DNA of 61,346 bases, the filler included, from Stramenopiles sp. TOSAG23-2 (taxonomy: Eukaryota): the NCBI GenBank assembly GCA_900128395.1. It is 4 parts of 4 records of this genome, joined end to end, with 100 filler letters (N's around TTAATTAATTAA, not from the genome) between each part and the next. Parts side by side here need not be neighbours in the genome. Positions count along the whole stretch, not along the records: positions 15,403 to 30,691 come from LT649718.1; 3 more parts are not named here. One strand, given 5' to 3'. The position numbers and the translations under genes were made by a program. Positions 1 through 61,346 of the stretch are shown in pieces. The notes beneath the pieces are model-generated. The model saw only the letters and a program-made list of their open reading frames with translations, was not told the DNA's origin and did not search any database. The stretch's first letter is position 1. Each line of letters starts with the position of its first letter.

Positions 1-444
1 AAATGCCAATTTTATTTTTCATATATTTGTGAAAAAATAGCAAATATCCGAAAATATAGGGAAAATGATGAATATTTCCCCATAGTGAATAGTGTTAAGT
101 GCACAGTCTTAGAGGGTAGCACTGCGCACCACACCACCACCACCACCGCCACAGAGAGGTATTTGTTTCTTCCTGGCGGCACCCATGTATTGAAAATTGA
201 ATATTATTAGCTATAACGAACTTGAGAAAAAAAATAATAGAAGTGGTCGATGTGTGTGTGTGAGTAGATATAGTTGTCATCTCTCATTGTTCATTATATA
301 TATATATAGAGAGAGAGAAGATATATCTATTTCATCGTTTTACATACAAGCATTCATTTTAATGTTTGCATCTGTATATATATATAACTAAATAACAAGA
401 AATTGGTATATATTATTATTTTACAATTTTTGATTAAAAAAACA

Positions 445-3400
445 ATGAAGAAAAATATTATGTGTTTAATTGATATAGCAAATGATGAAAAACTATTGCA
501 ACCTACTATATCAGCCAATACAACAACAACTGAAACTATTAGCGAAAATTATCTACAGGCACCAATATATGCAAACAAATTAAAAACAACGCTGGGTCGG
601 ATTGTATCATCATTCATTTCAAGTCACGAGCAGAATAAACATAATAATAATAGTAATAATAATAATACCACAACAAAATCTGAAACAAAGCAACTAAATT
701 TACAATGGTCATTTCGTTTATTTCATTCATTAAAGCAATTATCACCAAATGATCTAAGGCGAACTATCAATAACAATGTTAGTAGTAATAACAATAATGA
801 TAATAAAACTACCAACTCTGACAATGTATTAAATCATAATGATCACGATAACCAATATGTATATAAACAAATGATACAAAATACATGTTTTCATACTAGT
901 AATTTGATTTCGTTAACGAATTTTGAAAATAATTTATACGAATTTTTAAAACATATTAACAATAACAACAACAATGCAAATAATAGTTCATTTTTCGAAA
1001 ACAACAACAGCAATACCAGTTCTAATAGGAAAATGGTACAGCGACGTCATGGGCTGTTATGTAAAATATTGATGGATGTGTTAAAACCATCTGAATGGGT
1101 AGTAAATGAAGATAATAATAACAACGATGAAAATTTATATACTTTTTCCAACCATGATGATGATCAAGATAATGATACATTTGAACATAAATGTACAAAT
1201 TACATATTTTTATTTACACCGTATCCAACGAATATGAAACAATTTAAATTCTTGTTGAATACACCAAGGTCTACATCTGTTAGTAAAGCGACAGAAGGAA
1301 ACAAAAACAGTAAAATGAATTATGATGATAATGACGACAATAATAATTTTGAAAAACAAAAACAAATGGTTAATCATTCAATTGATGCAGTACATAAATT
1401 ACTTCAAAATTCATTTGAAAAAATGTCCATAAAATTAATATGGATCGATACAACAACATTGTCATCACTAAGTGTTAACAATAGTGGTATAAATGATGAT
1501 CATGTTTTAAACGTGGGTGTGCAACAGCTTCATCGTATTCGTCAGGAATCATATTTATATAGAACTGGTTGTATGAGACTTTCAAAGCAATTAGGCTTTA
1601 CAGGCTTTACCATGAATGAATTATTATTTAAATCAAAACTTATATCGATTGATCAAATGTTACAGGATCATTTTTTTCACACAGATAATTCAGATAATAC
1701 AATAAATAATGAATACAAGAACAAGAATAATATGAAAAAAGTAAGAGATACTAAACGCGAATATCAGATTTCACAACCAATTTTTCATGGAGAGATGTGC
1801 TTAAATAATATTGCCAATAAAAAGGTAGACGTTGATACTCGTATTAATGTTGAGGTAGTCACATTAGGTAATTGTGAAAATGCAACAAAAAAGGATCGGC
1901 ATAGCAATAGTTCTACGACTACTATCATGTCAAATACATTGGCACATAAATTTATACTTGAAAATGTTACATCATATGATCGATGTATGCATATGTATCA
2001 AACCAACTTGATTACGCATATATGCAAGCCATCGATTATGAATCAACATGCTGATAACAATATTATTGACGATGCAACAAATATCCAAAATTTCCAAACA
2101 TTAATGCTCTACTTATCAACAAATAAGAAATGTGCTGTTGTATCAGTATATGAGATGGAAGAGGATAATAGTACATTAGGGGAAGAACATCTCGCAGAAG
2201 TGGAAAATATTTTTAGCGATGATAATGATGATGATATTGAAAGTAGCAGCAGTGGTGATAGTGAACTTACAGCACCAACAACAACGACTATTACCACTAC
2301 TACAACAAGAACTATCACGGATCCCATCATGCAAAATGATAATCGGAATGAACCTAAAATGAAATTTGCCAAATTGTTAATGTTAAAACCTATGACTCCA
2401 ATTACTGCATTGGTATCCATATTGCCAACATACATAGATCAATTAATTGATCATAAAACGTTGGTATCCCCCGAACTTGCAGGTAATGTTCTACCAACTA
2501 GTGAAAATATGAACACCAATAAAAGTAATTGTGTCATTTCATCATTAAGTATTGATGGGTTTATGTGCCCACCGCCATCTACTATGTTAAATTTAAATAC
2601 GTATAAAGATGATGATACTGATAATAACGTGTATCCTCTACAAAATACTATTGCAAGCAAACATTCAAGTATTGTAGTTACTCGTAAACATACAAGAAAC
2701 AATGGTAGTGATAATCATCATAATAGTAATGATACTGATAGCAGTCAAATGACTATGATAATTTCTTCATCTTCTTCAGATATGGAAGATGAAGATGGAA
2801 TGTTTTCATCGTCCAATGTGTCAAATACGCAAGATGTATTAACAACAGATGATGATGATGGGGAGGAGGTTGGAAAAAAGAATGATGAAAGTGATATGAA
2901 CGATCAGGTACAAATCGAACTTAATGTTGATGCTGTAGGAGTAGTTGATGAAAATGATACACTCAATGTGGAGAATGGGCAATATAATACTGCACAAACA
3001 AATGATAGCAAGGTGAATTCACATCAATATGATATAATTTCAGATTTGATTCAAGAATATGGTATGGTAGATTCAATCCATTTCAAAAAAGGAAATGACC
3101 AGAAAAGTCATCTTAATAATGATGATGATGATGTGAATGAAGTATCTTTATCAAATTCAACAACGTTGGATGCAGGATCAACAAAAGTAGAGACCAACAA
3201 TACAACGACGAAGACGACAGCAACAATGAATACTTTTCTTAATGGTAATGAAACTCATAGTACCAACACAACAACCAATTCGCAGATGAAAGAACAATTG
3301 GAGAATAAACACAAACAAGAGAAACTAGTATTGTCATCACCATCAATTTCACCGGAAAAAGAAAGTGAAGCAGATAGAATTGCAAATGCATTCAGTGCAT

Positions 3401-4890
3401 TTAAAGAATCTTGTGAAAATTTATTGACTACAAATAGGAAATCTAATATGCGTGACTTATCCAAACAAATATTGCCCACATTGTATACAAAACTTGGAAG
3501 TAAAGATGGTAGAAACAAATATTTACCTGTAGTAACGTGTAAACAAATACGAACGTTTATTAAAGACCAGTTATTAATTGGTAAAACGGATTTGAAAAAG
3601 AAATATATGGCAAAAAAAAAACCAAAGCCGAAAGTGTTATCTACACCAACCGCATCTACTACTGAAACCAATACAGCACTCTTACGTGAAAATAAAATTT
3701 ATGATTACCAAATCCAAATATATTTAAGGATGGAAGTTGCATCGTTGGCTAGAATAGCAGAAGCTGCTTCTATGGATACACCAACAGCACCAACGTTAAA
3801 GCCACGTGATCCAATCAAAGCAAAGAATTTAGACGATATATGTTCACTATTACAATCGATTTCGTTTTTAATGGATGCAAATGCGAAAAAATCACATTTG
3901 CAAAATAACAACAATCGAAATCATATGAATAGTACTAATAATTACAACAATACTTGCAATATATCGATTAGTAAATTTCTAGACTTGTTTTTAGTTAATG
4001 ATTTTAAGCGTATTTTACCATTGACATTGTTTGAACTTTACGATGAGTTGAATATTGAATTATCGCCATCATTAGTCGCATTAAAATCAAAGTTATTGTT
4101 GCAAAATGTTCATATTGATCATAGTAGTAGCGAAGGTAATAATAGTAATCATAATAACAATAATAATAATTATACGCCATTAAATGGTAACAATAATTTA
4201 GAAAAAGCATTAGTCACGTCCCCTTCCATTTACCATGACATAAATAGTAATATGTCATTATCGCGTACAAATAGTGATAGTAGTACAAGTAGTGGCAACA
4301 ACAATACAACAACAATGATGCCATCAGATGGAACGATTGATGTCAAGAATAAGAAGAATAACAATAAAAATCATATTAAAGGTGTGACTGTAAATAGTTC
4401 CTTAGATCGTGCTGGTGGATTAGTAACAGAGAGAAAAGCACTTTTGAATAATTTTACTCAAAAGTTATCGAATCCAAAATTGTTATTTAGATCAGTGATT
4501 GTGCCAAAATCGAAAAAAACAAATCGTATGCCTCGAAAAAATGGTATTAATAAAAGTAATAATAATAATAATAACAAAACATTATTTGGATCAAAAAATA
4601 ATCGTAGGAGGAATCAAAGATCCAGATATACAAAACATGATAATTCTACGAATAGTAATAGCAATGTTAGAAATAATGTACGTAAAAGAAAAAAAGCAAG
4701 TAGTGGAACAACTAATATTAATATTGTTGAAGAAACACCAGAAAGAAAGAAAATTAAGAAAAAGAAAACAAAAAAGAAACAAGGTGGTGGTAATAATAGT
4801 AGTATTGTTGGTCAAGATAGCAGCAATAATAATGGCACTGACGGTAGTACAACATTAGTAAAGAGAAATAGTTTTCGGCAGTTGTTTTAA
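445..4890 (+). CDS. TICRR: Treslin/TICRR (Sld3)-like DNA replication initiation factor
   Basis: N-terminal motifs in Treslin order (MCLIDIA, LQWSFRLFHS, LMDVLKPSEW, NYIFLFTPYP, IKLIWIDTT); Sld3/Treslin-domain motifs KIYDYQIQIYLRME and LPLTLFELYDELNI; CDK-type site IVEETPERK near the C-terminus. First ATG at 445 (ORF track starts at TTG 403). Confidence 0.75.
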   Translation: MKKNIMCLIDIANDEKLLQPTISANTTTTETISENYLQAPIYANKLKTTLGRIVSSFISSHEQNKHNNNSNNNNTTTKSETKQLNLQWSFRLFHSLKQLSPNDLRRTINNNVSSNNNNDNKTTNSDNVLNHNDHDNQYVYKQMIQNTCFHTSNLISLTNFENNLYEFLKHINNNNNNANNSSFFENNNSNTSSNRKMVQRRHGLLCKILMDVLKPSEWVVNEDNNNNDENLYTFSNHDDDQDNDTFEHKCTNYIFLFTPYPTNMKQFKFLLNTPRSTSVSKATEGNKNSKMNYDDNDDNNNFEKQKQMVNHSIDAVHKLLQNSFEKMSIKLIWIDTTTLSSLSVNNSGINDDHVLNVGVQQLHRIRQESYLYRTGCMRLSKQLGFTGFTMNELLFKSKLISIDQMLQDHFFHTDNSDNTINNEYKNKNNMKKVRDTKREYQISQPIFHGEMCLNNIANKKVDVDTRINVEVVTLGNCENATKKDRHSNSSTTTIMSNTLAHKFILENVTSYDRCMHMYQTNLITHICKPSIMNQHADNNIIDDATNIQNFQTLMLYLSTNKKCAVVSVYEMEEDNSTLGEEHLAEVENIFSDDNDDDIESSSSGDSELTAPTTTTITTTTTRTITDPIMQNDNRNEPKMKFAKLLMLKPMTPITALVSILPTYIDQLIDHKTLVSPELAGNVLPTSENMNTNKSNCVISSLSIDGFMCPPPSTMLNLNTYKDDDTDNNVYPLQNTIASKHSSIVVTRKHTRNNGSDNHHNSNDTDSSQMTMIISSSSSDMEDEDGMFSSSNVSNTQDVLTTDDDDGEEVGKKNDESDMNDQVQIELNVDAVGVVDENDTLNVENGQYNTAQTNDSKVNSHQYDIISDLIQEYGMVDSIHFKKGNDQKSHLNNDDDDVNEVSLSNSTTLDAGSTKVETNNTTTKTTATMNTFLNGNETHSTNTTTNSQMKEQLENKHKQEKLVLSSPSISPEKESEADRIANAFSAFKESCENLLTTNRKSNMRDLSKQILPTLYTKLGSKDGRNKYLPVVTCKQIRTFIKDQLLIGKTDLKKKYMAKKKPKPKVLSTPTASTTETNTALLRENKIYDYQIQIYLRMEVASLARIAEAASMDTPTAPTLKPRDPIKAKNLDDICSLLQSISFLMDANAKKSHLQNNNNRNHMNSTNNYNNTCNISISKFLDLFLVNDFKRILPLTLFELYDELNIELSPSLVALKSKLLLQNVHIDHSSSEGNNSNHNNNNNNYTPLNGNNNLEKALVTSPSIYHDINSNMSLSRTNSDSSTSSGNNNTTTMMPSDGTIDVKNKKNNNKNHIKGVTVNSSLDRAGGLVTERKALLNNFTQKLSNPKLLFRSVIVPKSKKTNRMPRKNGINKSNNNNNNKTLFGSKNNRRRNQRSRYTKHDNSTNSNSNVRNNVRKRKKASSGTTNINIVEETPERKKIKKKKTKKKQGGGNNSSIVGQDSSNNNGTDGSTTLVKRNSFRQLF

Positions 4891-5072
4891 AAAAAAAATA
4901 CGTTCCGTAAAAAACAAGAATCGAATCTGCGAGAGAGTGCTTTGTATTTGGAGTTACACAAATATATTTTGTGGTGTGGTACACATTTTTATATTTTGAA
5001 TAATATTACGAAGTATATTTTATGTATTTTATATTTTTTATTTTTTCATGTACACAAAAAATAAAAACATTT

Positions 5073-5372
5073 TTATTTTTTACCTTCATCCCCACCGTCA
5101 CCTTCATTTGCGACTTCAATAATTTCATAAGTAGCACCTTCACCTAATCTATATACCAAATATATAACTGCATCATTTTCTACTTCTTGATCACCCACCG
5201 TAGCTTCATCTTCAAATACACGTTCCCTATCAGAACCAATCAATCTCAAAGTAGCTGGGTCTTTCGAGACAATACCACCTAATTTCGTTTTTACACTAGC
5301 AAAAGAGTCCGTTGGATTAACTCTTAAAAATATAGTATCCTTATGCCTTTTGACACGTAAATACATCGACAT
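5073..5372 (-). CDS. ELOB: Elongin B-like ubiquitin-fold protein
   Basis: MYLRVKRHKDTIF...TVGDQEVENDAVIYLVYR resembles plant/protist Elongin B-like proteins; 99 aa. Confidence 0.75.
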   Translation of the reverse strand: MSMYLRVKRHKDTIFLRVNPTDSFASVKTKLGGIVSKDPATLRLIGSDRERVFEDEATVGDQEVENDAVIYLVYRLGEGATYEIIEVANEGDGGDEGKK

Positions 5373-5807
5373 CTTTGGCTTTGAAAAGAATTTCTTTGTA
5401 TCTATTCAATATCTAATTCGTTCGGTTTACCTAGAAGAATAAAATTGAACAAAAAAAACAATTTAATAAAAGTGATAAATAAATGTAAATAATGATATGG
5501 AACTATGTAAATGAATTTACTAATAATTGTTTTTGTTATTTTAAAAAAACGTTAATTCATAAATTTTTCAAGAAAGAAGAGATTTTTCTTCTCTTCTTCT
5601 TCTCTCACTGCCCGGTGAATTTAATTTTTGGTATTCTAATTTCCCTTTCAAGTATAACTTATGTGTCATTTAATAGGTTAAGGTGAAAAATCTACAAATC
5701 TACCACAGCGAAAAAGAGAGAGATATTTTAATATTATCTATATTTAAAATATTTATAATATACAAATTGTACACTGTAAAAATCAAAAAAGTTTTAAAAC
5801 AATATTT

Positions 5808-5972
5808 TTAACAAATGCATTCCCCTGTCTCTATTAATTGCCAACAAATAGAACATACTTTTGGTATTGGGAAACCGTGTTCACGACATGGATCTGGTTC
5901 CCATAATCCTTCATTGTGAAAAATAGGAATACCTTTTGAATCTATTAATTTTAAATTATTTGTTATTGATTT
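5808..5972 (-). pseudogene. Orphan C-terminal gene fragment (Cys-rich tail)
   Basis: Minus-strand frame reads KSITNNLKLIDSKGIPIFHNEGLWEPDPCREHGFPIPKVCSICWQLIETGECIC* with no start codon; abuts the ankyrin fragment back to back. Confidence 0.4.
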
Positions 5973-5973
5973 A

Positions 5974-6441
5974 ATGACATTGAAAGAATACGTGAATCAA
6001 GTCGGTAAAGATAGTGATGATTGGGAATATACACCTTTAATTGCAGCTGCAAAATACGAACATTTCCAAATAGTTAAATATTTGATTGAACAAGGTGAAG
6101 CTGATCCTAATATTGCAGATAGTAATGGAAAATGGATGAGGCACTTGGACAACTTATAGGTATTGGTAATGCATTGAAAAAACGTAATAGTATGGATAAA
6201 GCGAAAGATTGCAGATAGTAATGGATATAATGCATTACATAAAGCAGCACGTTATAACGAAAAGGATACTAAGGTGATTGAGTTCTTATTAACTAATATG
6301 CCTCTTAATAGCATTAATAAGAAGACCAGGTCCGGGGGAGACACTCCCCTGGACAGGGCATATGATAATAATAATAGTCCAATTAAACAAAAGATCATTG
6401 ATCTTATACGTTCAAAAGGTGGAAAACGTGAAAGTGAATAG
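5974..6441 (+). pseudogene. Ankyrin-repeat gene/fragment disrupted by an insertion
   Basis: YTPLIAAAKYEHFQIVKYLIEQGEADPNIADSNG, resuming after the insert as IADSNGYNALHKAARYN...GDTPLDRA...GGKRESE*; a 96-bp net insertion introduces in-frame stops. Confidence 0.75.
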
Positions 6442-6604
6442 AATTATGTGAGATGTGAGATTATGTGAAAATGATTTTTTAATTTTTTTAGTCCAATTAA
6501 ACAAAAGATCATTGATCTTATACGTTCAAAAGGTGGAAAACGTGAAAGTGAATAGAATTATGTGAGATGTGAGATTATGTGAAAATGATTTTTTAATTTT
6601 TTTA
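6375..6604 (+). repeat. Tandem duplication, 114-bp period, 2 copies
   Basis: tagtccaattaaacaaaagatc...gattttttaattttttta starts at 6375 and at 6489. Confidence 0.9.
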
Positions 6605-7481
6605 AATTTTACATACATACACAGACCTATATTACAGTGTTTTAGTTTTAGTCTGATAGAAAAGGACCAATAAATTTTAATCATATACATATTTAAGATT
6701 TCAGTGCATTTGATAGGATATTTTTACACTACTCTGATGCTGTGTATATACTAAATAACCACTAAAAAACCTTTGTGTGCTTTTATATAAATATTTATAC
6801 TCTAATTAGTATAACATTTACTATACGATATTTTACAGTGTAGTTTAAGTACAACTTATATGTTTTGGAACTCATATTTCGAATATTTTATTACCAGATT
6901 ACACTCCATCAAGATAAATAACTAGACCAATAACAGAAAAAATATTTTAAACTTTTTAAAATAATTCATGAAAAACTTGAATACATACCGTTTATGCATT
7001 ATATTGTAACTATTGATGTATTTAAAATACTTCAATAGTCATATTAAGAAGAAAACATGGCGTAAATATCAATTGGGTATACTGTAATTGTTAAATGATA
7101 TGGATGATTGTTGCCATTTACCATTTTAATTAGTATAATATCACCGTTGGAATAGTATTATTATTCAGTTGTAATTTTAATTTTAATTCAACTTGGGCTT
7201 CTTGTCCATTTATTTATGTCAAGTCAAAAAAAACCAAATTTTTAACTATTATTAATCGATGTAGTTTTACAAACTGTTTCTCCCAATGTATGGTTTCCCA
7301 ATGTCGTTTTTTGTCCAAAGTTGTGTAATTTCCACTGGAACGGAACGATGTCGCCAAGATAAAATAACAAATATATATATTTTTTTTCTATATTTGTTTG
7401 TTCAGAAAAAAATATTTCATGTGTGTTGAAAGGTTTCATACACATGTAACATGTATATATTAGCCTTCTGTCGGGGGACTT

Positions 7482-7811
7482 TTAGAAGTGGCTGTTTTTG
7501 GCCACTTGCTAAAAAAATGGAATTTTTGATGCTATTTCCTAATAAAGCAGTATGGAATAGCATTGATAAAATTCATTAAAAATATAACACATGAAATTAA
7601 TCTAATTAAATATTTCCGATTTTTAATCGCCTATATGTAGTCAAAGTTTAGTATAAGGTTGAGTAGTTGTTGATGTTATTTTCATGTAAGCAATAATCCC
7701 CCGGCTGTACTTGTAGAAATCGTTCACAGAAAAACGACCAGAAAACAATGGATACATTTCCACACACATATACTGTTTGATCAAATTAGAAGTGGCTGTT
7801 TTTGGCCACTT
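7482..7811. repeat. Two identical 26-bp hairpin motifs 304 bp apart
   Basis: ttagAAGTGGCtgtttttgGCCACTT at 7482-7507 and 7786-7811. Confidence 0.8.
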
Positions 7812-8057
7812 CCACCTTAAGCGCTCTGTATTTATCTTATTGAAAATCCTTTTTAGTCATCTTTAGTGGTTTAGGTTTATTGCATGGTTTTATCCCATCC
7901 TTAACGATTTTTTGTAGTAGAATACTCTGAGTATTTCTTAATAATTTGTGTAGATTGATTAGACTACACAAAATAGCCCCTATCAAAAGTGTCTATTTTT
8001 CTTGCCGAAACTAAAATATATGTATGTTTTCCAGATGGATTTATATAATGTGAATAG

Positions 8058-8555
8058 CAGGTAGTTTGTAAAATATCATACGAAAAATGTCGGAAAGGTC
8101 CAACTAAAAATCAAACATTTGGTTTAAATAATTTAAAAGAGTCTTTGACGGAGATGGAAAAACTTGTAGAGACATATATGAATCGTGGAACATTTGGCCA
8201 GATATTTAAAGCAAATACATTTAAAGATAAGTATGAATCAATTGATAAAGATATACATGATGCGATTGAATTAGTACAATTAGGGTTAGGATCAGAAATT
8301 TTAAATCAAAATAATAAATTATTAGAACAAACAAAGTTTATCATGGATTTAGACGAGAAAATGGATGAGGCACTTGGACAACTTAAAGGTATTGGTAATG
8401 CATTGAAAAAACGTAATAGTATGGATAAAGCGAAAGATCAAGTAGAATCAGTCATAGATCAAAACGAAATTGATCCAAATGATATAGAAATTTTAGAAAA
8501 TGAATCACTAGGTGCTGGTGGTTTTGGTGAAGTATTTAAAGCAAGACATGACTAA
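8058..8555 (+). pseudogene. Fragment of an MLKL-like helical-bundle + protein kinase gene
   Basis: Helical segment LKESLTEMEKLVETY...IFKANTFKDKYESIDKDIHDAIELVQL, then a coiled coil, then kinase subdomain I (LGAGGFGEVFKA), then a stop before the catalytic Lys. Confidence 0.55.
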
Positions 8556-9119
8556 GGTAAAACCACAAGATTCGGAATCTAATGTACCACCATTTGCTGC
8601 AACCTCAACTAGAATAGAGAAAGCATAGGATATATGCATAAATTTCAGACAATTCACTTTTTTTTTAGAAAATATTTTATTTACGTTGTGATTGAAATGA
8701 TATATTTTATTAAATAATATTTATAAACACCTCATCTCCTCCGCCCCGCCCCCTCCATCAAAAACTTAATATTATCACATTTTTGGCATTGTCAAAAGCA
8801 AAAAAGGCAAAAAAAATATATATATAAGAGAATGTACTATGGTATATTTTTTTAATGGTGCTGTGTTGATACTACTGCAAGTTTAGGTTCAACAAAGCCC
8901 TTAATAATTTTGTTCTTAGTCCCTGTTTTTATCTAATCTCTCCTCTCCGTCTGTCTTATACCAGGTAATAATAATAAAAATACTTTTCAGTATATATAAC
9001 TATAACACAAGATATATACTATCATGTATCATAGACTAAGCTAGACAATATTATATACATATATATACGAGAACAAAACAAACGAAGATATATAAAAATA
9101 ACAATAAAATTTTAACAAA

Positions 9120-9995
9120 ATGTCTAGATCATTTTTAAAACCAAATTTAACGGATGGATCGGAAACTGGTCTATTTGGTGTCAATAATGAAGGTAAAGTT
9201 GCAGTAGTTATAGGTGTTGGTGACAGAAATGGACTTGGTGGTGCAATTGCATATCGTATTGCACAAGCTGGTTACCATGTTGTCATGTGTGGTAGAACAC
9301 AGAAAAAAATGGACGATACAAAAGCAAATATTGAGAAAGATACACCAGGCAGTGCAAGTGCCATTGTATTTGAATGCATTGGACCTAGTGCAGAATTTGG
9401 TGTTGCTGCTACGGATGGTAATTTAATGGAATCAGAAGTTGTGAATGCATTTAAATTTGCACAAACAAAAGGTACTATTGATTTAGTAGTACAAAATCAA
9501 GGTCCAAATATGATTCCACCAGATGGTCGTGATATGCGAAATATGTCCTCCGGCTTTATTAAATACATGTGGGAAAACAACATGTTAATTTCATTTTTAG
9601 TTGGAAGAGAAGCAGCACGTGTAATGGTTAAAGGTGATGGTGGAAAACCATGTGGATCATTGATATTTACTGGTGCTACTGGTGGATTACGTGGTAAACC
9701 ACCATTCATTGCATTTGCACAAGGTAAAGCAGGTGTTCGCTTTTTAGCACAAAGCATGGGAAGAGAATTTGGACCAAAAGGTTTACATGTTGCACATGTT
9801 ATCATCGATGGTGCTGTTGATGGCGCACGTTTACACAACGTATATGGTGGTAAAGATAATTTTGATAAAAAAAATGGTAAATGGGGTGGATTAAACGTTG
9901 ATCATGCTGCTAATGCATTTTTTTCATTACATAAACAACATCCAAGTGCATGGACACATGAAATTGAATTAAGACCATGGGTAGAAAATTGGTAA
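9120..9995 (+). CDS. Short-chain dehydrogenase/reductase (atypical FxxxK subtype)
   Basis: Rossmann motif VVIGVGDRNGLGGAIA; IFTGAT; AFAQGK (Tyr replaced by Phe); GLHVAHVIIDG; C-terminal QHPSAWTHEIELRP typical of this bacterial-like subfamily. Confidence 0.9.
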   Translation: MSRSFLKPNLTDGSETGLFGVNNEGKVAVVIGVGDRNGLGGAIAYRIAQAGYHVVMCGRTQKKMDDTKANIEKDTPGSASAIVFECIGPSAEFGVAATDGNLMESEVVNAFKFAQTKGTIDLVVQNQGPNMIPPDGRDMRNMSSGFIKYMWENNMLISFLVGREAARVMVKGDGGKPCGSLIFTGATGGLRGKPPFIAFAQGKAGVRFLAQSMGREFGPKGLHVAHVIIDGAVDGARLHNVYGGKDNFDKKNGKWGGLNVDHAANAFFSLHKQHPSAWTHEIELRPWVENW

Positions 9996-10341
9996 AAAAC
10001 AAAAAAAAAAACTCCACAAACACGCAATTTTATATGTGTTGGATAGTATATATAGGATGGTAGATATGTTTCTACAGAGACGTGATGGTGATATATTTGT
10101 ATGCGCACATATTTTGAGATCTTATATAAAAAAAGTTTTTTATGTTTTATGTCCCGCCATACTATTTTTTTAAAATTTAAATACTTCGTATCTAAAATAT
10201 CATATCATCAAGTACTTTTTTATAAATTACTCTGTGTAGTAAATTTATATTTTTTCTTTTTTTAAAATTCTTTTTAATTTAAAACACAACAAAATTATAT
10301 ACCACACACACCACACACATCTCATTTTACACACACCATAA

Positions 10342-11079
10342 TTATTTAATGCCACATTTTTGATACATTTCATATGTATTATATCTTAAATTGTTAATAT
10401 TAAGTATACCTTTTGTTAATTGGTTGACTTTATTAACTAAATTTTGAATCTGTTGTATTGTTTCAAACTTAATTGGATTACGAGCAAGTATGTTAAAACT
10501 AAATTGTAATTGATCTTTTTTTCCAAATGGAGTTTTTCCTAAACATGCATAACTATAAACTACTGAAATTTTCCCATCATTATCACGATCAACATGAAAA
10601 AAATAATTTGGATCAAGTTTTCCAACAATATGTCCAGCAATATCAGCATTTTCATGAAGTAAACCTGGTGTACTTGCATTGGTTGATAGTTTTCCTTTTA
10701 TATTAACAGATATTGGTATTTCACAAATATCACGCGACGTATAATGATACCATCCGCCAATGGTATTATTAGTATTTTTATGTATATCCATTGTATTAAT
10801 ACCACATTTACAAAACGACGGTAATGTTGGCTCATTTGTTGCTATCATATACCACGTACCGTTTAATTCATTTGGATCAAATTTACCTTGAAAAACAGAT
10901 GGTTGTTGTATAGTTGTATATCTTGGACAAGTATAATTAGTTGAATTTGCAAATAATATAATATTTTGATCCTCTGCTACAGATGATGCACATAATAATA
11001 ATAATAATAATAATATATATATATTCGTATATAAACAATATTGTATTACATTTCCAAAAAGAATGATTTTTTTCATCAT
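10342..11079 (-). CDS. Secreted lipocalin-like protein
   Basis: Hydrophobic signal (ILLLLLLLCASSVA), FDPNELNGTWYMIA (lipocalin GxWY motif), several Cys. Start at 11079 is inferred. Confidence 0.65.
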   Translation of the reverse strand: MMKKIILFGNVIQYCLYTNIYILLLLLLLCASSVAEDQNIILFANSTNYTCPRYTTIQQPSVFQGKFDPNELNGTWYMIATNEPTLPSFCKCGINTMDIHKNTNNTIGGWYHYTSRDICEIPISVNIKGKLSTNASTPGLLHENADIAGHIVGKLDPNYFFHVDRDNDGKISVVYSYACLGKTPFGKKDQLQFSFNILARNPIKFETIQQIQNLVNKVNQLTKGILNINNLRYNTYEMYQKCGIK

Positions 11080-11575
11080 AACAACAATGTGGTTGATATG
11101 TGTGTATATTGTACAATGCCAATGATACTTGTTCATATGTAAGGATGATGATGATGATCTCTTCTTTCTTATATTACCTATATTGATTTATATTAATGAT
11201 AGAATATATATGCATAATGGACTTTTGTTGAGTTTTGCTATATATTAAGGTATGTGTCAATTTAAGGATTGTTTAGATAAAAGAATGGATTTTTCTTACT
11301 CTAATTTCCCTTCCACAAGTATAATTTAGATGTATATTGATTCTTCGGATTGCTCCGGGCGAAGAGATAAACAACGGACAACGGTTAATTATCGTAAATA
11401 TATTACATTATTAAAGAGAAAGGTGAGAGAGAGGTAGATCAATATTCTACGTAGATACAGATAATATTCATTGGAAGTATATATATATATATATATATGT
11501 GTGTGTATATATTTTTAATTTGTAATCATTAAATAAGTAACTTTATTGAATAAACAAATCGGACAAACAGTTACG

Positions 11576-12829
11576 ATGTCAAATAAACAAGCTATTTCAC
11601 CGGATGAAGATACAATTGATACACCATTATTAAAATTTGAATCAAATTGGATGGGTGTATTATATGTATGGCCTATAACAACAATACAATTTTATAAAGG
11701 GGACCCAACGGCTGCAATAACCTATCTTAAAAATCGTTTGATCGAAGTTACAAAAGCAAATCCATGGATTGGTAGTAAAATTGTTAAAGACAAAGCGAAA
11801 CATGGGAAATTATTAGCAATGCGATATTCAAAAAGTAGTCCACCAATGGATGATATGTTTGAAGTAAATAATGAACTAGATATTCATGAAAATATGACAT
11901 ACACGGAAATGCAAGAAAAAATAATTGCAGCTCAAACCGTATGTCTTCCAAATGGTGGTGGATTGATCAAGAGTGGAAAGCCTGTTTGTAAACTTACAGT
12001 AGCGCCGAAAAAAGATGGAACTGGCTTTGCCGTTATTTTTTGCATGTCACATACAGTTGGCGATGGCCATACATATTATTCCATTTTAAATATGCTTTCC
12101 AATACAACTGAAATTACGGAAATGGATATTGTAAGAAAAGAAGAATTTAGTATGGAAGGTGTTGGGGCAAAAATGACTGGAGAAAAAGAATTTAAATTCA
12201 TGATGAATCCAGGATTATGCATGATGTGTTATTACATGGGTATAATGATGCGGAAGAAAATCGAGCCACAATGTTATTTGATCGATATGGAGAAATTAAA
12301 TATATTAAAAGAAAATGCTAAAAAAGAAACAGGTGCAGAAGAATATGTAAGCACAAATGATATTATAACAAGTGGTTTTGGAAGAGCAACTAAAGCACAA
12401 ATGTTAACAATGCCAATTAATATTCGAGGTAAAGAGGAAAAATGTAATAAAAATTTAGCTGGTAATTATTGGACTGGATTGATGTTTGGCGCAGATGCAC
12501 TTTCATCGCCAAATGGAATACGAAATAGTTTAAATGGACAGGCACCATATTCACGTTGTGTTTTACCTGGTTGTTGTATTAAAGGTAATTGGTCATCGAT
12601 GATAACCAATTGGTCTTCCATGTCAAATGGAAGTTTGGATATACCAGATTGTACACAAATATTACATGTACCATATTTAAATACGAAAGAAATGTTAGAA
12701 GATAGTTGCGTTATATTTAAAGCCCGTCCAAATGAAATTGCCGTCATGTTATTTTTACATAGTGTTACTTTGGATGAAATTAAACAAGAATTACCATTAG
12801 GGGAAAAAGTGTCAGAAAAAATGTTTTAA
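11576..12829 (+). CDS. CoA-dependent acyltransferase (HxxxD; BAHD/condensation-like)
   Basis: FAVIFCMSHTVGDGHTYY catalytic motif; YVSTNDII; PINIRG; LAGNY. Confidence 0.8.
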   Translation: MSNKQAISPDEDTIDTPLLKFESNWMGVLYVWPITTIQFYKGDPTAAITYLKNRLIEVTKANPWIGSKIVKDKAKHGKLLAMRYSKSSPPMDDMFEVNNELDIHENMTYTEMQEKIIAAQTVCLPNGGGLIKSGKPVCKLTVAPKKDGTGFAVIFCMSHTVGDGHTYYSILNMLSNTTEITEMDIVRKEEFSMEGVGAKMTGEKEFKFMMNPGLCMMCYYMGIMMRKKIEPQCYLIDMEKLNILKENAKKETGAEEYVSTNDIITSGFGRATKAQMLTMPINIRGKEEKCNKNLAGNYWTGLMFGADALSSPNGIRNSLNGQAPYSRCVLPGCCIKGNWSSMITNWSSMSNGSLDIPDCTQILHVPYLNTKEMLEDSCVIFKARPNEIAVMLFLHSVTLDEIKQELPLGEKVSEKMF

Positions 12830-13829
12830 TTATTATTCTCGTCGCGAATTGTGTGTAAGATATAGTGGTAGTTTTCCCCTTGTCAGGGTACTGGCAAGGA
12901 AAATCTCTGGTGTCCAGGGTAGTATACGAGTAGTGGTATATATATTTGAGTTTAGGTATATATAAAAGTATTGGAAATTGTGAAAAAAGGAAAAAAGGTG
13001 TGAGGTTGGTAAGATATGAGTATGATAGGTAATTGTTACCATAATTTAAGTATAATTTTGATGTATTATAATTAATATTCTGTTTTAGTTTTTGCAACGT
13101 GACATTTCATAAATTAGATATTTTCAGCGTGTCATATCTGGCGTAATAAATTATGGTTGCCAACTATAATAGATAGGAGTACAACTTTAGTATAGTATAC
13201 ATCTATTAATAGTATTCTCGTACGAGGTAGCTATTTTATGCTGTTCGCACGTTCGATTTTAACATGACATCATCAATAAATATTGGAGTGACATCAACTA
13301 CTATTTTTGTATTTTTCGGGAACTCCTGGAACTCCATAATTAATTGTAGTCTAGCTACTACAACATACACATTATTTCAATTATTAACCAGAGAGGATCT
13401 GATTTTCCTCCTCGTTTTTTTTATTTTTTTCTGATTTTGGTAGGAATGATATTGATACGGTGCCTCCATTCATTGAGTTATGTGCTTAGTTGCCTTAGTA
13501 CTATATCAGTGCTATATATTTTTACATCCACTTCTTTCTCACTCCATACATATATATATCATAATATATTACATAAAATCAGATATATATATCTACATTC
13601 ACGATATACATTCTGTACAACAACATCTTTAGACAATCAAGAGATCACGTGTATATAAAGTTTTGTTAAGAAGCAGTTATTGTTTGATATCATAGAACAG
13701 AATAAAGTTAGTCGTGGTTATATTTTTTTGTTTTTTTTTAGTAATATACATTATATTTATAAATTTTTTTTTTAGTAAAATTCGTCTTTTGTTACAAACA
13801 ATATATATTATTATTAGTGATATAAAAAG

Positions 13830-14714
13830 ATGAGTATTTCAGCCGATATTAAAGTGTTAACCAAAGTGCAAAATCATTACATTCGTAATAACAAAAGCAA
13901 TGGCCAGAAAAATATTCGTTGCTTTCCACGGTGTACACAATTTGGACATCGTACCGCTGGTTTTTGTGGTTCCGGTGTAATTTTGTCTTGTGACGTCACG
14001 ATGAACGAACCACAACTGGATAGCAACGTCGGTGATGAAACAATTAAAGCACTGAACCAAGCTACCTTTGATTATGTATTTGATTTTAATGATATTATCG
14101 TCGTAGGAGAGTTTTTAAGAGCAGGCCCAGATTCTCACAAGTCGCATGTAACAAGAGGTAGCTTCTATGAAGCTGCTCCAATTATGAACCGTGTTAAAAG
14201 GCGTGGGAACAACCTCGCCCCTTTGTTTTTAGCACGATTTATGGACCAAACACCAGAAGAAAATGCGAAGAATAAACTTCAACGGTGCTTTACGATAGAG
14301 CCATCTTGTTGGCATTATGGCTGGAAATCGCACAAACATTCAAATACTACGAAACATTTCTTGCGCATATATGCATTTCATCGTATTGGCGGGTATTTAA
14401 AATGTCTTTCCCATGACGATACGACAACATTTACCATATCAAGTAGTAAACGTTATCAACGTAGAAATGTAGAAGGTATAACAGGAGATATATCAGGTGC
14501 ACCTATAGCAAAACGTGCAAAAAAAAATCCAAAAACTCCTAGCAAAAAGAAAAAAGCGATGGAGGGAAAAGGGACGAAAAATGTAACAAATAGTAGTAGC
14601 AGTAGTAAAGTCGTAAAAGCAAAACAAAATGCAACAGAAGCTGATCTTCTTTTGCAAGCTGTTAAATTAGCGCAGCTTAGAGCACAAAGAGAAAGCGAGG
14701 CTAAGGCGCTATAA
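13830..14714 (+). CDS. Uncharacterised basic, probably nuclear protein (putative beta-sandwich DNA-binding domain)
   Basis: Clean 294-aa ORF; NHYIRNNK..GQKNIRCFPRC...H...GFCG and WHYGWKSHKH motifs; Lys/Arg-rich NLS-like tail. Confidence 0.6.
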   Translation: MSISADIKVLTKVQNHYIRNNKSNGQKNIRCFPRCTQFGHRTAGFCGSGVILSCDVTMNEPQLDSNVGDETIKALNQATFDYVFDFNDIIVVGEFLRAGPDSHKSHVTRGSFYEAAPIMNRVKRRGNNLAPLFLARFMDQTPEENAKNKLQRCFTIEPSCWHYGWKSHKHSNTTKHFLRIYAFHRIGGYLKCLSHDDTTTFTISSSKRYQRRNVEGITGDISGAPIAKRAKKNPKTPSKKKKAMEGKGTKNVTNSSSSSKVVKAKQNATEADLLLQAVKLAQLRAQRESEAKAL

Positions 14715-14860
14715 CCCTCAAATAATGGAGGTAAATAAAGTCGAAAATATTGTTATTGTATAAAAATACTATATCTCATAGTGGGGATATTATTTTTAGC
14801 AGGTAAATATGCCCTAGTAGTGTCGAGTATAAAGCAATGTATAACATATAGGACAATCTG

Positions 14861-15159
14861 CATGGCACACGAAAAAAATCGTGTGCCACAAAATTTTAAT
14901 TATAATTAGTTTTATTTTTTATCAATTTTTGCCGAAATGAATTTCGGCACAAAAAATAATTTTGTGTGCCATGACTTTACTCGTTCGTAAAACATTTTGT
15001 ATTTATTTTTTTTCCTCTGGGATTTTCTGTAGAATTTGCTCTATTCGATTCCATTAACAAAGTGGACTTTGTTAATATCATTTTGTATGTCAAATGTCCG
15101 CTTTGAACGGAGTGTATGAGTGTATTTTTTTCGGACGTGCCGAAATCAATTTCGGCACG
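14861..15159. repeat. Cluster of GGCAC/GTGCC-core palindromes (MITE- or transposon-end-like)
   Basis: Stems at 14863-14888 (10 bp), 14930-14949 (9 bp) and 15136-15159 (11 bp); outer inverted pair catggcacac (14861) / gtgtgccatg (ends 14973). Confidence 0.6.
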
Positions 15160-15302
15160 AACAAAATTCGACAATTATTAAAAATACAAGGGGATTATTA
15201 TAGGAAATTCTGTAGTAATATTGACGAAAACAATCGTTAGAAAAAAAAAATAAAAATTTAACGATATTTGGATAAATAGGGTTAATTTATACTAAAAGAA
15301 TA

Positions 15303-15402
15303 NNNNNNNNNNNNNNNNNNNNNNNNNNNNNNNNNNNNNNNNNNNNTTAATTAATTAANNNNNNNNNNNNNNNNNNNNNNNNNNNNNNNNNNNNNNNNNN
15401 NN
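15303..15402. other. Artificial contig linker
   Basis: N44-TTAATTAATTAA-N44 (stops in all six frames). Confidence 0.97.
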
Positions 15403-15576
15403 TTATTTTCGTTATTTCTGTAAATTAATAATTTTTTTAAGTACAAATTTTAATGTAAAAATTCGATGCTTAAAATTCTGCTATCCCTAATTTCTGAAAA
15501 CGTGAAATGTCAAAATTATTTTGCCAATTGATAGGAAAAATGGTATACTAGTGGAGCCTAAGTTTAAAAAGGTATT

Positions 15577-15726
15577 TTCAATGTTTTTCCTTTGTTTTCT
15601 TGTAATGAAATGAAAAATCCATCATCACAACGATGAAATAGAAGAATTTAGGTTGAAAATGATGATTTTAGTGAAATTTGATGAAAAATATGCGCATTTC
15701 ATTCTTCAACAATAATTGTTCACTAT
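15577..15726 (+). repeat. Dispersed repeat, copy 1
   Basis: ttcaatgtttttcctttgttttc.tgtaatgaaatgaaaaatccatcatc...aatttaggttgaaaatg...gaaatttgatgaaaaat, shared with 30792-30938. Confidence 0.8.
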
Positions 15727-15849
15727 TATTATTATTAGTTACAACTGTAATTTATAAACTAATAAATATATAAAAAAAATGTACAAATGAAGAAGGAAAA
15801 GTCGTATGAAAAAATATCATTGTTATTTTAACCATGGTCAATATTTTCG

Positions 15850-17463
15850 GTGGCAATAATGATGTACCTAAATAATAGAATAACAAACATTATTTTTTTA
15901 ATAATAGTATTATTGATTTTATCAATATCAATGACAATTACATCTACTCCTTCTTCATCATCATCGTCAACATTTGAATTTAACTATAAATTTTTGAAAA
16001 AAAAAGTAAGAAAACAAATTGTCATCTTAGAGTCGTGGGTATCTAGTTTTATTAAGAATGGGAATATAAAAGAACATGAGGAGCCACATATTGCTCGTAG
16101 TAAAAAAATCAGAGTTTTTGAATCGGAAAAATATGGCTTAGGATATTGGGCTAGATTGCCAATTGCAGCAGGGGAAAAATTATTTTCAATACCATATGAT
16201 GCTTGCATTAATTATAATATTACTTTGGAAAATAATCATATGGAGAAAGATGATGAAATACGAACTCGTGTATACAATAAAATTATAGAAAATAGTGATA
16301 TTGGCTACGATGCTGCACTTGCACTTTACTTAGTTATAGAATCACGCCAAGCTACAGACGAATCAAAGTATTTTCCTTACCTGCATTTTTTACCGCATAA
16401 AATTAGCTCACCTTTATTATGGCGAATAGACCAATTAGAAGTATTGCAAGCTTCACCAACTAGATTACGTATTGAAAATTTCCAAAAATCATTGATTGAA
16501 ATATACAAATTTATCATTACCAATCCAACTATACAAACAAAAGTACCATCTATTATACATGGAAAACAGAGATTAACCTTGAAAGAATTTAAATGGGCAG
16601 TAGCAACTATATGGACAAGGTCTTTCTTTCTGGATATGAATGGATATTTACGTATACGAGATCAAAACAATATGATAAAAATTTATGATATTGAAGATCA
16701 TTATTATCCAGATGGAAGGAAGAAGCCAAATGTAAAAAATACAAAACCTAAATTAGTTGGAATTGAAAATGTAGATAAACAAACAACAACTAAAAGAGAT
16801 GAAAGGATATCAACGCAAATTTCTCAAACTGCGCGTATTATCATACCAATGCTAGATTTATTGAACCACAATAGGTCAGTATCACATACGTATAGATTTA
16901 ACCCAAAAAATAGAATGGTAGAATTTGTTGCTGCTAATGATATTCAGGAAGGGGATGAAATTACATTAAATTATGGATTATTTAGTAATCATGATTTGTT
17001 TTTGAATTATGGATTTATCGATCCAGAAAATAAATTTAATCATTTTCGAATACCAATAAAAGTACGTTTAATGTCATCATTAAATGTATTTCAACAACGA
17101 CTGTTAAATTGGCGTGTTCCAAATCCTAAGATTATTTTATCACATGATGGTAAGCCGATCGATAATACATTAATTGTTCTAAGGATTTTAACATTTGATG
17201 ATTTAGGTGGTAGTGCATATGAATTAAATCAATTATTGGACAATGTACCAACTACATCACAATTATTAAAAGTGAAAATGTATAAAGTTTTACATGATTT
17301 ATGCAATACAACTTTATCAACATATGGAACAGTGGTTGAATTAGATGAGATAGAACTTACGAGAAATCATCCAACATGGTATAAACTTGCATTGAAAATC
17401 AGAATAGAAGAGAAATTAATTTTAGAAAAATGTATGAATTATACAAAAAGTCAAGTGTTTTGA
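15850..17463 (+). CDS. SET-domain protein methyltransferase (Rubisco LSMT/SETD3/SETD6-like) with N-terminal hydrophobic segment
   Basis: YGLGYWA, SKYFPYLHFLP, FKWAVATIWTRSF, IIPMLDLLNH, GDEITLNYG, NHDLFLNYGF, C-terminal LALKIRIEEKLIL. First ATG about 15859. Confidence 0.9.
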   Translation: MAIMMYLNNRITNIIFLIIVLLILSISMTITSTPSSSSSSTFEFNYKFLKKKVRKQIVILESWVSSFIKNGNIKEHEEPHIARSKKIRVFESEKYGLGYWARLPIAAGEKLFSIPYDACINYNITLENNHMEKDDEIRTRVYNKIIENSDIGYDAALALYLVIESRQATDESKYFPYLHFLPHKISSPLLWRIDQLEVLQASPTRLRIENFQKSLIEIYKFIITNPTIQTKVPSIIHGKQRLTLKEFKWAVATIWTRSFFLDMNGYLRIRDQNNMIKIYDIEDHYYPDGRKKPNVKNTKPKLVGIENVDKQTTTKRDERISTQISQTARIIIPMLDLLNHNRSVSHTYRFNPKNRMVEFVAANDIQEGDEITLNYGLFSNHDLFLNYGFIDPENKFNHFRIPIKVRLMSSLNVFQQRLLNWRVPNPKIILSHDGKPIDNTLIVLRILTFDDLGGSAYELNQLLDNVPTTSQLLKVKMYKVLHDLCNTTLSTYGTVVELDEIELTRNHPTWYKLALKIRIEEKLILEKCMNYTKSQVF

Positions 17464-17812
17464 GATTTTTATAATAATCTCTTTTATATTATATTTATTG
17501 ATGGTTAAAAATCTAAGTGTTATATACTTCGTAATAAAATTTTAGTTCCCATGTTAAATACTACCGCTCAATACTCAATCTCAGGAATAATATTGTTAAT
17601 CCTCGCAATCTAAGAAGGATTTACTCCTACTAATAATAAAGCTCTCATGCGCCGCCGCAAGCTAATACTCTATATAAAGCACAAGTAGGTCTGAATCCAA
17701 TATATAATATATATATATATATATACTCCGGGAGTGCCAAATAATAATAAGAGATACAAAATATTTGATGTTTTTAAAAAAAACTCTCTCTCTCTCTCTC
17801 TCTCTCTCATCT

Positions 17813-20800
17813 CTAAAAAAACTTTGTTGTAACTTGTTTTATCATCTCACAATTGATGGCGTCCCATGCTGTTAAATTAACACTATTTTGTCTCTTAATA
17901 TTTAATGCTATAGATTTTAAACCACTATCTATTTCTACTGCTTTCTTTTGCTTGTCCTTCTTCTTCTTATCATTTTTATTTGTAATTTTCATTTCATTTT
18001 TCAATGTTGATAATGATTCAATAATAAAATCATCAAATATTTGTATCTTATTATTATTTGGCACGGACAATTTATATCTCTCACTCAACGCTAACATGTC
18101 AATTAATTTTGATCTAATTTTAATAGGTAATATTTCGACCATGTCCTCTTTAATTATATCTAATTGCATGTTAATCGAATATGGTAGTGGCCAAATCATA
18201 TGTGCTTCTTCACCAAGGTTGTTATTATTATTATTATTATTATTATTGAAATGGAGAATATATTTTGCCATCAATATTCGTCGAATAATATGTAGATATT
18301 TTTTAGGCAATATCTCATCTTTTCGGCGAATATATTGCTCATAGTTACTTTTTGCATGGTTTATGCAAGACCAGACCAATGATTGTTTATCATAACGTGT
18401 TTCCATTTCATTTTTAACTGCACGAATCCAATCAAATTCTTCAAATTTTATTGATATATAATTAATTTTTGAGTAAAATAATTCAAACATGGTTAAATTA
18501 TTACTCGACATCATTAAAAAGGCATGGCTGCATTCAATACCGACAATATCAATTTCTGGTATCTCTCCATCTCTTTCAAAAGTCATTCGAAAATTTTTAC
18601 TGATACTAGACTTCATTGAATAATATCTCTCTGTTTTGTGTACAAATATGCAATATACATCATGATCAGAATTTTTATGCGATGTGCCAAGACTACGACT
18701 AGATAATTCAGATGCAATTATGATTTTTATTTCCAATTCTTTTTCTATTTGACGCAATTTGTCCATTACAATATTTCCATGATTTTCAGTTATCTCTGTG
18801 CTCCCACCGAAATAGTTTTCTGTCGTTGGTGCGTCTTCTTGATTTCTTTCTTTTGTTTCTGTTATGTTAAGAATACGTATTGATTTTATCAAATTCATCA
18901 GTTTATTAATATCCACTTCATCTTTTCGTATGCTTAGCCCTTTCTGTTTTCTAGAAGTGTTAATAGTTTCAATACTTGAAATGATATAATCAGTCATTTC
19001 ATTTGCAGTCTTTAATAATTTTTCTGGATTAAATTCACCAACTAATGGCCTTGTTCTTCGTATATCCATAATGGACTTATGTTGTGAGGAATCGGTTACA
19101 TAAGTAACGATAGGATCCTCATAATTAACTATGCGTTGTAACTCAAAGATTTTGTGATATGCATGATAGAAATACTTTGCTATACCATCTTCAATATTCG
19201 GAGGAATTCTACAATTTTTTAAAGAACCACCTTCCTTCTCATTCTCAGAAGATTCTCGGTATGGCTTTAATAATTTTCTTACTTGATACAACCTTTCATG
19301 TATAAATCCAACATATTGGTTAATACATCTCGTGGTTAAAAATTCTTGTCGAATAGCACGTAATTTTGACCACATTTTTGTAACATGAATAACTTTGTTT
19401 GGATTTACAAATAAAAATTCAATATTTCTAGGATTTCCCTTAGCCAGTTCTAATACAAATGTGCAAATTTCTTTACCACCATATTCAATTTCACCAGCTT
19501 TATCAGCACCCATAGGCTTATGCACATGTCGTTCGAATGTAGTGGAACATTTTTTCGACCCCAATATTGAACGTGTTGAATTTGTAAAACATATGAAATA
19601 ATCTTCATCACTAGATTTTGTATGTAAATTGTACATGAAACTGCCACATCGTATCATAAACGATACTTCAACTTTACCCAATTGATTTTGTAAATCCAAA
19701 TGCTCAAGCATAACATTTAATTCAGTAGCCGTTCCATTATTGTTATCACTGATATTTGTTGAATCATCATCATCATTCTTATAATCAAGATTTTCCTCCA
19801 ACCATTTTGTACATAGTAAATCTCGAATTTGATCTTTCCATACATTGCAGTTATTTATGGTCTTTTTTATAACTATTTGCTTGGTAGCAAATGCATCCAT
19901 TTCATCCTTTGTTTTCTTGTTGTTATTTTTTTTATTTTTTGAAATTTCTTTTACTTGCAAATTAATATTTTCAATAACTGTCAATAAAGCTGATATTTGT
20001 TCTTCCTTCTTTTCAAACGACATGGATAATGCAATTGAATCCATAACACTATCTGTATTATGTACCGTTTTCATTGCGATTTTCAATTGTTCTATTAAAT
20101 TTAAAGCAAATTGTATAGCAGGTTGATATATTTTATCAGGGATTTTTGATAAATCACAACTATTTATATTTCTTAACAGTCCATACGCTTGACCCACACA
20201 GCTTTTAATAAAAATATTACTTTGACGAAGTACTGTTTGATCTATAATTTCTTTCAATTTCCTCCATTCATTAGAATTGAATAGAATATTATAAGATTTA
20301 CCATCAAACCGAGTTTCATTTAGTAAGTTGAACATACGACAGTCTCCTCGTTCAATTTTGCGTATAGCCTCTCCAATTTCCAAGAGTTGTATGGAACGGA
20401 TATTCAATTTTTGAACACTGATTACTTCTTTCTTTTCAATTTCGTTTCCACGTTTCTCACCTGTTTTTGCAGCAAGATATTGCGTTAACGTCTTCTTCAT
20501 TGGCTTAATTAAAAGTTCATCACAACTTCCACAATATAATGCATACAAATCATAATTAGCAGTATTATTATCATTTGTAATTGTTGTTTCGTCTACAACC
20601 CCAACCCCTTTCTTTTTACGATAATTAGAGAGCAATTTCATAAAAGATAGTGTATCTTCACATAATAAAATTAATCTTATGCCAGGTAATTGGTTTTCAA
20701 TGATAGTAACAATTTCGTGTATATGTGGTTTCAATATTGTCTTTAAATCCATGTTGTTAGTAATATTGTCTGATGTATTTCTTGTCAATGTGATGTATGA

Positions 20801-20836
20801 GAAGGGTCTGCATATAAAATTCATATACATGTCCAT
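17813..20836 (-). CDS. Multi-domain RlaP/YcgL-like (PF10127-type) Pol-beta nucleotidyltransferase
   Basis: GSFMYNLHTKSSDEDY...ELAKGNPRNIEFLF (~aa 398) and ELSSRSLGTSHKNSDHDVYCIFVH...NNLTMFELFYS...KKYLHIIRRIL (~aa 710), plus a degenerate N-terminal copy. Alternative start at 20752. Confidence 0.8.
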   Translation of the reverse strand: MDMYMNFICRPFSYITLTRNTSDNITNNMDLKTILKPHIHEIVTIIENQLPGIRLILLCEDTLSFMKLLSNYRKKKGVGVVDETTITNDNNTANYDLYALYCGSCDELLIKPMKKTLTQYLAAKTGEKRGNEIEKKEVISVQKLNIRSIQLLEIGEAIRKIERGDCRMFNLLNETRFDGKSYNILFNSNEWRKLKEIIDQTVLRQSNIFIKSCVGQAYGLLRNINSCDLSKIPDKIYQPAIQFALNLIEQLKIAMKTVHNTDSVMDSIALSMSFEKKEEQISALLTVIENINLQVKEISKNKKNNNKKTKDEMDAFATKQIVIKKTINNCNVWKDQIRDLLCTKWLEENLDYKNDDDDSTNISDNNNGTATELNVMLEHLDLQNQLGKVEVSFMIRCGSFMYNLHTKSSDEDYFICFTNSTRSILGSKKCSTTFERHVHKPMGADKAGEIEYGGKEICTFVLELAKGNPRNIEFLFVNPNKVIHVTKMWSKLRAIRQEFLTTRCINQYVGFIHERLYQVRKLLKPYRESSENEKEGGSLKNCRIPPNIEDGIAKYFYHAYHKIFELQRIVNYEDPIVTYVTDSSQHKSIMDIRRTRPLVGEFNPEKLLKTANEMTDYIISSIETINTSRKQKGLSIRKDEVDINKLMNLIKSIRILNITETKERNQEDAPTTENYFGGSTEITENHGNIVMDKLRQIEKELEIKIIIASELSSRSLGTSHKNSDHDVYCIFVHKTERYYSMKSSISKNFRMTFERDGEIPEIDIVGIECSHAFLMMSSNNLTMFELFYSKINYISIKFEEFDWIRAVKNEMETRYDKQSLVWSCINHAKSNYEQYIRRKDEILPKKYLHIIRRILMAKYILHFNNNNNNNNNNLGEEAHMIWPLPYSINMQLDIIKEDMVEILPIKIRSKLIDMLALSERYKLSVPNNNKIQIFDDFIIESLSTLKNEMKITNKNDKKKKDKQKKAVEIDSGLKSIALNIKRQNSVNLTAWDAINCEMIKQVTTKFF

Positions 20837-21205
20837 TTTGAAAATATACTATTAGTACATGTATGTACTATATATAATATCTTTAAGATGTATAATAATA
20901 TATCGATAGTGCTATGTGCCTATAATAATAATAATAATATGTGCCTCTGGTGATGTGCTGGTGGCACACTGGCACACCACCACAAGAAAAAAAAAAAAAG
21001 AAGAAGAAGAAAGAGAAGAAGAAGAGAAGCGGAAAGCTGGAAGAAAGCCTCTGGACGGAAAGCCAGAGAAAGCAGAAGCAGAAGTAGCTAGTGCCTGAGT
21101 GCAGGAATGCCAGACTAGCAGAAGAAGAAGAAGAAAAAAAGAAAAGCTACAGCCGGAGACAAAATACTATATTGTTATTGAATTTTACCCAAACAGAATA
21201 AAACA

Positions 21206-24200
21206 ATGAAAGAAAAGTGTACGTTAAGTATCATTACATTATTTTTATTATTATTATCATTATTATCAAATAATCATATTGTTTTAGCTCATTTTGTAAT
21301 TCCAGAAGGTGACCCAATTGCGAATAATAATTCAATTGTGCTAATAAATAATGTCAGGTTTACAATATTAACATCTGCTCTTATACGGGTAGAGAAAATT
21401 ATACCAAATGATTCATTTGAAGATCGACAAACCATGGTAGTATTTAATCGCCATTTGCCAGTTCCACAATTCTCGTCAAAAAATGTAGAAAATGGAATAC
21501 AAATAGCAACAAAAGATATGATTTTAACTTATTTAAATAAAAATAAAGAAGAAGAATTTACACCAGCTAATTTATTTATACAGATGAAAACGCAAAATTT
21601 AAATAACGTATCGACTTGGAGGTATGGTGATAGCACGAGTGGCAACTTGTTTGGAAGTTTTAGAACATATGATACACTTCACGGTTTGCAAGATTTAAAT
21701 TGTACTCGTCACAAACCATGGGTTACAACTAGCGAACCTGAACATTGTGCATTTGGATTCATTTCTCAAAATGGCTTTGCGATTTTTGATGATTCTCGAA
21801 GTCCATTATTATATGATAATTGGGTGCATCCGAATTTAAATGGAAAATGTGATGCATTGTCTACCGATCCATGTTTTGGAGCAGATTTTAATCCTGGTGG
21901 ATATCGATATGCAAATGAAACAGCATGTATATCTGCAGGATGTTGTTGGCATGGTCGTGAATCTTCAGACTTTATCGATTTGGCATGGTGGAGTGATGGA
22001 GTGGAAAATGTTTTGACAACTTCAAAATTTCCACTTCCATCCAATTATAAAATAGTGCATTCAGTTTTTAATGGTCCCCCAGTTGGTCAATTGCACAAAA
22101 ATAATAATACCGGCAAATATTTGTTCCCATTTAAACTTTGGAGAAAATCAAGCAGTGCAAATTCATCATATGTTCGACATTATACAACCGCATCTATTGC
22201 TGGCGAAAAAGATGCAATAAAAACAAATTTTAAGTTTGTAGGTATTCTGGGTTTCATATCATCATTGAAAGCAGAAAGTAATGATGGTGCATCACAACAA
22301 GTAAAACTTTTTTATTGCAAAAAAACAAATGATCATTTCTCATCAATTGATAATTGTCAAGCATGTTATCAGAAAAATTATACGTTTATACGTAATCAAG
22401 GATATTTATTTCCAGAATCAAATTTATGTACGATGAGAAATGGAAATGAAGACTTTTATTTCTTTGGTCATGGTGATAATTATAAACGTGCATTGTATGA
22501 TTTTTCTTTGATTAGTGGTAAAATCCCAATTCCTAGACGCCATATGCTAGGCATGAGCTGGTCACGTTGGGCGAATCCAGGAGAAGAATGGAATGGAAAT
22601 CAAACGTTGCAACACGATGCGGCATTAAGCCTCTCGAATGCAGGGTTTCCACTTGATACGTTTATATTTGATATGAACTGGCACATCAAACCACAATGGA
22701 CGGGATATACTTGGGATAATAAAATGTATCCGAATCCAGAAGAATTATTATCCTTTTTACATAATGATCGTGGATTATACATTGGTGCAAACTTACATGA
22801 TGCACAGGGTGTTATGACAATGGAGAAAGAATATGAAACTATGGCAAAATTTGTTAAACAATCCGATGGTCAAAATATTACGTTTCACATATCAGAACAA
22901 GCATATGCAGATGGCTTGCATCAAACTGTTTTGGAACCACTTGCAGAAATCGGTTTCGATTTTTGGTGGACGGATTGGCAACAAGGTCTTCAAGGTTATC
23001 CTGGGATTGGAACTACAGATATAACGGGATTGAACCCAACAGCATGGCTGAATCACTATCGTACAATGAATTATACGCAACCAGGCAGTCAGCGAAGACC
23101 GCAAATACATAGCAGATGGGGTGGTCTAGGTGGTCACAGATATACCTCCCAGTTCGGAGGCGATGTAGTACAAGCTTGGGATAGTTTGTTAGCAATGATA
23201 TACACTACAGTAATTTCAACTAATGTTTTAACTGCACATTGGGCCCAGGAAGTAATGCAAAACACAGGGGAACACGAGCTGTTTACTCGAGTAGCTCAAT
23301 TTGGTGCATGGGGCCCTGTCTTTACAATTTGGGGTAATCGATTTAAGCCATGTAACATTTGGTCAGATGAAGATTTTCCACAACCATATCGTGAAGCTGT
23401 TAGAGTTCATCTTTTACAACGGTCAATGTTGATTCCACATAGATACACACTGGCCGCAATTGCTCATAACGAAGCACTAGGTTTATTACGTCCAATGTAT
23501 TATGATTACCCAAGGAATACAAATGCATATGCTGGGGAATATAATTCACTTCCCCAATATATGCTTGGAGATAACATTTTAGTTGCACCGCCATATACAA
23601 TGTTGGAAGATTCAAGAAATCCTACTACTTCATCTGCAAAAGCGTATTCGGTTTGGTTACCAACAGATGTTGAATGGATAAAATTATTTAACACATCTGT
23701 AGATGTTCCTACTACTAATGTATCTGGGTGGGGCCATGTTTCGCCGCAATTATATCAAGTTCCAACATTTGTGAAGGCTGGTTCAATGATTCCTATATTA
23801 CCTGATCATTTAGCAATTATGTCTGGTTCTGCTTCCAGACCCTTTTCGAATTTAGAGTGGTGGATTTTTCTAAAACAATCAAAAATTAATTCCAATAATA
23901 ATAATGCACCAGCAACCGCATGGTGTTATGAAGATGATGGATTATCATTGGACTACATCCGCAATAACTCATTTGTAAATATGACAATAACAAAACAACA
24001 TGATCATAAAGAACAAAAATATATATTAAGTCAAATTGGCACTTATAGCAATGCACCCCAACAACGTATTTTATCATTGCGTTTGATTGGCAAAAATTCT
24101 AGCTTGATTTCTTCAATTCGCTTAAACAAAATAGAAATTGAGAAGAGGCCGTCTTGCGATGTTCCTGTATACGATACTACGATTACTGATGATAAAATTG

Positions 24201-24328
24201 AAAATTATACGAATAGAAAACCATTTTTTTGTGATGCTTTGGATGGTACTCGTCCTTATGTATATGTATGGTTGGGTAGTGATTTAGTGAGTGTAGATCG
24301 AGTAGTTATTGTAAAGGAGATTGTTTAA
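21206..24328 (+). CDS. Secreted glycoside hydrolase family 31 (alpha-glucosidase-like)
   Basis: Signal peptide; DTFIFDMNWH, WTGYTWD, nucleophile motif DFWWTDWQQG, acid/base GHRYTSQFGGD, LLRPMYYDYP, YEDDG. Confidence 0.92.
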   Translation: MKEKCTLSIITLFLLLLSLLSNNHIVLAHFVIPEGDPIANNNSIVLINNVRFTILTSALIRVEKIIPNDSFEDRQTMVVFNRHLPVPQFSSKNVENGIQIATKDMILTYLNKNKEEEFTPANLFIQMKTQNLNNVSTWRYGDSTSGNLFGSFRTYDTLHGLQDLNCTRHKPWVTTSEPEHCAFGFISQNGFAIFDDSRSPLLYDNWVHPNLNGKCDALSTDPCFGADFNPGGYRYANETACISAGCCWHGRESSDFIDLAWWSDGVENVLTTSKFPLPSNYKIVHSVFNGPPVGQLHKNNNTGKYLFPFKLWRKSSSANSSYVRHYTTASIAGEKDAIKTNFKFVGILGFISSLKAESNDGASQQVKLFYCKKTNDHFSSIDNCQACYQKNYTFIRNQGYLFPESNLCTMRNGNEDFYFFGHGDNYKRALYDFSLISGKIPIPRRHMLGMSWSRWANPGEEWNGNQTLQHDAALSLSNAGFPLDTFIFDMNWHIKPQWTGYTWDNKMYPNPEELLSFLHNDRGLYIGANLHDAQGVMTMEKEYETMAKFVKQSDGQNITFHISEQAYADGLHQTVLEPLAEIGFDFWWTDWQQGLQGYPGIGTTDITGLNPTAWLNHYRTMNYTQPGSQRRPQIHSRWGGLGGHRYTSQFGGDVVQAWDSLLAMIYTTVISTNVLTAHWAQEVMQNTGEHELFTRVAQFGAWGPVFTIWGNRFKPCNIWSDEDFPQPYREAVRVHLLQRSMLIPHRYTLAAIAHNEALGLLRPMYYDYPRNTNAYAGEYNSLPQYMLGDNILVAPPYTMLEDSRNPTTSSAKAYSVWLPTDVEWIKLFNTSVDVPTTNVSGWGHVSPQLYQVPTFVKAGSMIPILPDHLAIMSGSASRPFSNLEWWIFLKQSKINSNNNNAPATAWCYEDDGLSLDYIRNNSFVNMTITKQHDHKEQKYILSQIGTYSNAPQQRILSLRLIGKNSSLISSIRLNKIEIEKRPSCDVPVYDTTITDDKIENYTNRKPFFCDALDGTRPYVYVWLGSDLVSVDRVVIVKEIV

Positions 24329-24414
24329 AAATAAAATAAAACACATTACAAAACGCGTTTTCATAAATTTTTTAATACGTATGATTTAACTGAGATACGT
24401 TCACACACTCTTTT

Positions 24415-27400
24415 TTACAAAATCTTTGTAAAGAAACTGGTGATTTTCTTCACTTTCTTCACAGCAGATCCAGCACTATCTTTTTTGCTCAAAGACCTTC
24501 TCTTCTTGCCACTCGAGGAGGAAGATTTTGATTGGGACGGTGAAGCTGCTTTTCCATTAGGAGTTGTATTTAATTTACTTTTCTTCTTTACAAAGCTAGC
24601 GTTTCCCGCAACTATCGGTCTAACGCGTTTATTTCCAATGGAATTAAATGGAATTTCTTGAGATGGCGGCCCACTTAAACTTTTTGGAACATCGGTTAAA
24701 TCGATAGCAGTATCATCCTTCTCAGCAATTTTCTTCCCTCTTGCTAATTTGACTACATCAGTTGTTGTCGTTGATATCTCATTTGCTTCATCGATTTCGA
24801 CGGTGATTTCATTTGTTTTTTCAACGTTAGCTTCGGTGTTGTTTGAAGTCGTTGTACTCGATGTGGTTTCAGGTAAGGTCTCTTCTGCTTTCTTTTCCGG
24901 TATTGCAGATGATTTTTCCTCCATTTCTCTTTGTTTAGACAATCTGGAGCTGTATGACTTTTGCAAGAAAAACCTGTAGTTTTCACATTTTTCTGCCCCT
25001 TCCAATCCTTCAAGGCGTAATTGCACTTGGGGATTCGATAAACCGAAAAACTTAGGCCCCGATATCAATTGTTTACTTTTTGGTAAATTTAATTCTTCGC
25101 ATTTTGCTTTAATTTTATTAAGGACAATGTTCCAAACACGTGTTGCGGAGGAATCCGACTCAATAGGTTCATCTGGAGCGTCGCTAGCAGTAAGTCTGTA
25201 AAGTACGTCACCTTCAGCACCTTCATCCTCCGGTAACAGAATTTCTTGTGTGTATGTAACTCTTTCTCGAGGATTTTTAAAGCTTTTAAACGTCTTTTCA
25301 GCTTTGTAACCGATAGCAAAAATATAAGCTTTTGAGTGTAAAGCCCCCTTTCCTTCTTTTTCGTAAATTTGACCGAATGAAAGTACTTTTAAACTTGCAA
25401 TTGGTTCATATGGGAGTTCAGTTCGAGCTAGTATCAATGCACCAACTTCTTGTGCCACTTTGTGAGAAATTTGTTCTTGGTTTTTCAACAATGCCGATTG
25501 AATAGGTTCTTCAAACTCAGTAGGAGCTTTTCCTTTCAATTGCCTTACTTTTTTTGGTTTCCCTTCATTCTTTTTTTTGCCTTTTCTCTTCCTTTTACCT
25601 TTACTTTTTACGACTGCAGGGCTCACTCCAGATATAAACATACCAAGACTAGCTTGCTGTTGACGTCTTGCCATTCTGGATGTAGCCGATTCTCCAACAA
25701 AATTTTTCTCCACTGTGCTAAAGGAATCTGACGATATAAACCCACGAGCGTTATGCCGTGCAATGTAAGCAACTATCGCTTCGAAGCGCGCTTTCAAAAT
25801 CTTATCACTCAATTTATCATTCGTAGTGCTACTTTCTTCAAAATCCTCCATTTCTACGTCATCTCCATCATTTGTAGCTTTATCGTTTTTTGAATCGTCC
25901 TTTCCATCTTCCTTGTTTGCGGAAGTTAGATTTTTGTACTCCATTTTTACACTGTTAAATGCTTTAGCACCCAAACCGTATTTCGCAACGTTTTCAAGCA
26001 ACATCATATCAAGATACGTTGAATCAGATTCTTTGCAAAACCAATCTGATGGCATAATGTGCTTCGAGATAGTTTTAAATTTTAAAGAACCTTTGAAGCA
26101 AAGCTCTAAAGCTTCTTTTACAAAATCAAATTCCTTCAACAATACTTTACGACGGAATCTACTTAAAAGTTCAGCAAATCGTTTAATCCGTTTTTTAATT
26201 TTTGGTGTCAACAAAGTTTTTTCTGTAGGTTCAAAATCATCGGACGCAGCTGTTGTTGAAGTTGTAGATGATTCTGGTGCTACTACTTTCTTCTTTTTCT
26301 TTGGTGATTTACCTACACTAAAAATAAAGGCTTCAAATTTATTTAAACGATCAATAACACTACTACGATCTTTATTTTCAAGAGAAGCGTATTGCATAAA
26401 TGCATCTATTGTGTTTTCTTGAAAAGGGAAAAATGTGTCATCGTCGGAAGTTTCATTGTTCTTTTTACATCTATCAGCAAATGTTTCCTTTTGTTCAGTA
26501 GTTTCCGTATTATCAGTTGTAACTACCCCTTCAACTTCAGTTGATTGCATGACCGTAGCAACATTGTCGGGAAAACCAAGAGTGCAAAGAGCCTCTTTGA
26601 AGTGCTTTTTATCAAGTTTTGTCCATTTCTTTGCAAGTTCTAATTTCTTCCTCTCAGCTTTCTTTGCAAGTTCTAATTTTCTTCTCTCAACTTTCAACTT
26701 CTTTTCCTTCTCCCGTTCTTCCTTTGCTTCTTCCAAAGCCAATTTGCGCTCCACCTTTCTTTTTTCTACCTCTGCTAGATGCTTCTTCTTCTTTTCTTCC
26801 CTAGCTGCAGCACGTTCCATTGCCAACTGCTCCCTTTTTGCTTGTTTCTCTGCTTTTATTTTTTCACGTTTCTCCGTTGCCTCACGTCTTCTTCTTGCCA
26901 AAGCCCGTTCTCGTTCTTCCTTTTTACGATTTGCTTCTGTCACCTCTGGTCTTTCCAACGCAGAGTATTCTGGAAAAACTTCCATTAAAAGTGTGACGAT
27001 ATTGTTTGCACGTCTAGATATGTTTAAATTAGGCGGCATTTTCAATATCTCATCATGTATAATTTCCAAAAATACGTTTGATTCATCTTTCTTGATTTTC
27101 TCCATGATGCCGTTACGTATCATCCCAAATTTTTTCAAACCGGCTAACAAGGCTTTGTCGTGTGTCACAGACCACCACTTGTATTTCGGATCAGAATGTA
27201 CTGGCTTAGTCTCAGACAATTTATCCAACGAATCATCAATTTTCTTTGTTACCGCTTCATCTGTATTGACGGACACCTTATACAACAAAGTGCAATCATC
27301 TAATAATTTCAGTTGACTTTGGCAGGTCTCAGGGCTATTGAATAATTGGCCAACAAAAGATCGATCTTGACCAACACATTCATGTGGTGTGAAATCTAAA

Positions 27401-30400
27401 TCTTCATCTCCAACGATTTCCATCTTTTCAATTAATTCCAGCGCTTGTCCAGCAATTACATATGCCTTTGACGCTTCCTTTAAGGCTTGTAAACGGGTTA
27501 TGAAAGATGGAGTCGTAGCTGGAGCCGGTTTAGCATCAATTACAACAACTTCTTCAGCATTTGTTGCTTCTGTTGTTGTCGTCGTCGTCGTTGTGGTAGT
27601 AGTAGTCGTGGTAGTATCGGAGGACTCAGTGCTGGTATTATCAGTGCTACTATTGTTATTTTTCGATTCTAAAATGACTTTTTTCTTCTTTTCTTCCATC
27701 GATCGTATAAAAACTTGCGAAAGTAGTGCAATATATGAAACACACACTTCATCAATAACAGCTTTTGTCAATGTTCCTTGCTTTTTATTCACACTTTGCT
27801 GAAAAGCGTCATTACAACCGAGACCGTATTCCCTCAATCCTTTCAAGATGCGTTGGCGAACAGTTTTTGTTATCACGCCAGCATATGCACTACTGTTATC
27901 CTCGTTTTCATCACCATCATCATCATCATCTTCGCCATCTTCGAACGCATCTGAGATTTCTTTTCCATAAAAATCTTTAGGATTGTAACTAACTTTTTTT
28001 AATCTTGCCGAGCGATTAGCCCTATCCAGTTTGATAGGTGAATTTCTTGGCATCTCCAACCCAATTGTTTTGCTCCAAAAATCTGGATCATCAATATCAA
28101 TTTCATCTTCCTTTGATGTACCAGCAGCAAACGTTGCCTTTGAGAACTGATTCTCAACGTGTGTACCTTGATCATAGGTAACTACTTTTGAGCGCTCCAA
28201 AATGTCTTCAATATTCTCAGCATTGTATGCTGCAGCTTTTTGTTGTTGATCTTCATCTTCATTGTCCCTAAAAAGATCATACGCACCACGTTTCAATAAA
28301 TTTTCCAATTCATTTTTTGTCATATCCTTCCCTTCAGCTCCTGTCAAAATTGCTTGATCCAAGCCTAATTTTAAAGATGCCCGTAAAAACATTTGATGCT
28401 CATATGTTTTATTGGTAATAAGTCGATATATTTTTACATCTTTGGTTTGCCCAATACGATGAGCACGAGCCATGGCTTGGATATCATTTTGTGGATTCCA
28501 ATCGCTATCAAATATTATAACACGATCTGCTGCCATTAAATTTATTCCTACCCCACCGGCACGAGTACAGAGTAGAAAGACTTTGGCTTTTGATTCCTTG
28601 TTCGTAAATCGGTCAATGGAGATTTGACGATCTCGCCCGCGGACACCACCATCGATGCGCTCAAATGCCATTCCCCGCATGTCTAAATAGTCCGCTAGGA
28701 TGTCCAATACTTTGATCATTTGTGAAAAAATTAAAATTTTATGACCATTTTTAATTAGCTTTGGTAGTAATTTATCCAACAAAACCATTTTGCCACAACA
28801 ATTTATAAAATCATTTTCTGCATATTTATCAGCAACACCACGGATTAAAAATGGGTGATTGCAACATTTTCGAAGTTGCATTGATAAATTGTTTAACGAT
28901 GCTTTTGCAGCTCCTTTTCTTAACAGATATGCAGCATTTTTTTCATACAACGCACGATAAATTTGTTTTTGCAACGGCGTCAATTCCACTTCAATTATAG
29001 TCTCCTCTTTGGACGGTAACGTATTTGCTTCTACATCACTTTTTAAACGTCTCAACATATATGGACCGATGATTTTATGAAGTTGTTGAATTGCATCACT
29101 TTTATGAATTGTTCCGCCAGTTGTTGTATCTTTTTCGCCACCAAATTTTTCTTGAAATTTCAACAACGATTTCTCGTCTGCTGTATCTTGTTTTTTTTCA
29201 TTGATTGAGCCACTTGGTGTAAGTTGTTTTCCACCACCAAACTCGTCAATGTCTAACAAACTTAATAATGCCCACAACTCATCTGTGCTATTTTGTATAG
29301 GTGTACCAGTAAGCAAGAGGCAGGAATCCCATCGAACTCTGCGACGTATTTGCTGAGCTAATTTCGTTTTATGATTTTTCAAACGATGAGCTTCATCTAC
29401 AACTAAGGATCGCCATTGTACGGATTGAAAAAAAGAAGCGTCTTTCAACATCATTTCATAACTTGTTATTATTACGTCTGTTTTAAATACTTGTTTGTTT
29501 CCGTTCATGTAATAAATATCATTTTCTCTGATATTTTTCCTTCCAATTTCGCTACCATGATAGATGACGCTATGAAGCTCCGTCCAAGTCTCTATTTCTC
29601 GTTGCCAATGATCAAGTGTAGATAAAGGTGCTACTACGAGAAATTGCCCAACCTGTGTGAACTTTTTTTTACCCACAGGTTCATTTTTCCATAAATGTTG
29701 TAAAAAACTTGCACTTTGACAAGTTTTTCCCAAACCCATTTCATCTGCTAAAATACTATTACGTTTATTTTGCCAATTCCATACCATCCAATTCAAGCCT
29801 TCAATTTGATAGGAACGCAATGAAAAATCGTTATTGTTGTCATATAACTCATCGTAGGTGCTTTCTTTACACGTATTTTTCGCCGGGCGTCCTGGGTTCC
29901 TTAATGCCCTTCCAATTTCAGCCATTGTACCGCAAGTTGGCAATTCATTTATTTGATGGTATTTCTCCAGCGCATTTTTTAATTCTTCTTCATCTAAATC
30001 ACTAGTTTTTTCCCATGTCATAGCATCATAATGCAATTTATTCCATTTCACATATACTTGTTTTTGCCCATCTGGCAATTCACCTTCATCCATGATACGA
30101 TGAATGGAAAGGTAGCTTGGATCAAATCGTCGTTCTCCATATAATTCTGTTTCCATGCTATTATCCTTTAAAAGATATTTTTTAATTTTTTGTGCTGCAT
30201 ATTTTGCACCAAATTTTAAATCTGCCTCCGTTTCCCATGTGACGTGCAAGTAACTTAAATCCGACCATTTGATCAAAAATCGTTTTTCAAAAGTTCTTAA
30301 TAGATCTGCATCTTCATTTTGAAGATTCAAACCACGTCGTCCATTGTTTACTTCTGCAGTATTCATATCTTCACACATTTTCTCCCACTCTGCCATAGTT

Positions 30401-30691
30401 TTTGTATCGTGACTAATGATTTTTTCAATATTAAATAACATTTGTGTTTGAAGTACTTGGTTCTCTTCCTCTTCCTCTTCCTCGCTACTAGATTCGTCAG
30501 AGTCTTCTTCCTCACTACTTTCTTCCTCGCTACTAGATTCTTCCTCCTCGGACGAGCTTTGTGCGTATTTTACTTTTTTGGTTGCTCTTTGCGATCGTCT
30601 AGTTGGTTGCTGTGTAACTTTATCATTTGTTTCTTCTTCAAAGTCTTCATCACTTTCCTCCTCCTCACCAGAAGATGACTCCTCCTCCTCT
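24415..30691 (-). CDS. CHD-family chromatin remodeler with C-terminal FYR domain (5'-truncated)
   Basis: Two chromodomains (FLIKWSDLSYLHVTWE; VYVKWNKLHYDAMTWE), SNF2 ATPase (LADEMGLGKT, VDEAH, LTGTPIQN), helicase C (FDSDWNPQNDIQAMARAHRIGQ), FYRN/FYRC (ISGPKFFGLSNP). The frame stays open upstream of ATG 30441 through an acidic tract to the contig end. Confidence 0.93.
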
Positions 30692-30791
30692 NNNNNNNNN
30701 NNNNNNNNNNNNNNNNNNNNNNNNNNNNNNNNNNNTTAATTAATTAANNNNNNNNNNNNNNNNNNNNNNNNNNNNNNNNNNNNNNNNNNNN
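30692..30791. other. Artificial contig linker
   Basis: N44-TTAATTAATTAA-N44. Confidence 0.97.
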
Positions 30792-30938
30792 TTCAATGTT
30801 TTTCCTTTGTTTTCATGTAATGAAATGAAAAATCCATCATCAAAACAATGAAATATAAAATTTAGGTTGAAAATGTTGAAAACGATGAAATTTGATGAAA
30901 AATTTCCCTGTTCATGGCCAAAACAACTATTTACTATT
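30792..30938 (+). repeat. Dispersed repeat, copy 2
   Basis: Diverged copy of 15577-15726 at the very start of contig 3. Confidence 0.8.
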
Positions 30939-31298
30939 GAAAAAACTAAAAAATCAAACAGTGATATGCAAAATACAGGCAATAGCATTAAAATGGTGAA
31001 AATAGCATATAAATAGCATTATATACATAGACACAGCAGCCTTGAGAAGTATGCTGTTGATGCAGCAGCAGGGATTTGCGGAGAGGCCAACACAGATCTA
31101 TACCCATATTTATACTGTATATACTATATATATATATAAAAAGATACACTGCCATTCATGTTAGAACGCAATACATATATTAGTATTCAGTACTTTGTTT
31201 GTACAACAGAATCGCTTTAATAATTTTCTTTTCAACGACATATTATAAAGTATATTTTAATCATTTAATACATGCATGTTGAATTTACAATAATATAA

Positions 31299-32045
31299 AT
31301 GCCATTATTTTTTTATCACCCATCCTCATCTGCATCTTTACGTATATTATTAGCATTGCGTTTAAAGAAAATTGAATCTATTCAAGAAGTTGTTGTAAAG
31401 ACATTTTTATGTGAAAAAGGTATTCCACGATGGGAATTACCAACCGAATCTAGTATTGCAAAAGAATTAGGAACAACTGATTGGTTGAAATTTAATCCTG
31501 AGGGAAGAGTCCCTGTATATATTGAAAATAATAAAATGATGACACAAACCACATCTATATTTGAGTACATTGAAGAAACATATAGCACTGATAATAATAA
31601 TAACATATTTCCACTTTTACCAGCAGATCCATGGTTGCGTGCAGAATCACGACGTATAGCATCAATTGTAGCTGCAGATATTCAACCATATCAAAATTTA
31701 CCATTTTTAATACAAGCTGTTGTTGATTTTGATATGAAAGGTGATTTAGAACAAATTATAACGCATCCAATGAGACAACATTTTATTCGTAGAGAATTTA
31801 CTGCATTGGAAGAAATATTAAATATAACAAGTAATACATATTGTGTTGGTGATGCCCCATCCATGGCAGATTGTTACTTAGTACCACAAGTCCGTAATGC
31901 ATTAGGTGCAAATATTAATATAAAAAGTGAATTTCCTACTTTATATCGTACATTTGAAAATTGTTTAAATGTTCCTGAAATTCATCAAACATTAATTGAA
32001 TGTGGTGGAATAGTTCAACCAACTGGTAGGTATTTAAAGAAGTGA
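31299..32045 (+). CDS. GSTZ1: Glutathione S-transferase zeta / maleylacetoacetate isomerase-like
   Basis: SSSASLRILLALRLK, FNPEGRVP, PLLPADP, ADIQPYQNL, YCVGDAPSMADCYLVPQVRNA. Confidence 0.88.
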   Translation: MPLFFYHPSSSASLRILLALRLKKIESIQEVVVKTFLCEKGIPRWELPTESSIAKELGTTDWLKFNPEGRVPVYIENNKMMTQTTSIFEYIEETYSTDNNNNIFPLLPADPWLRAESRRIASIVAADIQPYQNLPFLIQAVVDFDMKGDLEQIITHPMRQHFIRREFTALEEILNITSNTYCVGDAPSMADCYLVPQVRNALGANINIKSEFPTLYRTFENCLNVPEIHQTLIECGGIVQPTGRYLKK

Positions 32046-32225
32046 ATTTGTATTTTAATATATTTGATACACGAGTATGTTTAATTTGATATGATATTTA
32101 ATATTAATATGATAATAGGTATAATTTCTAATCAATTACGCATACAGTTCTTGACCGCACCTTCCCAGCTTCTTCCTAGCTGGGTTCATATCGTTCTTAT
32201 AAAAATGTACTTAAAAAAAAAAAAA

Positions 32226-33791
32226 TCAACGATGATCCGGTTGACCGTAAAGGATTAAGTTTTCACCAGCCGCAAGTTCTATATCAAATCGATTTTTTTT
32301 ACATGCATTTTCATTCCATGTACAATAGAATTGAGGATGTTGTTTTGGGTATGTCCATTTTGCATTTGATTCATTTTTTACTACAAAGTACGATGTGAAC
32401 ACGCCATTTTGAAATTCTTCCCCTCCATGCCTAGCTCCTTTACCACCTTCTAATTCAAATACGGTCTGTCGAGCATTTCCAGCTGACTGAATACATATAT
32501 TTAAAACTTCTCGTTGGACCTTGGACATAGATCTTAATTTACTAACAAGTTTTCCACTGAAACAAGCGTCGACTACAAGGACAAGTTTTAATCCACGTCT
32601 TTTTCCACGCCCATTATCCCACGCAGCAATCATGTCGTCAAGTGTTAAATCTCCAGCGGATCTTACTCCGTAACCAATCTCCAAAGCACCCCCTGTCTTC
32701 CCACCAAGAGTTTCCCCCCTTTCACCTGCTCCTCCATGCCCACTATAATACACAATATACATGTTGGCATCTTTTTTGAAGAAATTAATTAACTTTTTAA
32801 TGACAGCTTTTTTACCAGTACTACCGTCCGGTTTAGTAATATATGTATCCTCCATTACAACTCCTTTTGAATCTAACATATTTGAAACAAGCTCGCAATC
32901 ATCCTCAGTATGCTCTAAAGGATCTAGTGGGCTTGCAATGCAAAGCCCACGTGCACGTGTGATTGAGACACTCTTCTTTTTACTGGCACTTTTTTTTCCC
33001 ATTACCATTTTAGTCCTCATCAAGGAATCAAATGTAATATTGCCAGTTAATTTCCCACCAACCTTTAATTTGCAAGTTTTAGGTCCAACAGATTGAACAA
33101 CGCCAGTTTTACCTTTGTACTTTCCTTTTATAAATTCATATGTTTTACCGACGTGTATTTCATTGTTGATAAGTACCTTGCTTGGGGTTTTCATCTGTGC
33201 CGCACCAGTCCACACCAAAGAATCAAATGTAATATTGCCAGTTAATTCCCCACCAACCTTTAATTTGCAAGTTTTAGGTCCAACAGATTGAACAACGCCA
33301 GTTTTACCTTTGTACTTTCCTTTTATAAATTCATATGTTTTACCGACGTGTATTTCATTGTTGATAAGTACCTTGCTTGGGGTTTTCATCTGTGCCGCAC
33401 CAGTCCACACCAAAGAATCAAATGTAATATTGCCAGTTAATTCCCCACCAACCTTTAATTTGCAAGTTTTAGGTCCAACAGATTGAACAACGCCAGTTTT
33501 ACCTTTGTACTTTCCTTTTATAAATTCATATGTTTCACCGACGTGTATTTCATTGTTGATAAGTACCTTGCTTGGGGTTTCCATCTGTTTTTTTCCCTCT
33601 TTCTTAGCTTTCTTAGGTGTTGTTATCGATTTTGACGGTAGTTTCTTACCACCTTGTAACAACGCATTGATCCAAGTTTTTTTTTTCCGTTGATCTCCCT
33701 CGGGAGAATCAATGCCACGAGCCTTTGCGATGGCCTTTAATTCGGGCATTTTCATCTTGGTATAATCATCTCTAGTGGTAAAAGATGCCAT
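32226..33791 (-). CDS. SAP/HEH-like + 3 KOW-like repeats + caspase/metacaspase-like (C14) protease
   Basis: YTKMKMPELKAIAKARGI; three copies of IHVGxTYEFIKGKYKGKTGVVQSVGPKTCKL; IVYYSGHG and LVVDACFSG dyad; NGVFT and QHPQ. Confidence 0.8.
   Translation of the reverse strand: MASFTTRDDYTKMKMPELKAIAKARGIDSPEGDQRKKKTWINALLQGGKKLPSKSITTPKKAKKEGKKQMETPSKVLINNEIHVGETYEFIKGKYKGKTGVVQSVGPKTCKLKVGGELTGNITFDSLVWTGAAQMKTPSKVLINNEIHVGKTYEFIKGKYKGKTGVVQSVGPKTCKLKVGGELTGNITFDSLVWTGAAQMKTPSKVLINNEIHVGKTYEFIKGKYKGKTGVVQSVGPKTCKLKVGGKLTGNITFDSLMRTKMVMGKKSASKKKSVSITRARGLCIASPLDPLEHTEDDCELVSNMLDSKGVVMEDTYITKPDGSTGKKAVIKKLINFFKKDANMYIVYYSGHGGAGERGETLGGKTGGALEIGYGVRSAGDLTLDDMIAAWDNGRGKRRGLKLVLVVDACFSGKLVSKLRSMSKVQREVLNICIQSAGNARQTVFELEGGKGARHGGEEFQNGVFTSYFVVKNESNAKWTYPKQHPQFYCTWNENACKKNRFDIELAAGENLILYGQPDHR
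33021..33588 (-). repeat. Coding tandem repeat, 195-bp unit, ~3 near-identical copies
   Basis: caa.gaatcaaatgtaatattgccag recurs at 33021, 33216 and 33411. Confidence 0.95.
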
Positions 33792-35023
33792 CTTCTTAGC
33801 TTTAGCTTGCCTCGGATTAATGTGTAAGTTGATGATCTGGGAATTTCTTTTGACTATTATATACTCTTATACAGTAAAGGTATATCAAATAATGTAACGG
33901 AATTACGAAGCTTTTAGGATAACCTAGCATCATGTTAATGTATATATGTAGAGTGTTGGTATATAAAATATAAAATATAAATGAAATAATACAAGATAAA
34001 AGATCCCACAACAAGATTAGTTAAGATCCAAACCAGCAAAAAATGTTGCAAATAATAGCAACCTGTCGGAACACACGACGCAGTAGAAAAGACTGGTATA
34101 TATTATAATAACCAGTAACCAGCTATAAACCCTATTATACTATAGTAGAACCAAATTTTATATTTTTGGCGAGTGCCACAGAGTTTTTTCTCTGGACACC
34201 AGAGGCACTTCCTGGTCCAAATCTACGTTTTCCCAGGAAAGCTGGAAAGCACATTTTGCATTTTGATAGCAATCATAGGCTTGTTAGTATATGGTCAATA
34301 ATTAATTTACCACATTTGTTTCCGAGAGGGTACCGAAATCGTACTTGATAGAATATATAAAATTTGATAGGTGCCAAGTTTGGGACTCTTGAAATTTCTG
34401 ATGAATTTTTCATCTTTCCTCCATCAGTTTTTCACAGCACATAAAGCACATACATTTTCTGAAGTTTGAAGTTCATTTCCTATCATATTTCTACTTTCAT
34501 GTAGTCCTTTTCATATACTATAATACCGTGAGAAAGGTGAAGTTGTTTGCTTTGCGTTTTTTCACCCAAAAACAAAAAAAAGAAGGGTGAAGTTGATATA
34601 TATATATATGTGATTGATTGTGGTGTGTGAGGGGTTTTGTATATGATACGTGAAGATATAGTACATGACACCTTACTTATACCGTCATTTCAATAGATCT
34701 TATCACCGATAATACAAAAAATACTACTTTGAACATCTCGACTTCCCTTCCGTCGAAGTTGCATATTTTTTTTTTCTTCTGCAGATAATTTAATATAAAA
34801 ATTACTATAAAATTACTGGCTAAAAGGCAAAAGAAGAGGATAATTTACTGAAAGTTATATATATTATAAAAAGAGTAACATATAAATTAGATATACATAT
34901 TGTAGCAAAGAAAACGAAATTCAAAAGGCTGTTGTTGGAGCAAAAAAAAAAGTAAAGGATACTTCAGTCGTCGTCTATATCAGTTAATAATATAATAGTA
35001 TATATAATAGTATAATAATAATT

Positions 35024-35288
35024 ATGGGTTGTTTATTATGTAAATGCGGAGTACAAACGACTATTGGTAATGCAGTTTGTGGTGCACTATGTTCCTTATG
35101 TAAGGAAGGTGGAAATCGTAAGTAAAATGATCTCGAATTCTTTTCCTTTCTTTCTGTTTATAACAATATACATACAATTGTATATTGGTTATATATATAT
35201 ATATAGATGCATGCACCTACATGTTATATTTCTCTCTCTATAAACATACAAACATATTTAACTTTAATCTAACAGTATAATAACCTCA

Positions 35289-35328
<40 letters not shown>

Positions 35329-36723
35329 GGATGGTGTTGTGAATGTGGTCCAGATTACCCATGGACCCCTGCTTTGATAAATGAAAAACGCATGACAATG
35401 TGTTTGAGAGAAGGCGGGACGATACCCGATAATGTTCAAGTAGTCTCTTGTAAAGTCGAAACGTTGGGTACTGGGACAGAGGCAGAACGTATGGAGCGTG
35501 GTGATGACAGTGTTGGCGTTTTTTCCTGTATGTGTCGAGTAACGCTAGAATATGGTAGTGTTGAGGATCCAAAAGCAATAATGCTTACAGATTTGAAAAC
35601 TGGCGAAGCATTTCCAAAAACCATGATGGTTAAAGTGACTCCAAGTGGATTTGGAGAGCGATTGCTTGGTAATTTAGTTGGCTTTTTCAACACAGAAGTT
35701 GAAATGTATAAGCGAGATATATTAGGACAAGTAGGAATGAAAGCACCAAAGCTATATTTCGCCGCTCATGACGACATGACAGGGGCTAGATATATATTAA
35801 TGATTGAAGATTTAGCTCCTAGAAAACCACCAAAACAACATCAAGGAGAAGGTGGTTTTCTTATAGAACACGCAAAAGAGACAGCAAGTGAATTAACGAA
35901 ATTACATAGTGCATATTGGAACTGTGTACATGAAAAAAATATGGGTTTGTCACATGGTGGGTTTCTAATTGATAATCCAGGTTTATTAAATACGTCGTTA
36001 AAGCTGTATGTAGATGGGTTGGAATTTGGTCTTGACTGGATTAAAAATACAATGAAATTAGAACTTAGTCAACAAACATTAGATTACACACAGTTGTTGA
36101 AAGCTAATATTGATGGTTATTGTAAATACCGTGAAGACTATGCTGTTGAAAGAGGCGGATTTACTAATTGTACATTAATACATGGTGATCCAAGGCCAGA
36201 AAATTTATTTTTAAACCCTCTTACTTTTATAGACTTTCAACTAGCAATGGAAACACCACCGGAACATGATCTTATGTGGATATGTATGTATGGTTTTGAG
36301 TCTAAATATCGTCGTACGCATGAAATTGATTTATTATTTCATTACCATGCGGAATTAGGAAAACGTGGTATTGATCTTAGCAAACACACAATTGAAAATT
36401 CAGCGTTTCATTTTGCAGATGAAGCCGGATTTATGTTTGCTCAACAAATTATTGCAATAAAGGATATGGCAAAGAAAATTGAACAAGATCCAAATATGGG
36501 CGCTATGTTCGTTACCGTTTTAAAACGTTTAGATATATTTATACAAGACTGGGATATTGCTAATATGTTACAATTTCATTTGAATAGAGTTAATACTGGG
36601 AGAACAAAAGAACCAATAACAAATGATGATTGGCGTTCTTGTATACCAGAGGCACAATTATCAAAAATCGATTCATATAAAGCAAGTTTGGATAGTTCCA
36701 AGATACATGATGCTGCTGTATAA
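35024..36723 (+). CDS. Ecdysteroid/choline kinase-like (EcKL/APH-family) phosphotransferase; exons 35024-35117 and 35330-36723
   Basis: MMVK, FFNTEVEMY, LMIEDL, IHGDPRPENL, FIDFQ. The GTAAGT...TATAG intron at 35118-35329 joins MGCLLCKC...GGNR/WCCEC in frame with the 449-aa ORF. Confidence 0.85.
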
Positions 36724-37057
36724 AAAGTGGCGCATAGCGCATCCGAAAAAATGTTTTCGTTGATATAGTACTCGTACGAACTCAGTATTACGAACGTCGA
36801 AGGTACGTAAGACATTTTGCAGAGAGACGGTTGTGGCTATGTAGAGATTTAGAGAGAGGCATATATTCAAAAAATATGTAAATGAAAAGCTTAAATGCCT
36901 CGGTTTTAAATTTTATACGAACGTATATCGATATCATAAAAAAAAAAACGATATATAATAAAACACAAATACGTACTTTGGAGTAGTTTTAATTTTTTTG
37001 ACACAAAAATTTACAGCAGTTTTTATTGATACCCACACTCACATTTTTATTTTTTTT

Positions 37058-40000
37058 TCAATTCCATCTACTAGTGCGTGTACTAGTGCGTGTACTACGC
37101 GTACTACGTGTGCTAGTTCTACTTCCTACGGTTTTACTCTTTGTTGTTGTTCTTCTACTACTTGATCCAGTTTGTTTAATTCTTGTAGCACCGCCAAGCA
37201 ACCCAACACGTCTTGAACGTGTTATCGATGCTTTTTTACGCTTCCACTCTTCAAGTTCTTTTGCTCGAGTGGATTCTTTGGTACTGGCGTTTTCATTGTT
37301 ATTACTACTACTACTATTAAATTTTGCCCTGACTCGAGAGGAAGTCCGTAAATTTCTAGGTGTTGAAGACTTAGTATTCGACGGAACATCATCTTCTTCA
37401 TTACGTGAGATTTCTAATACATCATTTTCATTATTGAAATTGACCCTCTTAACACGTTTATTACTACTACTGTTTGAAGATTTTAAAATGCCACCAGATT
37501 TTGTTGTCGATGATTTTGTGCTTTTTCTAGCTGATGATCGGATATTACTATTCAAGGGTCTAATAGCTAATGGCGAAGCACTTTTACGTTTTCGGCTACT
37601 ATTTGGTCGAGGTTTCTTTGCAGAAGATCGTACACTCCCAGCAATTGTTTTCTGCTCTCGCAACTCACGTTGTTTGATCGTCAATTCGTTTTCAAGTTGC
37701 TCAACACGTTGTTCAGCTTTACATAATCGTGATTGGTAGGTATCAATCTTTTGTTTTTGTTGTTGCATTTTGTCATCTTTTTCTTTTAATTCTCTTTCAA
37801 ATCTAGAGGATTTCTCCGATGCTTTTGATATAGCATTTGACATTTCCTTCATTTCATTTTTACTAGAAGTGGTAGAATCTAAAATATTTCCTATTTTGTC
37901 TTTTAAAGAGGCATTTTCCTCTTCAATTTGTTTTAATTTTCTTCTCACGCTGACAAATTCACGTAATTTATTTTCTTTTTCATAAAGTTGATCTTTTGTC
38001 TTTTTCAATTGTTCTTGTAACTTCGGTAACTCCATATTTTTCACATTGGCTTTTGCTCTTCCTAACTCAACACCACGAGCACGTCCAGCAAATTCAAGGG
38101 AACATACGGACTCTTGATAATTCGATAAGGCTGGGCTAACTTGGGCAATCATTAACACTTTATTATCTTTTGATAACGAATTTTGCAATAAGTATGTTAA
38201 TTTTGAATCGCGGAATGGAATATGGCCTTGTTTGTTTGATAATGCATTGATGACATTTCCTAACGCAGATAATGATTTATTGATATTTTTTGCTTCTCGC
38301 AAACGATCTCCGCTAGCATCGGTTTTACCGACACGCTCGGATCCAGCAAGATCTACTAATACTAATTTTCCATTCATTTTTGCACCACTTTCGATTTCTT
38401 CTCCTACAATTGTAATTAGAAGCAAACAATGGGAACGACTACTGTGCTCATTTGCTTTTGTCGCACCAACTGATCGATTATGTTCTCCTATTTTCATCAT
38501 TTTGACTATGTCTTCCTGGGACTCAACATTCATCAAATTTGCATTTGGTAAATAATTACCACCTTCTTTACTTTTCCGTATTTCCAAGACATTATTATTT
38601 GGAGCCGAGTCAGTAGGTATCAAAAGATCACGAATACTTTCGTTATAAATTTCCACCATACTAACAGTCAATGTGTATTCATGAGTTGCTTTTCTTTGCT
38701 CTTTAATTTTAAACAATTCTTCCAAAGATCGAGTATATACCCCAGGATCATTCGCAGGTCCTTGCATAGTGTAAGTTTTTCCGCTGCCTGTTTGACCATA
38801 TGCAAAAATACATGAATGGAAACCATCCATTGATGATTGTACCATTGGGCTAACTTCCTTATAAACTGCAGATTGACTTTCACGTGGTTGAAATACTCTA
38901 TCATATTCAAATCGTTTTTCACGAGCACCTTTTAAATTTGTTGTTATACTCATTTTATTGTTTCCATGATCAGAAAATCCTATGGTATTTACTTCATCGC
39001 TATAAGTGTCGATTGGGCGTACACGGCAAAGTACACGAATATTGCCACGTAAACGTTGCAACTCATTGAAAACTTTTCTTCTTGAATCTATTTCACGTTC
39101 ATAATTCTCAACTAATTCTTTTCTCTCAACATCGGCTTTTTTACATTTCTGCATGAATAATTTTGCAATGTTAGTAAAATCATGTCTTAAAGAAGTAAAT
39201 TCTTGATTAACTTCATTCGCTAATGCTTTGTATGCACTTGTGACATTTTTACAATTTGTTTTCAATTTTAAAATACCTGCTTTTGTTTTTGCTGTTTTCG
39301 TTGTTAAATCGATTTTGAATTTTTCATGTTCAAATTTTTGATCTTCCAATTCTGCTTTGTTTTCATTAAATTTTCTTTCAAATGTTTCTAATTTTCTGGA
39401 CAAGCTTGTCACTTGACCAGCCAATGATGATTCACGCATTTTTGTCTCGGATAGTTCAACTACTAAATTATCAACAGTTGTTTCACTACTTTTTAATGCA
39501 TATTGCAACTCTTCCACTTTTGCGGAATGTTTATTAGCCACTGTTTTTGACGCATCTTCAAATTTAATTAGTAAATCTTTATACTTTTCACGTAAATTAG
39601 ATAATTCATCATCTTTCGATTCTAACACTGTAACACTAGCCTTTACGGTTTTTGTTGCTTCTTGTAACTCATTGTTTTTCTTATCTAAACCAAGAACACA
39701 ATCTTCACATTCTTTTTTAATAAGAGCCATTTCGTTATCTTTGCTTTTTACCAATGTTTTTAAATTTTCAATTTCCAACATCGCTGCATGTAATTTATCT
39801 TCCAATACTTTATTATCTTGATTTAATTTCGCCTTCGCTTCAACCTTACTTAAAGATGCTAATGTATTCATATTAATAGCCCCAGTATTGTTTTGTATTG
39901 GGGTACGTGCTTTAGCATTTGCTTTATTTGTACCTCCCCCAGTGTTAAAAAATCCAGATGATGATGGACTGGAAAGAAAACCTGCTACCATACTGGTACC

Positions 40001-40756
40001 ATACATACTACTTTGTCGCAATACGCGTAAAATGCTATTTGTTTGTGGTTTATTGCTCATGCTAGAACCATTACTCATCATAATCGCAGGAGAACTAACA
40101 GATTTAGTAGGCGTTGAAAACGCTTCCCAGGTCGCAGCATAGACTTGGAAACTATTGTCATCTCTTAAACGTTTGATATCACATAAACAGTTTACAATTG
40201 GCTTCAGTCGACCAGATGATAAATCTTGAATCGAAGGCACGTTGCTTTTTTGAATATTAATTGCACGGCAAAATCGACTGAAACGTGAAAAGTTTTGTTG
40301 TTTCATTCTAGATTTTCCATTCGGGGTACGTTTGGATAATTTAATTTTAATATTAAGGCCACATTTATCACTCAATGACTGTGCCAGTTTGCATAGCAAC
40401 GAACCATCTTCTAGTGCAGTAATAAATTTTTCATCTGTTGATATATCCTCGTTTGTTATATCAGCTATCTCATCAACAACTAACTTTCTGGCTTCACTTA
40501 CACGCGTTTTCCATCCATCCGCCAATACATCTGCTATTTTATCAGAAATACTGCAAGTATTTGTTACTTTAATTTCTTCTTCTGTTATGTTCAGGTCCTT
40601 TCTGGCGTTTTCTTCTGGTATTTCAAGATCAATATTGTCAGTGGTAACAACTACAACCTCATCGTCAACACCATTATTTGAGTTCTCGTCGTGAATTGGT
40701 GTATTTTCCTCTACTACTATGGCATTTAAATCTTCCTCTGTGTTATGATTCATCAT
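37058..40756 (-). CDS. Kinesin-14 with N-terminal calponin-homology domain
   Basis: Neck RRKVFNELQRLRGNIRVLCRVRP, P-loop YGQTGSGKT, NEHSSRSH, LVDLAGSER, HIPFRDSKLT; N-terminal ALEDGSLLCKLA...NFSRFSRFC...IVNCL; long coiled coil. Confidence 0.9.
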   Translation of the reverse strand: MMNHNTEEDLNAIVVEENTPIHDENSNNGVDDEVVVVTTDNIDLEIPEENARKDLNITEEEIKVTNTCSISDKIADVLADGWKTRVSEARKLVVDEIADITNEDISTDEKFITALEDGSLLCKLAQSLSDKCGLNIKIKLSKRTPNGKSRMKQQNFSRFSRFCRAINIQKSNVPSIQDLSSGRLKPIVNCLCDIKRLRDDNSFQVYAATWEAFSTPTKSVSSPAIMMSNGSSMSNKPQTNSILRVLRQSSMYGTSMVAGFLSSPSSSGFFNTGGGTNKANAKARTPIQNNTGAINMNTLASLSKVEAKAKLNQDNKVLEDKLHAAMLEIENLKTLVKSKDNEMALIKKECEDCVLGLDKKNNELQEATKTVKASVTVLESKDDELSNLREKYKDLLIKFEDASKTVANKHSAKVEELQYALKSSETTVDNLVVELSETKMRESSLAGQVTSLSRKLETFERKFNENKAELEDQKFEHEKFKIDLTTKTAKTKAGILKLKTNCKNVTSAYKALANEVNQEFTSLRHDFTNIAKLFMQKCKKADVERKELVENYEREIDSRRKVFNELQRLRGNIRVLCRVRPIDTYSDEVNTIGFSDHGNNKMSITTNLKGAREKRFEYDRVFQPRESQSAVYKEVSPMVQSSMDGFHSCIFAYGQTGSGKTYTMQGPANDPGVYTRSLEELFKIKEQRKATHEYTLTVSMVEIYNESIRDLLIPTDSAPNNNVLEIRKSKEGGNYLPNANLMNVESQEDIVKMMKIGEHNRSVGATKANEHSSRSHCLLLITIVGEEIESGAKMNGKLVLVDLAGSERVGKTDASGDRLREAKNINKSLSALGNVINALSNKQGHIPFRDSKLTYLLQNSLSKDNKVLMIAQVSPALSNYQESVCSLEFAGRARGVELGRAKANVKNMELPKLQEQLKKTKDQLYEKENKLREFVSVRRKLKQIEEENASLKDKIGNILDSTTSSKNEMKEMSNAISKASEKSSRFERELKEKDDKMQQQKQKIDTYQSRLCKAEQRVEQLENELTIKQRELREQKTIAGSVRSSAKKPRPNSSRKRKSASPLAIRPLNSNIRSSARKSTKSSTTKSGGILKSSNSSSNKRVKRVNFNNENDVLEISRNEEDDVPSNTKSSTPRNLRTSSRVRAKFNSSSSNNNENASTKESTRAKELEEWKRKKASITRSRRVGLLGGATRIKQTGSSSRRTTTKSKTVGSRTSTRSTRSTRTSTRTSRWN

Positions 40757-41395
40757 ATTCACACAATGATATCACTATTATATATGTATATTTTTTTAAA
40801 ATCTGTTGTTTATCAATATTAATAACGCAAAAAAAAAAGTAAACAAAGTATATGCAATAATAAAAATAATAATGATTCTTTTTCTTCTTACAATGTAATC
40901 TGTAGAAATATATGTCTGTATATTATCTATACTATCTATATTTTTACAGTTTCGAGTGGATATTTATTGTGTGGTAAAGTGGTGGTGTGTGAAGCTCCCT
41001 CAAAGAAATTGCCGCCGAGCGAGAAACTCAACGTTCAATATATTGCAAATTGCAAATATATGATAGACATAGCACTACGACATGAAGACGAAAGAAACTG
41101 CAAAAACTATTATACCTATTTGGTGTAGTCTTTATATCCTATCAAAAAGGTGGCGCAAAAAAAAAAAATAATGGAAAAAAAAAAATAATAATTGCACAAT
41201 AGTTGCAATACGGTAATTAAAAAAAAAATAAAGGCACACCTGGCACAGCAAGTATAATAAAGCAGTTTCAAGTTTTTTTTTATATATTATACGATTTGTT
41301 GTGTCTAAAAAAGAGCTGAATGATATAGTGTATACGCATTTCGTTATATACTTTTAAGATCAACAATATATCTGTTTAAATATCCATCTAAAACG

Positions 41396-44300
41396 ATGCA
41401 AATGTTACATTATTGGAATCCTATAAAAAAGGCCATAACGTTCATACTATTTTTTTTTCTTTTTTGGCAAATAAATTTAATAATAGTAGTTACATCGTCG
41501 TCCAGTAGTAGTAGTAGTAGCAATAGTAACAACAATAACAATGGTCAACTAATAGGTATTCCAACGCCTGTAACAGATGCATTTGAAGGTCGTGTCTACA
41601 CATACTATATAAAATTGTCAAAACGCCCATATTCTTCGTCCATTCCATCAGTAAATGTCAATGTAAATATTATAGATCAAGGAGACAATGGTGGTGATTT
41701 AAAACTATTTTGCTCATTGGCAGATACTACTTTAAATCAAAAGCAGTTTGAGTTTAGTTTCGAAACATGGGATATACCTATACCTGTAAATGTAAAAGTC
41801 GCTACAAATGACTATACGCTAAGAAAGTATTCCCCGATCACTACGTGTCGGATAAATCATAAGGTGACAAGCGAAGATGCATTGTACTATAATCACAACG
41901 ATACACTTTTGAATATATCGATAGTGAGTCGAGGTTGCGGTTTGGGTGAATATCATGGTATCGACCGTCTAAAATATGTTACATATAAAAATACTAATAT
42001 GGGAGAAAATGAATGTATATGTGGCCCACAATATTATAAATCAAACGATGTAACAAACTGTACAAATTGTAATTTAAAGGAAGGAATTGTTTGTAATCAA
42101 ATAGGTGTTGGTAATATGCCTCCAATTGTTAAGAATTTTTGGAGATATGGTCTCCCAAATAGAAATGATATTGAAAATATTTATAAATGTCCATATGACG
42201 ATACATGTATAGGTGGAAATAATACTAAAAATAGATGTAGTATTGGACATCATGAACAGTTTCCTTTATGTGCAAAATGCGAAATAGATTATGTATTGAT
42301 TAATGAAAAATGCATTTTATGCAATGGCACCAAGTCTTACAACGAAAAACAAAATATATTTACAATGTCAACTATATTGCCAGTACATTCATTGAAATTA
42401 ATGTACATCTTATTAGGTTCAACCATAATGTTAATTTTTGTTTTTGTTTTATATATTACAAAACGTGCTATATCAAAAGAGGCCGAAGAGGAATTAAAAG
42501 CAAAACTAATTGGTTTAAATTTAGATACCATTTTCAACAGTTCTACAGAACATCATTTAACAATGGATGCATTTATAAATATGCTAAATGCACACCATGA
42601 AAATTTTTCTATCGATGAAATTCATCTTTTATTTCAAACTGTAGATAAAGATCAAACTGGATATATAGATAAAATGCATTTGTTATTATATGCAACTAAT
42701 TCGGGATGGGTGGATGTTGAAAATATAGAACGTAAACGTAAAGCGTATAAATGGCGGATAAAACGAAATAAAAAAAGAAATAAATTGTTAGGAACAGCTT
42801 ATATGAAATTCAAATTATTATTTACATACTTGCAAATGTTATCTATATTTGGAATTACATTTAGTAATACAATTAAATGGCCTAGATTAATAAAACGAAC
42901 GATGGGTTATTTAGAATTTACAACATTTGATTTGTATTCTTTCCCCTTTGCAGAATTTATAGATTGCCATATGTATGTAAGCTTTTTACATCATTTTATA
43001 TATAATGTTGCAATATTTCCTGCCATCATATTGCTTATCGTTTCCTCATATGGTATTGGAATTGCATATCGTAAATTAAAAAAACGCCTATATAAAAATT
43101 CACAAGATAAAAGCAAAACTGGTTCTGTTAAATATACAAATGACAGTATGGTTGCAAATATTTATACTATGATAAGTTTTACTGCATATGTATTATATAC
43201 AGGGGTTTTAACACGAATGATACAAATGTTAACATGTACAAAATTTATTACAGGTAATAATGGAGAAGCAAAATACTTTTTAAATGCTGATTTTTCAATA
43301 CAATGCTACAACAATGATGAAAATAACTATTGGACTTTTTTTGCATTAAGTCTTACATGTTGTGTGTTCTATGGTCTCGGATATCCAGCAGTACAATTAA
43401 TTTTATTGCATCACAATCGTAAATATTTATATTATGACGAGGAAGAAAATATGAAAAGAAATAAAACGCTAAGACAAGAAGATGAGTTTATAGTAAGACG
43501 TCATCGTGCTGTTAAAAAACGATTAGGGGCTACGTATAGCAAATATAACCCAGATTCGTACTATTTTGAGATTGTTGATTTATTACGGCGTTTTATATTG
43601 TGTGGCATTTTACTCTTTCTGAACAATATTTACAACAGTAACCCAAATGTTCTAGATTTATCTATTATACAAATGTTATGTGGCATATTCATTTGTTTCG
43701 CATGGGTATTGGCAATAGCCTACAAGCGACCATATACGGCATATTGGGACAATATCTTAAGCTTAACTTTGTCAGCTCATTTATGTTTTTTGTTACTTGT
43801 TGGAATGTGTCTAACACTTTGGGATGCAAAACACGGCCCATTGTTATCCTCAGATATTGCAATAGACGATAACAACGGTGTATCGCATTATTTTTTAATG
43901 GTGACTATATTCTTACTTTCAAGTATGGGAATATGTATGATATTTGGTTTTGTGCTATTATTTATTTCCATGTCTTGTACTCAACATTTGAAATGTTGCG
44001 CATCCTTGTATAACCATTTAATGACAGAGGAAGAACAAGAGCAACAAGATCAAGTGCTTGATCATTTTGAATATGCAAGCGAATGGCTTGATAGTCAAAA
44101 ACAAATATTAGGGATAATGACAGCAGATGATGTCGTAGATAGCTTAAGTGAATGTAAAAAGGTATTAATGAAAACGCTTGAAAATGAAGAAAATCATTTA
44201 CAAGAAAGTTTCGATAAATGGAATGAAAAATTACAACATCATGAAAAGCAACATAATAAATTAAGTTTTGAAATTGACGAACTTAAAAAAGTTTTAGAGA

Positions 44301-44929
44301 ATCCAAGTTTATCTGGAAAATTAAAAGTGGTAACAAAAAAAGAATTAGATGAAAAAATCGATGCATTAATGAAAAACGCTAAAGCACAGGCTTATGCAGC
44401 GCAAGAGACTAAAGAGTATAAAAATAAAATTAAAGAAAAAGGAAATAGAGGCAAAATGATCAAGAAATTGAAAGCGAAAAAAAAGAAAATGGTTAAAGCA
44501 GGAGATGTATATAAAGGTGGTAGTCCAACAGCAAGCTCACGAAGTAGAGACGCAAGCCCAACAAGAAATGATAGAAGATTCAAAGGAAGATCAAGCAAAA
44601 AACAAACGCTTGAACCTTCTATATTGCCTAGTTGTAAGGAACTATGTACATGTATTTGTTTTTGCTGTTGTAATAAGAGGAAGTGTGATAAATGTTACAA
44701 ACAATGTGATAAAATGTTATACAAACGAAAAACGATAATAGGACCAAATACACATGAAATAAGAGATGTAATATCTGTCAGAAATAACGATGATGCATTG
44801 TTTGGTAAAACACAAAAAAAGTTTATAGTTGGTGAAAAAAAAATAGTGAAGAAAAAAAGAGTAAAAATACGAAGTGTAAAGAAGAGGAAGAAAGCTGTTG
44901 CAGCAGCAGAAAAAGTGCTGGGTGTTTGA
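41396..44929 (+). CDS. Multi-pass membrane protein: signal peptide, Ig-like domain, Cys-rich repeats, EF-hand, TRP-C/7TM-like region
   Basis: CICGPQYY, IYKCP...C.GG, C..GH...LCAKC; LFQTVDKDQTGYID; FKLLFTYLQM, FLNADFSIQCY, YYFEIVDLLRR, RPY...WDN; basic coiled-coil tail. Confidence 0.75.
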   Translation: MQMLHYWNPIKKAITFILFFFLFWQINLIIVVTSSSSSSSSSNSNNNNNGQLIGIPTPVTDAFEGRVYTYYIKLSKRPYSSSIPSVNVNVNIIDQGDNGGDLKLFCSLADTTLNQKQFEFSFETWDIPIPVNVKVATNDYTLRKYSPITTCRINHKVTSEDALYYNHNDTLLNISIVSRGCGLGEYHGIDRLKYVTYKNTNMGENECICGPQYYKSNDVTNCTNCNLKEGIVCNQIGVGNMPPIVKNFWRYGLPNRNDIENIYKCPYDDTCIGGNNTKNRCSIGHHEQFPLCAKCEIDYVLINEKCILCNGTKSYNEKQNIFTMSTILPVHSLKLMYILLGSTIMLIFVFVLYITKRAISKEAEEELKAKLIGLNLDTIFNSSTEHHLTMDAFINMLNAHHENFSIDEIHLLFQTVDKDQTGYIDKMHLLLYATNSGWVDVENIERKRKAYKWRIKRNKKRNKLLGTAYMKFKLLFTYLQMLSIFGITFSNTIKWPRLIKRTMGYLEFTTFDLYSFPFAEFIDCHMYVSFLHHFIYNVAIFPAIILLIVSSYGIGIAYRKLKKRLYKNSQDKSKTGSVKYTNDSMVANIYTMISFTAYVLYTGVLTRMIQMLTCTKFITGNNGEAKYFLNADFSIQCYNNDENNYWTFFALSLTCCVFYGLGYPAVQLILLHHNRKYLYYDEEENMKRNKTLRQEDEFIVRRHRAVKKRLGATYSKYNPDSYYFEIVDLLRRFILCGILLFLNNIYNSNPNVLDLSIIQMLCGIFICFAWVLAIAYKRPYTAYWDNILSLTLSAHLCFLLLVGMCLTLWDAKHGPLLSSDIAIDDNNGVSHYFLMVTIFLLSSMGICMIFGFVLLFISMSCTQHLKCCASLYNHLMTEEEQEQQDQVLDHFEYASEWLDSQKQILGIMTADDVVDSLSECKKVLMKTLENEENHLQESFDKWNEKLQHHEKQHNKLSFEIDELKKVLENPSLSGKLKVVTKKELDEKIDALMKNAKAQAYAAQETKEYKNKIKEKGNRGKMIKKLKAKKKKMVKAGDVYKGGSPTASSRSRDASPTRNDRRFKGRSSKKQTLEPSILPSCKELCTCICFCCCNKRKCDKCYKQCDKMLYKRKTIIGPNTHEIRDVISVRNNDDALFGKTQKKFIVGEKKIVKKKRVKIRSVKKRKKAVAAAEKVLGV

Positions 44930-45021
44930 GAAAATTGAAAATTAGCTCTCTCCTCAAAATAAAAAACTCTCTCGATAAAACTTTTCGTCAATTATTATTT
45001 TTTATATAAAAATTAAAATTT

Positions 45022-45575
45022 TTACTTCCATCCACTACCATGATTTATTTTGACTCTTTCACGAACATCACGATGTCTTGTACGTAAACTTAAACCGGAC
45101 AACATCATTGCCGTTTTTGGTCTACCACGACTTCTAATCTTTCGTGTTAATGACATGGCAGCACCTTGCAATTGTTGTGGTGATCCTGCAAACTCTAATG
45201 CCTCCTTCAAGTTACGTTTAGACACAGGCATAGCACTATATGGTCTCACCATTTTTGCGGATGATGATCGTCTTAAAGAGTTATTATTACTTGTTTTCTC
45301 ATTGATTTTTTAAATGATTCTCGATTAATTCCATTTTTTGGTGCACCAAAAATACGATAAGCAACTCGCATAGTATCCTGCGGTCTACGTACACGCGACA
45401 TAATTTTATCATGTAACACTTGTCTAATTTTTGAAATATCCCATTCTAATGACTTGCGTAGATTTGTTTTCTTTTTGATCGTTCTGTCATGTCGTTTCTT
45501 TCGATCAGCTGTTACTAATCGATTCAATGTTTGCTTTGCATATTGCAAATCTTGTTTTTTATGTCGATGGTGCAT
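45022..45575 (-). pseudogene. Frameshifted or internally deleted gene (basic protein with degenerate EF-hand-like start)
   Basis: ORF 45575-45273 (...MRVAYRIFGAPKNGINRESFKK) overlaps a second frame (INEKTSNNNSLRRSSSAKMVRPYSAM...GSGWK*), switching near an A-run at ~45305-45313. Confidence 0.45.
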
Positions 45576-46022
45576 GTCTATATATATATAACTTTGTGTG
45601 TGTATTATAAATTATATAATATAATATACACGTTTAATATAAAAATCCAAATATATATATATATATATATATACCTTTGTATTAACAACTAATCGTTTCA
45701 CGCACAGATATACACAAAGAGAGGGAACGAGGGAGCGAGAGGGAGAACGAATGTCAAGTTTTCCTTCAATTTGTTTTTCTTTTGTATCTTTTATCTTTTC
45801 CATCATCACACATTTATGTATATCCAACATATAAGTAATATAATATATATATATACTTTCTACGTGATGAAGTTGGAAGATTTCGTGAAATGATCTTTAA
45901 AATAATAACACTACACAGTATTGAAAATAAGAGGAACATGACATTTGTGGGAATCACAAATGTGGTCATTCGCGAGAAAAGCAAAAACGGATATTTATAT
46001 TATGCTGTTCTTATACTAACAA

Positions 46023-46122
46023 NNNNNNNNNNNNNNNNNNNNNNNNNNNNNNNNNNNNNNNNNNNNTTAATTAATTAANNNNNNNNNNNNNNNNNNNNNN
46101 NNNNNNNNNNNNNNNNNNNNNN
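46023..46122. other. Artificial contig linker
   Basis: N44-TTAATTAATTAA-N44. Confidence 0.97.
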
Positions 46123-46304
46123 GTTTTAATTATTTCAATTATATATATACCCAAAACCAATGCGATGTGCGTGTTCGTCGAGGGTCATCATATTCTGGAT
46201 ACTAATAATACCAGTTCGGTATTATAATAGAGAGGCATACTGGCATACCAGCATACAACATAGACATACCATTGTACATAAAAATACATATTATGCCTTA
46301 ATGA

Positions 46305-46418
46305 ATTCAGATAGGTAGTGAAAGTATACAAAATGGTCGTGCTATTCCACCATAATTTTGCCCTAAATTATGGTGGAATAGCACGACCATCTTGTATACT
46401 TTCACTACCTATCTGAAT
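46305..46418. repeat. Long inverted repeat: 54-bp arms, 6-nt loop, 1 mismatch
   Basis: Arms 46305-46358 and 46365-46418, loop tgccct. Confidence 0.95.
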
Positions 46419-46431
46419 AACAGGGGATTTC

Positions 46432-46477
46432 GACGATGACTAGAATCTGGTTAAGACGATGACTAGAATCTGGTTAA
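46432..46477 (+). repeat. 23-bp tandem duplication
   Basis: gacgatgactagaatctggttaa twice. Confidence 0.9.
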
Positions 46478-46721
46478 GGGAAAATAAACTACAAGGCTTA
46501 CATAGGCGTGAGCGTATGAGAGTGTATAAAACTGTAACAATAAGTAAACTTCTATTCAAAAAAAAAAAATTAATTTTTTCTTTCTTCCTTATTACCTCCA
46601 ATTTCCAATTTCCAAAGCAGTTGCCAAAAATAAACAACTCTTATATAGATATTTAATAGATATTCAACAGATGACCTGTCGTCTGGTATATATTATATAC
46701 ACATTATATGTATCAGCAACC

Positions 46722-47805
46722 ATGGCTAATTTTATTTATAATATATTTCAATTATTTACAAAACGTAAATTTCTATCCCATCGTTTGATTGGATTGGTGT
46801 TTTTAATACAATATAGCATATCTACATATTTATTTTTAACTAATTATAAATATTGGTTAAATTCATTGTTTGTAATAACAGTTCCATTGAACTCTGTCAT
46901 ACAATCCATTAATGCTGCACACACTTTTACATTTCTTCCGAAGAAAGAAGATCCAGGGTTTGCAGCAGTATCTGATAAATCAGTCTTATCGTATTATACC
47001 ATAGTGGAAAATTCGTTTTATGCAAGTCAATTATTATTTGCATGTTGCTATTTACATGATAAATATTTTAAAATAATTAGGAAAACTATTATTATTGAAG
47101 CAGTATATGTATTTTTCATTTTTTATTTACGACATTTATGGCCAACTAGTCGTATAAATGCTGCTTTGAAAAATTCTAAAAATAAATCAGATGCAAATAG
47201 AAAAACATTGATATTATCATCATATGCAATAAAATTCTTTTATTTATTTGCAAAACATTTTATTGGTACATTTCCTTTATATTTGCAGTTTCTCGGCCGC
47301 GTCACAAAGGAGATACAATATAATTTGTATGGAATCCAAATTTTATCTTCATATGCTGCAACTATTTCAGTAAGTATATATTTAATACTCATTTAATTAA
47401 GAATTTTTTGCTAACATATATATATATATATATATATAATTTAAAAATTGCCTATAGATTTTTATCCATACGTTAAAATTTAAAAAATGGATCGGTTCAA
47501 TGACAGCCATGGTTGCATATGATATCATTATACCTGGATATGCAATTTTATTTTATCGTATGCGTTATATATTATATGATAATTATGATGTTACGATTAT
47601 TTGTTTTATTGCTATGATTTTAAACTTGGCACCAAAAATTAAGTTGAACGAGAAATATGGTATACGGCCATGGTTTATATGGCAGCTATTGGTTGCATAT
47701 TTGTTTTACAATAAGTATCCAATAGATAGTATATTTAGCAATTTAAATACACTACAATTCTATTTCATTTTTGTATTGCTAGGATTGCATTGGTTCAGGT
47801 TTTAG
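46722..47805 (+). CDS. Uncharacterised multi-pass membrane protein; exons 46722-47369 and 47458-47805
   Basis: Phase-0 GTAAGT...CTATAG intron at 47370-47457 joins two ORFs (AATIS/IFIHTLKFKK); many hydrophobic helices; motifs HRLIGL, TFTFLP..DPG...SDK, ENSFY, FAKHFIG. Confidence 0.8.
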
Positions 47806-48421
47806 TGAATTTTAGAAGTATGGTATAAGATCTTGAAGTGCACGGTTGTGGCAAAAAGCCGTGGTTTTGATCACTTTAGCTTGTAGATCTCTACAAGTTT
47901 CATTGACCCATTGTGCTTTAAGCCAGTCTAATTTTTGTTTCGTGGCTGAAGAAAGTATGAATTTTTTGTTGGCCATTTATTTCAAAGATAAAACTGCTAA
48001 ATCACAAAAACCACCTGCGTGTTCATCCCGAATGGATAAATAGTTGGTGATGGTGAACGACCTCCGTTGTTGTAATTTTCTTTCCTAGCCTTGGCAAAAA
48101 GCCTATTTTTGAGTGACGAGTTTTGTATGAACCCGACGTCCAGCACGTTCAACAAGAGCGCATGGAAGGATAAAAACCTACTCATGCTTGTAGAGTATTA
48201 GTTTTGCAGAGGTGCATTAGAGCTTTACTATAGTAGGATAGAATATTATTCTTGAGTAATATTGAGCATAATATTTTTACTTAGCACGGGAAGTACGCGA
48301 GTAATATTATTATAACTTCGATTTTAACACCATCATTTTATATCTATGATTAAATATTAATATGATATATTTAAATATTATTCTCTATTTTAATCATTTA
48401 TAAATACACACACGCACACTA

Positions 48422-49927
48422 CTACTCTCCAAAGTCAACCGGAGTATCTACTCGTTTTCTTCTACGCTCAGCTGACGTTTTTCTTGATCGTGGCGTCAAA
48501 TTAGTTGAATTGTTACTAGTATTGCTATCATTACTATTATCACTATCCGTTCTCTTTCGATTACCACATCTACTATTTGAAACGTCACTATTTTTATCAC
48601 TTCCGGTGTCCGAATATGTTGAAGAAAATGAATTTCTTAAATTGTTTTTTTGTTGTTGTTCTAATTTGATTGTTTGGAAGTTTCGTTCCAACTCTTCCAT
48701 GGATAATGTTCGCTTGTTGAAAAATGGATGTAAAATGGCCTCTTTAGCATTAATACGTCGTTTAGGGTCTACTGATAACATACGCCTTATTAAATGTTTT
48801 GCATTTTCTGAAATATCATCCCAATATGGGGATGGGAAACCAAATTGACCATTTAATATTCGCTGTTTTAATGATGTACCGACTTCTATATTGCCATCCT
48901 TATCATCAAAAAATGGTGGAAAACCACTGAGCAATATATATATAACGACACCCATACTCCACATATCTATTTTACCATCATAGCCTTTGCCTACAAGCAC
49001 TTCAGGTGCTATAAAATAGTCGGTAAATACAGCAGAATATGCACGTCTACGTATTGGTGCACTACTTTCTTTTTTCAATTGATCGGTTCTAGATCCACGC
49101 CGAGGTTTTTGATGTATATGTTGCGTTAAAACTTTTGCTGCCTCCGTCGTTTGTTTATCATTATTATTTATTGATGATTTTAAATTTAAATTGAACGTAG
49201 TCGAGGAATTTGATTTGTCATGATCATTATTATTATTTAAATTCATACTATTATTAGTATTAGTTAAGGAACTTTCTCCCATATTGTTTTTCTTTGCCGG
49301 TGATTGAGGTGGAGTATTATCAATCAAATACCGTGAGCTACCAAAATCAGATAATTTAACAATGATATCATTTAAATTATTTGTAAATGGTTGATATAAC
49401 AATATATTTTCTGGTTTAATATCACGATGTATAATTCCATGGTCTTCCATATATGCAATACCTTTTAATACTTGTAAAGCGACCACTTGTGCCTCCTGCT
49501 CGATCAGTTTTCCTTTGTCTAATATAACATCGTATAATTCACCACCTTGCATATATTCCAATACAATATAAATCTCTGTATTCGATTCAAAAACATCAAA
49601 AATTTTAACAATGGAACTATTTTTACAATTTTTTTGTACGATAACTTCCCTTTGCAATCTTATTTTATCTTGTACTAAATTTTTTTGTATGATTTTCAAT
49701 GCTCGCAGTTCCTTCGACGAGTCTTTCAAACGTACTAATCTAACTGTAGATGATCCACCAGTGCCAATCACTTTTCCAAAGTCATACAATTCAATCAATT
49801 GCTGCTTCGTTTTTGCACCTTCAATTATTCGGTTTGTTTTAGGTGATAGTGAGTTTAGGGAAAGGCCATTATTATTAATGTTGTTGTTGTTGTTGTTATC
49901 ATTAGACGTCAATGTTAGCGATGACAT
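48422..49927 (-). CDS. CAMK-group Ser/Thr protein kinase (CaMK1-like)
   Basis: IGTGGSSTV, ALKII, GGELYD, HRDIKPEN, LSDFG, YFIAPE, DMWSMGVVIYILLSGFPPF, FPSPYWDDISENAK. Confidence 0.92.
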   Translation of the reverse strand: MSSLTLTSNDNNNNNNINNNGLSLNSLSPKTNRIIEGAKTKQQLIELYDFGKVIGTGGSSTVRLVRLKDSSKELRALKIIQKNLVQDKIRLQREVIVQKNCKNSSIVKIFDVFESNTEIYIVLEYMQGGELYDVILDKGKLIEQEAQVVALQVLKGIAYMEDHGIIHRDIKPENILLYQPFTNNLNDIIVKLSDFGSSRYLIDNTPPQSPAKKNNMGESSLTNTNNSMNLNNNNDHDKSNSSTTFNLNLKSSINNNDKQTTEAAKVLTQHIHQKPRRGSRTDQLKKESSAPIRRRAYSAVFTDYFIAPEVLVGKGYDGKIDMWSMGVVIYILLSGFPPFFDDKDGNIEVGTSLKQRILNGQFGFPSPYWDDISENAKHLIRRMLSVDPKRRINAKEAILHPFFNKRTLSMEELERNFQTIKLEQQQKNNLRNSFSSTYSDTGSDKNSDVSNSRCGNRKRTDSDNSNDSNTSNNSTNLTPRSRKTSAERRRKRVDTPVDFGE

Positions 49928-49977
49928 TGTATAGTCTTATCTAATATTAATATATACACAGATACATACACTCACAC

Positions 49978-50012
<35 letters not shown>

Positions 50013-50122
50013 TGCATATATCTGGTATTTAGTCTATGATATCATCTTGTTTTGTTGTACGTTTCTATAAATATAATATATATCCAACCAATGACAAAAA
50101 AAAAAGATATTTTATTATTACA

Positions 50123-50602
50123 TTAGCACATTAGATCTATTATTATCCAATAGGTATTTAGTGCGTCTTTCAAAGGCCCTGCTAGCATAGACATAGCATT
50201 GGTGAGGTCCAAAGGAATCATCTTTTGATTTAGTTCTTTTATACATTCTTCTTTCATCATCTCTGTTGTTCTTTTTGTTGCTCCATCATCATCATTATTT
50301 TTACTTCTTTTAAGCTTTTCTTTCAATCTTTCATTTTCTCTTCTTAACAAGCCCAACTGTTCAAGACGAGGAAGCGACGATGACGACGACGACGACGCGT
50401 TACTTTTCTTTCGTCCACGATGTCCCCTCTTTTTTTGTTTGAAATTATTTAATCTTGACATGGTTATTGAGTTTTTTCTTCTACCATACCATACAACACA
50501 ATTATATTGCATTTCTTGTTGATCTCCATTCCATACAACACAATTATATACCATTTGATCAGGTATTCCATTAATATCCCATTGATACAATAATTGATCC
50601 AT
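50123..50602 (-). CDS. Hypothetical protein
   Basis: 159-aa ORF with duplicated YNCVVW and a basic coiled coil; no family recognised. Confidence 0.3.
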   Translation of the reverse strand: MDQLLYQWDINGIPDQMVYNCVVWNGDQQEMQYNCVVWYGRRKNSITMSRLNNFKQKKRGHRGRKKSNASSSSSSSLPRLEQLGLLRRENERLKEKLKRSKNNDDDGATKRTTEMMKEECIKELNQKMIPLDLTNAMSMLAGPLKDALNTYWIIIDLMC

Positions 50603-50853
50603 TTTATTATATCCATTGATACATATATTCCACTTAATTATATCACCAGAGACACTATTAGAGACACCATTATTACACCACCATTCACATCAATCATCAT
50701 TGCCATTGTTATTATTGCTATTGTAAATACAAAATAACATAAAATATAATTTCAATTGAGATCATTCATCTTGTTATTGTTGGTGTAGAAAAATTGTTTC
50801 TAATGCTTTAGCTGATGGCAAATGGAAATTAGTGAAAGAAATGGAATTATTAC

Positions 50854-51614
50854 AAAATCAAGCAAAGTTGGCTACTTTAGATGATGAAATTACAGATATA
50901 AAAAAACATATTGAAACAGCTTTTGGTGCTATACAAGATAAGAAGAATTTGATCATTATAAATTAATTTGAAGCCATCAAAAAGATATGATTCAAATTAA
51001 TGAAGACATTGCTAAACATGAAAGACATGTGTATGCAAAGAGCAATGCTTGATGAACATGATAAGCAAATTGAAAAATTAACTAAACGCGTTGAAAATAT
51101 CGAAAAGGAAAAAGAACAATCTGCCACAACAAATTTATTAGCTATCTGTGCACCTGATTTAGGGGAAAAAAAATACAGCAAGATGATGAAAAATTTGAAC
51201 AATGAAGGTAAAGAGTCAAAAAATTACAAAAAGGTATCACCATTGGAAAAATGGTTAAAAAAAGAAGTTGCAGAAGACAGAGCTGAAACACTTGAAAATC
51301 AAGCAAAGTTGGCTACTTTAGATGATGAAATTACAGATATAAAAAAACATATTGAAACAGCTTTTGGTGCTATACAAGATAAGAAGAATTTGATCATTAT
51401 AAATTAATTTGAAGCCGATCAAAAAGATATGATTCGAATTAATGAAGACATTGCTAAACATGAAAGAGACATGTGTATGCAAAGAGCAATGCTTGATGAA
51501 CATGATAAGCAAATTGAAAAATTAACTAAACGCGTTGAAAATATCGAAAAGGAAAAAGAACAATCTGCACCAGCATCATCACAAAAACCTGTCTTGAGAA
51601 CATGTAAGTTCTAA
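50854..51614 (+). pseudogene. Duplicated, frameshifted coiled-coil gene remnant
   Basis: A ~270-bp block repeats at 50854-51124 and 51295-51568 (441-bp offset), differing by small indels; ORF pieces overlap in different frames. Confidence 0.6.
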
Positions 51615-52025
51615 CACATAAATCTTCCACATATTTTGGTGATGTGTCCCATTTTGGTTGTTTTTTGAGTTTTTTCATGTACCTGTTAGGGTTATAATTC
51701 ATACAAGAGGCCACAGCATTATAATTATATAGCAATGAATGAAATATTTAATAGCATCATAATTGTATATTACCTGGTACAATATGCTGGCCGGCTGGCC
51801 AGCTGGCGGCCTTCGTCGATCAAATAATAATGCAATAAATCATTACCTGGTATAGCAGTTGCTATCGATAGTGCTATAATAATGCAATAAAAAATAATTA
51901 AAAAAAAATAAATAATAAATATAATATATATTCATACAACCGGCCAAAATAAGATTGGACATAAAATGTAAAAATATAAAAAAACACTGTACATAATCCA
52001 CTGTCAATTTAAAAAAAAGAAAAAC

Positions 52026-52794
52026 ATGGTATATGTAGTTCACTACTGGGGAGGCAATGAAAAATTGCACTTCCCAGATTTCAGTGGTAGAGCAGAGCCA
52101 GTAATGATGCTATTGGAATATGCTGGGATAAAGTATCAATTTAAAAGATATGATATCACGGCAGCCCAGAAACCATTTTCAAAATACCTGGCAGATGAAC
52201 TGTTTCCAGCACAAGCATGCCCGGTTCTAACTGATGATGATAACTTTAGCCTGTCACAAACAGTTGCAATTATGCATTATCTAGGCCACAAGTATGATGT
52301 AGTGCCTGAAGGAGAATATGCACAAGCAAACTGCTTGCAAATGGCATTGAATGCTGCTGATATTTGGGCAGAAGGTAAGACAATTCTATTCCCCTAAATC
52401 CAAAAAAGATATACCCTCTAACATTCATACACTACACTCCACAGGCTATAAAGAAAGACAAAAGGCAGATGAAGGAGAAGAGTTCTTAAATGAAAGATTG
52501 CAAATGTGGATTGATATTGTTGAAAAATCTATGGCAAAGTTTAATGGAAAATTTGCATTTGGTAATAAGCCATCGTATTGTGATTTTGAGATGTTAAACT
52601 CTTTTCGTGTGTTAGAATATTGTTATGGGAAAAAAACTTTAAATCAATATTATACGCCAGGAATTGAAAGGTATCTAAAAAATGTACTTGAATTGCCACA
52701 GATTGTTAATTATTTTAATAATACGCCACAAGGGAAAGAAACTGTTTTATATCCTGGTGTAGATTATGGATCAAGTAAACGTGCAAGACTGTAA
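52026..52794 (+). CDS. Glutathione S-transferase (sigma/pi-like); exons 52026-52374 and 52445-52794
   Basis: GRAEPVMMLLEYAG, ACPVL, LSQTVAIMHYLG, FAFGNKPSYCDF; 70-bp GTAAGA...CTAAC...ACAG intron at 52375-52444 restores the frame. Confidence 0.9.
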
Positions 52795-53089
52795 GAAAGA
52801 GTTGGAGTATAAAAGGAAAATTATAATTTTATACAAATCAATACAAATGCGCATATTTTTTTATTTCATATTATACTATATCTATGATATTAGATTTATT
52901 AACACCACACATTTTTGTCTCTGTCTCACATTTTTTTTCACACACTACAAATCCTGATCAACACACGCAACAATTTTTTTTTGTATACATGCACATACGT
53001 TGTATAATATTTTAATATCTCTCTAGATATATATAAAAAATATGAAATTTGTAAACACATCCTTTGAACAATTAACTCTTTCCCTTTTT

Positions 53090-55927
53090 TTAACTCTTTT
53101 GTTCCGCCTCTTTCTTAGCATTAGCTTGACGCCTTGCTTTTCTTCTTTGTTTTTTCTCTTTTTTAATATCTTCAATTTTCTTAGCATCTGGATTTTTAGT
53201 TAAAATAATAAATCCTTCTAAGACTTTACTTTCGGGTATATATTCATCAGAAGCTAATTCTGCACGATCACCAACAGATAATAAAACTGGCGTAGTATGA
53301 GTTTGGAAGCCTGTAATTGTTTTAGGACGGCCAGCTTGCCCAACTGTTTCCACCGCTTCACCAACACGAACATTGGTATTCAATGCATTTCCTTCATCAT
53401 CAACTGTTAATAACATACGTGGCCTCATTGCACATGCCAATGAATATAACATGTAATGGTATTGGCCACACAAAGTGTTTTTGATATCTAAACACATATG
53501 TGCACAAACGACCAATGCAGCAAGTGCTGGTGCGGATGTTAATAATTTATCGCTATGATCAGGCGTAATCGTAACTAATCCTTTTCCCATATGTAATAAA
53601 CCTTGTGCGATACGTACTACAAATAAATGATTTGCCTCTTTATGATAGAAACTACTCAATTGCCTTAACAAGCCGGCGACTCTTGAATTATTAGTACCAG
53701 CACCAACTAAACCAAGACCAAAAATGGCACTCATAGCAACTTCCGCATCTTGATCGTGCGTTAGTTTCGATAAAATATCAATAACGCTATAATCAGGATC
53801 TGAGACATGCAACATAGCAACTGCGATCGGCACACCACGGCGTACTGGCACTTCACCATATTGCAACAAATGATCCATAGTTCTCAATGCCATTTCATTG
53901 CCGACTGATTCTAAATTGCATATTAATGATATTCCAAGCACAGCAACAGCTTGGTATGGCGCATCGTCTAAATGTTCAGCGCATTCATGCAACATTTTTT
54001 GCACTTCCAATACATTTCCAGTATTTGCATATGCGCATGTACGTAACGTAATTTCTGCATATTTTGCAATTTTATGATCAATTGTTTTGATCATTTCAAG
54101 TATTGCATCTGCTTTCTCGCCACGTCCCAAAAATAATAAACCTAAACCTAAAATTAAAAACTTTGCTATTGGCTTGTTTAAATCATCCTCAGAAGCTTCC
54201 ATCAAACGTTGCATTATTGTTTGGCAAGCTTCCTCGTTGCACGTACCTGCAAATACCAAGCCGATCGCAATACTACCCATAGCAGCTACTTGTATACTAG
54301 CATCTTCCTCAACGACCGTTGTCAATGAATCCAACACCGTTTGCTTTGGATTGCCACTGTATGCAATTCCTAATGATAAGACAGCAGCGCTACGTACGGA
54401 TTCGCTATTTTTCGCATCAAAATGCTCTGGTAATAAACCATGTGCAGAGTCACATTCATCTCTTACACCAGAATTTGTTATACCCATCGCTAATAACGCG
54501 CCAGCTTTTACGTTATCATCATTCGTATATAAATACTTGTCAAGAGCAGTCAAACCTTCATCTGGTTTCCATAGCAACACCATGCCGATGGAAGCAGTAG
54601 CACTAATTTTACCATGCTCCTTATTTTTATGGACCCAACCACTATCCTCTGGTGTAACTAATTTATCGTTTCCATAACCACAATTAACAAATGCATTTAC
54701 GAAGGACGATGCTAAATTTTGCCTAGCGCTTTCAACTTTTGCTGCTTTGTCTTTGTCACGTTTAAATCCGCCTGTTTCCGATAAATGAGATTTGTAAACA
54801 TCCTCCGGCGTCTTTGCTTCTTCCACATCAAGTTCTCTTGCTAACGTTGCAAATGCTTCAGATACACTAGCATTACCAGATGCATTGTTGAAATCATCAA
54901 CATCATCTTCTGGAACTTTAATAAATGTTAATCCAGCATTTTCTTCATCTTCATCTTCATCATCTTCCTCCTCTTCATCTTTAAATAATATATCAAAACG
55001 ACGATGGGTGCCTACGACATATGCCATTTGCTTTCGCGTTAATTTGCTTTTACATGATTCAAATGTTTTCACAATACGATCCGTGCTTTCCATTCTCAAC
55101 GCAACACGCAATGCATCGACGTATTGCTCATGCCTTAAATATAATTCATACGTAACATTCAACATTTTTTCAAGCTCATCCTCTTCCGCCATGTAATCTG
55201 ACGTACGCAATAAATATAATGTTACACGTTCATAATTATTCACATCTAAACTTTTCTCCGATAATAACAATTCAAGCATTTCTACTTCGATTAATAAATC
55301 AACCGCATCATGTTCCGCATTGTGTTGTAAATGAAATGGCACAATATCTTTCACAAGTAAAATTAAATCATCCGTACTTTCTTTTGTATCACCTGTTGTA
55401 CGCGCATCATATTCTTGTCCAACTTCACCAGACAACGTTCTAACATATTCATGACCCCAATCTCCTAATTCTTTTGTATTGCCTTCCATCTTGTATTTCA
55501 AACATGTACGCGTTTCCGGCTTTGCCATGGTCATTGCTAATACACTTAAAACATCAGCTAATTCCTTTTTATTTGGTGATCCGTCTTTCTTGCCATTGTA
55601 AAAATTTACTAGAGTGTCGTAATGTGGTCTTAAAAATTTCAATGGTTTTGGCACGCTAGTCATCGTAGATGTAGCAGAACGAATTTCCTTACGCATCGTT
55701 TCTAATGCAAGTTTACAAACGCCATCATTGCTATCTTGCACACGCTCTACAGCTAATTCAAGCCCATCTTTCAATGCTTGATCCTCCGGGCTTAGTTCTA
55801 CTTCGTCTTCCTTTGCAACACCTGGTAATGGAGCTTCTGAAGAGTCTTTCTTCGTTTCATCCTTTTCTTTCTTTTCTTTTTCTGAGACTTTTATTTGAAC
55901 TGCCTTTTTATCTCCACCTTTCACCAT
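53090..55927 (-). CDS. RPN1: 26S proteasome regulatory subunit RPN1/PSMD2
   Basis: TSTMTSVPKPLKFLRPHY, WGHEYVR, GAGTNNSR, VGQAGRPKTITGFQTHTTPVLL. Confidence 0.97.
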   Translation of the reverse strand: MVKGGDKKAVQIKVSEKEKKEKDETKKDSSEAPLPGVAKEDEVELSPEDQALKDGLELAVERVQDSNDGVCKLALETMRKEIRSATSTMTSVPKPLKFLRPHYDTLVNFYNGKKDGSPNKKELADVLSVLAMTMAKPETRTCLKYKMEGNTKELGDWGHEYVRTLSGEVGQEYDARTTGDTKESTDDLILLVKDIVPFHLQHNAEHDAVDLLIEVEMLELLLSEKSLDVNNYERVTLYLLRTSDYMAEEDELEKMLNVTYELYLRHEQYVDALRVALRMESTDRIVKTFESCKSKLTRKQMAYVVGTHRRFDILFKDEEEEDDEDEDEENAGLTFIKVPEDDVDDFNNASGNASVSEAFATLARELDVEEAKTPEDVYKSHLSETGGFKRDKDKAAKVESARQNLASSFVNAFVNCGYGNDKLVTPEDSGWVHKNKEHGKISATASIGMVLLWKPDEGLTALDKYLYTNDDNVKAGALLAMGITNSGVRDECDSAHGLLPEHFDAKNSESVRSAAVLSLGIAYSGNPKQTVLDSLTTVVEEDASIQVAAMGSIAIGLVFAGTCNEEACQTIMQRLMEASEDDLNKPIAKFLILGLGLLFLGRGEKADAILEMIKTIDHKIAKYAEITLRTCAYANTGNVLEVQKMLHECAEHLDDAPYQAVAVLGISLICNLESVGNEMALRTMDHLLQYGEVPVRRGVPIAVAMLHVSDPDYSVIDILSKLTHDQDAEVAMSAIFGLGLVGAGTNNSRVAGLLRQLSSFYHKEANHLFVVRIAQGLLHMGKGLVTITPDHSDKLLTSAPALAALVVCAHMCLDIKNTLCGQYHYMLYSLACAMRPRMLLTVDDEGNALNTNVRVGEAVETVGQAGRPKTITGFQTHTTPVLLSVGDRAELASDEYIPESKVLEGFIILTKNPDAKKIEDIKKEKKQRRKARRQANAKKEAEQKS

Positions 55928-56021
55928 AATGAGCTGTCTTTATGTATATATCTTGGTAAGTTCCCTACTATGTATCCTGTATTTGTTGGATTCTGTTTTT
56001 GTTGGATGATGTTTTAGTTGT

Positions 56022-56078
56022 TCCTCTTATTCATATATATATATATATATATATATATTGATATATATATTGTCATAT

Positions 56079-56172
<94 letters not shown>

Positions 56173-56218
56173 CCTCTTATTCATATATATATATATATAT
56201 ATATATATTGATATATAT
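56022..56218. repeat. (TA)n microsatellite complex with duplicated flank
   Basis: Long (AT)n runs; tcctcttattcatatat...attgatatatat occurs twice. Confidence 0.9.
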
Positions 56219-56814
56219 TTAAATTTAAAATGTTGCAGTAGTAAATGTGGTTCTATTTTCAATACTATTTAGTGTTGTGTTAGTAGAATATAACTGAGTG
56301 TCATATTAGAAATCGATCAGAGTCATTCATTTTCAATCGATTCCTGTGTTTTATTAGATTTCAAATGAGATGAGGATGATAAATTAGATCTAGTATGGGA
56401 ATAGCAGGTCTTATATACATCATCACCATGCTATGTCAGTGCTCACTTACATTCTGATAGGAGCGGGAGAAAGCCTTGGAATACCACAATGGTGGTAGAA
56501 ACAATCTTCTTATTTTGAAAATACAATGGAAATAAGAATCGAATCCAATCAAGAGAGAGTCTACACAATACTATTTACCTACTAATTATAGAATATCATT
56601 TTTTCCCTCCGAGATTTTCAAATATAGAAGATATCCGGATGGGATAGATATATGTATATCTAGCTACACAGATAGATATATCATATAGGTAGATAGATAG
56701 ACAGGCACATATACATATTGGATATCTTTTTTACATACCAGGATAGTAACCACATTTAATAAATAAAGAAATAAATACACGGATATCCTTACATATACAA
56801 AATTAATAAGCAAG

Positions 56815-57951
56815 ATGAATACCTTTGATTCGGATACAGAGGAAAATAATAATAATAATGATGACGTAATTATGTCACAAAAAGATGGGGCTTCAAATAA
56901 TAATAATAATAATAATAACGATAATAGCAACGAAGGAGACAGTAGCAACAATATCGATGGCACCGTAAAGAATTCAGAAAGTCAAGTACAAGCTAGCCAA
57001 TCAATGCCTTCATCAATTGATGAAGAAGGTAATTTTAGAAACATGAACGATGGTGATGATATGAACGGGAATAGAAATCAAACAAGGGCTAATGCCCCAT
57101 CTCCAGGTTCTGAAAATAGTAGGCCAAACTCTCCAGGTTTTCGTTTACGGGATTCTCCACAAAATAGCCCGGGAAGAAACGATAATTATAATGGGTCTTC
57201 GAATGGAAGTAGCGGCATGCAAGGGAGAAGAAGTACCAGTGGTAGACGAAGCCGTAGTGGAAGTGTCACTGCAACTCCAATGTCCAATATTTCGAGATCA
57301 TTTGCAACACCTGGACAAAATGTTATGTCCTCTGGTGGCAAATCAAGTATTGGATCTAGGACACCTTTATCTCAACGTGGTTTAAGGGATAGGATACCAC
57401 GTGGTGATCTTGGGCATCGTTCAGCTGTACGCTCAAGCGCTAGTAGACGCGGTAGGCATGGTGCATTGCCACCTATTAGCCCAGCACTTCCAACTTCTGG
57501 ATTAGGAATGGTTGGGCCAACACCACCATCAACACCTGGTTCAGCAATATTATCTGAAATACGTGCTGTTCCGCAATCAGCTCTATCTCAAATGTCCATG
57601 TCGGAAAATAACATGGGCAGTGGAAGTTCATTAAATTCAAGTGTTGGTGATGTTACATCGCAAGCTGGTAATGCAGAAATCAACCATGCTGTTATTTGGG
57701 GTACAACAATCAATGTAAATGATGCAATGTCATCATTTCGTCGATTTTTAAATGAATTTCGTCTTCCACGCGAGAATGATAATTTTGATGGAATGAATAA
57801 CAACAATAGTAGTAATAATGCATCAACAACAAGTAATACTACTACTACTACTACTACGACGACGACGACGACGACTACCACAACGACCACAGCAACAACA
57901 GAAGCTGCAACATCAAATAATGCACCGGATGATATCGAAGATAATGATAAC

Positions 57952-57987
<36 letters not shown>

Positions 57988-60105
57988 GATAGTAATGAAA
58001 ATGATGGATTAGATGAACCATATTATTTTCAAATATTCGCTGAAATTAAAGAATCGCAAGTATATAATATCAATATTGATTGTCACAATTTGTATAATTT
58101 TCAACCTACTCGTAGATTGTATACGCAATTGCTGCATTATCCACAAGAAATCATACCAATCATGGACTTAGTTGTTCATCAAGAATTTACACAATTATAT
58201 GGCGAAGTTGAATTGCAACATAATAGGATTCAAGTTCGTACGTTCAATTTAATTGAATCTAGAACGATGCGCGATTTAAACCCTTCCGATATTGATCAAC
58301 TTGTATCTGTTCGGGGAATGATTATTCGTACAAGTCAAGTCATCCCTGATTTGAAACAAGCATTTTTTCGTTGCATGGTGTGCCGAGCAACAACAGAAGT
58401 TATGATTGACCGTGGAAGAATTGAAGAGCCTACGTCTTGCACAAATTGTGGTACCAGATTATGCATGCAACTAGTACATAATCGTTGTTGGTTTACTGAT
58501 AAGCAATTAGTGAAATTGCAAGAATCCCCAGAAGCAATACCAGAAGGTGAAACGCCGACTACGATGTCATTATATGCATTTGATGATTTAGTTGATGTTG
58601 GGAAACCTGGTGATAGGGTTGAAGTCACTGGAATTTATCGCGCAGTTCCTATACGCCCAAATCCAAAACGAAGGACGGTAAAAGCGGTATATCGTACTTA
58701 TATTGATGTCATACATTTTCGTAAAACGAAAAAAGGCCAATTAACGACGGAAAATGCGAATGCGGATCCAAATAGTGAATATCACACTACCTTTGCGGAA
58801 GGTGATGAAGTAGAAGTAGTAACTGAAGCAAGGAGAAGGAAATTAGCTGAGTTATCAAAAGATCCAGAAATATATAATAAACTTTCACATGCATTAGCAC
58901 CTTCCGTATGGGAAATGGACGATGTGAAAAAAGGTATCTTATTGATGTTGTTTGGTGGTACAAATAAAGTTTTGCCAAATAAAAAATTGAGAGGTGAAAT
59001 CAATATTTTATTATGTGGAGATCCAGGTACTAGTAAATCGCAATTACTTGGATACGTCCATAAAATTGCACCGCGTGGGATGTATACAAGTGGTAAAGGT
59101 AGCAGTGCAGTAGGTTTAACTGCATATATTTCGAAAGATCCTGAAACGAAAGAGTTAACGTTGGAAAGTGGTGCATTAGTATTAAGTGATCGTGGTGTAT
59201 GTTGCATTGATGAATTTGATAAAATGTCAGATACGACTAGGGCAATCTTACACGAAGCAATGGAGCAACAAACGGTTTCAATTGCGAAAGCAGGTATTAT
59301 TGCTACATTAAATGCACGTACGTCCGTATTGGCATCTGCAAATCCAGTAGAATCGCGTTATAATCCAAATTTATCCGTGATTGAAAATATACGTTTGACC
59401 CCAACATTATTATCTCGATTTGATTTAATATATTTAGTATTGGATAAACCAAATGCAGAAACAGATCGACGATTAGCGCGACATTTAGTAAATTTATATT
59501 ATGATGTGCCAACTACGCGTCAACCAGAATTGAAAAAGAAAGAATTAGCGGAATATATTAGTTATGCTAGAGAAAACATACATCCTAAACTGACAAATGA
59601 AGCCGGCGATGCATTGGTGGAAGGATATGTCGATATGAGACGATTAGGAATTAATCACCAAACAGCTAAAAAAGTTATTACATCAACACCACGGCAATTG
59701 GAATCGTTGATTCGTTTATCAGAGGCACATGCACGTTTACATTTTTCTGATGTTGTAACACGTAGAGATGTTGAGGAAGCAATACGTTTGATGAATGTTG
59801 CAACACATAAAGCAGCGACTGATCCACGTACTGGTGCAATTGATATGGATATGATTACAACAGGTAGAACAGCGTTGGGACGACAAGAACAAGTTGCATT
59901 AGCAAAAGAATTGCAAAATATGTTATATGCATATCGTGGAGCACATTTAACCTTTTTTGAAATACAACAACAAATGGAACAGCAAAGTGATCGAGAAATA
60001 CAAGATAATGATTTAGAAGAAGCCATTGGCATGTTAGTTGATGAAAATATTATGACGTATGTAAATATGACAAAGAAATATAGGATTGCAAGTAATTTTT
60101 CATAA
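56815..60105 (+). CDS. MCM4: DNA replication licensing factor MCM4
   Basis: VIWGTTINV, YPQEIIPIMD, C..C zinc finger, GDPGTSKSQLL, CCIDEFDKM, LLSRFDLIYL, TPRQLESLIRLSEAHA, ATDPRTGAIDMD; long SP/TP-rich N-terminus. Confidence 0.97.
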
Positions 60106-60495
60106 AATTAAAAGTACGACGGAAACATGTATATAATTTATATAAATATTAAAAGGATCAATATGGATGATAAATATGATATAATTATTTATTGAAAAAG
60201 GTTTTTTTAAATAACATATTACATACTTCGTACTAATGATGTTTAATATATTATATATATTTACACGAGAAGTGTAAAATTATTATAACTTACGAGGCGT
60301 TCGTAGATTTTAACCATCAATTATAATATTTAAATATGAAAGTATGATATCATATCATATACATATATATATGATATGATATAATATGATGATTTTCATT
60401 ATTTTACTGAATCGTGTACGACGCGTATGTTATTTTAACACACGATTATTTATAATATATAATATATGAACCGTATATTAGTTGCTTTTGGTGCC

Positions 60496-60642
60496 TTATC
60501 CAACAGTTTTTTTTCTACGCTTACTAAGATTTTCCCTTTGCGCTTTTGCTGCTTTAGCTCTTTCGGCTGCTACAATTTCTGCAAGTTGTCTTCCCAAATC
60601 ATCTGCTGGTACCAAAGCAAAAGGATTATTTACATCAGCCAT
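60496..60642 (-). CDS. Candidate 48-aa microprotein
   Basis: MADVNNPFALVPADDLGRQLAEIVAAERAKAAKAQRENLSKRRKKTVG*; GC-richer island in AT-rich DNA; attATGG start context, as at RPN1 and the EcKL gene. Confidence 0.5.
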   Translation of the reverse strand: MADVNNPFALVPADDLGRQLAEIVAAERAKAAKAQRENLSKRRKKTVG

Positions 60643-61006
60643 AATTTTATGATATATGATACATAGATATATGTGTGTGTGTGCGTGTGTGTGTGTATGT
60701 ATGTATAAAATGTACTATGATGTGGTATGGTACGATATGATATGATATGTTTTGTTTTTTTCTTTGTTGTTGTTTGTTTGTTTTATCTTCTCTATTTATA
60801 TTTTTTCAAAGAGAATGTAAATATATTTATATCTTCAACATATTTTTTCCATTGTGTGTAGTTATAAAAAAAATTGATTCCTTTTATTTTCAATAATGTG
60901 CTAAATCAAGAAGAATCAAGAATCACAAAAGAATCAAAATAAAAAATGAAGAATTATAATAATAAACTAAAACAGAGACATAGATAGATAGAGAGATAGA
61001 TAGAGA

Positions 61007-61346
61007 ATGACATATAAGAAAATACATTCAAAGATGAAGATAACTTTCACCAGCAAAGCCGATAGGGCGAAACGAAAAGAAATAGAAAAAGAAAAGAAAA
61101 AGAAAGAAGAAGATGAAAGAAGAAAAAGAAGAAAGTTAAAAAATAAACAAAGACTTTCTTCTAATTATAATAATAATAATGGCAGCAGCGGCAATAATAA
61201 TAATAATAATAATGGCAGCAGCAGCAGCAGCAGCAATAATAATAATAACAATCACAAGAACAATACCATCAAAAGTAATAATCGTAAAAAAAAAAAGAAG
61301 AAAAAGAACTTTTTCGACTGGGATGATACTGAAGATACAACCCAAG
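61007..61346 (+). CDS. PRP28: N-terminus of PRP28/DDX23-like spliceosomal DEAD-box helicase (3'-truncated)
   Basis: Frame open to the window end: MKITFTSKADRAKR...KKKKKKKNFFDWDDTEDTTQ, resembling the DDX23 motifs KFLSKAER and FVFEWDASEDTS. Absent from the ORF track because it has no stop. Confidence 0.6.
   Translation, partial: MTYKKIHSKMKITFTSKADRAKRKEIEKEKKKKEEDERRKRRKLKNKQRLSSNYNNNNGSSGNNNNNNNGSSSSSSNNNNNNHKNNTIKSNNRKKKKKKKNFFDWDDTEDTTQ

Follow-up and report, generated by a model that had tools for sequence, protein, structure and literature searches.

Can a eukaryote carry three nucleotidyltransferase (NTase) modules of the RlaP type in a single chain, and what would such a protein do? 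The question is raised by a gene of the marine Stramenopiles sp. TOSAG23-2 (GCA_900128395.1), which lies within LT649718.1 and was analysed in a 61,346-nucleotide stretch of DNA, hereafter the window. RlaP enzymes, reportedly named in 2016, owe their name to the RNA ligase or RNA repair genes that neighbor their own.

An intact three-module gene in a eukaryotic setting

The gene is, as first annotated, one intronless ORF, which runs from an ATG with zero internal stops and encodes three NTase-plus-helical modules, referred to as M1, M2, and M3. These map as follows:

17813..20836, minus strand: whole gene, a 1007-aa intronless ORF (stop codon 17813-17815)
19742..20752, minus strand: M1 (aa 29-365), predicted dead NTase-like domain plus helical bundle (hhalign, AlphaFold)
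18827..19741, minus strand: M2 (aa 366-670), divergent RlaP-type NTase, predicted active (hhalign, conservation)
17816..18826, minus strand: M3 (aa 671-1007), classical RlaP domain, predicted active (Pfam, hhalign)

The AlphaFold model of the whole protein (pLDDT 85.6, pTM 0.67) agrees with this division, since its secondary-structure order is repeated three times. Specifically, M1, M2, and M3 are each predicted to have beta-alpha NTase elements that give way to long helices, and the first 27 residues are predicted to be disordered.

The gene is truly eukaryotic. Integration in the host genome had initially been argued from poly-Asn inserts, but the better evidence comes from the neighboring genes, which are eukaryotic housekeeping genes (i.e. 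CHD-type SNF2, kinesin, RPN1, MCM, and a protein kinase) with a composition similar to that of the ORF. None of the 17 scanned ORFs of at least 200 aa in the window is an RNA ligase gene, and no tRNA genes or Rfam families were found in it. The gene is also present in marine RNA libraries, including PolyA ones, although DNA-derived contigs can turn up in such libraries. These contigs are colinear with the gene (X1 record 8 spans 18888-20874, and X2 record 16 spans 19722-20851) and show no joints, except for one in X2. That single contig joint runs from 17983 to 19908 (depth 2.9, side 24), and its support is too thin for an intron call.

Two modules retain the RlaP active site

The whole protein matches the RlaP family profile PF10127 (gathering score 23 bits) at an E-value of 1.8e-26 (93.8 bits), in two stretches where two to three had been foreseen. 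This match places it in the RlaP branch of the Pol-beta nucleotidyltransferases. An NCBIfam scan of the protein returned no family, a PDB sequence search returned a chance thioredoxin row alone (E 0.9) and no PfRlaP structure, and Pfam gave no OAS1_C or SMODS match in the whole protein, with OAS1_C looked for at E-values up to 1.

The catalytic motifs of M3 and M2 were located within one or two nucleotides of their first assignments, along with the following features:

18656..18709, minus strand: M3 active-site motif E710-L-S-S-R-S-L-G-T-S-H-K-N-S-D724-H-D726-V (translation, conservation)
18548..18550, minus strand: M3 third carboxylate D763 (D-x-x-G766), in a column that is D/E in 12 of 12 rows of alignment A2, and matching the D-x-x-G that classical RlaPs keep invariant
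18293..18304, minus strand: M3 helical-domain K845-K-Y-L, downstream of the active-site motif as annotated, aligned with the invariant K-K-Y of classical RlaPs
18218..18247, minus strand: ten-Asn run N864-N873, a loop insert in the helical part of M3 (translation; low-pLDDT block)
19601..19645, minus strand: M2 active-site motif G398-S-F-M-Y-N-L-H-T-K-S-S-D410-E-D412 (translation, conservation)
19484..19486, minus strand: M2 third carboxylate E451 (E-x-x-G), invariant in alignment A2 and aligned by BLASTP with M3 D763

M3 alone matches PF10127 at E 3.8e-23 (82.9 bits, profile positions 5-166 of 249), and an alignment of 12 classical bacterial RlaPs at 100% probability (hhalign, E 9.8e-44). Eight of its residues (A708, S713, R714, S723, D724, D726, N780, and K845) fall on positions that are invariant across 38 sequences, and the GS-equivalent S712 S713, D724 D726, and D763 are all retained and conserved in relatives. 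M3 is apparently the counterpart of classical bacterial and phage RlaP, and is predicted to be active. With the classical enzymes (the rtcB-rlaP-rtcA operon of P. fluorescens/aeruginosa and NrdC.11 of phage T4) it shares the family profile, the NTase plus helical domain, and the invariants A..E.[GS]SR..G..S.DSD.D, D-x-x-G, N, KKY, and R. By contrast with them, M3 makes up the final third of a eukaryotic protein of 1007 aa and lacks an operon partner, such as those in the P. fluorescens locus with the gene order Ro60 - RtcB - RlaP - RtcA (L073). It also has a Ser in place of the first Gly of GS, SDHD in place of SDYD, and an added poly-Asn insert; the ten-Asn run is missing from the relatives P0003 and P0004.

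M2 is more divergent. It forms the second PF10127 stretch of the whole-protein scan, but on its own it scores 16.7 bits (E 0.006), under the 23-bit cut-off, compared with 23-48 bits for the M2 modules of relatives. Its similarity to classical RlaP is nonetheless supported by hhalign (93.6%, E 2.1e-7), and 12 relatives show little or no variation at G398, S399, D410, D412, and E451. Overall, the catalytic residues of M2 and M3 are kept across 12 and 43 relatives, respectively. M2 thus appears to be a divergent RlaP that retains GS, DxD, and the third Glu, and would also be active.

A degenerate first module

M1 was initially described as keeping the sequence pattern of the other modules without a GS/DxD site, and its named segments were found as follows:

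20554..20534, minus strand: M1 Y95-D-L-Y-A-L-Y (translation)
20380..20321, minus strand: M1 E153-IGEAIRKIERGD..MFNLL172 (translation)

The M1 columns aligned to GS/DxD are L64/S65 and D96/Y98, and these are unconserved. M1 alone has no Pfam family and no RlaP match at E-values up to 10, and its tie to RlaP runs only through M2 (hhalign; 87% probability, E 3.7e-6, 243 columns against M2, compared with 5.5% against classical RlaP). The M1 HMM also matches the M2 regions of relatives. As judged from these alignments, M1 is a catalytically dead, degenerate M2-type copy without metal-binding carboxylates. The inactive third copy of the initial annotation therefore stands, but because M1 is nearest to M2 it looks like an M2-type duplicate rather than a separately acquired copy.

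The isolated M1 model is predicted with good scores (pLDDT 88.5, pTM 0.85). Its best Foldseek matches are Tam41, 3c18, HalB, KNTase, and AadA, with E-values from 8e-4 (8.4e-4 for the best) to 0.1, and a PDB structure search returned NTases at Z 5-7.3 only. A wide VIA-align search was uninformative and consisted mostly of four-helix bundles matching residues 178-276; the sole row covering the whole domain was LinB (Z 7.2, rmsd 8.4).

Multi-module RlaPs in many eukaryote-derived sequences

The architecture is not a one-off. Two other organisms carry a protein conserved end to end, with 55% and 41% identity, and the M1-M2(-M3) layout is found in many eukaryote-derived proteins (e.g. P0003, P0006, and P0008, from EukProt). 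Among relatives with at least 250 aa before the M2 start, 39 of 41 have an M1 match, including 13 of the 15 that are not in the profile, and this conservation marks M1 as a retained pseudo-enzyme module. Three relatives (P0074, P0114, and P0118) have two M2-type modules, and others carry extra domains, specifically YTH RNA-binding (P0027) and SAM methyltransferase (P0028 and P0036). The P0003 gene model is fused to a SET-domain protein, and gene models in the family can therefore be wrong.

Homologue searches using the whole protein and alignment A4 returned no more than 3-4 close relatives, since the candidate list was taken up by low-complexity words; a search by region returned nine. Alignment A3 (146 rows) was left out, as single-domain rows were misplaced in it, and alignment A6 had no stretch sufficiently conserved for a pattern scan. 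Two ESM Atlas searches returned phage and bacterial RlaP clusters of ~270 aa only (score 0.92), with zero eukaryotic taxa. In pattern scans for M2-type relatives outside eukaryotes, viral contigs gave 11 matches with M2 alone and 44 with the 12-row alignment A2, and genome contigs gave 51 with A2; none of these matches was confirmed. Such scans are pattern-dependent, and divergent relatives may therefore escape them. Against phages, tblastn found nothing for M3 and five Lak-phage records at E 9e-4 for M2, which were not counted.

Our literature search found no studies of eukaryotic RlaP and no published characterization of a eukaryotic multi-module RlaP, and a recent preprint notes only "a small number" of eukaryotic RlaPs (PMC12776372).

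A bacterial gene pair as the likely source of M2 and M3

The initial annotation stated that bacterial RlaP genes often occur as adjacent pairs of two subtypes. One scan recovered such pairs, with a divergent second RlaP gene directly upstream of the classical one in 7 of the best 80 bacterial loci:

L035, L040, L042, L060, L068, L077, and L079: bacterial pair loci, upstream gene of about 340 aa

The hosts are Firmicutes-type genomes and one Planctomycetaceae MAG, and in L040 the upstream and classical genes overlap by ATGA. No paper on this pair was found in our literature search, the scope of which left out Burroughs and Aravind (2016).

HMMs built from twelve sequences each of M2 and M3 were run against the ORFs of the same 80 loci. 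The M2 HMM matches 7 of 7 upstream ORFs (26-31 bits), and M2 profiles match the upstream type only. By contrast, the M3 HMM matches none of the seven upstream ORFs and all 80 classical ORFs (75-153 bits). The hhalign comparisons agree, with M2 aligning better to the upstream type of bacteria (96.6%, E 4.9e-10) than to M3 (E 1.6e-7). An unrooted IQ-TREE phylogeny (LG+C20 PMSF, 62 rows by 260 columns, only seven upstream-type sequences) separates upstream plus M2 from classical plus M3 with support of 100/99, and recovers the M3 clade at 98/97. A FastTree phylogeny of 152 rows has the same split (support 98). By profile and tree, M2 appears to be the counterpart of the divergent paralogue whose gene, in some bacteria, immediately precedes the classical one, as M3 is of the classical gene, and the order M2 then M3 is the bacterial gene order. 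The pair differs from the eukaryotic protein in consisting of separate, overlapping genes with no M1 equivalent, as opposed to one chain that includes M1.

As such, a pair of bacterial genes is the apparent ancestor of the three-module gene. The earlier proposal that both partners were acquired and fused fits the match of M2 and M3 to the two subtypes, but the AU test leaves a single eukaryotic clade unrejected: holding all eukaryotic modules (M2 and M3) together costs a delta lnL of 20.3 (p 0.073). This result gives some room to internal triplication, in which an early eukaryote took up one RlaP gene, two duplications within that gene followed, M2 and M1 evolved rapidly thereafter, and the likeness of M2 to the upstream type reflects convergence or long-branch attraction. 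The upstream-type branch is indeed long (2.8) and was flagged with a warning that long branches meet, M1 was clearly duplicated inside this lineage, and the three relatives with two M2-type modules are compatible with repeated duplication. However, the best tree parts M2 from M3 and joins M3 to classical RlaPs, the HMM matches are specific in both directions, M2 aligns better with the upstream type than with M3, and the module order is that of the bacterial genes. We thus consider triplication unlikely, and descent from the bacterial pair the preferred reading.

Predicted function and alternative explanations

Vertebrate OAS2 and OAS3 are chains of Pol-beta NTase units of which the N-terminal unit or units are catalytically dead, and the tandem of inactive and active modules in the present protein resembles them. 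This raises the possibility of a signaling enzyme, OAS2/OAS3-like or CD-NTase/HalB-like, in which the dead module would serve as a nucleic-acid sensor and the active ones would produce immune messengers in the form of free oligonucleotides or cyclic nucleotides. For the whole model, the Foldseek rows include OAS2 (9h1z_B, E 5e-3, probability 0.38) as well as Hailong HalB (9dbj, E 0.028), with HalB also found for M1. These fold matches are, however, weak and common to all Pol-beta NTases, and OAS is another NTase family, with no sequence match and no OAS1_C or SMODS domain in this protein. The products differ as well, being free 2'-5' oligoadenylates for OAS and extended RNA ends for RlaP; M3 keeps nearly all classical RlaP invariants, and RNA 3'-end extension is the sole reported activity of classical RlaPs (PMC12776372). 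Signaling is accordingly given a small chance, on a par with triplication.

Much less probable still is a small-molecule nucleotidyltransferase of the aminoglycoside/lincosamide type. The top whole-model Foldseek rows are ANT(4') (6un8_A, E 1.1e-3, TMt 0.44), and LinB, AadA, and ANT match M1 at Z 5-7.3. These enzymes and PDB 3c18 are the best structural matches and place a helical domain after the NTase domain; the likeness does not go beyond the fold (identity 6-13%, Z 5-7.3, rmsd 5-9 A), and their substrates are small molecules. No match to those families exists at sequence level, the fold is superfamily-wide (Foldseek TM 0.15-0.48 for the whole protein and M1, best whole-protein E 1.1e-3, generic to NTases), and the sequence profile is that of RlaP. 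Finally, a non-working gene (contamination, pseudogene, or chimeric ORF), to which the P0003 fusion and the disordered first 27 residues might point, is hardly credible for 1007 open codons conserved end to end in two organisms, flanked by eukaryotic genes of similar composition, and spanned by RNA-library contigs without joints.

We favor, with reasonable confidence, a nuclear, expressed eukaryotic three-module RlaP with a classical M3, an upstream-type M2, and a dead M2-type duplicate as M1, in which M2 and M3 would add NMPs to damaged RNA 3'-OH ends. The analogy is with Pseudomonas. A December 2025 preprint provides the first RlaP biochemistry, in which RlaP with three conserved Asp adds 1-2 NMP to RNA 3'-OH, an activity reported for two Pseudomonas enzymes only (PMC12776372). 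By this analogy the protein probably adds nucleotides to damaged RNA ends. Specifically, each GS...DxD...D/E center, in M2 and in M3, would extend the 3'-OH of damaged RNAs (e.g. tRNAs short of lost nucleotides) by one or a few NMPs in a template-independent manner, after which a ligase could rebuild the functional molecule, and M1 may act as an RNA-binding or scaffolding surface. A link with RNA is also suggested by the P. fluorescens locus L073, the YTH domain of P0027, and the SAM methyltransferase domains of P0028 and P0036.

A bolder version of this RNA-end reading is more tentative, and we regard it as possible but doubtful. It holds that many protists have a hitherto undescribed RNA-damage response enzyme, in which the bacterial two-gene RlaP module was fused behind a dead NTase "sensor" in an independently arisen OAS2/3-like layout, and that the two active sites act in sequence on cleaved tRNA/rRNA ends or make a signal.

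These findings indicate that eukaryotes hold a conserved, expressed multi-module RlaP, predicted to combine one pseudo-enzyme with two differing active modules, and they point to an overlooked bacterial RlaP paralogue pair as its likely source. If the proposed activity is correct, the gene would offer a testable entry into RNA-end repair or ribotoxin defence in protists, and a second, independent "dead NTase plus live NTase" design beside OAS2/OAS3. Should the RNA-damage response version hold, eukaryotes would gain their first known nucleotidyltransferase dedicated to RNA repair, and the upstream and classical members of the bacterial RlaP pair would together make up a heterodimeric enzyme.

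Three RlaP-type modules in one open reading frame

The gene is a single open reading frame of 1007 codons on the minus strand (17813..20836) that begins with ATG, and the ORF listing and translation recover it together with every motif that the initial annotation had quoted, each at its stated coordinates.

Features of the encoded protein, from the translation (M1, M2 and M3 are the N-terminal, middle and C-terminal modules)
Residues 95-101: YDLYALY, M1
Residues 153-172: EIGEAIRKIERGD..MFNLL, M1
Residues 398-412 (bases 19645-19601, minus strand): GSFMYNLHTKSSDED, M2 motif
Residues 710-727 (bases 18709-18656, minus strand): ELSSRSLGTSHKNSDHDV, M3 motif
Residues 845-848: KKYL, M3
Residues 864-873: run of ten Asn

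The whole protein matches the Pfam family PF10127 (RlaP; E 1.8e-26) in two stretches, in line with the two to three matches that had been predicted. When the protein is cut at residues 1-370 (M1), 371-670 (M2) and 671-1007 (M3), M3 alone matches RlaP with E 3.8e-23, M2 alone reaches E 0.006 and 16.7 bits, below the 23-bit cut-off of PF10127, and M1 alone has no Pfam RlaP match. NCBIfam and PDB sequence searches with the protein found no family or match. Residues 1-27 are predicted to be disordered (pLDDT < 50, AlphaFold) and do not align with relatives, the conserved part beginning at the second Met, residue 29 (bases 20753-20836 encode residues 1-28). A contig of X1, an RNA library, extends to 20874, past both candidate starts (Met1 and Met29).

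M3 retains eight residues (A708, S713, R714, S723, D724, D726, N780, and K845) that are invariant in 38 RlaP sequences, bacterial ones included, as well as the third carboxylate in D-x-x-G (D763-I-V-G766), and aligns with 12 classical bacterial RlaPs at an hhalign probability of 100% (E 9.8e-44). M2 is more divergent: its identity to M3 is only 24% (BLASTP, E 0.004), with hhalign probabilities of 94% to M3 and 93.6% to classical RlaP. Its G398, S399, D410, D412, and E451 are invariant or nearly so in sets of 12 and 43 relatives.

M1 aligns with M2 over 243 columns (hhalign probability 87%, E 3.7e-6), vs only 11% for M1 with M3, and its profile cross-matches the M2 regions of relatives (e.g. 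7e-10 for P0003 and 4e-10 for P0057). In the M1-M2 alignment, L64-S65 occupies the GS position and D96-L-Y98 the DxD position, and these columns are unconserved across relatives. Because M1 aligns with M2 and lacks conservation at these columns, its sequence identifies it as a catalytically dead copy of M2 type; the initial annotation had called it an inactive copy without the GS/DxD site.

AlphaFold models the whole protein from a 43-row alignment with pLDDT 85.6 and pTM 0.67, with helices and strands in the same order in all three modules; M1 alone gives pLDDT 88.5 and pTM 0.85. Structure searches score weakly and return only Pol-beta nucleotidyltransferases (NTases) that have helical domains; these predicted-model matches fit an NTase fold while being little proof alone.

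Fold matches of the AlphaFold models
Whole protein: ANT(4') 6un8, E 1.1e-3; also 3c18, HalB, OAS2
M1, Foldseek: Tam41 7ecd, E 8.4e-4; also 3c18, HalB, KNTase
M1, structural comparison with the PDB: LinB, Z 7.3; 3c18, Z 6.7; ANT(4'), Z 6.0-6.3

Relatives and their architectures

Three relatives align end to end across all modules: P0002 (99% identity), P0003 (55%, from EukProt), and P0004 (41%, from JGI, named 'predicted nucleotidyltransferase'). HMMER against 1.84 billion representatives finds 925 proteins with E <= 1e-3, of which 133 have E <= 1e-10 and 32 have E <= 1e-30; RlaP is present in 38 of 40 hits run against Pfam, with at least two RlaP stretches in 17. EukProt transcriptomes are the source of P0003, P0006, and P0008.

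Local module HMMs applied to the 150 hits listed of the 925 distinguish four classes. Proteins with M1-M2-M3 span about 800-1080 aa and those with M1-M2 about 560-630 aa; M2-M2 proteins are few (P0074, P0114, and P0118), and the fourth class consists of single M3-like proteins of ~260 aa. An M1 match is found in 39 of the 41 hits that have an M2 start preceded by at least 250 residues, including 13 of the 15 left out of M1 profile building; since M1 precedes M2 so regularly, the sequences indicate that M1-M2 is a conserved unit.

Additional domains also occur, with YTH and an NTP_transf_2-like module ahead of M1 and M2 in P0027, and a C-terminal Methyltransf_24 after M1-M2-M3 in P0028 and P0036. 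The M2-M2 proteins (554-611 aa) have first modules that branch basal to the M2 group in trees, and P0074 keeps GS and the acidic pair in both modules; these proteins may represent a state preceding active-site loss in M1.

A bacterial RlaP pair and a proposed origin by fusion

Of 600 pattern matches in a prokaryote genome scan with the 12 classical RlaPs, 588 were confirmed. In seven of the best 80 of these 588 loci (L035, L040, L042, L060, L068, L077, and L079), the classical gene is immediately preceded, in the same orientation, by a second, divergent RlaP ORF of about 340-380 aa, which matches Pfam with E 1e-16 to 2e-18 only over profile positions ~9-155. The pair lies at about 3700-5770 in each locus, and in L040 its genes overlap by ATGA. 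Neighbors vary and include RtcB and LigT (L040), NADAR (L042), HD-domain proteins (L042 and L060), and a TIR-methyltransferase (L068). Pattern scans with M2-type motifs gave zero confirmed relatives in 185,579 prokaryote species genomes and IMG/VR, and divergent forms could escape such scans.

The upstream type is closest to M2 (hhalign probability 96.6%, E 4.9e-10), followed by classical RlaP (90%, E 1.4e-6), M3 (27%), and M1 (3%). With HMMs built from 12 sequences each, M2 matches all seven upstream ORFs at 26-31 bits, while M3 and M1 match none of the seven; M3 matches 80/80 classical ORFs (75-153 bits), of which M2 touches 52 (median 14.4 bits, maximum 26.4). The same division appears in a FastTree phylogeny of 152 module rows, where 57 M2 and 7 upstream sequences separate from 74 M3-like and 14 classical ones with support of 98, and in an unrooted IQ-TREE analysis (LG+C20 PMSF, 62 chosen rows by 260 columns; split support 100/99). 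In the latter, clade support is 98/97 for eukaryotic M3, 86/62 for M2, and 100/100 for the upstream type, whose branch is long, and the analysis carries a warning of long branches meeting.

These data bear on the earlier proposal that two RlaP subtypes were acquired as a pair and fused. HMMs, hhalign, and trees all join M2 to the upstream type and M3 to the classical type; against this, a rival tree placing M2 and M3 together is not rejected by the AU test (delta lnL 20.3, p = 0.073). The history best supported by the sequences is that a bacterial pair fused and that the M2-type module was then duplicated and decayed into M1; it is not proven because the tree is unrooted, the upstream branch is long, and the AU test leaves the rival standing. 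Overall, the anatomy in the initial annotation was largely right, and the origin it proposed is plausible.

Genomic setting and probable expression

G+C content is 28-37% along the entire window, and ORFs of at least 200 aa near the gene encode a SET/LSMT-like protein, a GH31 glycosidase, a CHD-type SNF2 ATPase, a kinesin, a protein kinase, RPN1, and an MCM protein. The segment is therefore nuclear and not a contaminant; the flanking SNF2, kinesin, RPN1, MCM, and kinase ORFs uphold the earlier assignment to the host genome. Large ORFs at 403-4890 (plus strand, 1495 aa), 41396-44929 (plus strand, 1177 aa), and 11546-12829 (plus strand, 427 aa) have no Pfam family at E <= 1e-5.

Parts of the gene are present in 22 public runs from 9 studies, 15 of them recorded as RNA; most are metatranscriptomes of marine or seawater origin, and some of them were PolyA-selected. 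Colinear with the ORF are X1 record 8 (2001 nt, 18888-20874) and X2 record 16 (1130 nt, 19722-20851), and X6, a PolyA library, has several ~200-nt pieces with 0-1 differences from the gene. No supported intron joint is found among the contigs compared with the ORF. Expression is likely rather than proven because RNA libraries can contain DNA.

The convergent neighbor (15850-17463, plus strand) encodes a SET-domain/Rubisco-LSMT-like protein. In P0003, one 1341-aa gene model joins the NTase to a homologue of this protein, so the two genes adjoin in both organisms; the joining is probably a false fusion, or else gene orientation differs. The intergenic region between them (17529-17786), 3' of both genes, has a summed RNA-library contig depth of 317 (X1), 117 (X2), and 164 (X20), vs 3-14 over the gene. 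Contigs there have many loose ends and many small indels, which suggests a repeat or a sequence common to other organisms. The region has no tRNA and no Rfam family match, and stretches of (TA)n and (CT)n occur around 17700-17810.

Predicted function

The sole biochemistry for the RlaP family is a preprint (PMC12776372), which reports that two Pseudomonas RlaPs, with three strictly conserved Asp, add one or two NMPs to RNA 3'-OH ends, prefer damaged RNA, and allow over-damaged tRNA to regain aminoacylation after ligation. The same RlaP prediction appears in Aravind-lab papers (PMC7824862 and PMC6514570). In our set, a P. fluorescens locus has the order Ro60-RtcB-RlaP-RtcA, and RtcB and LigT are close to the L040 pair. 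By homology, M3 would extend RNA 3' ends, and M2 probably would too. The most likely role of the inactive but conserved M1 would be to bind RNA or to position the active modules. The YTH fusion of P0027 fits a putative RNA substrate.

The RlaP family is already known. The full-text literature searched describes neither a eukaryotic multi-module RlaP nor the bacterial pair, and the founding paper of Burroughs and Aravind (2016) and the preprint supplements may mention such forms. Both the eukaryotic form, with three modules of which one is a pseudo-enzyme, and its connection to a pair of bacterial paralogues appear to be undescribed. On the basis of homology to a family with one biochemistry preprint, the gene offers a clear and testable starting point for studying how protists repair RNA ends or engage in RNA-based conflict.
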